A stretch of DNA of 64,000 nucleotides, taken from Massalongia carnosa. Taxonomy: Eukaryota. The translations under genes were made by a program, and so were the position numbers. The DNA is taken from positions 2,232,001-2,296,000 of the forward strand of contig OZ287071.1 in NCBI GenBank assembly GCA_965645245.1. Direction: 5' to 3'. Under the pieces are notes generated by a model. It saw nothing but the letters and a program-made list of their open reading frames with translations. It ran no database searches and was not told the origin of the DNA. Positions 1 through 64,000 of this stretch are shown here, in pieces; position 1 is the first letter of the stretch, and each line of letters begins with the position of its first letter.

Positions 1-148
1 AGTTGTAAGAGGAGTGTGGGTGAGCGTATGAGGGATGGAGTGGATGCATATTTGTTCTCCGCGGAGCTGAGAGGCTGTGGTCCTGGGATGTTGGCTACGG
101 GATTATGTTGAGGACGTTTCGTTATCGATGGAGGAGTCCGGAACGAAA

Positions 149-3100
149 TCACAAGAAGCCGGATTCGGATAGAAGCCTGTTGATAGGAGAAGTAGAAAAT
201 CAGCCACAAGATCGAGATGCTGGGTCAAACCCGGCTTGCGTTGTAGCCAAATACATGTTGCCATTCAATAAAAGGACTGCTATAAAACTCACAGCACCCA
301 GAAGAAAAGGATTTCCTTACCTTGTGATCTTCTCGTCTTCCCTTTCCCTAGGTTCCACTGATAGACTCTTGTCATACATTTCATGCACGTCGCCTGCAGC
401 TTGCATGTTGCTGAGGATGTAATCCTGAAGGTCCCTGACCGGTTTTAACGGGTACGGTACATTTTGATACTGCTGGATATCCCGTATCACCTCGGCGGTT
501 TTAGCTCGCTTGGCAAAATTGATGAGATTGGAGCGCTTGATCACGGAAGGAATGCCGTCCTCGATGAAAGTCAAATCGGTAAGGTACACTCCTAGCGTCA
601 CGTTAGGTGGAACCTCCTTGGATAAACATGCATGCAAGGCTTACCGAAGAAAGGGATGCAAGGGGGGTTGGCCAGACGAAGGGTTTCTCGATATTCCCAA
701 AAGTTCTTCGTACTACCCATGAGCCTTCGCATTTCCTTCAATAGGGTCATTGTTCGTGCGTTGACCTGTGCCCATGTTCGACCCAACCGGTGGATTGGAG
801 CCGTCCCGAGAGCCGAGATGATGGAGGTTAGGGTAGAAAAGTTGTTCATCGTTCGACATTTCTATATCTGTTAGTAACGCAAAGCGATGTCAATCTGGAC
901 ATTTAGCCTACATCTGCAACAGCCACAAAGTGTTTGATGACGATCACTCTCTTTTTGACGTCGGAATGGTTCAAAATCATCTCGGCAACCCAGTTCGTCA
1001 ATTGATTCGAATGCAGGATAAGGGCCTTGACATTCGCAGCCGGTTCTCTCTCATCCGACTTCACCTTTTTCTGCCAGGTTTTATTCAAACATTCGGTAGG
1101 TTTAATCTTGCCATATAGGCCGGATTCGATGATCGTCAGTTGCCTGGCAAATTCCGTGGCGTCGATGTTGAGAAACATAAGCTTCTTGAGGTTCTTGGGA
1201 ATGATTGGGGTGGGAATGGACGTGCTCGGGGTAGGAACCAGTCGCTTCGCGTTCGTGTCCTGGCCCTTGAGCCGTTGCTCTACCGCAGTCATCAAAGGGC
1301 CAGAACCAGGGGTGCTCGTCGTTGCGATCGAGTCCTTTGCAAAAGAGTACACGCGTCGAAGAAGTTCATCAGTCGCCTGGTCAGCGTTCTCCATCCAGTA
1401 ATGATCGAACCAGCTTTTTAGAATGTTGACAACCCTGAACCGGATCGGATTTTGCTTCTTGTCGACCCATGTTTTGAGGTCTTCGGCGGAAATGTTTCGC
1501 GGTGGCTGTACGCTGAACCGTTTGACCAACAGCTCGAAGAGCTCGGAAGCGGTGGTAAAGGACCTATACGTGAGAAGGAATGTGTTGTTGAACGGGGAAT
1601 CCAGTCTATCGTGCCTAGTCAGCTGCTCCACGAGAGCGGTCAGAGTGCCTCCGCGAAGCTGTGGTGGGTTAGCCTTCATATCGTAGGAGATTTCGCCTTC
1701 ATGATCAAGCCGGAGGAACGAAGGGGTTTCCTCGGCTTCACGGTTGGGCATCTTTCGCGCAGGGACTTCACCAAAGAAGCTCTGCACTTTGGAATTATCT
1801 CGGCGGTAATTGGCAGGATCTGCGCCCTCTGCAAAGGGTTGTGCATGCTCCAGACCCTGCAAGCGTTGCTCCTGTGACTGCGTCAACAGGCCAGGTAATG
1901 AGTTGGGGTAGGGTTCGCGATCATCCATCTGGTGGTGATTAGTGTCAAGCGGAGCACCTCTGAGCTGTTGCATGGTGGGCTCCGGTGGGATCATATCGTT
2001 CAGCAGCTGCAACGAGAAGCCAACTTGTGACGTGCCAGTCTCCAAATGCCTTACAATTGTTCGAACCTCGTTAAGTCGGTCCTCCAAAGAATCTCCCCTT
2101 GCCTCGGCCCATTCGTCACCTAGAGGTGCAGCTACCGTTTGGCACGCCACCACTAGATGCATTACCAAGTCATATAATCGCTGCTTCTGGGCGCTGAAGT
2201 CGATGATCTGCTGGTTTGGTAGTGAAGATACCAGGGGCTCAAGGTTGATCGACTCAATGGCGGACAGCCAAGGCCGTAGGAGCTCTACAATCTTTCCGGC
2301 CGCTGCGCAGATGGCGTTGCCGATTTGCTCGTGCCTGGCAGGGGTCACCAGTGTCTCCGTGATCCCAAGTTGCTCCTCCAGTCTGCGAATGCTAGCGACG
2401 ATCATGCGTTTCAAATTATCCATGCTTTCCAAGAGGTTGGCATCTAACTTCGTGTTGGGTTCTGCCAACGATTCATATTCGTCTTGTTCCATAAATGATG
2501 GGGACGACATCGGATCCCGTGTTCCTAGATTGTTGTTCTGCCAACTGCCTCCTGAGTTGCTTCCAAGCACAAAGCCAGGCACAAGCCGTGGTATTTCTTC
2601 ACCTCGCTGGGAGCGTGCGACCTCGACGTACCCGTAGACCCCATGTAAGACGCCTTCTGCTTCCTGCAAGCATTTAGAGTAGGAATCTGAAGCGTGCCAG
2701 TCTGCCGCTGCGATGTGGGAGGATAACACTAGTTTAGAGAACCGCGACATCATATCACGGAAGTGAGGATATAATGCCTTGTTCGTAGAGATAATTGAAG
2801 GATTGCCGGAATGGTTATCGGTGGTACCAGAGGCAGCGGCAAGGAGCATCCGGAGGTGGTCAGAGATATCTTCCGCCTTGCGAACATACTCCGATCGATC
2901 CGAGTTGTTGATGGCTTGTCTGTACGACTCGACCGACTTCCGCATGTTCTCGACAAGTTTGTTCCATGTCAGAGGAGCCGTGCGTCCATCATCGAAGAAC
3001 AATCGAGGGATAGCCGTGGCAGAGGCCTGACCGATGGGATTACTCGTGAAGAGGGGGGTGGTGGTGCTGATCGCCGTCATTGAGGCTGAGACTTGGTGCA

Positions 3101-4076
3101 CCGCGCTCATGGAGGGGTTTGAGAGGTCAAAGTCAGGCAGCTGAGTCCGGTGGCGCGTGCGTGGCGACGTGTCCAACGATTCCACGGATCCTGCCGGTGA
3201 AACCCCGTCCGAGATGTACGACCGCCGTCGTCTCGCCAAGGAACCTCGTTCGCCCTCCATTTCCGATGCCGAGCTACCATCTTCGTACTCATCTGCATTG
3301 CGCTCGTAGCCACGAGCCATCATTTCTGGGGGCGGTCGGGTTTGGTCCGGCACGTGAATGTTCATACGATCTCGTGGACCGGTCTCATTGGGCGATGTGG
3401 GTGTTTCCAACGGCAGCTCCATCGTTGACACTCCGGTAAGGGTGTTAAAATAGAACAATCGTCCGTCAGGCGTCGCTTGCGGAATCCAAAACGCTGCCTC
3501 CTCTTGTTCTCTGCTCTCTGCATCTCCGTTGGAATTTGGTGTCCCGTTGGACCTTGGAATGTCATTGACGTCCAGAGCGTCATCTTCTTCATCGTATTCA
3601 TCCTCGTTACCCGGGTCCCCCGCAACATCACCGTTGTGGAGCAACGGTTGCGTTCTTGGAAGAACATCATCCGGTCCCGATATCACAGCGCAGTAATTGC
3701 TGGGAAACCATCCTCGAACGTCATTTATAATCCCATCCCACCAACCGGTAGCCAGCTGGGTAATGACTTGTATCGTGTCTCCTTGTCGGAAGCTAAGACT
3801 CGCACGGTCATCGGCTTCATAGTCGTAGAGCGCACGCACATACATGCCCGCCGGCGGTGCTGTGGCTCCTAGCTGGCCGTTCATCCCACTAGGGTGCACT
3901 CGGTGTCTGGATGGCGAATTGTCCAACCTCGGCTGGACGCTTCGCGATGTGTCTCTGCTAACGCTCTTTCGCACCAGGGCTTCCTCGGTGTATTGAAATG
4001 TAGCCGCAGTGAAGACACCAATTGTATTGGATTTTGCATTTATCGTAAGAGGCGCAACGGTTTCCTTTGTGAACAT
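149..4076 (-). CDS. cdc25: Ras guanine-nucleotide exchange factor, Cdc25 family (SH3-WW-REM-RasGEF)
   Basis: SH3 (YVRALYDYEADDRASLSFRQGD...GWWDG...GWFPSNY), WW (FWIPQATPDGRLFYFNTLTG), REM (LRGGTLTALVEQLT...FLLTYRSFT) and CDC25 domain (EFARQLTIIE, NNFSTLTSIISAL, PPCIPFFGVYLTDLTFIEDG, INFAKR). Exons 4076-912, 861-645, 591-321, 176-149, ending RLLSESGFL*. The start is uncertain (ATG 4076 or 3884). Confidence 0.93.
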
Positions 4077-7000
4077 GTTGATCTACAGCGATCCGACAAC
4101 TTCGGAGTAGGTGGTGAGCTGTCGTACAGTCATTCGGACCAGATTTCGGAAATCAAATTCATTAAGAAAAGGGTTTGGAGAAAACCGGTTCGCAGTTGAT
4201 TTATAGCGCAGCTTCAATGCGATCGGTATAGGAGATTGATCGTGTCATAGGCTGCGGCTAGCTTTTGTAAGATTCGTCAGCCCCAGCTGTCGATCATGAT
4301 GGTTTGGCCTGGAAGAATCTCATTCGTTGGGAGGATGAGGCTGCTTACGGAAAATATTAGAATGGGGTGTCACTGTGCGAGCCCTGTTGCATGCGATTTG
4401 CGGATCAAGCGATAGGATCCTTATGATTCAAAGGGCGATAGACGTTGGAGGGTGAAGGGTGGAGGACGGGGGACGAAGGATAATGGACGATGGGCGATGG
4501 GCGATAGGCGATGGTAGAGGCGGGGAAACGATACTGTTCCGTTGGCCGTCTCCCTGTCGATAGCAACGAGAGACTGATAGACCCCTCAAGTTGACGGCGA
4601 TGATGGGTACAGTAGTGGGTGAGGGCACAAGGACACACGCGACGACTGTGAATGTTCGATGCTTCTCGGGATAGAGAAAGGGTGTAGTGGTACAAAGCTC
4701 GTATCTAGGGACTTGGGGCGAGGAAGTGGAAGGATAAAGTGAAAGATTTTAGTTGGTTCGGAGGATGGGAAGGATACGGAGGAACTTGCACTTCTCGCGT
4801 TGAAGCGGGCAGCGGCAGCTCAAGATAAGTTCAAGCCACGATTACATGGTACATATTCACCTCCTCTGGCTTTCATGTTGGTGTCAACCCGCGTGAATAT
4901 GGAGCACAGTTTGCTGAATTCTGGAAGGTTGAGTGTGTCATGATGCATCTATGGAGATATATGTAGGTATGTAGATATACATGGCATGCAAGGCAAAGTC
5001 AATTCTACCACCCATTCCCTCTCAAATCAGCGGACTTTCTTCTTTGTCTCGTCCCTGCTGCTATGATTTACTGTAGCATTTGAAACCACTTGTCTCCTAT
5101 TGTCCTAAAAGGTAAGGGTTCAACATTAATACCTCCTTGCGTGAGGGGAGATGATTATTCAGGGGCATCCTACTCTGCTGGCTGAAAGCACAGTCTATAC
5201 TCTCTGTCCGTTCCTTAGAAGCAGAACCCCTTGAATGGATCAGACCAACGTTTGATCGGTGGCCGTACTGGTAGTACGATGACCAAACTTTCTAAAAATC
5301 CTTCGTAAAGAGCTCACCATATAGCCGTGGAGAAGCTGCTCCGGTTTTCCAAATCTGCCGGGTGTAGCGCCAACCACAAGGCAAATCGAAAAGCAAAAGT
5401 GATACTCTAGAACCTGCCGGCATTGCGGCTGGTTAGCAAATAGTTCTCGGAGCGTGAAAACTCCAACCATGATGCAGACGAACGGGAAGGAAAAGGGTGG
5501 TGGATCAGCAACACAACTCAACCACGCAGTGTGGGTAGAGGATATTATGCATGAAATGGATGCCGGCTCCGCAACGGTCCTTTTCAATCACGTCTCAGGA
5601 CTCGAGTAATAGAATGATTGTGACATTGCAGCACGAGTTTGCGAGCTTACGGAATGATCGTGGCCGACAGGTGCAAGGGGTCTTAGCAGCAGTTTTCCTT
5701 TTTCTGTGGCTCTCCATTCATCAAGCGCTTGTTGAATCGGGGGTCGGACAAGTCAATGGTCGAGTCGAGACAGCAGCTGCAGTAAGTCTGCGTGCCTGCA
5801 TTCGCGGCGATGACTTGCTTTGCCCGCTTCGATCCATCTGTATGCATGCGAGATACCCCACAGGGCGAGCGTAGAGATCGATCAACTCCCTTGGATAGCG
5901 ATGGGGGTTTTTTTTCATCCTCCATGCACGCATCCGCCAGGCAGACCGGTAAGATATCTAGATGGAATTCTTTGATGAGACATGGGAGCAGCACATAAGG
6001 ATAGGTGACTGTTGGTATGACATCGACGCAGGGTCACCTCCAAGTCGTTGTGAAGCATATCAGTTATATACCTACCTACCTTCGGTGATTGATCAAACTG
6101 GTGATGTGTGCTTTCCCGACCAAGATCTTTGATTCTGCATTCCCTACTGTAGTTATCTACGCCGTACCTTTTGGACGAAAGCTTCTCGAAGCCATCTAGT
6201 GGTACTGATTCCCGACCGCAGGTCCAATGCTGCCCGACAGTCTGGTTACCGGATCAAGGGACCAGGACCCGTGGGGTATCCAAGTCATCAAGATTTCCGA
6301 GAGTGTTCATTGTTGACACGCATTGTGGGAGTAGAAGAGTGGAGTCGTTGCTGTGCGAAGACATTATGTATCTGTGCCTGTATCTGGATCTGTACTCTGT
6401 ACTGTATCTGGCATGATACAAATACTACACGAAACGTACATACAGAGTCCCGAAGTAGATGTTGTTTCCATTCGCTCCATGATCCTTCCATAATTCACCA
6501 CTTCGCCGCCAAAATCACCTCCAGCTAATCCCATTCCCAGTCAGTTTTTCGCCCGTGGAGCGGGGCGTGGCTTAGTACTGGTGTTTTCCCTCGCGCTTGG
6601 TCCTCAGTTTTCACAGCGCGCGTTTTTCATTGGTAGGGATGAGGGCTGCGGGAGGCGGAAGTCAAGCACCAAAAGAGTGTTGACCTGATCGGAAGCCTTG
6701 TGATAGGCAGGCCAACTCAACCCTCTTGCTTAGGTACTTGTACCCCTTCATCCACTCATGTTCGACTTTGATGGAGAACATAGTAAAGAGTACTCGGTAG
6801 TCGGTAGCTAAATCGACGTCCATACATCAGCCATAGCAAACCATTCTTCACTCTGGCAATGCACACTGTATCCTCGGACGCTCCGGAGTACAGAGGACAG
6901 AGTACTCGCTTCGTCAATCGGTCCTCGGTTCATCATATGAGATTCGACTACGCCGTACTTACCTTAACTAGCCGGGCTTGAACGGCGAGACCTGTTTGCT

Positions 7001-7799
7001 TGAGCTTCTCTGGTTTCGGTTTCTTCCATGATTGATGATTCCATTCCCCCGCGTCTCCCGGTTCAGATCGGCAACGCACCGACCAACCGCGCGGCCGTCC
7101 ATCCAAACCAAATGGTGCGTGTGCCCAGCGTGTCCGCCAAAACATCCAACCTCCCCTCTAGGCCACGCGACTGACAAGGTCCTTCCACGTCACGAGAAAT
7201 GATCTAAGCATGGGTGGTAGATTTGGTTCCGGGGAAGTCGGGTCTTCGTCCCCTGGACTCTTCCAGTCCTTCATCCTTCACCCCTTAACTGGATGATCAT
7301 TTCAGATCTGGAAGCCCCCTTATCCCCGATGCTCTGGATCATCGATCTCGGATTCCACCGCGAGCTGTGATGTACGGATACGTAGGATGGAAAGGAGAGG
7401 GACTCGGTCAGCTTATCGTCTTGCAAAAGCAAGCCAAGCCAAGCCATATTGTGGGAGCGCGGTGCAGGGTCGCTAGCCGTGTCTTTATCAGATCCCCGGA
7501 AGCAACAAACAGACACGACGCTTCGAAAGGGACAGATCTCACTTCCCAAAGAGGTCAAGCGGTATGGAATCGAGGGGCTGGCAAGAAATTACCGAGGGCT
7601 CGCTCATAAATACGTAATAGTACGGGCTTGGCGGATGATGAAAGATGGAAAAGCAGCGTCAACCCGAAGGTGATGATGTCGGTCCGTGTGGCTAAGCCCT
7701 GCATAAAATTCAAATAAAGAACAGGGCACTTGGTATCCCATGGTATCGGTATGTTATGAACCCCCTATAGTTGAGTATGGAGTAAGTTAACTTACAGAT

Positions 7800-7949
7800 T
7801 GCTCGGGAGGTATTGAGTATAACTACAGTAACGAGGTCCTTCAGACTGTGCCTTGGGCACACATTAGACATCATGCTCGGGAGGTATTGAGTATACAGTA
7901 ACGAGGTCCTTCAGACTGTGCCTTGGGCACACATTAGACATCATGCTCG
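7800..7949. repeat. Tandem duplication of a ~70-74 bp unit (2 copies plus 6 bp)
   Basis: TGCTCGGGAGGTATTGAGTATA(ACTA)CAGTAACGAGGTCCTTCAGACTGTGCCTTGGGCACACATTAGACATCA at 7800-7873 and 7874-7943. The copies are identical apart from a 4-bp indel. Confidence 0.92.
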
Positions 7950-8956
7950 TTGGCTTTACCGCTCTTTCGTCTTTCGATTTCTTCCATGACATGCGACAGG
8001 ATCTTCTTGGCCATTTACAGGCCGGCTTCTTGTCAGACCGACTTTGCGATCCGCTCTCCATCTGCCCTCATCGTCTTGATCCTGAAGTGCATGTGGCTGT
8101 TTCAAGACCTGGGTAGTCTTCATCTGGACCTCGATTGCCTCGAAGCAGGTTGCGATAAACAACGTTACATCATACAAAGACAACAAGTTTTGGTATCATG
8201 TTTTGTCTTTTGGTTTTGACTGGTTTGGTTTTGGTTTCGTACCGAGTAGTAATATTCGCATGGAAAGGGACTTTTTTCTTTTCTTTTCGAATAAGGCTGA
8301 AATGCATAAAACATTGCACATCTCCCGGCAAAACTTCTCGTATTTCTCCATAAAAAAAGTCAAAATGACTCGTTGAGCGGCGATTCGCGATTAAAGCAGC
8401 CACACGGGACCGTGACCGAATAAACCGAGTACAGAGTAATTTCAATAAACCTCCCAGTTTCGCTTGGCGCTAGAGAAATAAAATACACATGGCGGGGGGG
8501 GACCGTTCGGGTTGTGCGAAAAGCTGCCCCTTTTGTGAAGAGAATAATCTAGAGTAGCGACCCCTCCAAAGCTGATACTGACTTGGCACATTCCCCCCCG
8601 AGAAACATCATCGTTTCGGACGGCCGTTCTTCAATAACACCCTCACACGACCCCTCATCTCGAGAACTAACATCACCACGGCAGCAGAGTGACCGAGCAA
8701 GTGAAATAGACAAACTAGCCATTCATATGCCCCATTGATTACGCGAAAAAAAACCCACCTTAGTTGCCAACTTTGCACCCCCCCTCGAAAAAGAACACTG
8801 ACTCCCTTCTCATCGAGGCATGCACCAAGGGACCACGTTGGGCTCTCACTCAAGTCATCCGCAACCGTGTATCAGGAGGAGTCGATTTGCTTCGTCTGCG
8901 TCGAGTAAGTCATCAATGAGCATCGGGGGTTCTTTCATCCAGCTCCAGCCGTCATC

Positions 8957-11719
8957 ATGCCTGCCACCGCCTCTGCCACCGCATCCACTCCCAGCGCTGC
9001 AACGCCCACTCGAAAACCCGCAACGGTACCGGAGAAGAAGTACAAATGCCAGTTCTGTAACCGGGCATTCAGTAGGAGTGAACATCGCAGCAGACACGAG
9101 AGGTCGCGTAAGTTCTCCGTACATTAGTTCAGTTCACAGTGGGGTGGATGACCATGGTGGGGTCGTGATACTACCTCCTCCTCATCTATCTTCAATCCAT
9201 CCACCATCTCCCATCCCCACTGCCTCAACATCAAACGTCTCTCATTTGACCTATGCTAATGATGGATCGTGCGCAGATACGAAAGAGCGACCGTTCAAGT
9301 GTCTAAAGTGCCGGAGTACGTTCGTGCGCCGGGACCTGTTGTTGCGACATGATCGGACCGTGCATGCCAAAGATGGTGGGATTCCGCTCCACAGCGAGGT
9401 CAAGCGTCGGCCGGGCGTGCCCAAGACGTCGCCCAAAGCCGGTCCGTCCAAGCGATCCCTCGAGTTGGACACGGCGACGTTGGAACAAATAGAGGCAAGT
9501 AGCGATGGTATGGTTGATCTCGAGACTGCTGCGATGTTGATGACCGACCTTCATCACAAAGCTACTGCCGCCATGACAAACCAAGACGACGTGGTTGACG
9601 AGGCATCGACGCCCTATTCGCCTGATCATACCACCATGTTTGATAGCTCGGTGCCGTATCTTTCGAGCGCGTTGCCGCTGCCGCAGATGCCGTGGGATAC
9701 GTTCATGTCACAATCGGTAATTGAACCCAAAGCTCATTCCATCTCATCAAGCCTTTCTGGCTCGCAAGATTCTCAATTGTCACAGCTCTCCTTCACCAGC
9801 GCCAGCACCGTCCATCCTCATGCCAATCCTCTGCCGCCGATGATGGAGAGATACCCGTCCGCTGGCGACTCGTTGGCTCCGGCGCTGCAATCCCTGACCG
9901 GTTCGATGCCCATGTCGGGTCCCGGGACCCCCAACGGCTTGTCGCCGTACCCCTTCCTGACGGGACCCGTCTCGCCCGTGGATTATCGCCGATCGCCAGG
10001 CCCCAGCCAGGCCCTGACGTCGCCCAAAGCCCCTCAAATCCAATCGGACGAAGAGTATGATGCCATGCAAGAGAACATGAAGAAATGCGACCGTGAGGGA
10101 GCGACGCAAGTGAACTTTCATCTTCAAACCCGAGGCGATGTCAACGCGTGTCTCTCTGCCTACTTCAACCTCTTTCACCATCATCTGCCTTTTCTCCACC
10201 CCGAATCATTCAAGCTGGGCCAAGTGTCTCCTCCTCTCCTTCTGGCCGTTCTCTCCATCGGCGCGCTGTACACCTTCGACCAAGATAAAGCCTACGTGAT
10301 GCACATTGGCTCGAAGGTTCTCGTCAATCAGTTTTTGCAAAACAAAGAGAGCTTCAGCTCGCGAAAGTGCCCGTTGTGGACGATGCAAAGCACGCTGCTG
10401 AACATGATCTTTGCCAGCTGGAGCGGTGATCCCAAAGGCTTGGAATGGGCGTGCTCGATCAAGAGCCTTTTGACCAATGTGAGTGCTGCTGTTCCGATGT
10501 CGGCTGTACGGTCTAACGGTGCAATAGATGGTCGCTGGCAATCGGTACGAGTTGAAGCTCCGATCGGACGTTCGAGACGGGGCGCAGCCAAGGCAAGACG
10601 AATGGATCGAAGATGAAGGCTGCAGGCGGACATACTATGCTGTCTACATTTTTTTTGGTATGCTCACCTTGACCTATAACCACACGCCGGCGATTAGCTT
10701 CAACGAATTTGATTCCTTGGAGCTTCCATCGTCCGAGTCGCTATGGAACCTCGAGGTGTCAGACGAGGATTCATGGCGGGATAGTTGGACGGCCTCGACC
10801 ATCATCACGGTGAGAGAAGCGCACGATAGCCTGTTCCAGGAAGAACCCGTCCGGTACAGCGCCTTCGCAACTCGAGTCATGATCAATGCCTTGTTCCTCG
10901 AAGTGTGGTACCACAAGCGCAGCTTCGAGGCATTGCAGGATATTGTCACCGAGTATAAGCTTCGCCTCGCCCTTGAAACGTGGGAAAAGTCTCTCGAGTT
11001 ATGTGAGCCCGAGACGATTGTGGTTCAGTTAAGTGCACCCCACAAAGGCCATCCGTTGATCTTCAACGCCATGGCGGTGTATCGAAACACTCGCGCGCGT
11101 TTGGAAGTGGACCTGAAAGCGGTGCAAGAAGCCCTTCGGTATCATGACTCTTACGAGGTCGCGGCTGCAATGAGCGGCGCGAGGGACCGAGTCAAACGTT
11201 CGCCGGAGATGTTAAAGGTCATTCAGGAATGTTTCAACTGCATCGAGATTGTCGCGCTTCAGGGGATCAAATGGGTTGGCAGAACGTGCGCTACGAATTG
11301 GAGCGTGGAGCATCCCCTGAGCGGATTGGACCTTATGGTCATCCTCAGCCTGTGGCTCTACCGGTTGGAACACGACGAGGAACCTGCAAACGAGGAAGAA
11401 CTTGCCATGTACAACAAGGTCCGAAATCTTTTCGATGACGACTCGGTGGATGTCTACGGGTCGAAATTGAGCTCGACGGTCGCTCGGTTATGGGGCAGCA
11501 TGTTGGATGAGGTCGTCGTCTGGGGGTGAGCACTTTCCCTGGTCTTGCTCAAGCATATCGCTAATGGACCGTAGCATCACTAAGCTTATGGGCGAATCGT
11601 TCAAACTTCATTCGCAAGCTCTGGACGGCTATGAAGATGCCGTTGCGTCAGGGTCGAGTGCCACGACGCCGACAATGTCCTCGCAAGGCGTGGATCTTGA
11701 AATGGAAGCAGCATTCTAA
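8957..11719 (+). CDS. C2H2 zinc-finger transcription factor with fungal-specific TF domain
   Basis: Exon 1 (8957-9107) MPATAS...KKYKCQFCNRAFSRSEHRSRHERS splices to exon 2 (9277-10478) HTKERPFKCLKCRSTFVRRDLLLRHDRTVH, giving two C2H2 fingers. The Fungal_trans-like core is YFNLFHHHLPFLH...LLLAVLSIGALY and WIEDEGCRRTYYAVY. Exon 3 is 10528-11525 and exon 4 is 11575-11719. Confidence 0.9.
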
Positions 11720-12632
11720 TCTCGAATTGATCGTTGTTGTTTTTTTTCGCAAGCTTAACGACCTTTACGCCTCTCCTTCTGCTTTCATTGTCTTGAATAG
11801 AATCCGACCACCTTTTTGCACGAAAGTGGTCGCCATGCAACATCCATCCCGCCCCGCATATCCTTAGCAACGCATCCTATCGGCATTATCACTATTATCA
11901 CCATCATCACCACCATCTTCCTTCCAGCTCGCTCGCGCGTAGTCGGTTCTCGGAAACGGGCCGGTTCCTGCTCCATGACTGCTCTTTGGCGATATTTACA
12001 GAATCTAATATGTTGCTTTGAGAAAGATACCTTGTTCGCTATAAAAACCCGCCACCCTGGTATAGTTTGTTTCCTTCCTGTGTCGGGTTGTCGAAAATCA
12101 AGCGAGCGGGATCGGATGGAATGCGGTTTGTCTGCTTTTTGTAGCACTTTGTGGGTATCATTTGATTGTCCTTTGTGTGTATTTTCAACGGAGCAAGAAT
12201 GGGTAGAGCGGTGCGAGGCGATTCAGAGCCGTAGTTTATTGTGTGAGGTATGGGAGAATAGGCTGGGTAGGAAAGGCACGAGTTTGAGTTGGACAGGTTG
12301 GGGGCTACGGTGATGGATAGGTTGGCGGTGCACCAGTCTGAAAAGGCAGACAAAACTCTATAATTCGGGATTGAAATCCTAACGTCTCTCCTCGTTTGTC
12401 CTCCTAGTCTCTGAGAAAGTAGGGGGCAAGGATGCCCCCGGGAGCGCATCTACCTATCTTCATCCAAATACCATGAAAACCCCCTTCAATTCTCCACCAA
12501 TTCTTTTACTCCCTTCCCCTTCACGGCCCAACCTCAACGAAACCGGAAACATTACATGTGTTTATTTTTCAACCATAACAAGCCCCTTGGCACCCCAGAG
12601 CACGAGCAAGAAAGCCTTGGGTATGGATATAT

Positions 12633-12668
12633 CTAGCTAGCTAGCTAGGTAGGTAGCTAGGTAGGTGG
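12633..12668. repeat. (CTAG)n/(GTAG)n tetranucleotide microsatellite
   Basis: ctagctagctagctaggtaggtagctaggtaggtgg. Confidence 0.7.
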
Positions 12669-13496
12669 ATAAGCTAGGTATTTACGGAGATGTGTGGAGG
12701 ACAAAATGGGGAAGAAATGGGGAGAGGGGGGGGAAGAGAGGGAAAGAGAGAGGAAGATGAAAGAAATACACGATACATACAATAGGGAATATCCAAGAAA
12801 TACACAAAGAGCGAGAAAGCGAGAAAAAATAAACACAAAAGTTATTTCTAATAGCAATTCACGTCGTCGTCGTCTTCCCCTTGCTACATACCATATATAC
12901 ATACCAGTTCCTTTTCTTTCTCTTCCCTCTTCCACTTTCCTAACAGTTATTGGGGAAAGTTCCGAAATTCTCGTTGACGCAAATGGTTAATAAAACGAAA
13001 AAAAAGGGGGGAAGAATTCCAATGAACAAGTACATACATAAGCGATTATACATCCCTATCCCCCTATCCATCCTCCATATTCCCAGGCCCCACGAAGCCG
13101 CAATCCGTGAAAAACCATGAACCCACTAGACAAATCCTAGCCCTTCAATTTTTCGGTTTACTAAGATATCGGGAATCGGGAGTCGGGGGGGGGGGGGGTT
13201 AGATGGAGGGAATTACACCGAGATGAGATAAGTGGAATTAGGTTTTTTTTTTGAGGGGGGGGGGGGGGGGAGGTTTCTTGGTATGGAGTTGTTGAGTCAT
13301 GAAGACATCAAGGGGTTGAGTTGGTTGGTACCTGGAAGGGAGGCAGGTAGGCAGGTAGCTGGCTTTGAGGAGAGGTTTTCTTTCCAGTTTGTTGTAGCAC
13401 GCAAGAGCACATCCCGACTCTCAAATCAGCCGGGAAGGAAACCTTATCGATTTATCAGATAGACCCATGGACCTGCGTGGGAGAATTCAAAAGAAA

Positions 13497-13535
13497 ACTA
13501 CCTACCTACCTACCTACCTACATATCTACCTACCA
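13497..13535. repeat. (CTAC)n microsatellite
   Basis: actacctacctacctacctacctaca...ctacctacc just downstream of the GTPase A stop codon. Confidence 0.75.
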
Positions 13536-13584
13536 ACCTCCCTACCTCCCGAAGAACCCCCCCCTAGTTCGTTCGTTCGTTCGT

Positions 13585-14832
13585 TCACATCACAACGCAC
13601 ACTCCCCGCGACTCCTCCTCGGCCTCCCTCCTGCGCAGTTCCGCCTTCGTCTTGTCTAGCTCGAACTGCTGCGCCTGCAACGCGGTGTTGTGGGCATGAT
13701 CGGCCTTCAGCCTGGCAAGCTCATGCTCATGGCGCAGCATGCGCTCGCGAGCCTCCAGCGCCTGCGCCTGCGCCTGCTCCCGCTCGCGCGCCAGCTCCTC
13801 GTCCTTTTCCCGCCGCAGGGCTTCCCAGTTCGCCTGCATCTGGATGCGCTCCTCCTCCTGCTTGGCCAGGCGGGCCTCGGTCTCGGCCTTTTCGCGCGCG
13901 ACGTCTTTCTGCCACTCGCGGTCGCGCGCGTCTAGCGCCTCGTCCATGTCAGCTTTCAGCTGCTGGAGCTGCTGTTCGAAGCGCGCCTTTTGCTCCGCCA
14001 TCTCCGCCGTGACTTCTTTGCCCGCGAGCGTTTGGTCCAGCGCGATGCCGTCGTCGACCATTTCCTTGGCTAGCTGGGGGATGATCGGTCGCTCCTTCTT
14101 GATCAGATACCACACGATCTCCATGGCGGATTCGATGGCGCGGTCGTGCCGGAACACGGTGCTGCCCTTGGCGATCATGCCGGCCCAGAAGCGTGGATGG
14201 GTGGTGAGTTCCTGCTCGCGCTTCAGCGCCGTGGCCTCGTCGACTCCGCTCCACATGGTGGTGGCGAGCACCACGCTCTCGAGCCCATCCTCGCCACATA
14301 GCTTCTTAAACATGCGGAGGTTCTTCATAGCCGATCCGCCCACGCGGACGTCGAGGATTCGGTGCAGATAGACAATGCCGGTCAGTTGAATTTTGTGCTC
14401 GTATGCTTCCGCGAGCCAGTTGGCGACTTCGCGGAGGATGTCGGTGTCAGATTTATAGGTATCGTCGAACCCGGGCGTATCGATTAGGAAGAGTCGACGC
14501 CCGGTTTTTAAGCTGCATTGGTGGATGCCAACGGTGCTGGTGCCTGCCTACTGGTTAGCGGATGCAGTTCCCATTATTTTATGAATAGGTCATCCTACAT
14601 GCTTCGAGATCGTGACCTATAACCACGGGCTCATCGGTGAAGAGAGAAATGAAGCTACTTTTTCCAACCCCTGTCACCCCCATGACTGCGATGATAACAT
14701 CAGTTGGTCTGGGAATTGATTTATGTTAGCAGCTTGCACAGTTCAATCTCGAACAAAAGTTACATGAGATGGCCTGGGAGTCTTGCCTGAAGTCAAACCT
14801 ATGGCCAAGTGTCGCTCCACTTTCCCTGGCAT
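13585..14832 (-). CDS. P-loop GTPase A (AIG1/GIMAP/MMR_HSR1-like G domain) + coiled coil + CAAX box
   Basis: Exons 14832-14799 (tentative first exon, GTTTGA donor), 14708-14599, 14543-13585. G1 IAVMGVTGVGKS, G2 EAC|TST, G3 LIDTPGFDDT, YLHRILDVR, LATTMW. E/Q/R/A-rich coiled coil; ends GVCVVM*. Confidence 0.88.
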
Positions 14833-15810
14833 CTTGCTCGGGTTCAGGTACGTTCTGGCGAGTCATCTTTGCTCTAAAAGGATTGGTAGTAGGCATAAGC
14901 AAGTAAGCAGATTCAAGAATCGTTTGCTTCCGTACTTAAGATGATTATATCAAGGGAAGTCTTTCAGAGAATAGAGGCCTGGCACTGGTGGTGATTACAC
15001 CTAGGTCTTCCGATGGAACGAACGAACCCCACGAAACTGAATGGACATTGTGCCAACGAGATAGAAAGAGAACTCGCGGCTTTTGAGCAACAGACAAATC
15101 AAACACAAATGCATGCAAGGCACTCCGTTCTTCTTCCACTCACACCCGTCTCCGTGGCCGCAGCCTCTCTCTGCCAAGAGAAAACCCTGAACAAGGCTCT
15201 AGCACAAGGCTTGTCCAACTCAAGATACGTCGGGTTTATACAAGGCTGAAAGGCAACGACATATGTAGCCGCTAGAGCGTTGAGAACAGCAAAGACCTTT
15301 CAGGAATATTGTGGCTGTAAGCTGCTGCAGCCAGGCTCTTAGCATCACTTTCTCTGCACCAATGATTCTACTTTTTTCCTCCTCTCTTTCTGTAACGGGC
15401 ATTAGGCTGAAGCTTGCCACCACTACCCTCTCAACACTAAAAGTTCCGTAGCCTTGTGGGAAGGGTTTCCTAGTCTCGGCTGATTTCTTGCGGCTCAGCA
15501 AACGCTTGTGGAGTGAGGCATATCTCCAACTCTTTTGTGAAAAATAGCGTTTAAGCTGAGACGGCACATTTCAATGAATCCGAGCGCTTATATTCCCCGA
15601 ATGATAGCTTTGATCTTTCTAGCAGGCGCAGCAATACGTGTTACCTTTAATTCTTAGGCAAATCATGGAAGAACTTGATTTCAGTTATTTTTAGCTGTCA
15701 GATCGACTATCTAATGTTTGGACCATGATTTAAATCGAATCTTGTCATTATTTTCTTTGGATCAGTATTACGGATGTGAGACAACGTGACAAAAGACCAA
15801 GCTGCCTGTA

Positions 15811-17534
15811 ATGAAATACTATGAACAAAATCCCTACTCCTTGGCGGGTCAAGTTTATCCTGGCAGCTGGCCAGAGCAGGTGGTTTTTTCTGATTCCATA
15901 TGTACCAAGACAGAGCATGTCACACGCGACGAGCTGCAAGATATAAAAACGCCCTTGCGAGTGGTGAATGAAGTTATTCCCGGTAGTTGGCCAGAAGAAG
16001 AAGGGTTCTCAAGTTCCGTATATAGCGAAACATTTGAATTCATATACAAAGAGCAGCCATGTAAACATATACCGCACATAAAGGTGTATGGAATCTGTCC
16101 TGGAAGCTGGCCAGATGACGATGAGTTGCCGCAAGTGCCAAATTCCAAGGTGGACCACGCTCAACTTCCCGATCCAGGCCGAGAAGTTGTCATCGCTGTC
16201 ATGGGTGTTACTGGAGCCGGCAAAAGCAGTTTCATTCGGTCCATGACAGGCTGCGAAGACGTTTTTGTGGGCCATGGGTTATCTTCAGGTTGGTGTGTCG
16301 CTAACTACCTACCACTTTCGTCTATTTTAACGGTTTCAATTCCAATTTAGCAACCACAGAGGTTGAATCATTCAAATTTACACATCGCGGCATTAATTTC
16401 GTGCTCGTTGACACCCCTGGTTTCGATGATAGCACCAGGAACGATGAAATCATCGTCACCCGTATCCTCGACTGGCTAGCATCCTCATTTCGGGACGGCG
16501 TCAGACTGACCGGACTGATCTATCTTCATCGCATAATCGACCCGCGAATCCGTGGCACAGCGTATGAGAACCTGCGCATGTTCAGAAAACTCTGTGGTCC
16601 GGACTCTATGCCTAACATAATCCTCGGCACCACCTTCTGGAATAATATTGGAGCGGAGAAAGGAGCTAATCGGGAGAAAGAACTGTGCGAGAAGAATGAG
16701 TTCTGGGGGGAGATGGTCAAGAAAGGATCACGAGTTGTGCGCATCGGGAACGACCGCGAGGCAGGGTTGAAACTTCTGCATGAAATCGCCCAAAGGGACC
16801 CGTTCGTTCTAGCTGCGCAGAGAGAAATGATGGAGGAAAAGAAGTCAGCCGCTGAAATGGCGGCCAACAAGGCCGCCAACAAAGAAATAGAGCAGATGAA
16901 GCGGGAAATGGAAGCCAAAGCGGAAGCGCAACGCGAAGAAAATGCGCGCGAACTCACCCGTCGGGAAGCCTCCAGGAAGGAGGAGCTCCGTCTCGAAATA
17001 TCAAGGCAAAGGGAGGTTGCACACGCCAAAGCCCTCGCCGAGGCGGAACGGTTGGCAAGAGAACAGCGGGAATATTGGCAAGCCTATTACGCACGGCAGG
17101 AGTTGGCGCGACAAGAACAGGAAAAGGAGAAAGCACGCCTGCGAGAGGAGGAAGCACGGATAGAGCGTAAGAGAAAGGCAGAGGTGGAGCGGATGGAACG
17201 TCTGGATCGGGAGGCGAAAGAGGCCCGTCTGCGGTATATTCGTAGCTACACTTGCGTCCGGCAACCTCTTTCTAGTCGGTATTGCGACAAATGCAAGGTC
17301 CGTCTGAAAGGCTCCTATACTTATTATCGTGAGTTTCTAATTTTCTGGCTCGATACGGAAGCCGGCGTATCTGATGCATATAATAAGATCAAGCTAACCT
17401 GTTGCAAGAGAACAGATTGTTGCCATTGCCACAACGATAACTACGACCACTGCGTTGGATGTGGTCGTGATTGCGGACATCCAGAACATCCGCTAATGTC
17501 AATGCTGGAGGAAAGCGAGTGTTTGGTCATGTAA
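15811..17534 (+). CDS. P-loop GTPase B (AIG1/GIMAP-like) with N-terminal PGSWP repeats, coiled coil, ZZ-like zinc finger and CAAX box
   Basis: Exons 15811-16288, 16351-17328, 17416-17534. G1 IAVMGVTGAGKS, G3 LVDTPGFDDS, YLHRIIDPR, LGTTFW. Spliced C-terminus YCDKCKVRLKGSYTYYHCCHCHNDNYDHCVGCGRDCGHPEH; ends ECLVM*. Confidence 0.88.
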
Positions 17535-17758
17535 CAGCATAAGGGCAAGCGGTTATTAGACATAGGCGGCCACATTGCAAGTTTAGGAAATCATGGAAGT
17601 TAGCGCCTTCGTGCTGTTTAGATAATGTCAAGTTACACTAGATATTGTAAAGTATAGTCCAGTAGACAGCGCATCTCCCTGGCTGAATGCAACGGATAAT
17701 AGACAAAGACTGCGATCATTGGGAGAAATGCCATCGTTGCATAGAACAAAAATAGCTA

Positions 17759-19425
17759 CTATCGATAATTATCACGAGAATGGGAGCCCCTCCCACCATT
17801 CCTGGTTGAGTGTGCTGGCGCAGCCGCGGATTCAAATAACTGTTTGAGAAAGTAGAGGATGTTATTGCCTTCGTTGGGATGTCTCGCGTTGTCCAGCTCC
17901 CGCTCCTTCATCTCACGAATGTGGCGCTCGTGAGTAATTTGACTTTGCAGCTCCATTTGCTGCTTCGCCCAATGCAGCTCGCGGTTCAGCACGAAGCTCT
18001 CAAGACGACCAGCTTCCTCGGCGGACTTGGTCGCCTGTTCATGCCGAATCCGTGCCATTTCCCGGTGGTGTTCCTTGTCCTTTCGATCTAGCGTGTCCTG
18101 TAGATGACGCAGGTTCTGCTCAAAAAGCTGGATCTCCGAGGCCTTGGTTTCAAGCTGTTGATGACGAGCTGCTTTCTCGCGCTCCAGATCTTCCACAAGC
18201 GCCGCGTGCTGTTGGTCTTTCTCTTCTGCGAGCTTTTCGAGAGATATCTTAAGGCCTCGCTCGGAAGAGATTGCTCGGGCGATCTTGGTTTCGTATTCTT
18301 GTTTCTGCTCAGTTATGCTAGCAATGGCTCGTTCGTCATTTTCTTTCAATGCGTCTTCCATGCTTTGCTGGAAGTCGGAAAGGTCCCTTTCGTATCGTTT
18401 ACGAGCTTCGATGAGCTCCTTTTGCACAAATTTTCCTGCTGCTGTTTCGTCGAGGGTTTGCTTTTCATCCACCATTTGACGTTGAATATCTAGTACCACT
18501 TTCTCTTTCTTATTGACCAGTATTGAAACAATGCTACGGGCAGATTCGACGTCGCCAGAATGCCTTACTACACGACTTCCTTTTTTCTCCATATAACCCC
18601 AAAACTTGTCGTTGTGAATAAGTTGATTCTCTCGGTCAATACCAACTTCACTAGAAAGACCTGATTGTCCCAGGACATTCCACATCGTCGTTACAAGGAC
18701 CACATTGGAGAGACTATCTTCACCGCATAGCTCTTTGAACATGTGTACGTTCTTGAGTGCGGATCCTTGCATCCGCACGTCTATAATGCGGTGAAGATAG
18801 ATTAAACCAGCCAGTCTGATTTGAGAGGTATAGATAGTGGTCAGAAAGAACGCGATATCTTTCAACACGTCAGTGTCTGAGCGATTCGTGTCATCAAATC
18901 CAGGTGTATCGATTAGATGAACTTTTTGGTTTCCATCGTGAAGATAACTATACACCCCGACCTCGCTTGTACCTGCACACCGTTCTTGGTTAATGAATCA
19001 GGGGTATGGAGTATAATAGATCTATACGAGTTGACTTACAGGACTCGAGGGAATGCCCAACAGCAGCGCCTCCGCCGGTTAGCAAGGAGATGAATGTGCT
19101 TTTGCCTGATCCCGTGACCCCCATGATCGCAATCACAATATCTTCATCACTATCATATCAAAGTTTAGTTTGGTACTTAGATCATTCGTAAGTTTAACAC
19201 CTACGATATCTCCGACGGTTGGATTGGCCCGTTGTTTTCCACAGGAGGAGTAATGCTCGTCTGAGTTGCTTGATGGCTTGGGTCTGGAACTCCTTGTTGA
19301 ATAATTTCCTGGGTAATACTGCCAGTAGGTCCATTGTGCTGAGATCCCTGGCTTTCGCTCTCATTGCTTACGGCGGAATCTATTGTCATCTCATCACTGG
19401 TAACTGAAGCAACGGGGACTCTCAT
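17759..19425 (-). CDS. P-loop GTPase C (AIG1/GIMAP-like) + long coiled coil, no CAAX
   Basis: Exons 19425-19205 (S/T/Q/P-rich N-terminus), 19149-19040, 18972-17759. G1 IAIMGVTGSGKS, G2 ESC|TSE, G3 LIDTPGFDDT, YLHRIIDVR, LVTTMW; ends SRDNYR*. Confidence 0.88.
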
Positions 19426-20177
19426 CTTGGCTAGGGTGTCACTTGATTTCAACGAGATGAGACCCAAACTGCGAGGATTTCCTCTGATTTTGCATGAAAT
19501 GGGCTACTCTGAATGAACACATCTTCCGAGCAATAAGATAAGGCTTTGATATGCATATCCGAGAAACGCGACCGAAGAAGCATGCAAGCTTGCATGAGCA
19601 GTCACATCGAACGCCATCTCGCTCAACGCCATTCTTCTTAGCTTCGTGGTGGGGCAGCTTTGGCTCTGCGGCTTCATTTCGCAAGGCTGCTGCGATCTTG
19701 AGCAAAGGGCGAAGGATTCCGGCAGCCTTGTTATTAGCTAAAGCCAGCCTGATGCGAGAATGACGAGGCTGACAGCAAGGTATCATTAAGGTGTCGTACC
19801 AGGGGTAAGTTTTGCAAGGCTGTAAACCATTTGCAGGCATGCCATCTTCGTGCCCAATGCTGCTTGTTGCAGGTTGAACCGATTCTTTCTGAAAGCAACT
19901 TAACTACTCGGCTCCTCGAAAGAATAAAACATAAAAACAGAAGTGTTCCTATCGGGAGTTTATGACTAGCAGAATATTCACTGTACAGAGTAGACATGGT
20001 TTTGTCAATACATCATGCTTACTTGCTTTGGTTAGCAAGTAATCGAAGCATTTGATAACCCCTTTTTTTCATAAAGAAGCAAGAGATGAAAGGCCACTGG
20101 TAGCAATTCCATTTTCTTTCTCTGGGAAGATAAGGTTCCCTAAGCTTTTCATATATATTATCCCTCTTGAACCCCCA

Positions 20178-23100
20178 TCACTGTTCGCTCCCTTTCTCGG
20201 TCTGCAACCGCGAATACTCCGCTGCTTTTCCTTCAACCTTGGCCATTGTTTTGGCATCCCCTATTTTCTCTTCAAACGCCAACCATTTCTTAAAGAAGAA
20301 TTTCGCTTTCCGGCTTTTCAACTTTCCCCGTCCTGTAACTCGTTCAAACAAATCCCTCACACGCTCCGTCTCACCAAGTCGAATCTCCGCGTCTATCAAA
20401 ACATTCCATAGATCCAATCGCTTCGGAAAGGTCGCGAGCAAGCCTTCAAAAACCGTGCGCCCTCGCTCCGGATCGCCGTGCGGGGCGCTGAACTCTAGAG
20501 AGGCGAATTTAGCCGTAAGGGCAAGGTGAGTATGAAGGGGAAGGGATTGGAGAGCGCGGGGAAGAAGGGCGCGGGCGCGGGAAGGGTTGGAGTGGGTTGT
20601 TAAGAGAAAGGTGGCGTAGTTGAGGGGGAGGGCGGGGGAGTGTGGGTGCTTGCGGAGGGCGGCTTGGAAGAGATCATCTGCTTTCTGAGTTGGATTAGAA
20701 AGGGTTAGGATGGCAAAGATGAGATGGTGGAATTGGGGGATAGGACCGAGAATAAGGAGGGGCTACCATACCTCGTTGTTTCCGGATTGAATATGGATGC
20801 TAATGAGGCGTTCATAAACCTCCTGGCTATCGTTGTACTGGCATGCTCGTTGGAAGACTTCCTCTAATGACTCATCGGTACCGTACGTATTTTCTAGGTT
20901 CAGCAACGCAACCCATACATTTAACTTCTCCGTTTCCTCACGAATACTGATTGTCTTGATGGCCCTCTCGGCGATCTCGCGCGCTTTGGTGACTTCGCCC
21001 AACTGTAGCTGGAAAGCCATGAAGCTGAGCCAAAGGATGGACGAATTTGGCTGCCCCATTAGGAGGCGCTCGAAATCGGCGACAGACTGTGGGCCGTTAG
21101 CGTCCAGGTCGCCTGTTTTATCGATTTTAATCTCGGCTTTTCTTCGTCGTTTCTTCTTAGTATGAGATAGTTCGCCGTCAGTTTCAGATTGTATGTCTGT
21201 ATCCTCCTGGGTAGCCAGTCCACCAGTCCAGTCAAACCCGCCGGTACTTAGGCCAGGTGATTCACCAGGAAATGGTTTCTCGTGATTCGTGGGAAGGCTG
21301 ACACCGCCCGTAGGACTGACTTTCTTACTCATACCGCTCTCCTCATTACCCGCTAGCTCTTCATGACTTTTCTCAGCCAGCGCCACCCCATTCGTATCAC
21401 CTACCTCGTCATCACTCTCGTCGTTGCTTTCGCCATCATCCTGTGGCATAAAGTCGGTATTCAAAGCAAGTGACTGGCTAGACTGCGACTCAAGCCCAAA
21501 GTAGGAGGCTTTAAGCCCGAATGAAATCTGCTTCTTAGTCTGATCAATCTTCAGAACTTTCGCCTGCACCGCATCACCCTCGTTATAAAGTTTCTTCGGG
21601 TTGGGCGCTCTTTGATCTGCCATTTCGCTCCGATGACAAAGGCCGCTGACATTTGCAGAATTATCTACTACGATAAAGACACCATATTCCTCAACTTTGC
21701 GTACTTTCCCGGTGAAAACTCTTCCAATTTCCATGTCCATAAATGTCAGTGGTGCTTGGTAGTTTTTGTCGATATGCGACTGCTTTAGACTCATTTGAAC
21801 ATGATTTGACATTGGGTCAACAGCAGTGATCTTGCCTTTAACTAACTGGTCAATCTCGAAACTGGATTTCCACTCTTTAAGGTAGAGGTCAGATAGATCA
21901 GATACTCGTACAAATGCAGTAATATTGCCGCCCAAGCTGACAAAAACCCCGTTATCCGCCACACTTTTTATGAACCCTCGTAGAACGTCATTAACTTTCA
22001 GTTGAGAGATTGAATTAATGTCTGGGTCCTGAACGGGTAATGATGAACTCAAAACTTTGGAGGGCCTTAGTGATAGCTTGATTCGTTTGTTTGGAATATC
22101 TACCTCTTTGACACAAACACGTACAATCTGGTTCTTCTGATAAGTTGTAGGATCTAACTTGTTGTAGTCATCGGCGAAATCTGTTAAATGTACCGGCCCT
22201 GAGAGTGCGTCACTGAGTTGAACAATGACTTGCCGCTCCGTAACTTTGGTTATCCTCCCAGGCAAAACCATACCAGTAGCAACATCCTTCATTGCTAATG
22301 GATTGGTAGAGCTGCCAGTTCTGGCAGAAAGATCAAGGTGGTTGCTAGCAATATCGACGTTGGTTACCTTCGCTCGCAGAGCAGATCCAACTGGAAAGTT
22401 TTTTGGCAGGTCTGATAAGAGTGACACATCATCGGATATATCCATCGCTCGGATTCGACCTCGCACGTTCGGGGAAAGGTTTACCCAAACACAATCGATG
22501 GATGCATTGTTCACAAAAACTATCCAGGACGATCCAACGACGACTTTATCAAGAGTCAAAACATCCAGTTCGTTAGGTCCTAAATTGCTGGGCTTTGCAG
22601 TCAACTCAAATACGGGTGCTTTCCCGCGATGAGTAATTGGAAGAAAGCGATGATTTCTCGAATCATGCATCCCCAGGATCCGAACAGAGACAATTTGCTT
22701 ATGGTGAAATATCTTTAAAGGCTTTTTTTGATCCATGATATCCTTCCAGCTATCAAACACCTCCGAGACATCAATTCGACCTTGAATCCCATCCGCTAAC
22801 TGAACATTGACTTGAGTGTTCTTGATAGATTTAATTCTGGCTTTTGTTGATTTCCCAAGGGTGTAATCATCAATCGACGTCGAAGTTTCGTCTATAGGAT
22901 TGCATACTGGCTGACCTAGAGATGAAGAAACCGTAGCTGCAGATTTGTTTGCGGAAACCTTGTTCTGAGTCGGCCTCATGGTAAGTAGAAATCGCTGCTT
23001 TTCATGATCCACAGACAGGATTTTGGAGGTTATACTTTGATTTTGCCGCATTCTAAATTCAGGTACTTGAGTGGTCTCGTCGGGGATGTGCGCCTTAAGT

Positions 23101-25659
23101 AGAAGGCCAGTGAGATCGCCAGCAAATTGCACAAAAACACCCGTCTGAGTAATGTTCTTTACGTATCCAGCTACTTCGGTGCCCTCTTCAACCTCATCAA
23201 AACTCTTCAGAAGGTTTCCTTCTCTTGCCGCTTTTATGAGACTAGGCTTGCTTGTCAATCGAATCAGCCGTTTGGACTTGAGTATGTTCAGGACCAACAG
23301 GTCTTTGAGAACTTGGTTCACCCTGATTTTCTTCGCTAAAGATATGCATTTCTGGCTTGACCCATCTGCGAGATGCTCATAGGGTAGTAAAGCCTTGAGT
23401 CCAGACTCTTTGAGTTCTACGATAATCTCATCTTTGGTTTTTTCTGATACAGTACCCTCTATGACTGCCCCTGCCTTCAGGTTTGTCAAGGCCTCGAGTT
23501 GTAATGACCCAAATATTGATGGGTCCTTGCAAGATACTATCATTCGACCCTCGCTAGGGTCTATGGAAGCAATATGAACAGTTACCACTTGACCGATGCG
23601 AAAGTGCTCTTTCGGATCTTGAATATAAGATTCGCTCATTTCTGAAACAGGCAGAAATCCTCGAACTGACCCATAAAACTGAACGACTCCACCAGAAGGC
23701 AAGATATTGACAATTGTTCCAGGTGCTTGCATGCCTGGTTTTATTTTCTCGTACTCATCCCATATTTCGGCGTCACTATTTACGAGGGTCTTTTTGAGCG
23801 TAAGGCGGAGTTGTCGCTTTTCTGGATGAGTCGATAAAACCCTTGCCTTCACTGCGGAGCCTTCTTTAAACTTTCTCTCAGGATGTTGTAGTAAGATATC
23901 TGCTATGTGCACTTCCGGCACCAGTCCAGTAATCCCTTCCGCAATATTGACTAATAAACCGGTCACACCTTTCTCTTTGACAATGAGTTTTTCAATAGTG
24001 CCTTTGACAACCTGTCCAACTTTAACGTCCTCGAGCCGTAGAAAGGGCTGATTGATGATTTTTGATTCTAGCGAGACAATAAAGAGGCCGTCCACTAAGT
24101 TGAAGCCAATGACCCGCGCCTTGTGGACGGAGCCCAGCTTATAGGGCCCAGTGGATTCTGATAGGGATTCTATTTTCCCATCTGCCACTTTCGAGATATG
24201 AACAAATCCACGTACGCCCTTGACCCCAACGTCAACAAACAAGCCTGTGCCAAACTCAACTTTAACGACTCTGGCTTCTTCAACTATTGTAGATATTGGC
24301 AGTATTTGTGTCGGTGCAACAGCATCCATGGCAAATTTGGAGGTAATACTAATAGATCTTAAGGAGATAATATGGTCTAGCAATGATATCCCTACCTTTT
24401 TCTCGTCCACCGTAGGAAAGGTGCAGATAATTCGCCCCTTTATCTTGCTATTAACGCTATATTTCTTATCGAGGTCTTTTCCACTGGCTGCAGCTCCAGA
24501 ATGAATTAAATCGGCAGTAACGTTCAGCATACCCATGACTTTACCAAAAATACCCGATGGAGTAACTTCAGATACTAATATTTCAACCCCAGTGCCAGGT
24601 AGAAAGGCGTCCACGGTTGGAGCATCAGTCAAAAAATTGCTCTTTTTGATATTTCCTGCCTTCTGAGGGTCACAGGAGAGTTTGACAATATTGCCGTTGG
24701 AGCTTTGTCCTGTCACAAGGCAAAGATAAACGGCGCCGGGTTCAATACTTGGTATAGAAATGTTTTGTCCAACTTCCTGTGATGACATGAAACCTCGAAT
24801 ATTACCGTCCTCCAGGCCCAGGTTCATAATTAGCCCATGATCCTCCACGCTTACCACCGAAGCCTGGATCATGCTATTGGCTATAACATCAGTCTTTTTT
24901 AACCCTATGTTTGCTTGTCTGGGATTGACTGAGAGTTCTATGTGCCGCTTTCCCTTCCCCCCCGAAGCTATTCCGTCCTGCGTGGAGGTAACGTAGGCGC
25001 GTAGATATTGGCCAACTGAAAACAAAGCTTCAAGGTCTATTTCGTTGTTATCATATTGCTTATCTATAGCCTCATCCTCAGCTACCAAAGTTTCTACCCT
25101 CTCAGTGATTTTGTCCGAAATCGCTGTTAAAGGTATATAGCCTGTGAGATTGTTGGGCAAGGCCAATGCAACATCATACCGATTGACCTGAGAGACTTGA
25201 CCAAGTACCATAGACCCAGGAACAAGTCTCTATGCGCAATGTTAGCCAAAGCCCGATGCGAAGACCGCTGGTGCCGACCTTGTAACTCAAGCCCTCTATT
25301 CTTATAGCTGTGCCCTCAAAAGCTTCGTTTAATTTCCCTCTCTTAAATGTTTTCTTTTTCTTCGCTTTTCGTGGGGCGCCGTCGTCGTGATTCGAATGTT
25401 CATCTTCATTCTCATCATCTCCAAACTCATTTCTAGCCGACTTCTTCCCCGTACTATGCTCGAAAAGCACATCATGCGTCGCTTGAATCTGAATCTGTTT
25501 GTGTTCCAAAGGCGTCAAGAGGCTGCCACCACCACGAGGAAAAGAAAGCTCCTCCTCTTTCGACACTGATAACCTCGAGCTAGGTATTGAAGCCTTTTGC
25601 TTCTTCTCAGGACGAAAACTCTCCTGTTCTCCGGAGGTTTTTCGTTTAGCTGGAGCCAT
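20178..25659 (-). CDS. RRP5: rRNA biogenesis protein Rrp5 (S1 repeats + HAT/TPR C-terminus)
   Basis: N-terminal FPRGGGSLLTPLE, many S1 repeats (e.g. GKVRKVEEYGVFI, GLCHRSEMAD), C-terminal PQSVADFERLL...EKLNVWVALLNLE...FFFKKWLAFEE. Exons 25659-25279, 25229-20772, 20684-20178. Confidence 0.96.
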
Positions 25660-25925
25660 TGTGAGTGGATTGTTAGATTCTATTTGCCAAAAGTATTTTT
25701 ATATTCTCAACCCTAATTTTATAGCCATACTTCTTACTTCTAACCATACAGGTATTGCATCAATACGGTCTGTCCGATTCAGTCAAAGTTCTTGCGACTG
25801 GGTCTAAAGAAATCTGTGTATGTCGGTGAAAATAAGAATTTCGGCCCGCTGTATCACGCTAGCTAGCGAAGAGCTGGGGAAAAGTTCATCCGTTTAATCA
25901 CGTTATTAATTAGCTAATTACAGAA

Positions 25926-25956
25926 CCGCGACACGCGAATTCAATCAAGGCGCGAA
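25926..25956. promoter_or_regulatory. Cluster of MCB-like (CGCG) G1/S elements in the RRP5/cdt2 divergent promoter
   Basis: ccgcgac, acgcgaa and ggcgcgaa within ~30 bp, ~170-200 bp upstream of the cdt2-like ATG. cdt2 is an MBF target in fission yeast. Confidence 0.45.
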
Positions 25957-26121
25957 GGAGGGCGTCGAGAAGACACACTTATGAGAGTTGCTGTAGAAAA
26001 CTGATACACTATCCCACACTTTATGATTACTCTCATTCAATTTATATTTGCTTTGCATTCACAGCTCTACAGCGCTCAATTGTAAAATTACTCAAAGACT
26101 GATATTGCATTGATTTTCATC

Positions 26122-28391
26122 ATGCCGGATCACACAGTGAATGATGCATCTAGAAATCCCATACTAGAACAGCTTCCTCCATCGTCACCACCTCTCCCGA
26201 TTGCGAGCTCCCAATGTGCCAGAAAGCCCAAGAAACGGCCAACTGTGACGCCAAGAACCTTCACACGTTTCTTCACACCTAGATCATCGTTAAGAAAGGC
26301 CAAGAGGATTGGAGCATCGAGACAGATCTTAAGAGATATCACGGCCTCGGCAACTAACCGCAAGGCTCCTGCAACACGAAGAACACCGACTAAAGATACC
26401 GTAAAGCTGCTCAACAATGATGATGACGAATCTGAAGAAATATCCAAGAAGAGAAAAAGGAGGCTGCCCATTTCTCCTGAGACCACTCCAGACCGCTCAT
26501 CGCCCTTGAAGCGGATAAGAAGGGAGTCGCTTGCGAGTCTAGATGAGACTGATGGGGTGAATACAGAGTCGGAAACTGAGCTGTATGATCGAGACTCGGA
26601 AATGGGACGTAAGATGCTTTGGGGGGAAATTAGTTCAATTGAGCCCATATTATCGAAACTGGATGGACGGCATGGGTGGGCATTGAGTAGGGAATTAGGA
26701 GGAATAGATCGGCTTCGAGGAGCTCAATATGCTTATTACGGAGATGGTAAGAAATTCTTCTGGTTCTTGGTGTATTCAATAACCGACACCAGTAGACTGG
26801 CAAACCCAGACGTCAAATTTTTACGCTTATCCCGAAGACACCCATCTTTGCGACAATGTGGCAGACCCGCGAGAGCAAGCGATTCCTTTCTGCACAACCA
26901 GTTGCAATAGTAAGCTCATAATAGTATTTTAAACCTCAGCTCTAATTTATTTTAGCGAATTCGTTAATTGCAATCGGAGATGAGGAAGGTGGCATAAGAT
27001 TGTTGGAAAGCATAAAGAGTAGTAAACCTGAATTTTCGGAACCATACTTGACGTTTCGCCCTCACGTTAACGCCATCCTGGACATGGCATTCTCGCCAGA
27101 CGACCTACTTTTGGCAACGGCCTCGGGAGATCAGACAGCTCAAATCATTGATATGCCCACCCAACGTGCCATCCATACTCTCGCAGGCCACGTAGCGTCT
27201 GTGAAGCAGACAATATTTCAGCCGGAAAGCTCAAATGTCATTGCGACTTCAAGTCGTGACGGAAGCGTACAGATTTGGGATTTAAGATGTAAAGGCTTCA
27301 CTGCCACAGTCAAGAATTTCAAAGTCTCCCTTGACCCTTCTCAAGCCAAGGCAGCGCCGAAAACCTTGAGCAGCTGCTGGGCTCGCCCCGTCAACACAAT
27401 ATTCGACGCTCACTCCACTCGCCAACCCTCTGCATCAACTTCAGCCCCTGTCAGGCCAATAGTGGTAGGAGACGCTCCTTCGAAAACAGAATCCCCCGGC
27501 CGATGCGGTGATGTGTCCATCACGGCCCTCGCTTTTCTCCCTCCGCCACGCAACCATCTTCTTCTGACCGCCTGCGAAGCTGATGCCACTGTCAAACTCT
27601 GGGACCTCCGGACAACGCATACCAACAGGCGCCGCGCGCGTGCCGTCCCCTTATCCACAACCCGCCAGCCAGAAAGTCATACCCGACACCGGCGCTTCGG
27701 CCTCACCTCCCTCGCTCTCAGCACCGATGGCGCACGCCTCTATACGCTATGCCGAGACAACACTGTCTACGCCTACTCAACCTCCCACCTTGTCCTCGGC
27801 CACGCCCCTGAGCTCTCCCTTTCCAGGTCTGGGTCTCGGCCCCGCCGAGCAGGAGGAGCGGAGAAGGCGGGCTTGGGGCCTCTGTACGGATTTCGCCATC
27901 CCAAATTCCATGCTACTACTTTCTACGTCAAGGCCGCTCTGCGCCCCGCCGCGGGCAACAAGACCGAGCTCCTCGCCGTTGGCAGCAGCGATGGCTGCGC
28001 CGTCCTATTTCCAACTGATGAGCGCTTCCTCCGACGCCCATTCCATCACCGCCCTTCGGATTACCATTCCCATTTCTCAAACCCCATGTCAGCCCCCTCA
28101 CTGCGCAGAACAGACTCCAGCTCCACCCTCGCCGCCCGCCTCACCGATACTATTCCCATCTATAACCACGGCACCGCCCTGATCCGGGGCCATGCGAGGG
28201 AAGTCACGGGGCTAACGTGGACGCAGGGCGGCGATTTGGTGTCTGTCGGTGATGATTTGACAGCGAGGTGTTGGCGGGATGGGACAGGGCAGGAGGCAAG
28301 AGCGTTGAGGGTTGGGGGGGAGGGCGAGGGGAGGAGGTGGGGGTGTGGGTGGGCGGAAGTGCGGGGGGATTGGGACGAGGAGGATGGGTAG
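26122..28391 (+). CDS. cdt2: WD40-repeat CRL4 substrate adaptor, Cdt2/DTL-like
   Basis: IAIGDEEGGIRLL, PHVNAILDMAFSPDDLLLATASGDQT, TSSRDGSVQIWDLR, TFYVK, GHAREVTGLTW...SVGDDLTARCW. Exons 26122-26746, 26796-26909, 26956-28391. Confidence 0.85.
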
Positions 28392-30667
28392 AGGCGAGGG
28401 GGGGGGGTTGTTTGGGCTGGCTGTTTCCGGCATAGATGGAAGATAGAGCGGCGGGAAAGGGAAAAACGGCAGACCTGAAGAATCTTGGAAATTATCCTTA
28501 TTCTCGTGCTCCTTGAGCATGCGCGGCGTGTGGGCGTTTCGCAAACTTGCGTTGATTACTTTTATCATCCCCCTTGCAGTTTTTGGCTTTCTGCTTGTTT
28601 GTCCGTCTACCTGTGTCATTTCCTGTGTTTCTTACTCCATCTGTCTATCATTCATACTCCGACGCACTCAGTACCTACCACCTAACCCCTATCTTTAAAT
28701 ACCTACCGTCATCTGTCCATCTATCGATCAACCCCTACATGCCTACATCTATATACCCATCTATCTAGTAGCTCACACATCCACTCTTTCCCCCGCGAGG
28801 AGAGAAACCCCCCGATATTTAAAGAGGATAGGACAGAAAGGATAGAGCGAGGAACGGTTATGCCGCTACCACCAGCGCGTTCCTAGTTGGGGGGGGGGGG
28901 AGGGAAAGGAATCACGACGAATGGTATGGGAAAAGGAGAAGAAGGAATTTCCCTCTACGTACGCAAGAAAATAAAGTGGCTAACTAAGAAGGGACGATCG
29001 GAGATTCGGTAAAGCGAATAGGGGATGGGTGCGAGTTGTGAGTAGGTATCGTACATAGGTAGGAGGATATCATCCCCGCAATTAGTATTAGCTGTCTTTT
29101 TGGTTGTTTGGGTTATGAGGGAAGGGAGGAGACCGTTCGTTTTGTTTCCATCCCCCCAGTCCCCCAGTTACATACATATTATGTGCGACGAGCGGGCTAT
29201 GCCGGAAAGGTATGTTCGTAAGAGTGTGTTAGTTATTACTATTTCTCGCTCGCTCGCTAACTAAGCGTCCGATCCCTGGAGCTTGGTTTGTAGGGCTAGG
29301 AAAGAGAGAGAGAGAAATTGAGAAAGGGGGTGGATGGTTTCTAAACTGTGCTTTTTGGGTCCGGGACGCGAGAATCAAGGGAGATGGATGTATACCGATA
29401 TATTGTTTATATATGCGCGCAAAGTCTTGCTTATCGTTGCCGATAGGGGAGAACTACTTGCTTGTTGCAACGATGGGGGAACAGTTAAGGTCTTCCCCTT
29501 AATATGTTTCCGTGATAGATGGAGCCAGATTTGGGGCGGTGCGGGGGATACTCGAAGTTCAGGGAGAGTGGAGGAGAGTAGTCAGGTCGTATGTTTTGCC
29601 AGTCATGACATGGTTGTAAAGTAAGCATGCCGTCATTGTCGCAGAGCTATAAGAGTTTCCTGATCATCTGTCAACATCTTCGTGCCAGTCTCTTCTCCCC
29701 CCCCTTTTCCTGTGCGATCAAACTTTTTAGGAGTCTTTGAGCCTTCGAATTAGAGCTAATGGTTCTGGACTTACTCTTGCCACGGTTGACATTAATGAAT
29801 GCGCAAGATCCCGATCCGAGTATTTCAAAGCTTAGAGTCCCGAACTTGCCACTCGCCCTTGCATATATCCTGGTCCGGGCATCGACAACGATTTATGAGC
29901 AGGTGTCTTGCATATTCAGAGCCAGAGAAAGCTTAAGGAACACCGATTAGTAGTTCTACCACGCGGTCAATGCGAAACGGCGGTGATGAGTGATCTGGCC
30001 GTCGGCATTGAATTAATCGTCAACGTTTGGTCTACTCCTGTGCCGAGCACAGAAAGCTTCAAGAAGTCTAGTCTGTGTTGCGTCCCGGTAAGGTTAGCAG
30101 CAACGATCTAGATAGATCCACCGTGTAGACCACTTTGGTGCAGAATTTCTTGAGGTTACATCGATTATGCTGACGGGGAGATAGCATGTAATTTGGTAGG
30201 ACGAAAAGATATCTAGAGCCTTTCTACAACGATGAAAATTCAGAAGAAAGCATATGAAGTAATCTGGCTATGCCATTTTCGTCAGCTCCCAAGTCCATAG
30301 AAGAATATATGATAGTCATCCGGAGACTTGGTAACCATGACCGCGTTACGGTGACTGATACTGTAAGCAAAAATCGTGACAAATCACCCAATCCATTCTG
30401 TGATACCTTAGCGAGTATTACGGCAAGAAGAAACAACGAGTAACTATTGGGTTTCAGCGACCATCCAGCAAGGGACCAAAGAAAGCACGATCGGCCTGTT
30501 GAGTAAACATCCACTTGACTCCATCCAGATCCGGGAATCTGTATGAAAAGGATGAGTATAAAGAGGGAGCTGAATAGCATTCAATTGATCCTTTATCCAT
30601 CTCATCACCATCTCAACTTCCCATCGGTCCAATACCACCAATCTCCAGACCAAGAATCATCGCAAAT

Positions 30668-31154
30668 ATGAAGTCCTTCCAAATCACCACAATGCTGGCT
30701 GCCATTGCCGCTGTCGTTGCGGGGGCCCCGGTAAATGACGCTCCTCTCGAGAAACGGGACAACAGCGGGCTTGAAGTTTGCACCGATGTTGGTTTTAAGG
30801 GGAGGTGTATCCATCTCGTCAACCCATTCAATGATTGCAGTATGTTTAGCTTAACCTGCCACCCTGGTGATTCGCTAACGCATATGTTTTCCAAGTCAAC
30901 TTTGATGGTAATTTCAATGACCAAGCCAGCGCCCTTGGGCCTGATCGCGGTAGTCGTTGCTCCTTTTTCAGGTCAGTAAATTTGATCCTTCTACCCATTA
31001 TATGAGTGCAAAAAAACCGACGAGAAGCAGAGATTCGGGTTGCACCGGAGCGTCCTTCGACCAGCTCGTGTATCCGGGTTATTCCGATCTCAGCCAGGTA
31101 TCCGGTGGTGTATTCAACGACGCCATTAGCAGCTATATTTGCATTCCAACTTAG
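30668..31154 (+). CDS. Small secreted cysteine-rich protein, beta/gamma-crystallin-like
   Basis: Signal peptide MKSFQITTMLAAIAAVVAG, then APVNDAPLEKR (Kex2 site). Exons 30668-30839, 30896-30971, 31031-31154. The mature part contains VCTDVGFKGRC, FNDQASA, FFRDSGCTG and FNDAISSYIC (6 Cys). Confidence 0.82.
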
Positions 31155-32433
31155 ATAGCACCATGTCTTGTCTTCAGATAAGCCTGTATAAGAATACAAG
31201 GATAGTTAGAGAGCGACGATAGTTCTAGAGGGTGCATAAATGCAATTTAGGACGACAGGAAGAAATTTTCGGGATAAATAATTGAGCGAGATTGGAAAAG
31301 TAGTCCTCATAACACTCTTTACTTATTAGAATTAATAAAATTGCTTGGCCAGCAAACAAGGAGATCGGTTGAGGTTAAAGAGTCTGTGAAGTAAACAAAA
31401 AAGGTCGTAGTTGATACGAACAAAAAGTCAGGATGAGCATATGGAATCAAATCACAAGCCTTCAAGAGAAATTCAGTTATAGCAAGGTAGATCCTTTGGG
31501 AGACGCCTTCCATTACCTGTGCTCAACCATGCTAAAAGAAGTGAGCTAGTTAAAGGTGGATGTGTACTCCTTCCAAGGCCAATAAAATCCCCGAGACTGA
31601 GAGCGAAATAGCGAAACTGAAGAAAAATTAGACCCTCGTCACCCTGACTAGCTGCAAGAGGATATCCCAAGATGCTGGGATAAGTCTGCAACCAACAAAA
31701 GCTGTTCCGTCGTAATCTTTTCTACCTTTACTTTCCGTCTTGCTGTCCTCGCCCTACCTTAAACACCCAGCTAAAGCGCCCAAGGCGGAGCACTCTAGTT
31801 AGTGGATGGCTGTACAGGCGTATCTTTCAGAAACGCATGCGCGAACGTTCTATGTTCCGCCTCCTCATTTTTTCCATTATATAAAGTATTTTTTCGAAAG
31901 CAGATTCAACAAACCTGTTATTCTTTCATTAGAATATAGCTGTTTATATGACTGATAGATGGCTACTCTAGCTCTCTTCAAGTCGACGGTGAACAAGACA
32001 TTGCTATCGCCTCGGGTGATTGATGCAAACGAGGCATCGTAATAACCACTAGCGCGCTAGTATTTAATCGACTAGTAGGTACGGAGTATGTAATATATAA
32101 CTTCCATCCTATCAAAGCGACCTGACCTGAACAATCATCGATTCGACAGCCAACGAGTTATGCGCCCACGATCCGCAAACCTTCAGAAATCCGAGTCTGG
32201 GCTTTCCTTGAGCGAAAAAAGACGCGATCAGGTTTGTAGATGATGAATGCCTCTTGAAAATAGAAATACAATGATTGGAAGAAAGATGAGTACGCCGCTA
32301 AATAGTTCCTTCTCAACTTGGAAAGGTTGCCTTCCAACGCCATTATTCCAAACCCTGATAAACGCCATGCCTGTCCCCTATCCGAAAATGATCCTTTCCC
32401 TTCACCTTAACGAACGCCTATGCCCATAACCTC

Positions 32434-33221
32434 TCACCCCTTTCCCCCCGCCAGTATGCCCCTAACACGCTCAATCCGCGCGATCCTTCCCTCCAACGCC
32501 TCCAGCTTCCCTCTCCGCTCGCCCTCCCTTCCCTCCAACACGCGCACCCTCTCCTCCAGCCGTGCGCGCGCCTTACGCTCCACGCTGACCATCTCGTTCG
32601 CCTCGCTAAACAGCTGCGTGGATAGCTCCTCGAGCTCCTCGTTGGTGGCGCTGACCCGCGACTCGGCGGCTTGGCGCAGGGACTGCTCACGTGCCAGAAG
32701 GGTAAGGAGCTCGGCGGACGAGGGGGTCGGGTAGGGAGAGGGGGGTTGCGAGTTGGAGCGCGTAGGGAGGAATGAGGAAAGTCGGGATTGGAGGCGTGTT
32801 GAAGGGGCAGTGGCTGTGGCGGATGGGGGCCGGTCAGGAGGAGAGGGCGGGCGGAGAGGTTGGTGGGTGGATGTGGTAGATTTGAGAATGCGGAGTTCGT
32901 CTTCGTAGTCGGCGAGTTTGTCAACTGCGCGAGGATTATCGTTAGCCTTTACATTGCTTAACCGGTGTACATGAGGATACCTTCTCGACCAAAGGACATG
33001 GACTTGCACAATTTAGAGGAGCGTAAAGAGACAAACGTACCGGCGGCTGTAGCTTTCCCGGTCAAGATCTTCACTTGCGTTTCTAGCTCGGAGATCCTCC
33101 GCCGCGCATCTTCCGCAACGCCAGGGTGCGCGTGAGACAAGTCGACGCCGCACGTGTCGCAGATGTGGGGAGCCGTGGATGGCGGCAGGGTGAGTAATTC
33201 GGTGGTTGTGAGTGAGGACAT
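32434..33221 (-). CDS. Sec2 N-terminal-like coiled-coil protein (Rab GEF domain)
   Basis: Exons 33221-33041 and 32924-32434. ARRRISELETQVKILTGKATAA|VDKLADYEDEL and EQSLRQAAE...ELEELSTQLFSEANEMVSVERK (Sec2p signature LFxEANxMV). Confidence 0.82.
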
Positions 33222-34052
33222 GTATCACGGCCGTTTCAGTGGATGCAGTTCGAGCCTTTGATAGGAAACCTTCGTTGAAGTGACGTTCATGAATGAATGC
33301 AGCAGTTGGGTATAATAATAAGCAAAGGAATCATGGAATGGTAAGTTGGATCATAATGATCAACGGCACGGTGAGAATTGATGTGGCGCTTTCAGCAATG
33401 GCTGTGGCTCCGACCTGTGGCACACTATTTTGTATCCAGCGTAGGGCTGAGGCAGATGAGACTAGCGGATGATACCTCACTTCATGTTAACTTCTTCCAC
33501 TCATCATTAAATGATTGGCACTCTGTACGCCAAAGTTTTCATTTACACTGCTCATCGAAACCTAACAAGCACAATCTAAGCACAATTGAATATTAGAAAC
33601 CCCTATTGCAATCTAGAATACACGAAACCATCAACCAGCGACGTCCCCTAAGTGTGTGAAGCTAGCGCTCCATCTCTGGCCGCATTAAACCCCCTGGCAA
33701 AACGTCTATGTTCCTGCTGCTCAACATAAGGAAATCTGACAGATGGATCCGCCCCAGATGACGCCCCCATGCGACAATTTCATCGTGTTGTTGCCAAACG
33801 TACTTTTCACCGACGGAAGAAAGAGATAGCTAGGCTGGATGGAAAGCTCGAGATACCAGATACAAAGGAGTAGCAAGCAATATCCAGGAAATCCCACAGC
33901 TAGTGCAGCTATGCAAGGAGCCTTGAACCAGAGTCTCAGAGAGCACCGAGGAGCTAGGCAAAGAAGAATCAACAAAGTTAAGAAAGGAGGTGAGGGGGTG
34001 CCGAAGTCGGTTCGCAAGTGGAGCAGAGAAGAAGATACCCTGGCAACTTTGT

Positions 34053-36145
34053 CTAGGAGGCGATTGCGCGGGTGACTTGGGCGCCGTTGCGCCGGTTGTT
34101 ACGGGTTTTAGAAACAGTGCTCCACCCTTCCTCCTCAAGGGCGTCCGCACTGGACGCCACTGATGTGCCTACCTGTGGCGATGAGTCTCCATTGGTCAGC
34201 TCTCCCTCGGATTTCTTTTGGGGAATATCCCGGAAATTTTCTTTCGGCTTAACGGCTTTATCCTCAACAACAATTCCATTCTTGCTTTCGGCATCAATGT
34301 TTTCGTCTGCAACGTTAGCCTCGTCGGTAGTTTTTCGGCGTAGAATCTCATAGCTCTTCCCAGGCTGCGGCGCTGTGACTCCGTTTTCCTTGGTAAACTC
34401 CTGACTATTTGGTTTGTCCTTAGATACAGCAGCCTTCTCGGTCTTCTCAGCTTCTCTGGCAATCCTCCGCTCCTCCCGAAATTTATCCTCAGCTGCTTTC
34501 TTTTCCTCCCGAGCCTTTTCGTCAGCCTCCTTCTTCTCACGAAGGGCCGCCTGCCGCTTCTCTCCAACCTCCTTCTCCCTTGTCGCGGTGTCGATTGGCT
34601 TAGCTGCACCAAAAGGGCTGGCTTTTGAGTCAGCTGCGGGAGAGGCTTTTGTACCTGGCTCTAAGTCCGTGACTGTACGCTTCGCCAAGTTCAACTTTGG
34701 CCTAACGTTTGGTATCTGCGGTGGTGCTGTAGGTGAAGGAGGCGTGCTGATTTCACGACTTGAGAGAGCAGGGGATTTGGCCGGAGCAGCTGAAGCAATA
34801 ACGGGTGTCGGCGGTGCGTCGGGCCTCATCTTGGTTCTCCATTGATTATCTAATTCCGGTGCAGTTGGAGCTCGATCGACCACAGGTCTTTCGGTGAATT
34901 CACGTCTAGGTGGACGAGATCCTTCTTGGGATCGCCCCTCACCCCATGCTGGAGAATTTCGCCTATCGCGTGGCCCATCGTGGCTGACAGGTCGATCAGT
35001 ACTCTTGGCAAAAGGAACGCTGGGTAAGGTTGGCGTTAGTGGTCCCTTCCGATCCCAATTACCAAAGTCTCGCACTTTGCCATCGCCTTGCTCATAAGCT
35101 GGGCGACGGCTAGCTCGATCGCTTCCGGCTTCCGATACGTTATCGAAGCCCCGAGGGCCAGAACCGAATCCAGCTCGATCCGAGACTCGCCGCTGGCCAG
35201 CAATTTCTGGAAGTGGACCTTTTCGGGTCCAGTCGCCAAATTCACGAGCATCCGGGCGATCCTTTTCTGTAATTACCTCTGCGTTAGGATATCGAATGAT
35301 TGGAGAGACCTAGGTAACTTACGCGGCTCTGCGACGCTAACTCTGATGTTCCGCCCCTGAAATTGAGTATTGTTAAACTCTAATGCTTTTTTGAGCCCTT
35401 CCAGTGTTGCAAATTCTGCATAACCAAACCCCTTCGGTTTTCTTTCAAGCTTATCTTCTACAATGCGTACATTTGTCACAGAGCAGCCCGAGAAGAAATC
35501 CTGAATATCTCCTTCTGTGGCATCGAATGACATGTTGCCGAGATGAACTGTAAACGGCGGTTTCGTAGGAAGGGGTAATTGTTCGCGTACAGAGTAGCCA
35601 CCCTTTTCTATAAGGCTCATGTTAATTGGATGGAGAACTCGGTGGACTATTAGATAGGTGGACGTACCCGCATACCCGCTACTGCCACCATATCCTCCAG
35701 AGGTTGTCGAACGATCTCCACCGTAGCCGGATCGACCTGATGGAGCTGTTCAATTTAGCACCTGAACACGCAGAGGCAACGAGAACCTCGTGTGGAAGAA
35801 AGGTTCGAAAGCAATCAAAGAATTCTAGCATACCAGCTACGAACTATTTAGCATCCAATCCATAGCTGCGTACTTGCATACTTACAAGGCATTGGCATAT
35901 CTTCCATCTCATCGGCCCAAGATCCTAAGGCTGTGGTACATTTTAGGTTACGGATCAGATACGAAGGGACGGACAGATCATTACATACAGGTGTCCTGCA
36001 AGAATTCCCCCAGAGCCATTCTCTGGCCCTTCGCCTTTGGAGGAGCTACAGATATACGCAGTCAGCACATAAATCAACCAACATCATGACAGGCGGGAAC
36101 ATGAGAAGATGAGGGTGGCGCTGGGTGTCGGACAAACGAACCCAT
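34053..36145 (-). CDS. TIF3: Translation initiation factor eIF4B (Tif3/Sce3-like)
   Basis: Multi-exon gene starting with an ATGG micro-exon (36145-36142), then APPKAKGQRMALGEFLQDT, LGSWADEMEDMP, RRM (PPFTVHLGNMSFD...KGFGYAEF...GRNIRVSVAEP), WDRKGPL repeats, RPKLNLAKRT, SPFGAAKPIDT. Internal junctions near 35.6-35.9 kb are not all resolved. Confidence 0.88.
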
Positions 36146-36555
36146 GACTGCGCAATACCGATCCGCACTCCTTGGAGGAAGCGCGCAACGTATCAGAAAA
36201 CCGTGGATATCTCCGATTGACTCGAGTATCGAGTCGCTATCAGTAGCAATGAAGTTTGACTAAGAGAACTGTTATTAGTGGGGTGATGAGGTCAAGGTTT
36301 GGTCATGTTTGGTTTGGACAAGGTATGGGGGTGGTTATGGGATGAGAATAATTTTAGCCGAAGAGCCGCTTGCTAGCGCCGGCGCTCTGTTTTTCCAGCG
36401 GGTGTTTTTCCGTGTGTGTTTGTGCTTGTAAACATCTGGAGGCTTGTGACATTAGATTCTACTGCACAGGAACTATGTTGAACGGATGAAACGAAAGAAG
36501 AAGAAAAAACGGTTCATCAAGCTTCAAAATATCTTGGACTCCCTTGCCCACCAGC

Positions 36556-38038
36556 ATGGAGCCCGACGAGCAGGAGGAAAGGGACACCTTTGTGCCTGAG
36601 TCCATGAAAACAATCATGCTTCCTGCTCTGAAATTCGGTGCTTTTAGCGGTAAGACTCAAAAATTCATTCGCTTTATTTAACAATCACTCTCTACGCCTT
36701 TATGTCTGGCGCTGAGCGATCTGATTGCGCTTTCTTAAGGGGTGTTCAGCGCTATTTATAACCTTCGTGCCGAGAGGACTGTCAATTGCATTGATTTAAT
36801 CACAACAATCCAGATCTAGTGTACAGTTGACCCTAAATTCCAATTTGAGTAGCGTCACACAAAAAAAAGTTCTATTTCTATATCCCTATCCACGTACCTC
36901 CTAAACCAGAATATATTTACTCCGAGCTAATATGCAAACAACTTTACAGGACCATGTGGATTCCTAGTTGGTGGCATTGCGGGCCTTGCTCGTTCGCGTA
37001 CCCCAGTTCTTTTTGCCCTCGCCTCAGGCTTCCAGTGGTTCGCTCTTGGGACTACTTTTTGGGGTATTGCCCCTTACAGTCCCGAAGATTCCTTTCCCCT
37101 TGCGTTTCTCACAACTCTTAATATCTAAATATGCGATTACTACACATTTCTGCTTTAAGGCTTCGCAATCCGGCCCACTCTCAGCAGTTTTTTTTTTCTG
37201 GTATGATAACCAGCAGATGTTAGAAGTCAAAATATAAGGTGCAAGAAGCATGTCTGATAAAAAAACCAAGTGCTCTCGTTTACTGAGTATTCCGTCGGTT
37301 ATTGAAGATCCTAAGCATTTTTGGGCCGTTAGTTAAGAAAGAATGTTGCTTTCGCTATACCCTTTATAACCCCTATCTGGCCAAAAGCACTCTGAGCGTT
37401 CTTCCTATCATTAGTTATTTCTCTTTTATTTGACCCTGCTGATTGACTTCTCTAGCAATAAGGGGCGCTATACTCAAATTTCAGTACCCCCTAAACCCCA
37501 CCGCGAAAGAGCGTCTCTTTGCCAGTACAATCGCGGGCGGATTTACCGGTGGTAGCATAGGAGGTTTGATAAGTACGATCGACTCTGCCCGGCCCCATCA
37601 AGTCTCTATCCATATATCTACGTTTCTATTCAGTGTCTGCCGCTTTGTCTAGACTAATCGATGTCCTTATTAGGAGGTCCTTCCAACATCCTTCCTGGTA
37701 CGGTGGTGTTTGCTCTTTCCGGCCTTGCGGGGCAATCTATCTACAACCGTCTCGATTCACAGCATTCCTATTCGATCCTTCCCTCCACCAACGCAGCCCA
37801 TCCACCTTCTGAATCCCCTTCATCTTTTTGGCGAACCTTGCTCTCCAAAAGATATAGTCCTATGAAAGTGCTTTCGGATGCCGAATACGAAACTATGTTG
37901 CGAGAGAGGCTACTTCGTGTGGAAGTTGAGATCGCACTCGTAGACGAAAAGATAAGGAGATTAAGACAAAGTGAGAGCAGCAAGAGTATAGAAGGCGGGA
38001 AGGGGAGTGGAGGAGGGAACAGGCAAGAAGAGGCATGA
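36556..38038 (+). CDS. Conserved fungal membrane protein, Tim17/Tim22/Tim23-like glycine-rich helices
   Basis: Exons ~36556-36649, 36950-37063, 37455-37572, 37674-38038. GFLVGGIAGLARSRTPVLFALASGFQWFALGTTFW, ASTIAGGFTGG, GPSNILPGTVVFALSGLAGQ, SPMKVLSDAEYETMLRERLLRVEVEIALVDE. Confidence 0.72.
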
Positions 38039-38656
38039 TGGCTGATATATTCCAACAGGTTTTTCTTGTAAATCCATTTCCATTTTACCTATGGCTCTTG
38101 GCTCACCTTCAAGCTTCAATATATCCATCTATCGTTTCGATATTAGGATTTTCCAGAACTCCCTTTCTTTAGCCATCTGGCTATACACCTTATCGTCACC
38201 GAAATGCTCTGATAATTAGACAAGTGTCCTGTTGAGCAGGATCGACACTATTGAAGTCTTCATGGTATTCAGGCCTCAATCGCTACTTATGTTCAAAGCT
38301 CGCACTATTCACTTAGTGATGGAGGATTCACCTAATTAGCGTCACTTTCGCCACTGGATTTCCCTAGTTTAGGATTTCGCGTCACTCTACAGATTCGCGC
38401 TTCACTGCTCGACTCTTTCTCCATAAGATGATCGCATTCCTCATCACTTTGCTCTTCTTACGATATCTCAACAATATCTTGCTGGTTCATCACCAAATTC
38501 TCCAGGCTTTGGTTCTACTTGCCCACCTTTGATAAACCTAAACCACTATCACCGCTGTTCTAATTAGCCTAGAAACGCATCTCACTGAAAGTAAGATCAA
38601 TTTGAGTACATTCCTTCGCAAGGGCATCTATCTAGTCATAAGGTAACCCTGCAAAA

Positions 38657-39841
38657 ATGACCTCGTCGACCCCCAACCGGACTCCCAGAAGCCGCTCCCT
38701 CGGCTTCTCCAAACACGATATCCTCGACCCAACTGTTTACATCTCTCCACGGCGAAAACGCAGTCTGGAACTCCTCACAATCCTTTCCCCGACCTTTGGC
38801 GCCTCCGTGAAACGGCCCGGCCTCCCCCCACCCCTCAAAAAGCTAATCCGCCAATTTATGATTGCGAACAGCTACGCTTTCAAAGCCGCGCACCTTCGGC
38901 ATCGCAAGCAGCTCTGGCGCAGCCTCCTCGCGCGCCTGGATTTGCTGGATGATCTCGATATTTGTGGGGGGGAGCTGGAAGGGAATGTTGAGGATCTAAA
39001 AAAAAGGCTGAAGAGGCACTGGTTGCGGGTTCGGGTTTATGTTGATAATCAGTCACAGCGGTGGCAGCGACAAGGGTTACTGGAGAGGGATGCTAGTACA
39101 GGGAAAGTGACATTTGATACGCGCATGTCGACATGGACAGATCCGAAGTGGGACGGTCGAATGATTTTCGATGACGACGAGAAGAAAGAGGATGATGATG
39201 ACGACGACGACGATAACGATGATGGGGAGGAGGAAGAGGAGGGATATGATGATGAGCTTGAAGTCCTCGAAAACCCCGTCACAGCCAACTCTCCCGGCTC
39301 CGCGGGCCAGAACCCCGACTTCTGCCTGTCATCGCTCTCCAAACAAGCTTCAAACATTGCGCACTTGAAACTCAACCATCACCGCTTCTCCGCTATCAAC
39401 CTGACTACCGCGCCAACCCCCCAACTCGCAGCTCCTACTACCCTTTTCCCTGCCCGTCGACGCACACCTTACTCCCCAACAATCCCTTCATTCTCAACCT
39501 CCACGGCTCGAACCCAAACGCAGTCTTACTGCGCCAGCATTGCTACAACTCTAACTTTGGCGCGCGGCATGCTGGACGATGTGTGCGCTTCTTTGCAAGG
39601 AAGTGAGGGTGACGCTTCGACAGCGGTTGCTCAAGGGGGCGAAACTTCTGATATGGATGTTGATGATGAGGTGAAAGTGCCGGAAGAGTCTTGCGGGGGG
39701 GCGGGTAGTGGCATATCTGGTGCAGCTGCAACGGGCCGAGGGTCGGGAAACGCAGAGTTGGCGAGACGATTGGGTAGGGTGCAAGAGGCGCTCGGGGTTG
39801 TAGGAGGTTGCGTAGAGGGGCTGAAAAAACTATCTGGGTGA
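38657..39841 (+). CDS. Hypothetical protein (394 aa, acidic tract), no recognisable family
   Basis: Long single-exon ATG-initiated ORF with a D/E tract; no motif recognised. Confidence 0.45.
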   Translation: MTSSTPNRTPRSRSLGFSKHDILDPTVYISPRRKRSLELLTILSPTFGASVKRPGLPPPLKKLIRQFMIANSYAFKAAHLRHRKQLWRSLLARLDLLDDLDICGGELEGNVEDLKKRLKRHWLRVRVYVDNQSQRWQRQGLLERDASTGKVTFDTRMSTWTDPKWDGRMIFDDDEKKEDDDDDDDDNDDGEEEEEGYDDELEVLENPVTANSPGSAGQNPDFCLSSLSKQASNIAHLKLNHHRFSAINLTTAPTPQLAAPTTLFPARRRTPYSPTIPSFSTSTARTQTQSYCASIATTLTLARGMLDDVCASLQGSEGDASTAVAQGGETSDMDVDDEVKVPEESCGGAGSGISGAAATGRGSGNAELARRLGRVQEALGVVGGCVEGLKKLSG

Positions 39842-40305
39842 GATTCATGGAACGGGGGATGCTGAGTTCGACAGGGTAGTACCGCCCGGCAAATTGGGGG
39901 AAACCTTTCCCCGTGTATTTTATGTTAATCGAGAATCAATTGCATGAATTGATTTCAGGCATGGGCTCATAGAAAGGGATTTAAAACCAATAGATTCAGA
40001 TCGACTTATATGTACATATTTAGCGGCCTTGCACGCTCCCGTCCCCCCCCCTGGAGATGGGCAATAGGGGAAGTGTTATTGAAGCATGTACCTGTGTGTA
40101 TATGTAGCCTGCAAAAATCCATCCGTGTTGGGGTTCGGCGGAAGGAGAAAAAGGGGGTGTGCCTTATGGGGAGTCAGATTGGCAGAATCCGGTTTGTCGG
40201 ATCGAGGCGCTTTCTTTATGTAGTCGTTCCCTTCCTGCCTAGTTAAAAGCCATGTGCTGCCTAAAATCTCCACCCTGCAACCCATTTCCCCTTAGCCATA
40301 ACATA

Positions 40306-41642
40306 CAGTACTAGGCCAAAAGTCTGCGGCCCCGCACCCCACCAACATTTCAATCATTCTATTCAATCAACAATCAACCACGTCACGATTGCTGAAATGT
40401 CTTGAAACTTTACATAATGATTACATACATACTAAACAAGAATTCTCCCAAAAATTGATTTTTAATATTTAGTATACCATCCTTCCGACGCTATACACGC
40501 TTTTATCCCCTATTCATGCTCTCTATTAACCTCCTCATCATTTTCACATCTATCAACGTCCAGGCTTCTTCTAACGCTTTCCAAAGTACCTCACGAACAG
40601 TTTCATCACTGCCGATCACCAAATCTATGTTCGGGTTGACTTGATAGACGAGCTTTTTTGAGCACATACCAAACGTGCTCGATGGGATTTAAATCAGGTG
40701 AATAGGGGGGCCAATCGATGACCTCTATGCCGTTCTCATTGAACCATTCCATCACCTTTTTAGCCTTATGTATAGGTGCGTTATCCTGCATGAAAATGAG
40801 GCCCGGTTGCCAAATTCCAAGCAGATTATCGTTCAATAATTCCAGATATGAGTTCGCCGAGTACCCCATCTTCTTCGCAGCAAAATCACGAGCCAATTTG
40901 TAAAGATCTGACCTGTCATCTCCCCAAAAAGCTGCCCAGACCATGACACTGACTCCTTTGCCTTTGGGGACAGGTTGTATCATCTCTTTATTCCATTTTT
41001 CTTTCGGCAATCTGAACACCCACTGACGCTGTTTTCCTGACCCCTTTTCCACCGAGCACTCATCTGACCATATAACTCTTGACCACTGCTCAAAAGTCCA
41101 CTCACGCCGCAGCAAGCACCAATCCAATCGTTTCTTGGCCACCTCAGGCGTCAATAAAGGTCGTTTTTTAGCCACCCAGTTGGTTAAACCATACAGTTTG
41201 AGTGCCCGATAAATGGTCGTACGACTGCAGCGGAGCCCCACTTCTAGTTTGATTTGTGCATAAGTGATTCGTGGATTGATTCGTGCATGCTTGATGATAT
41301 AACGTCGATCGCGTTCTGACAGCACTTCAGGCCGTCCAGAACGTGATTTAGACACGCCGTCGTTGCGAATTGAGTGCTTCTGAATGGTGCTCTGCACGGT
41401 CGATTTAGTGAAATTAAGAGTCTTCCCAATCTCGGTCGGTGTGTGCCCCAACGCCTGGGCCCCAACAATCATACCACGTTGATATGGCGTCAATTCAGTG
41501 TTACGAGGCCGATTACCACTTATGGGGGTCAAAGAAGCACGAAGCATGGTGAAATGATGAGGTGGAAGATGGGGGTTGATGAGTTGAAAACGCGAAATCA
41601 CGAAAATTACGGGTTGGGCCGCAGACTTTTGGCATGGGACTG
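40306..41642 (-). mobile_element. Tc1/mariner-superfamily DNA transposon (Tc1-like, DD34E), 1337 bp
   Basis: 27-bp TIRs: CAGTACTAGGCCAAAAGTCTGCGGCCC (40306-40332) vs reverse complement CAGTCCCATGCCAAAAGTCTGCGGCCC (41616-41642), 24/27 identical. TA duplications at 40304-40305 and 41643-41644. Confidence 0.95.
40462..41547 (-). pseudogene. Tc1-like transposase, frameshifted near the C-terminus
   Basis: HTH region with SGRP, KKRPLL, WSDE, QDNA, WPPYSPDLNPIE (34 residues between D and E). An apparent +1 A in a run at 40654-40659 and a -1 near 40507-40510 interrupt the canonical tail KKLVYQ...LEEAW...IESM..IKACIASEGWYTKY* (stop 40462-40464). Confidence 0.8.
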
Positions 41643-44600
41643 TAACATCTCCCAAAACATAAGATGATATGTAAAGTGCCCGCATCCGTCCTCCGGCTTC
41701 CCACTCTCCCCATGTGTATATATATCTCTCTCTACCTCCGTTAACCAGACCATCATCCTTAAACCACCCCTCAAGCTTTCCTCTCCAAGATCGATCTACT
41801 AGAAGCGGCGCTGCTCTCTCATGACCGGTTACTTAGTCCTAGCCCGCGGGCGAAAGGGGGCTTTTGGAAGAGGAAAGGGGGAAGTAGCGGTAGGTGCGGG
41901 TGCGTACTTGGTTTATTTTTTATGGAGTTAAGGCGGCTTGTTTCATGGGATAGATCCTGGCTGGAGTGAGCGGGAAGGAGCGAGGAGGGGGGGGGGGGGG
42001 GGCGAGGAATCTTCAGGCACTTTTTCTCCCTCCCCTTTCCCCGTTGGTTCTAGGAAGACTGGTCCGGTTTTGTTCGTGGAATTTTTAAAGAACTACTGCT
42101 GCTGAGAGAGCCAGGGTGTTGCGCCGGATATATTCGTAGCATCTCGTTGAGAGAGCCAGGGTTTAGCAGGTGAAGGGTGGGGTGGTGAGGCGGTGAATGT
42201 GAAAGTTTGCTGCTCTTCGTGAATTTTTGGGATGCACTACTTGTTCCCTGGATGTTTTCTATCTTCCTAGATGCCGGCATCCGTGTCTATACCAACCACT
42301 CCCCTCCCCTTTCTTTCATTCTTTCTCCTCTTATCAACCGGCACATCCCATCTCATCCATCTCTTCTTCCTTTCTCTCCTACTCACGGCTGAATTCGATC
42401 CAAATCAATATTCTTAAGACATGTATACCCGTCCATCTTCTAGTTTCTTATTGTTCTCTTTGCTCTGTCGATATAACTCTACTGCACAATACTCTCAAGG
42501 GGTGGGAAAATCCTCGTGATCTGCATTACGCCAGAGCTTACTTTCTTTATCTATCGTCAGGACCATAAACTAAGTATGTATAAATCTTAACCTGTTGGCG
42601 CCTTTCCAACCACTTTTGTTCGTCTATAGCAATCGGGCCAACAAAGAAGTAAGTTGTTACGGTCGGAATCGATAGGATTTCTTATATATTAACGTGAATA
42701 ATAGTTCCAAGTAGTTATTTGCCACCGCTAGCTTCGTGCAAGAAGAGCCAAGGGCCTCTCCATAGAGAAATTTGTTGGAGGTCCTTCGAAGCGAGAAGTA
42801 AAGTCCGTATCATAAGCATCTACCGTCTCTGGCGATAGTACTCGCACTTAACCAGTAACATTACCTTGATTTTGCAAGGTGCACTCCATAGGGTCCTTTC
42901 TCATCTTCACCCGCAGAACTCCGCAATAAAGAAGCATATCTAACGTAGGTTTAGAATTATAGAAAAGATCTGAAAAACATCGTCGTCAACTTGAGTGCGT
43001 CCATTTCGAGAGGGAGTGGGATCCCGAAGAGGCTTGACGATATGATCGAACAACAGCAATCTATACCCTTTCGTGCAAGCCATGCATACGGAGCCTGTTG
43101 GCCTTGTCCCTTGCTTCCCTCCTCTGTCTAACTTTCTTTTTTTCCTCCTATTGGTCCTATAATCTCTACGCCTGCTCCTCTGCAGGCTCTCCGCAAGAGA
43201 AGACAGCGACAGAAGATGGTTGAGAAATATTTCGTGCTTCTTCCAGAGGGAAAGCGCCTTCACCGCCACCCGAAAATTACTGAAGGTTGCTCATAAGTCT
43301 GGTTGATATGGTATTTAGGGAGTAAAAACATGCTCAGTCTTTTCTCCACCGCGTCTCCCGCAAATCAACCTTGCTTATAGATATTAATCTCCTGGTATTT
43401 GCCATCAAGCTATACGCCGAGAGAAATGTATGCCATTTAGATAAGAAATCTAGGGCTGGAGGGTGGATCCAGCTCAGCTAGCTCGGCTCCTGGTTGCAAG
43501 AGTCTCACGGAGATCTCTCTTTATATCCCGCGCTTCGAATACATGAACGCTAGTTAATGTGGATGGTACGAGTCCAGTGGGTAGAAGTGCATGTCCAAGT
43601 CCTACCAAGTCACTCCATCATCCTGCCTCCATTGGAAACTTGATCATGAATAGAGCTATACCTGCAAGACACTGGGGGTCTCTGCTCGCCTTGCGAAACG
43701 GGAGTCATCTAGTCACGCTAGGCCGAAGTAATAGTTAGACGTTCATTTTCAACTTAGTTATGTCGCAATACTCAGTGACTTCTACGTACAAAAATCCACA
43801 GCAGCATCTTATATAGAAACAGAAACAAATTTTTACAACTGACTAGATGATTTTGTTGCCCCTTTGATTAGCACTTGTAATAGCACTGCCTCAAGAATGC
43901 AGAGACTGGATGAAACTAGGTTTACAGTCTCTTTATTTTGGATCTGCAGAATAAACCTATCCGATTTTGGTTCAGAATGCCCCGGCAATTAAGATAATAG
44001 AGGAGGGACTGGATCCGATTTTGGTACAGGAATCAAGAAATGGTATTTTCGCTCCTTGAGTCCCCCCTGACGAACTTGTACGTAATCAACAATATTCTGT
44101 ACTTTGGCAGAACACCCACATTGAGTTTCAACTCATCGGAAAGAAGGCTCAATATTGATGACAAGATCAGATAGTGACAAGACTAACCTCATGTGAAAGC
44201 GAGTGAAAAAAGATTCGAAATTCTATAGCGCTATAGGGAAGCGAAAAAAGGTTAGGAGTCATTACACTTCCTGAAGGTTTCTCGAAAAGGGTTGGGTAAC
44301 AGATGGAGGTGCAGATGGGAGCGTGAGATCGATAGTATAGCTGTCAGAGACAGAGTAGTAAGGATGCTGAAAATACTCAAGGGGCTACGAAATTGATGAA
44401 GGTAATGACAATGCACGAAAATGTAGGTACCTAGTAGACGATAACTGGTTGAAAATGACGCTTTAACCGTGAGAATGCAGCTTACCATTTACAAAAAAGG
44501 GATAAATTGAGCAATGTCGGGCAGCTCCAATTATTTTGCGAATGAAATGATGGTATACATAGTCCCAAGAAAAGCATGAATCGGATTGCGGAAGATGGGA

Positions 44601-45273
44601 AGGGTCTTCATAGAAGCTGAAAGGAGAAACCAGAGTTGGATGTACCAAGTTAATGGAAACCTGAGCACTTTATTTTAATATAAGTAGATATTACCTATCG
44701 GTCTCAACACCTATCTAAGAATGTATCTAGCTGCCCCCATGAATTATCCATTAACCGCTAGATCTGTTCATTGAGAGCTCCTCTCAGATGGTCAGGCTAC
44801 GGGGAACCGAGATCAAGGAGTGCTGATAGGGTAGCGTAGCGTTTGTTGTGGATTAAATTTTCGTTAGAATCAGATAAATGGGATAGCTTTAGAGTAAAAT
44901 GGGTTGCTGAGTTGGTAAATATCTAGTAGATGACTTACTGAATCGGTAGATGTGTTTAGTTGGGTGTCTTGGTGGATTTATTATAGGTCTTTAGATAGAT
45001 GGCTTAAACAGAAGCATAGTTGCAATCATCCATCAGAGGTTGATATACATATCATACGCGGTAGGTTCGCTATAGACGAGCCGCCATTGCTGCGGAGTAT
45101 TTCTTACAAGTTAATTCCGATGTGCTTCAGTCAAATATTTGCACGTCTGTAGATTCAAAGGAATTTGGAGCGGAAACAGAAGAAACTCACAACGACTCAG
45201 CAAAAGTCAGGCTTCTTGTCAACTGGAAGAAACCAAAGATAGAGCAATAGTATGGATGGCACGTGGGACTAGC

Positions 45274-46351
45274 TCAACTTGACTGTACGGCCACAGCATC
45301 AGGAACCTTGGAGCTCTGGGTTGAAGGAAAGAAACATTTCTTGGTCCCTGAAAGAAGCTCGACTAATCCCATAGGAAGAAGATGTTTAAGGAGAAGAATC
45401 AACAGTGAGGGGTTTCCTACAGCTCCCCTGCTGGAGGCAATCGCTTGAGGCTTGCTCTTGTACGTTAAGATTCTGTTCTGTTTATCTGGGTCTACCATAT
45501 ATGGCTTGATGTCTGCTTCTCCTCCGTCTGTAATAACAGCTTCTATCTCGCACACAAGCACTAAAAGTCTCTTCATAATATCCACCGCTTCACTGATAAT
45601 ATCTTCACACTCTGCGGCGGTGAGAGCTGGCTCGATTTCAAGTACGTAGCGTTTATACTCGGCCTTCAGGTCCTCACCATCAGTGGATCCACAAAATTTC
45701 CAGAAGCTAAGTGGAACTGTCATATGCTCCTCCGTATCCCCAAGCTCAACAGTAGCTAAGGTCGCTGAAGTATTAGAGGCGAATGTGGTACACCAAAAGT
45801 CATCTCCAGCTGACTGAAGTTTAGCACGAATGTAGCGGCCCCCAGAGAACAATGCCATGTAAAATACCCATGTATAAGCAAGGTGTACATGGGGCTTTTT
45901 GCTAAGAGACTCGTGTATATGCGCGATAAACGTCCCGAGATAGGGGAGAGTTTCGCTGTCATTCTCCGTCTTGTTCGCACCAGCAGAACTCAAGGCCTGG
46001 AGATAAGTTACCGGGAGTAGGCATTTCAAATCCCGTTCTAATCGCCTAGAGCGTTGAAGCTTTGCGATGTGCATGGGAAGAATGGCCGGACACTTGCTAT
46101 GAGCAGAATAGAAGGGGGTGAAGGAAGAGGACTCGAAAGCGGCATATATGGGAAGGAAGTAAGCCATTCCGTAGGCGTAAAGTTCGGGAGTGCCAGAGTA
46201 AGGGGGAAGAGCACGAGGAAGAAGATGTAGGAGGAGTCGGTTGAGGGCGGTGTGATGAGCTCTGGGGGGACGTAGTTAAGTAAGTCTTCAAGAAAAGGGG
46301 CCTAGAGATTACAGACCTTGTTGCTGTGTTGATTTCTTCAGCGAGAGACAT
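45274..46351 (-). CDS. Heme oxygenase-like protein (HMX1-like)
   Basis: Exon 46351-46317 MSLAEEINTATR, intron, then AHHTALNRLL...LPP...YAYGMAYFLPIYAAFE, LQRSRRLERDL, KPHVHLAYTWVFYMALFSGGRYIR, GEDLKAEYK. The 3' end is uncertain. Confidence 0.82.
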
Positions 46352-46853
46352 GACCACATGAGATTGCTGAATGAGACGGGCAGGCAATAACTCGATAACT
46401 TAGTTCTTTTGAAATTAGAAACACTATCCAAACTTTTTTCTAAAACATAGAAAATGTGTTAGAGTCATGGAACTCTCATCGAAGCCTGTTACGGTTTGTT
46501 ACAATAATTCCTAAAACAAAGAGAAACTAAAAAGAAAGTAATCACAACATCGGACAAGAATGGTGAAGAATGACCACAAGGACGATGACGGCAGGCGTCA
46601 TGTATTCCGGTGTATCCTTCTCGCTGGCAGAATAGTATCACCCACCAGGAATAAAGTTTTCCGCATACATTCTGCCGAATAACCAAGAGTCACGTGCCGA
46701 TACACTGGCGAGCTCGCTTGGCAGGCCTTGCTTATGCGAGTTAGCTACCGATTAGGCTAGCACATATTCTCAGAGTAAAAAAAAGTCCCCACATTCTTTC
46801 TCTCGCTATATAATCTCATCGCCACCGCCAGTAACGTCTTGGTTGCACCACAT

Positions 46854-48128
46854 ATGGCACAAGAACGTGAGGGCTATAAGGACCCTGGGCCAAACACTAA
46901 AGGTGGAGGGTTTCGAGGTGGGCCAAAGCGATGGACTGGGGCAGGGCCTAGACCTGCTCGACACATTCCATGGCCCGAGGTAAGCCGGCCTTTCTATACC
47001 AAGAGGAATAGCTAATGACATTTGGTGGACCAGATCTTTAAGCATCATATATCGTTGATCGAGGGTCACTTAAAAATGACCGATATGGTGAGGAAACACA
47101 CAGTGGAGGGTACCGGCAATTGGCGTGTAATTAGTGATATAGTCGATCGAACGAAAGAAATGCTCTACGTCGCTAAGTCTACAGCGCGAACTTTTGTATG
47201 TCATTCAGCTTGTCCAAAATTTTCCTAGAAGTATGTTAAGAGTAAGCAGGTGCCGCCGGTTAATCATCTTGAGCAAGTTCCCCTTGGCTCTTCTTCGGCT
47301 TCGATGTATCCTGGCTACTCGCCAGCAGATCATGTTTATGGCAAGGCAGCCGAAGAGTACGGCTCGTTTGTAGCGGCCGCCAAAGCCCAGGGCATTGATA
47401 TTAAGCATCCGGATATCGACTACGAGGTTGGCCAGGCAAGGGGTTTCAAAGGGAAAACGCTGGAAGGGATACGAGAAGTCATTGCAGTCAAACATGGCGG
47501 CCCTGGTAGTCGTGGCGCCGGCTTAGCCCCTGGTGGTCCACCAACCAAACCTCAAACGCCTTATACCTTGAATTCTCAAAATCAAGCGAAGAAACCGGAG
47601 GAGTCGATAGAGGAGACTAGCAAGGAGGCAGTTACCAATAGTGACCAGCCATGCTTTGTGATTGATGTCAACCCAACACCGGTAGATATACCTGGTATTA
47701 CGCCCAAAGCATCCAAACGAAGCGCTACCCCACCGGAGCCCATTGAAGTACAGAAGTCCAAAAAGGCCAAGAAAAATCATGTTGGCGACTTACCTGGGAT
47801 ATCAAGTAGTTCTGTTGTAGAGTTTGAGGATATCTCTCAAGAGGTAGATGCACGTTTAAAGGAAAAGGAAGCGAAGCGAAAACGGAAGGAGGAGAAGAAA
47901 CGCAAGAGGGAACTGGGAGAGTCTCCTGTTGTGCAAACTGAGATATCTGTTACTGCTCTTGCTGCCGAATTGGAAGAGTCAAAAAAGAAGAAATCGAAGA
48001 AAGGTAGCGATGACGTTGTTGCTAACGGAACTGCAACGAAGAAGCGAATTAACGTTGAAGATGCCGAGGGGCAAGGGGAAGGCAAGAAGAAAAAACGGAA
48101 GAAGAGCCAAAAGGAAGTTGATGCATAA
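46854..48128 (+). CDS. Hypothetical protein with lysine-rich C-terminus
   Basis: Exons 46854-46979, 47034-47196, 47250-48128 splice in frame. Contains FVIDVNPTPV and VEFEDISQEVDARLKEKEAKRKRK plus a basic NLS-like tail. Confidence 0.65.
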
Positions 48129-50643
48129 CGGTGTTCTCGATAGAATTTTAAGCAAGTTACAAGTCTTCTGGATTTGGACAGCAGCCTGCATTTGCTCCTT
48201 TTAGAGAGCCAAAGAGGCCCTCAGGATGCTTACTATGCCCCACTGAACCTAATCCGATATCTGTAAAGCTATAGTTTTTTCACTCGTCTCTGGCAGCCAA
48301 ATTTAGCATTTTTACAATATCAAGTTGCCCTTAACGCTTGTGAATTTCTCCTTGCATTTGAACAGAAGAGAGCTTCGACTCACCACGGAATCGTGGATCT
48401 CCAGATATCCTCATATTCTTCTCATGTTTGATGTTTACTTATATTTGGTTACTTTATCGTCTACTCTTTTCGATAGCCACCAATCCTCACCTCCTATTTC
48501 TTTTCGCCTTCATCAAACTACGGCTCCTATCTAAGTCAGAGTTCTGAAACAAAGCTGGTCTAAATTCTTACATGACAGTTCATCTTGGACTAGTGTCACA
48601 ACGTACATCAGTCTAGGATTACACGTGCTCCACTTTAGGAATCAGATTTTGCCTACGAGCAAGTTAATGCAGGTCGATATGTCCTTGGCAACAAGCAGCA
48701 ATCTAAGAGTGTCAGTGTTATGCCTACGATTGCTGCCGGTAACCATCCGGATAGCCACGTCAATGGTACGTTGGTAGAATTACTTGTATCAATTCTGAAT
48801 TCGTTCTTGCTGCACGGTTAGCTTCTGAAAGTTTGTCAGATCCACCACCAGCGTTAGGAGAGCCCAATATTACCCAGATCACTCCGCATCCCTAATCCAG
48901 GTTTGGCAAAGCGCTACATTTCTTCCCTAAGAACAAAAACGTATGATATAGTGGAGATTTGTTCACTTCAACGACTAGTATCCTCGCTATGATGTGAAGC
49001 TAGAACTTGACATTATTTTTGAAATTATACAGCCTCAAATCACCTGGTTCAGTGGCACTGCATGAGTAGTACAGCGTGGCTCTTGACAGAAGATGTTTTA
49101 AACCAGGTCCACATAATCACGAGGAAAACCAGCATACCAGTCTCCAGAAGCGGACTGTGTTTCGTATGGCCGTAACAAGCATCGAAGTCAACCTGCCACG
49201 TCGAGGAACCGAGTTGTAAGCATGGAGATTAGGGGGATATGGGATAGGGCAAACTGGAAGGGAGAATGGGCGGCGAGTGAACGGCAGGAAATCAATGTCC
49301 GGTGTAGCTGAGGGATTTCTTCCTCCTGTAAGTATGAATATCCATGTCCATGTGGCGGAGCCTCCATGTCTATTTTGCCTAGAAGGGAAAGAGGTTTGCT
49401 AGAGCGAAAAAGAGGAAAACCTGAGTGCATAAAAAGATAGCACGCGACTAGGAATCCGAAAGGGAAAAGAAAAGAAAAACCTTCTCAACGCACCGGGGAT
49501 ACTCGTAGCCAATATATGTTGTCCCATAGTACCGTCAATACTGGAGTACTTGACCAACCGAATCAAACATTCGTGCCTTACTCGCTGGCACAACCCAAGG
49601 CCCAAATGCGTACCCCGTCCATAACCCCCATCTTCAAGCCCCTTCCTACCAGACCCAGAACGAACGGGTAAGCCACTAGCCATCTATCTACATCACTTTG
49701 TCCCACATAGAGCCGTTATGTACCTACCTACATACCTACCTGCCCACCTCCCCAAGCGTAAGTAATAGCAGTAGCTATGCTGAGCACTAGCTCAGGGGTA
49801 GCTGCTACGTACACGCTTTGCTTGCTGCAGCGTTATGGAGCCAGGTCCGGCGAGTAGGACGACGCGTGGGTCCTGGGTTGTGGGAAATGCGTGGTTAGGC
49901 GGGTGGTTTGGTTGGGAAACCCTGGGTACGTTCTGGGGAGAGGGGAGAGGGGAGGAAGGGAAAGGGAGGGAGAAGACGGAGAAGGAGAAGCGGAATTAAT
50001 AACGCCGCAGAACTTCCAGCTCCATTTTCCTCAATCTTTTAAAAGGGACAATTGATCGGGTTTTAACGTTAGTTGATTAGTTCGTTCTCGAAAACTTGCC
50101 AATATGAGACGGGAAGAAGTAATACATAATACGAAAAAAAAACGAGTTTGATGAACATACACATACGCGTACCTAAATAAGTAGATAGATATCATCATAT
50201 CGAGCCTTACGCGCGCAGAGGTCGGAGCAGAAGTTTTCGAAAAGATACACATATACACACAAACATATATACATACCTGGCTAGGAGCCTCCAGCTTTTA
50301 AAATTTCATCCCAGCGAAGTTCCTAAATTCGCCGCGACGCGAAGTGATGCGAAGATAGGAGGCATAATAAAAGGTGGTTGATGAATCATGCATTGCGGGC
50401 GAAAATAAAAGATAGGGGTAGATGAAGCTAGATAGGGAGTGAGATGTGAAGGGATGATGATGATGAGGTGATAGAAAAAAATCATCCGTGCAACCGTACC
50501 ACCCCAACCGTGGGCTCCTCACGGAATACAACGCCGCCCACGCTTCCAACAACTCAGCAAGCCAGCAACCCGATAACCTAACGACGGATCTTAACGTAGC
50601 CTATCTCCCTGCTCCCCTCTAATCCCCCAATCTTGCAATCATT

Positions 50644-53600
50644 TTACCACGCTGCCCCAACATCAAAGTCAAACCTCGTCAGCTCCCTCCCCGCATCCTC
50701 AACGTCCTTCTTCGCCTTCATGCGCATGTAGTAGATCGGGCAGTCCTTGCTGCTGCAAATCACCTCGTTGTGCAGGCTCCCCTGACAGCGCTGACACTGC
50801 GTCCACAAGCGCCCGAAACGTACCTCCAGGTCGCTTACCTTGGTTAGAGTCTTGGTATACAGTTCGCCGATGCGCGGCCGGCAGTTGTCGCACACGGCGC
50901 CAGCCATTTCCTCCTTGCCGACCAACGGCTTCTTGCAGCCCATGCAAGTCTGCGTCTTCTTCGTGAAGCGCGTCAAGGCACCGAGCGTGGGCGCCGCGAC
51001 ATTGATCGAGCGCGTGTGATCGCCCGTGAGCAGTTGCCCGGAGCGTTTTTCGCCGAGAATAGGGTCGAAAATGCGGCCGAGGGGCTTGGCGAGTTGGTTA
51101 TCGAGGTAATATTTCGTGTCGATAGGGATGTTGTGTTCGAGCACATAGATGGGGTCTTCGGAGCGCTCGTAGTTCTTCGCGCCGCCGGCGCCCTTGACGA
51201 TAACATAGGCGACACGGTCGCCCAGGGTAGGCGCGGAGCCAGCGTCGCGCTTCTTCATGCGTTTAGCGAGCTCCACATGCGCTTGTTGGGCACTGTAGTC
51301 TTCCTTCGCAAGAGCTTTGGTGATGACGAGTTTGGACATGTCGATTTTATTTTGAAGCAGGTCGGAGATGATGTCTTTGACATACCTTGGGAAGGATTAG
51401 CCGGGGTTATGGGATGGATGAGGGTGGGCTTACTCTTGAGCGCCTTCTAGGTCCTGATCGATGAGGATTTTGCGGAGGATAGTCTCGATGACATTTTGTA
51501 CTAGACGGCAATTGTCTCTTCGTACGGTCTCGATGCCTTTGCTATCCATTTTGTCGTACTTATCGGGGTTGGTCCAGTAGAGACCGGCGTAACGCTTCTT
51601 GTTGATGAGCAGGTAGGGAAAGTAGACCTTCTCAAACTCAAGCTTGATTGGCTTGATGAACTTGGAAGAAACAAACTTTGCCGCTTCCTCGCCAAGTTCC
51701 ATCGCCTTTTTTAGATCTTTAGGTCCAAATTTCACCATGACTGAGTCGGTGTCGCCGTAGATTACTTCTGCATCGTAGTCGTAACCGTTTGCAACCGTGA
51801 ACCACGCCTCGACTTCCTCTTTAGTTTTTTCAATCATCTGTCTGCCGTAGCTGGTCGTACTGCTAGCTATGGCAAGACAGGGTAATTTTCCAACCGTAGC
51901 TCCGGTGATGCCGTAAACGCTATTGGCGCTGATCTTCAGGGCAAGCTGTCTACCATTGAGAACAGCCTTCTTGAATGGGTCGGTTTCGACAGCTAGTTCC
52001 TTCTTCGCGCGTTTTCTGGCTCCTAATAATTCCTCGAGGATTTGAGTAAGTAGGCCCTTTCGAACGTTTGACGTACAAAACATGTCGCCATTCGGGGTGA
52101 CGATATAGTCTTCGCCTTTGACCAAGCCTAGCTTTTCCACGCTGGTTTTATTCAGGAGAGTGGTGTAGCAGAGATTGTGGGCTTGGATAATACTAGGGTA
52201 GAGAGAAGCAAAATCCAGAGTGGCGATCGGAACTTTGTAATAGCCTCTTGAAGGCTCAATAACGGTAGCACCTTCATACTGCTCTTCAGAATGATCGGAT
52301 GCGTTGTTTGGAATGACGAGCTGTTGCTCCAAAGCTTTTCGGAAGAGCTGGCTGATGAACTTGACTTGCTGCCCTCGTGCGAGCAAGTAATTAAATGGCA
52401 CCCCCGTCACTCTTGCCATCTCTGTGTAATTCACAAGACACATTAGCTTGTCCATTAGACGTTGCGGTAGAAATGCATCCTTGAGGCAGTACACAGCCAA
52501 ACGACGCCTCGACTCGGGCGTTCCATTGAAGAGTTCGGTGATGATGGTATGGTGGACATCTTCTTTTTGCTCTCCTAGGAAATGCGCACAGACAGAATTG
52601 AGGGTATAGCTTCGTAGTTGATGGTCTCGTTGCACAAGCTGCAGAAGATCCAGTTGCAGACGCCCATTCGTATTCGTGGCTTTCGTATCTCGATTCCCCA
52701 TTTGTTTGCTAGAAAAGTTCGTCTCCTTGGCGTACGATCGCATACCCTTTAGCCTCGTCCAGAAGGGAAAACTAGTGCACTTAAGATGTTTTGCACGATC
52801 CAGAAGGTATGGAAAATCGAAGTTGGCAATGTTATAGCCAATAATGACGTCTGGATCGACCTTCTCAAGAAAGTCCCTCCATGCAAGAAGCATCTTTTCC
52901 TCCTTATCGAATTCAAATATCTGTGTATTGACTATGAGACTGCAAGTGTCGAGACAAAATACGTTTCGGACAAATGGTTTTGGATCTCCATATTTGGTTA
53001 CAATGTTTGCAATTTGAATAACTGGATCTTTGGTGGCTTCGGGGAACACACCCTTTCGGCCTGCGCACTCAATATCGAACGAGAGGATCCGTAGTGGAGC
53101 CATCTTCGTCCATTCTCCATCACTCGGGTGAGCTATCAAGTCCCTATAGTGGACATGAGCTTCTATCTGGCAATTCGAATGACGATCTCGATATGGAAGT
53201 ATGTGGTACTTGGACTTTGGAGCCTCAACCCACGACATTCCTGATATCTAACAAGCGTTAGATCAGTTGTTGCCTTGATTGCATGACTTACGCTCGTATC
53301 AATCATAAAGCGTAATACATATTGAATGCTATCAAAAGTCAAAAGGCCCCCATCACGACCTTTCCATAGTCCCTTGTAATTCGAATTGGAGGTATCGCTT
53401 TGGAGAAAGGATCGTAGCTTGTTTATAAATTTGGGATCTGTGACCGTGATCTTAAGAAATGGGCTTTTCTCGTTTCCATGAAAGCCAAATAGATTTTGGC
53501 GAGGCACTATTTGCACCGAATATATCACTGGCTGGTGCATAGCCAACTGGGCTTCCAGAAAGGATCTAAAGTCATCACAATCCGACTTTGCAAAGGAGAC

Positions 53601-54116
53601 TGGAGCCGCAATATAGAGGTAATGGAGGAAGTCGGTGACGTGTAGGAGGACCGAATGACCGGTCTATGTCCACGTCAGAAGATGGCAGCACTTGACCACA
53701 GCGTTACTCGCCTCGGTGACCCCAAATAGCTTCACCGTAGTCCGCCCTCCATGCAAGGTTCCCTCTTCTGCTTCAATCTGTTGAAAACATAGACTATCAT
53801 TGTTTTCGTCAAAGTCTTCCAAACTCGGTCGGTCCCAATGCTGATCCTTTTCCGAGTTCTTTTGCTTCAGCCCGCTGATGTCTTGAGTCAATTTCTCCAA
53901 AACCTCCTCTTCAAATTGGCTCTTTGGCTGACTCGATCCGAGTTTTCCATGAACGCTGTGTTGACTGGAGTTCTGCAACGCAGGGGATGACCCCCTGTCC
54001 AGCTTTCTCCTCTTCATGGCGCTGGGAGAGGAGAGAATATGGGTATTGGTATTGGTATGAGCTTTGGTAGAGTCTCCGAGCACTCTTTTAGAGGTTTTCA
54101 GAACTGCTGCTGGCAT
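50644..54116 (-). CDS. POL3: DNA polymerase delta catalytic subunit
   Basis: Exo motifs [20 protein letters not shown]; Pol motifs [25 protein letters not shown]-terminal CysA/CysB (CMGC...CDNC; CQRC...C...CPI). The first intron is GC-AG (53711-53664); further introns at ~53291-53242 and ~51434-51386. Confidence 0.97.
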
Positions 54117-54228
54117 GTTGGACAACTATGAGCCAATATAGTACTTCGTAGTCCGACTCAATGGAAAGGGTATTTGCGATTTGCAGAGTGCTATCAATGC
54201 TACCAGTACTGTGAGAGTAGTGGATTGG

Positions 54229-54247
54229 AGCGCGTCACTTTACGCGT
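54229..54247. promoter_or_regulatory. MCB (MluI cell-cycle box) elements upstream of POL3
   Basis: Perfect ACGCGT at 54242-54247 and GCGCGTC at 54230-54236, ~115-130 bp upstream of the POL3 ATG. Confidence 0.65.
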
Positions 54248-54865
54248 GATTTGATAAATTACGTGACGGGCGAGCTCAGATGAAACGGGTTACAGAGTGC
54301 CGAGGATGAAGTACGAATACGACAACGATGTTCATGATGATTGGCTGATATGAGCATGTGACTTCATCGTGCGCCAATTGGCTCTAGCTTCCCGCCTTAG
54401 CACTGAGAAGCCGCAATCCGAAACTTCGGAATTCAGGGAGAAACGAATTTCCGTGTGTAAAGAAAAAGAAACCCGCCGTAAAGAGTACTCCGTAATGAGT
54501 ACAGAGTACAGGTATCAGAAATATGCATAGCCACCCCACGTACATTATTATCCATCATCGCATCATCATCATCCATCATCCATCATCCATCATCATCTTC
54601 ACCTTAACATCCAGATCGATCGGTGACGGACTACTCATCACCGATTCACTAGAACAAAAAACACGCAAGCGGTTCATGCTGACCCATGAAGCTATCGTCT
54701 TCCCACATGCTGATTTTATGAAACTTGTTTCGATTCTTCAGCCTGTTAATTCAAGCCTAAACTGGATTCTCGGAGAACTTGTTGTGGTCGTTCAATTTAT
54801 CTGGCACTGAGGATCGAGACCCGAGACATAAAAGTTTCTTTGCAACGTTTGTCGCATCCCGGATC

Positions 54866-56436
54866 ATGGCCCGTAACGAGCGTTATAGCCATGAATCCCC
54901 TCATGGCCGTACAGATGCCCCCTTACCGCCTCTCCCTCCCTCAGAGTTTGACCGCCCGACGGAATATCAGAGCTCGATATCGCCCATTACATCTCCTATT
55001 GACGAACCCAGCTATCGGACTTATGGGCGGCGGAGCCAGCAAAGCATCGCATCAAATCATGAATACTATGGAGACCGTGATCACGAACCAAATCCCTTCT
55101 CGGACGATATTCCGCTTCGAAATCACTCACAAATGGAATATGATGGCGCATATGGGCAGGAGCAGCCGCGATATGAGCCTCGTGGATTCAGTAATTCGTT
55201 ACCCCCAAGAACGCAATCAACTCGGAGTCGCGGGAAGAAGGGACTTTTCAGCAGCAGGGTCCCTTGGGTGACATATGCCTTTACTCTGATCCAATCAATC
55301 GTCTTCTTGGTCGAGCTCATCAAGAACGGTAAGTCAACCTTTCTGCGGTGGAATGTTTACTAACAATATCAGGCGTCCTTACCAAAACTCCCGTGGAAAT
55401 CCATCCTCAATTTAATCCCATGATCGGTCCCTCTCCCTATGTCCTTATCAATATGGGTGCTCGCTACGTCCCTTGCATGCGCGCGACGCCTGAGATTCAA
55501 GATAAGGCGATAAATTGGCCCTGCCCTAACTCAACCTCCTCTGACCCCTCAAGCCCTGATTACAGCTGTACCCTCTCCCAGCTCTGTGGCTTTTCAGACC
55601 ACCACACCGTCAGTGAACATCCAAACCAGTGGTTTCGCTTCATCATTCCCATGTTCCTACACGCTGGATTCATCCACATTGCATTCAACATGCTCATCCA
55701 GCTCACTCTAGGCCGGGACATGGAAAAGGATATTGGCCCTTTTCGGTTTGCTCTCGTCTATTTGAGTAGCGGCATTTTCGGCTTCGTCCTTGGAGGCAAC
55801 TTTGCGCCAGGCGGGATCTCCTCCACAGGAGCATCAGGCTGCCTTTTCGGCATCATCGCCCTTGTCCTTCTCGATCTTCTCTACCACTGGAGGAATCACG
55901 TTTCTCCATGGGCCGACCTTGCCTGGATCGTTCTTACCATTGCCGTTTCCTTCGTTCTTGGTCTTCTGCCAGGTCTTGACAATTTCTCCCATATTGGCGG
56001 GTTCCTCATGGGACTTGTCTTGGGGATTTGTCTGCTGCATTCTCCAGACATACTCCGTAAGCGCGTTGGGCACGATACACCACCTTACACCCCCGTATCG
56101 TCGAGAGCGCAAAAGCCTGGAGACGCAAGCAGCGCGGCGATCAAAGGGTTCATGAAGCAGTCTGTAGGCTTCTTCAAAGGACGCAAACCGTTATGGTGGC
56201 TCTGGTGGCTTGTAAGAGCAGGGGCGCTGATAGGCGTCATTGTTTCGTTCATCGTGCTTCTGAAGAATTTTTACAAGGAGAATCCAACGAAGTGTTCTTG
56301 GTGTAAGCATTTGAGTTGTATCAACATACACAATTGGTGCGACATTGGAAACCTCACTTTCACCAACACGACTAAATCATCAAAACGAGATCTTCTTGGG
56401 ATTACAGGGCCGGTGGATCTCGGCCCTTGGCTCTAG
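54866..56436 (+). CDS. Rhomboid-family intramembrane serine protease
   Basis: Exons 54866-55328 and 55373-56436. NPMIGPS, QWFRFIIPMFLHAGFIHIAFN, catalytic GASG and DNFSHIGG. Confidence 0.92.
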
Positions 56437-56716
56437 GTCCCAATTTTCGATTCATGACCAACATTGACGATAGATGGCACTAGAGCCTAGAGTTCCGGTT
56501 TCTTCTTTAATTCCTCACAGCGATCATTCTTAAGGTTTTTTTTCTAAATTGGATCTAGCTTAGCATAGCGCAGGCGTTTGTACTATCATCAGCTGGCGTT
56601 TGGTTTTGTAGGGAATGCTTGGCCTCGGCTTATATTTTTGAAGTTTTCGTTTTCCGCTTGTGTTCCAATGTAGAGGATTCGCAAGAAATGCGAAAACCCA
56701 ACTAGTCCAATGTGTC

Positions 56717-56787
56717 ATCTATCTGATTTTATCTATCTGATTTTATCTATCTGATTTTATCTTATCTGATTTTATCTATCTGATTTT
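56717..56787. repeat. 14-bp minisatellite (ATCTATCTGATTTT) x5
   Basis: Five head-to-tail copies, the fourth with one extra T. Confidence 0.92.
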
Positions 56788-58439
56788 AAAATCCACTCTT
56801 TGGAGCTCTAGGCAAGGATTTATAAATTTGAATGCCTTGGACCGCTTCTCGCAGTTTTGAGAACCCAAATATTTTTGTAGATGGTTGAATTTAGGTTTCT
56901 AGTTCTAGGGGATCCCGGCATGGGCAATGCAGAAATTCGTTGGGCTGAGGTCTCAGTCAAGGATATTTCGCCCCCTACTCTATCGTACTTATAGTGAGCC
57001 TTCAAAGTTGAAACGGGGAGGAAAAAAAGCGTGACCACATATCAGCAATCACTGTACCCCATGGACGACGATGATTATTTCTACGTATAAAGTGTCTTAC
57101 AGATATACGGATGACGAATGCGGGATGTCACAATGGTGGAATTCACATTCGGAGCACATGTTTCAGGAACCACGGCGAGAAGGTGGCTTGTGGAGGAACT
57201 CGGCTCAAGGGAACAATTCTAGAAAGGGAGGTAAAAAGGGGTATGTGGCGCTAGGCTTTGTACGGTTAGTTCGCTCCCTCATTCGACCTCAACTATATTT
57301 TTTTGCTGGACATGTTTTCTGTAATGGCGACGAGGTTTTGCATGGGCGGGGGGTTGGTTTTGAGCATTGGCATTAAATATGTTGCCGAGGTTTATACGCC
57401 ATGGAAGGGTTGAAGTGTTGGATGTCCTGGAGGTGGATGAGAGATATGTATGTTGCCATGTGATATTTTTCTTGTATCAACTGTCTTGCCTCTTGCTCTA
57501 CTTCCTGCGCCATGAGAAACGGGGTGGATAGAATAATGTCTTTTCATCATAGCTTGCTCTTTTCGGCGTTTCTATGATGTGAAGAAGAGACTGTGACATT
57601 GGTAGACCTGGCGGCGATATCTGAAATACCCAGCAGAAAGCTGAGTCATTTAGCTCTCCAGTCATCTTGAGGTTGGTGATTCTTAGTTGCTAAAGCATTA
57701 AACTGTCTCTCCCTTTTCGTTTATCTGGGGTTTGAGATTTTCCAACGGGCCATCTATACTTCCATTGGAGATGATAACTGCTGCTATGCAATATGCCTCA
57801 AATGAATTATTTACCGCAAACCTTTACAGCGTCTCGAGTCAGATTAAAATCTACGATTCACCAACGCGACTAGTCCTATCACGTATTTTTCTTTTCCCCC
57901 TCACGTTTCTCAACCGGTTGGCTTCATCTGAGCTAAATCATTAGCACTTCAGGTGAAGTGTTACTAGAATACACCGTCATCGATTTCGGAACCCCACTTT
58001 CACATCATCAACATCCAAATCCCAACTTGTCCAGGTATTTCTTTGATCCTCACTCCAAAGAACAAGCAAAAATACTAAGCATAGACCAAAGCCCAGTCTT
58101 CAACCTCGGGGAAGAATACTAAACCCTACGACGATCAAGCCCAACGCAAGAACAACCATCATCATCATTTGCAGTCTCGCTACAGCTTCATTGTCCGCGT
58201 CGTTGATAAGAACTCGACCCCTGCGCCTGAAATGGAGTCTTTTTCTCCCCACCCACAATCTATACTTCCAAATCAAGCCTTAAAATCAAATGGTAAGCCT
58301 TCCAGGATTCTTACAAACCTCACCCAGTCTCACTTCTCCCACTCTCGTCTCTCAATCCAGACTCAACTCTCTATCATCTCATCAGCACAACTAAGAAATC
58401 ACCGCAGAATCTACTTCAGTTCCTACCCAAGAACCAAAC

Positions 58440-58620
58440 ATGTCTCCAATCACGTCCACCGCTGTAGTCGCTGAGGCTCTCACCGGCCCGAACGAGCACC
58501 GTGGTATGTCATCTCCTACCAAAAATCCTCTCTCATAGATCCCATCTATCAAGTGAACGGCCGCTAACTCTCCTTTCCCCCACTATAGGCTCCCCCGGCA
58601 GCGGCTGCACCATCATGTAA
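58440..58620 (+). CDS. Small CAAX-terminated peptide, candidate a-factor-like pheromone precursor
   Basis: Exon 58440-58503, intron 58504-58588 (GTATGT...GCTAAC...TAG), exon 58589-58620. Gives MSPITSTAVVAEALTGPNEHRGSPGSGCTIM* (31 aa). Confidence 0.72.
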
Positions 58621-59593
58621 ACCCTTCTTGCGCCGCCCAAAAAAGCCCTCTCCAGGAACCCCTAGCACTCTGCTCACAAGGCCCCGTCGTTCCCGGCCTT
58701 TACAGCTAGCCTGCTTTAATATTCAAGGAAGGATTCTCAAACATCGGACACGCATTGGCATATTTTACACCAACTTTTCTTTTTTTTCTTAAAACCCCCA
58801 GTTTTACCCAACCCAACATATTCATTCCCCCCCCCAAAAGTCCCAACACCCAGCGAGGCCTCTAATCGGCTTTTCTATCTTCAGCCACCACCAGAAGAAC
58901 CAAAGCATCGATAAGAAAAAAATATGGCCTCACCACCCCAGCACATAATTTCCATTCTCAACCCCCCGCCCCCGCATCTCTAAGCCCGGCCTTCTGATCT
59001 CTCTCTCCCTTGTCCACCACCTCTTTACCTTCTCCCCATTCTTTCCATCTGGTTAATCAATCAATCAATAACTTATTCAACCCCCCCTACCGTCACGAAC
59101 AATTACTCAGTCCATCTACATAACCCTGGCACTCTCGATGTTCCGGGGGCAGGATAGTGCGAGGGGATGGATGGATACATGAATAAGCTGAACGAGGGTG
59201 ACCAGAGCAAGGGATAGGTAAACTAATCAGCTCATAGCCACGCGGGGGGCGGGAAGGCATTTCAATTATTTTCCTCTCCTCCTTCGTTCTTTCTCTCCAA
59301 CTCCACGAGAAAGCCCAGTAGAGGAAGAGGGGTCAAGGTCTAGCCACTTATTTAGTTTTATCATTCATTTACAATTCATTTCCACCCCTCTTCGACCGGT
59401 TTTTCTTCCAAACCTGCGCGTACAACCCCTCCCTTAACCCAACCCCTATAATCCCTCAGCCGAAACCATGTATCTATCTCTATTGCAAATTTTTACTCCC
59501 AGACACTCATTTTTAGTTTTGTGAGCCAACCTACCTACCTCCCTTTCCTAATTTTCCGTTCCCACGTGTTTTGCCCATATCCGTTTGTAGTAG

Positions 59594-59606
59594 TGATGAT
59601 GACGAC

Positions 59607-59643
<37 letters not shown>

Positions 59644-59649
59644 GTGATG
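59594..59649. repeat. (GAT)n trinucleotide microsatellite
   Basis: Long gatgatgat run with two gac and one ggt interruptions. Confidence 0.9.
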
Positions 59650-60267
59650 CTAGTAGGGTTCTATCGCTGCGTCCCCAAAAAAGACAAATACATACATACA
59701 TTACTTAAAGAGGTCCGGTAAAGCAGGGCACATTATCGGTGTGTGTGTGTGTGTTTTTGGTGGGGAAAAGGGGGGGTGGGGGGTTGGTTTAGTGGTGGTA
59801 GACGAGATTTAGGAGGAGATGGGATTTTTATTATTATATGTCCCTGCATATTTAGTCGATGGGTAAATAGATATACCTAGTAGATTAGGTAAAAGGGATA
59901 TGCAGGACGGGAGGGATAGGACAGACGGAATGATCTGGAGAAAAATAAAATAAACGCAAAGTTTAGAAGGGGCGCGCTGGAAACGCGGTGGGAGGTTGCG
60001 GGAAGGTTGGGATAGGATAGGATAGAGGAATAGGACAGGTATCGTATCATGAACAGATTAAAGAAGTCGTTGCCTTTTTACTTTTTCGTTCGCTTGATAA
60101 ACCCCCCCGGCCGGTGGTACATGAGAAACGGATTTCTGGTGATATCGTGACTGGTCGTGGGGTGATGGATAGATCCCCGCACGAATAAAACCTACACCAG
60201 TCAGTTCCTTGTCAGATTATTCTCAACTCCATTAACAACTGTTAACTGAAAAAAAAAAGTTTTCAAA

Positions 60268-62252
60268 TCAGCCGCAAGTTTTTAAAACCCCCTTTTCCCG
60301 CATCAACGCCTCCACTCTGTCAATCGTCCCGATCAGCAATCCCACGCCCTCAACACCCATTCCTCCCCCCTCGGTCTCGCCCACCGCCTCGCCCTCGGCC
60401 ATCTCTCGCAACGGCTGCAGGAAGTTCTCGGCGAGGCCGTATGTGCGCGACACGACGTCGATGGCGAGCGTGCGGAACAGTGAGGGCGAGGAGACGATGA
60501 GATAGTAGAGGTTCAGGGCCGCGAGATGGAAGGAGCGATTCGCGAGGAAGGCGGCCGGATCGAGGTCTGAGGGAGAGGAGGAGTTGAGGAAGCGTGGGTC
60601 GCCGAAGAGCATGGGGGATAGTTCGGCGATGGTGGATGGGGATGCGAAGAGGGGGTCAGAAGGAGGAGCCGCTTTTGCGTTGCTCTCGGCTGTGAGGAAT
60701 TCCTGTTTTAGCCAGCCGACGGCGCTCGCTTTGAGGTTTTCATAGGGGCAGTAGAGAAGGGTGTCGCGGATGAATGCCAGACGGACGATGTCGGAGGGGT
60801 GGGAATGAAGGAGTGAGGATGCTAGAACATGGGCATGATAGCGAAGGATGGGCGAAGGGGTATTGGCGGAAAGGAGAGACAGCCTCTGCATGGCAATATT
60901 GAACTCCTCGTCGTCCAAGGGCGGGATTAGATGGGGGTTTTTGCTTTGGATGAAGAATCCTAGAAAGAGAATTGCGTCGATGAATGAATCGTTTTCGGTG
61001 CCAATAGCTTTGACCAGAATGGGGCTGAGGAAGTTGGCAAGTATGGTTGCGTAGTCAGGGAAAATTTTCAACGGGAGCTGGGGTGTAGGGACGTCAAACA
61101 GAGATGACGCTGCCATTATTGCACAGAAGAGATAGAGCGATCCTGGTTGGGATAATTGGACGTCGGATGCTGAAGACGGGAGGTGGTCTTCTCCTTCATG
61201 GAAATCTGGCTCTGGGCCGGTGATACTCATGAAGAGTTCTTTTGGGCTAATTTTCAAGTCACGCGAGAGCGCCTGGAGAGTTAGTCGCTGAATGACAGCC
61301 TCTGATGTGAACTTACCACTATATGGCCCACGATCGCATCACTCTCTTGTAGTTCTTCCTCCTCCGTAAAGCGTTGGCTGTAAGACCGTCGCCCAGGAAT
61401 GATTTTCTCGGGGTGCAATCGTTCTTGAAACCTACTACACCAAGCCTGCCCTGGAATATCGTCTGTCGACGGCTTGAATACGTAAACCTCGATCGCATAG
61501 GTCAACAGCGACTGAAGAAGTCGATTCTGCAGCATCACCTCATTGGGTCCTAGATCGTCACCTTGACCTTCTGGGTCGGGAGCAATCTGAACGTTCACTT
61601 GTAAAGGAATCACAGAGCTACTTTTCCGGGGCGGTAGCTTAGGTCTTGCAGCGCCGGATAGAGTCTTGATGAAACTTAGAATTGCCTCCGTTGCTGCGGG
61701 GTCTGCTGCTATAAGGGAGTAGACTGGCAAGATGGCTTGTAAGGAAGTTGAGAGAAAGCGGCTGGGGTATTTGGTTCGGATACGGGGATGTAGCACTGCA
61801 AGCATCTCGAGCAGAGCGATAAACTGCATTTTCTTGGACGGAGGGCCCGTTGGGCTTTGGATCTCAGAACTCCTGATAATGCCTCTGCCATTCTGCTCCA
61901 CATTGGCCTGATCTCCCTCCACCACCCTTGACCCGTCTGTGTCCTCTTCATCGCTGTCAACACCCACATCGGCACGTCTCCCCAAGGCCTCCAGCAACTC
62001 CGTAACTTTCAAGACTACTTCTCTTGGATTCCCCAAGCGTGCCACATCCTGAAGGCATTCCCGCGACGCCGGCAACAGCGGAAGGAGCAGATGAACCAAA
62101 TCCCAGCCAATATTCGCAGTCAACGTCGTATCCTGCAGAATGTCATGAAGGGTGGGGAGCTGATCTAATGTCAAATGGTATTCGAGGAGTGTAAGGTAGG
62201 TAAGATAGTCGGTCTTGGGGGGAAGAGCGTTGAGGAGGGAGTTTTCCGCCAT
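60268..62252 (-). CDS. YAP1-binding/ALF4/glomulin family protein (YBP1-like)
   Basis: LPPKTDYLTYLTLLEY, IGWDLV, VARLGNPREVVLK, RIRTKYPSRFLSTSL, CPYENLKASAVGWLK. Exons 62252-61317 and 61272-60268. Confidence 0.83.
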
Positions 62253-64000
62253 GCTAGAGCGGAAGTATCGCGGGAGGGGGCATTGAAGATGACGGAGTCC
62301 GGCCGGGAAGATGCCGTAGCGTAGCGTACATCTTGGCCTGTACCCGTTTCTGCTTAGTTTTGCTCTGAGCATTTTGTTAGACGATGATGCATGTACGACG
62401 GCTTTGTACGACAGAGAAGAACTGCTAACAAAACTACATTGGAATAAGTCACTCGAGTCATATAATTATGGCCGAAAAGGAGTGTTGAGAGCAACTCCGA
62501 AACCCTTGCCGTCATCCACAACTCACTTCTGGGGTTGACTTCATTGCGTCGGTCCGATAACTACAATGAGCAAGTAACGTATAGGGTGAATAGCGATCTA
62601 AATTTATAATAAGGATAACTGCTTGTCATAATAACGAAGGGATCGTGATCAGCTATAGATACTGCAGGCGAACTTGAGCACTTGAGCATCGATCATACAG
62701 GCGTTGCTTTGCTGATTTTCTGAATGTTTTGCACCGCATGGATAGAAGAACCCCATATTTTAGGTAGGAGAGCTCGAAAAGTCTGCCGTGCTTAGAAGGA
62801 CTCGTAATCCGGAGCCTTTAGATAAAAAACTTGTCATGTTCGGAGCTCTCGCCTCAGCTCCAAGACCCTGCGATGTTGCCTATGCCATGAGCGACGAACA
62901 GCCACCTAGTCGAGGCACCTCACTGCAAGTCCACAAGCACGAACCATTTTCCACTTTCGTTCGTAGGGAAGGTCGCTTCCGACCAGTTTCATCTCAGCAA
63001 GTAACGCCTACTCTGCGCACTTCAGTGCCAAGTTCCAGGCCTGGTTCTTCCTCAAGTTCTGCTGCATGAGGAGCCTTTTCCTCGTCAAGGCCATCTCGGC
63101 GAATAGAGTGTCCCGGCGTGCTATAGGTAGCCCTAGCTTGTCGTTGCTTTGAGCTTCCTGTCGTAGATGGTTCATTAAGGGGCGCAGGAAATGAAACCCG
63201 ACTTACCTGTTCTCTGCGAAAGGGCTTTCTCGTCCCGGGATTGGCTCAGGCGCTTCTAACGCTATTAGCGTTGGGGCTTGGTAGGGAGAAGTGGAAGCCA
63301 TGAGATTCGGATTAGGTAGTAAACGATGGTAAAAGTGTGTGGATGCAAGGAAGGGGATATGATGTTTTAGGTGTCATTATAAGCAAAGAGGTCTTGAGAT
63401 GTGATACAACAGCAGCGGTAGTCGGGAATGGCAAGTGACGGAACGGACGATATCATGAGAACAACAAACCACGAATGATATGAGCGGCAAAACACACCAA
63501 CCCCGGCCGCCTATTGTCAAAGGCAGAGCCACTGGATTAATATTCTTCAAGGTTTTTCGAAAGAACGTAGGACGGCATTAAAGGTTCCAGTGCTTAATAT
63601 CCAGTTCTATAAACATTCATTTATTATGTAACGTACCTCTGCTCTGACAGCATCTCCTGACATTTCACATATTCCCCTTCGATGCATTGATGACGCGCGT
63701 GTTTCGCAACCATCATGGCCCAAGCTGCAATCGATTCTCTCTGGTATGCCATCCTAGATATCTACTTAGCAAACCTAATTAAACTTGACATAGCAAGTAC
63801 GTTCTACCCCAAGAACCATTCCATATCATGAATATATATATTCATCCTCCACACACATTGTGTAAAGGAATACAAGTTCAAAGGATATATGAAAGAGAAA
63901 GAGCTGTATATGTATATGCAAAAAGGTAAGAGAAAGAAGGAATATCAATGCGGCGTGCCACAACGTTACTGGAGACAACAGAGATAGAAGGTTTAGGTAT

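Follow-up and report, generated by a model that had tools for sequence, protein, structure and literature searches.

A conserved spliced micro-gene near a rhomboid protease gene: a candidate a-factor-type mating pheromone precursor in Lecanoromycetes

Genomic setting and gene model

The window, by which we mean the whole 64,000-nucleotide stretch of DNA that was analysed, contains a gap of 3831 nt between a rhomboid protease gene (forward strand, ending at 56436) and a gene of the Ybp2/YAP-binding family (reverse strand, ending at 60268), both of which were confirmed by Pfam. In line with the preliminary description, which had reported a gap of ~3.8 kb without a convincing long open reading frame, the longest stop-to-stop frame in it measures 129 amino acids. 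The gap holds two simple repeats, and a search of it against Rfam returned no family at E values up to 0.1. The best named match of the rhomboid neighbour is a protein of Sticta canariensis (82% identity), the other named matches coming mostly from lichen-forming Lecanoromycetes. Judged by this one gene, the window most probably derives from a lichen fungus of Peltigerales-like affinity. An exact look-up of the stop-to-stop frames of both neighbours gave no match, a query that is uninformative.

A two-exon micro-gene can be read 2 kb downstream of the rhomboid gene, on the same strand and ahead of the Ybp2 gene:

58440-58503, forward strand: exon 1, 64 nt; ATG, 21 further codons and the first base of a Gly codon
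58504-58588, forward strand: predicted phase-1 intron, 85 nt; donor GTATGT, pyrimidine tract, acceptor TATAG
58589-58620, forward strand: exon 2, 32 nt including the TAA stop; the rest of the Gly codon, S-P-G-S-G and C-T-I-M

By sequence reading and scripted exon joining, the start codon of the micro-gene is the ATG at 58440, which lies in the context CCAAACATG. The product of exon 1 is a pro-region rich in Ser, Thr, Pro and Ala that ends in ...His-Arg, the branch sequence of the intron (GCTAAC, 58563-58568) is situated 21 nt 5' of the acceptor, and the predicted spliced product is a peptide of 31 amino acids whose C-terminus reads CTIM-stop, a CAAX box of the farnesyl type with X = Met. A CAAX box with Met in the X position is a signal for farnesyltransferase. 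The ATG, the 64-nt exon, the 85-nt intron, the 32-nt exon and the 31-amino-acid CTIM product had all been put forward before, and every element was reproduced by our reading of the window and by the exon-joining script. A TAA stands in frame 48 nt 5' of the ATG. In the open-frame listing of the window, the frame of exon 2 has no ATG 5' of the CAAX box, and the intron is therefore required for an ATG-initiated CAAX peptide. Judged by hydropathy calculation alone, the 31-residue peptide is without a hydrophobic core such as a signal peptide would have (maximal Kyte-Doolittle mean over nine residues, 1.44).

Four sequencing runs cover this place. They have the character of DNA contigs, show no joint at the micro-gene intron or at neighbouring introns, and are silent on expression. 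Run X4 has low cover over 58214-58815.

The number of such structures expected by chance was estimated from the window itself. Across six frames it holds 134 Cxxx-stop sites, five of which are of the farnesyl type. A strict intron rule applied to the window gave 48 intron-like pairs and, from these, 21 spliced micro-ORFs of 18-60 amino acids; a Cxxx end is found in one of the 21, the gene at 58440. The estimate is accordingly 21 x ~0.033 x 5/134, or ~0.03 chance cases per 64 kb, which for a genome of tens of Mb would mean roughly ten chance cases or more, as against one or two real genes. Because ~0.03 chance cases exceeds the likelihood that any one window holds a real gene, the spliced CAAX structure by itself is not compelling, and the prior odds of a real gene are low.

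Occurrence in relatives

The rhomboid protein was aligned with 22 database relatives, and the alignment was used to fetch metagenome-contig DNA with 10-kb flanks. A total of 363 confirmed stretches were fetched, the best 80 of which were kept as loci (~0.99 Mb). When the whole 3831-nt gap was compared by blastn with these best 80 of 363 loci, two matches only were obtained, in L025 and L027; both cover 58587-58639 at 81% identity, that is, exon 2 and the 19 nt after its stop. The best 80 of 363 loci were also scanned with peptide patterns and an intron model, and the micro-gene was found within 10 kb of the rhomboid gene in ten of them: L024 and L029; L025, L027, L026 and L028; L031 and L033; L035 and L036. 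Both exons are present in nine of these loci, the tenth (L028) carrying exon 2 alone at a contig end. Counting the window, five lineages carry the gene, with eight full-length sequences that differ from one another; the window product has 31 amino acids and those of the relatives have 33-42.

The architecture recurs in detail. In the nine loci with both exons the product starts with MSP or MPS, and the start codon context CAAA(A/C)ATG is conserved. Exon 1 of the relatives (seven distinct sequences) is 64-97 nt long, encodes a Ser/Thr/Pro/Ala-rich stretch and ends in (Asp/Glu/His...)-x-Arg. The intron follows an invariant Arg|Gly junction in phase 1 in all five lineages, at a length of 54-96 nt, and exon 2 has a length of 32 nt except in the L031/L033 lineage, where it is 35 nt. 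All ten loci share the exon-2 peptide pattern Gly-x-x-Gly-(Tyr/Phe/Ser)-(Gly/Ser)-Cys-(Thr/Cys)-(Ile/Val)-Met-stop, to which L031/L033 add one Gly. The CAAX boxes of the five lineages are CTIM (window), CCIM, CCVM and CTVM, with an invariant Met as X and an aliphatic a2 residue, and each of the eight distinct precursors contains a single box. The check proposed in the preliminary description, a search of the rhomboid-YBP1 interval of related genomes for a short CAAX ORF, turned out positive in that such an ORF occurs in the rhomboid/Ybp2 neighbourhood, with the same intron position throughout and the same exon-2 length in four of the five lineages. Given this conservation in relatives, the micro-gene therefore lies far beyond chance.

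Among named proteins, the rhomboids of L024-L029 are nearest to those of Teloschistes and Sticta, and the rhomboids of L035 and L036 to those of Pleopsidium and Peltula. The position of the micro-gene relative to its neighbours varies: in L024-L033 it lies ~6-6.5 kb upstream of the rhomboid gene on the same strand, and in L035/L036 it is found beyond the Ybp2 gene on the opposite strand. Within the fetched flanks, 70 of the best 80 of 363 loci have no copy; many loci are short contigs. No micro-gene was found in the flanks of L002-L011, though their rhomboids are the closest to that of the window among the best 80 of 363 loci (73-74%); in these loci synteny breaks right after the rhomboid gene. 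Eurotiomycete- and Dothideomycete-like loci among the best 80 of 363 likewise have no micro-gene in their flanks.

Protein searches with the unspliced 47-amino-acid frame of the window (58395-58535) and with the open unspliced frame of L036 (55 amino acids) gave no candidate. The open 52-amino-acid frame of L031, searched against 1.84 billion representatives, had as its sole match a 443-amino-acid protein, aligned in six stretches to the intron-encoded part, which we read as low complexity and rejected.

Comparison with known pheromone precursors

The MFA1 and MFA2 genes of Saccharomyces cerevisiae encode short a-factor precursors that undergo farnesylation, removal of the AAX residues, carboxyl methylation and N-terminal trimming, leave the cell through Ste6 and act on the receptor Ste3. 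The lichen-type sequences have no likeness to S. cerevisiae a-factor beyond the CAAX box, and a corresponding pathway is assumed by analogy.

According to the S2 file of Wilson et al. (2023; PMC10569646), Sordariomycete a-factor precursors are 21-24 amino acids long, start with MPST, carry VPQT and end in GY-CVVM, with ...CTVM in Gibberella zeae. Likeness to these published a-factors was assessed from short motifs compared by eye. Compared in this way, the L035/L036 precursors start with MPST, carry LPQT and end in GYGCTVM, and those of L024/L029 carry VPQT and end in GYSCCVM, the latter ending also being found in L031/L033, which carry VPQQ. The window copy has only composition and the CAAX box in common with the Sordariomycete precursors; it is without PQT and has Ser where the relatives have Tyr or Phe before Gly/Ser-Cys, making it the least typical member of the family. 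A single short precursor with a Ser/Thr/Pro-rich N-terminus is common to the lichen type and to MFA-1 of Neurospora crassa, MFM of Podospora, PPG2 of Sordaria and PPG2 of Fusarium graminearum. The lichen type differs from the Sordariomycete type by a longer pro-region, the invariant Arg-Gly and an extra residue between the aromatic residue and Cys. Its phase-1 intron is placed ten or eleven codons before the stop, a position read in the lichen-type genes alone. In the relatives, four anchors occur in the same order within ~30 residues, which is good, albeit unscored, evidence for common descent with the MFA-1/PPG2 type.

The putative Leotiomycete a-factor described by Wilson et al. (2023; PMC10569646), the family of Botrytis cinerea BCIN_13g03330, is a Cys-rich precursor of 45-64 amino acids that ends in ...C-x-E-C-D-G-Y-E-C-C-C-I-P-I-P-C-T-V-M. 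In that account the tail is mostly CTVM, with CTIL and CSIM also occurring, the N-terminus is Ser/Thr-rich, and GY or GF stands near the C-terminus. The lichen-type family resembles it as a previously unannotated short CAAX gene found by conservation instead of homology, at least as the Leotiomycete family is presented there. The Leotiomycete core CDG(Y/F/V)xCCCIPIPC-x-V-M is absent from all eight lichen-type sequences, and by its motifs the lichen-type family looks closer to the Sordariomycete than to the Leotiomycete type. Krappmann and colleagues are said to have described, in Current Biology in 2025, an a-factor-like pheromone of Aspergillus fumigatus (ppgB) that is reportedly secreted; as reported, it would be a long-missing gene of the same kind in Eurotiomycetes. 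The earlier statement that such genes had been hard to find outside yeasts and Sordariomycetes is outdated by the putative Leotiomycete family and, as far as that report goes, by the A. fumigatus pheromone.

Repeat-type (h-type) precursors, listed for Trichoderma, Verticillium and Huntiella in the S2 file of Wilson et al. (2023; PMC10569646), contain two to five tandem CAAX units. In the same file (PMC10569646, S2) these units are ~8-10 residues long, begin with Arg/Lys-Gly/Asn and end in Gly-Cys-x-V/I-Met. A single unit resembles the Arg|Gly...Gly-Cys-x-I-Met end of the lichen type, which has one CAAX unit whereas the h-type has several. Because of the invariant Arg|Gly and of this likeness to an h-type unit, the mature peptide may be a short one that starts at or just after the Arg. 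Cleavage after Asn, which had been proposed earlier and would give the mature form EHRGSPGSGC, is unsupported. The Arg-Gly pair that is invariant where the exons meet is suggestive of a shorter peptide.

Taken as a whole, the CAAX conservation in relatives and the MPST/(V/L)PQT/GY-x-C-x-V-M motifs speak for the a-factor-type reading already advanced in the preliminary description. We assign a probability of roughly 0.7 to the reading that the micro-gene encodes a precursor of an a-factor-type (MFA-1/PPG2-type) lipopeptide mating pheromone of Lecanoromycetes. Conservation speaks only for a translated CAAX peptide and not for mating, and the same data would suit a conserved prenylated micro-peptide with a role in vegetative hyphal communication, thallus development or lichen partner signalling. 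We regard this as unlikely, given that the likeness in MPST, PQT and GY-C-x-V-M is specific to mating pheromones. We know of no other ascomycete family of CAAX peptides of 20-45 amino acids, and none was found in the literature searched.

Leader and upstream element

Upstream of the start codon, two further features were recognised in the window:

58055..58091, forward strand: upstream element; CCAAAG, AACAAG, AATACTAAG (58071-58079) and CCAAAG
58293-58407, forward strand: tentative 5'-leader intron; GTAAGC donor, ACTAAG branch and CCGCAG acceptor, with an alternative acceptor ending at 58419

The leader bears on the possibility that exons further upstream were missed and that the two exons make up only the 3' part of a gene for a longer protein or precursor. 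In all seven non-window sequences, the 300 nt before the start codon are free of ATG in any frame, and an in-frame stop occurs 126-252 nt upstream of the start. The leaders are poor in G (5-10%), which in part accounts for the missing ATGs. Unlike the relatives, the window has two ATGs ahead of the start codon (-208 and -150). Plausible leader introns, each with branch sequence and acceptor, lie 21-195 nt before the ATG in L024, L025, L026, L031, L035 and L036, their GTAAG(C/A) donors being placed at 101-195 nt; the corresponding intron of the window was read by eye, a regular expression having given none there. If this leader intron (58293-58407 or 58293-58419) is used and transcription starts upstream of 58232, the ATG at 58232 would tentatively come into frame, giving a precursor of 58-62 amino acids. 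Without splicing of that intron, the window frame is interrupted by the in-frame TAA 48 nt upstream; the longer product, too, would remain a CAAX precursor and stay below 100 amino acids. The two exons being the tail of a much longer protein, which the preliminary description had named as a way in which its reading could fail, is in view of the seven non-window leaders not supported, and we judge missed upstream exons to be improbable; the short CAAX precursor is retained as the gene model.

Further upstream, the 9-mer AATACTAAG is found 342-545 nt before the ATG in all five lineages. A search of ~1.05 Mb, both strands included, gave 19 copies, 16 of these within micro-gene loci or the window, and 11 of the 16 copies lie a few hundred bases 5' of the micro-gene on its own strand. 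A paired form, ACAATAYYAA(G/C/T) with a near-copy within 45 nt, has nine occurrences in the same ~1.05 Mb (both strands), every one of them 5' of the micro-gene, in the nine loci whose upstream region is complete; it is usually followed by ACAAAG. The element of the window is weaker, consisting of a single AATACTAAG flanked by CCAAAG twice.

The cores of this element are similar to A(A/T)CAA(A/T)G, the HMG-box site. Both pheromone genes of Podospora are controlled by PaHMG5 and mating-type factors through A(A/T)CAA(A/T)G cores, as stated in PMC3730723. A strict HMG core on the sense strand between -650 and -250 is lacking in the window and present in only three of the five lineages. The upstream element is probably a promoter element with HMG-box-like cores, and from the resemblance of the cores we infer a link to HMG mating regulators. 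Ste12-type TGAAACA sites were rejected, as they number at most one per lineage, lie far upstream and are unconserved. A single ACAATACCAAG is present in L002, L004, L006, L009 and L011; in L002 it led to no micro-gene, and it was discarded as a lead.

Sequence constraint

When lineages are compared, exon 2 is free of gaps at 72-84% identity, whereas identity is ~55-60%, with numerous gaps, in exon 1, in the intron and across the 300-nt flanks. The columns that are invariant in the DNA alignment of the eight sequences are concentrated on the codon for Arg, on both splice sites (donor and acceptor) and on exon 2. Changes within exon 2 include the synonymous exchanges TCC/TCT and CCC/CCA and an interchange of TAA and TAG; Gly, Cys, Met and the position of the stop are invariant. 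Close pairs behave in the same manner: the introns of L035 and L036 differ at 30 gapped positions (96 versus 66 nt) and their exons by 1 nt, and L025 and L026 differ by four residue changes in the pro-region and none in the last-exon peptide. The donor of L031/L033 is weak (GTTCGC). The introns of L031/L033 and of L036 are open and a multiple of three in length, and there an unspliced message would also end in a CAAX box.

This pattern is what one expects of a translated gene with a constrained C-terminal part, and it speaks against a chance ORF as well as against an element that is purely non-coding. The conserved stretch is short, ~50 nt including 19 nt after the stop, as might be expected if it were a non-coding regulatory or RNA element in which the ORF is incidental. 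Such an element would hardly preserve Cys, Met and the stop position through synonymous or conservative changes, a stop codon swap and an exon 2 devoid of indels, nor intron phase while intron length and sequence vary; with no Rfam family in the gap at E up to 0.1, we hold it to be very improbable. As to a chance ORF, the estimated ~0.03 cases per 64-kb window on structure alone would have left some room for it, and it is effectively refuted by the finding of the same architecture near the rhomboid gene of four more lineages. On comparative grounds, the micro-gene is almost certainly a real, conserved and translated CAAX gene.

Proposed mechanism and implications

With the micro-gene read as an a-factor-type pheromone gene, the following course can be proposed, largely by analogy. 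The Cys of the CAAX box would be farnesylated, the last three residues would be cut off by a protease of the Ste24 or Rce1 type, and the new C-terminus would be methylated by a Ste14-type enzyme. The N-terminal pro-region would also be removed; our guess is a cut at the invariant Arg or beside it, leaving roughly (R)G-S-P-G-S-G-Cys(farnesyl)-OMe. This lipopeptide would exit through a Ste6-type ABC exporter and act on cells of the opposite mating type through their Ste3/PRE-1-type receptor. The upstream sites of the ACAAT/ACAAAG type may offer a handle for HMG-box regulators, either MAT1-2-1 or a factor of the Ste11/PaHMG5 type. In evolutionary terms we lean slightly towards the view that the MFA-1-type gene is ancient in filamentous ascomycetes and is still recognisable in Lecanoromycetes by an MPST/MSP start, PQT and Gly-aromatic-x-Cys-x-V/I-Met, and that there it would have gained the fixed Arg|Gly intron position and a dedicated ACAAT/ACAAAG element. 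A bolder variant of the proposal is that the peptide might serve in thallus or symbiosis signalling as well.

Genes of the a-factor type are routinely missed by annotation. Before the study of Wilson et al. (2023), and by the account given there (PMC10569646), Sordariomycetes were the only filamentous ascomycetes in which an a-factor gene had been found. The literature searched describes no a-factor-type gene in lichen-forming fungi, which is not proof of absence. The micro-gene is put forward as the first a-factor candidate found for Lecanoromycetes, together with a gene model and a searchable signature.

The sexual biology of lichen fungi is hard to study because most species cannot be mated in culture. 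The candidate provides a concrete peptide to synthesise along with a receptor assay, as well as a marker for which lichen fungi keep a working mating system. If the pheromone reading is true, a structural search (the start, a phase-1 intron after Arg-Gly, a last exon of ~32 nt, CxxM-stop and the upstream element) could recover a-factor genes across lichen fungi, and the signature would perhaps be useful in further classes in which searching by homology has been unsuccessful. Yeast receptor assays would then make mate recognition of unculturable lichen fungi testable.

CAAX ends and a transposase frame elsewhere in the window

Besides the CTIM end of the micro-gene, two of the window's other farnesyl-type CAAX ends each close a long open reading frame:

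13599, minus strand: CVVM, end of ORF 13585-14547
17520, plus strand: CLVM, end of ORF 16305-17534

Neither frame has a Pfam match at E-values up to 1e-5, and both ends may be the C-termini of ordinary prenylated proteins. Among the related metagenome loci, a 69-aa spliced frame with a CLLM end is present in L007, L009 and L011 (minus strand, ~19745-19801), three loci of a single lineage; it seems more likely to belong to a larger protein than to be a pheromone. The window also carries a transposase frame, to which a stretch of locus L013 is 36% identical:

40606-41832, minus strand: ORF with Tc1/mariner-type transposase domains (Pfam HTH_Tnp_Tc3_2 and DDE_3)

Sequences flanking the micro-gene

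In three of the other lineages carrying the micro-gene, a TATA-like box with CTTCC 3' of it (CATAAATAC..CTTCC or CATATAAGACTTCC) is located ~195-285 nt upstream of the ATG:

L031, ~3650-3670: TATA-like box and CTTCC
L035, ~19590-19610, minus strand: TATA-like box and CTTCC
L025, ~2930-2945: TATA-like box and CTTCC

The window counterpart consists only of TCTATACTTCC (~58257-58267).

Immediately 3' of the stop codon, a stretch of ~19 nt (AACC..CT.CTTGC.GCCGCCC) is common to the window (58620-58640) and loci L025 and L027 (3402-3420 in L025), while DNA alignment revealed no obvious conservation of it in L024, L031 or L035. This stretch may be a 3'-UTR element or may be due to chance.

Two repeats flank the micro-gene region, and assemblies of all four runs whose contigs contain this stretch break at 59583-59790:

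56717-56788: 14-nt tandem repeat, five copies
59594-59649: TGA/GAT microsatellite, ~19 copies

Window positions 58000-59560 are strongly C-rich and G-poor on the plus strand, a bias extending from ~57,900 to 59,560. GC skew is -0.218 over 58001-60000, and G content is 11% at +200 to +700 after the micro-gene ATG. In the four other lineages G reaches 22-30% soon after the stop codon, where the C-rich/G-poor bias ends. In the window the biased region may represent a long 3' UTR; alternatively, it may be low-complexity sequence specific to this lineage.
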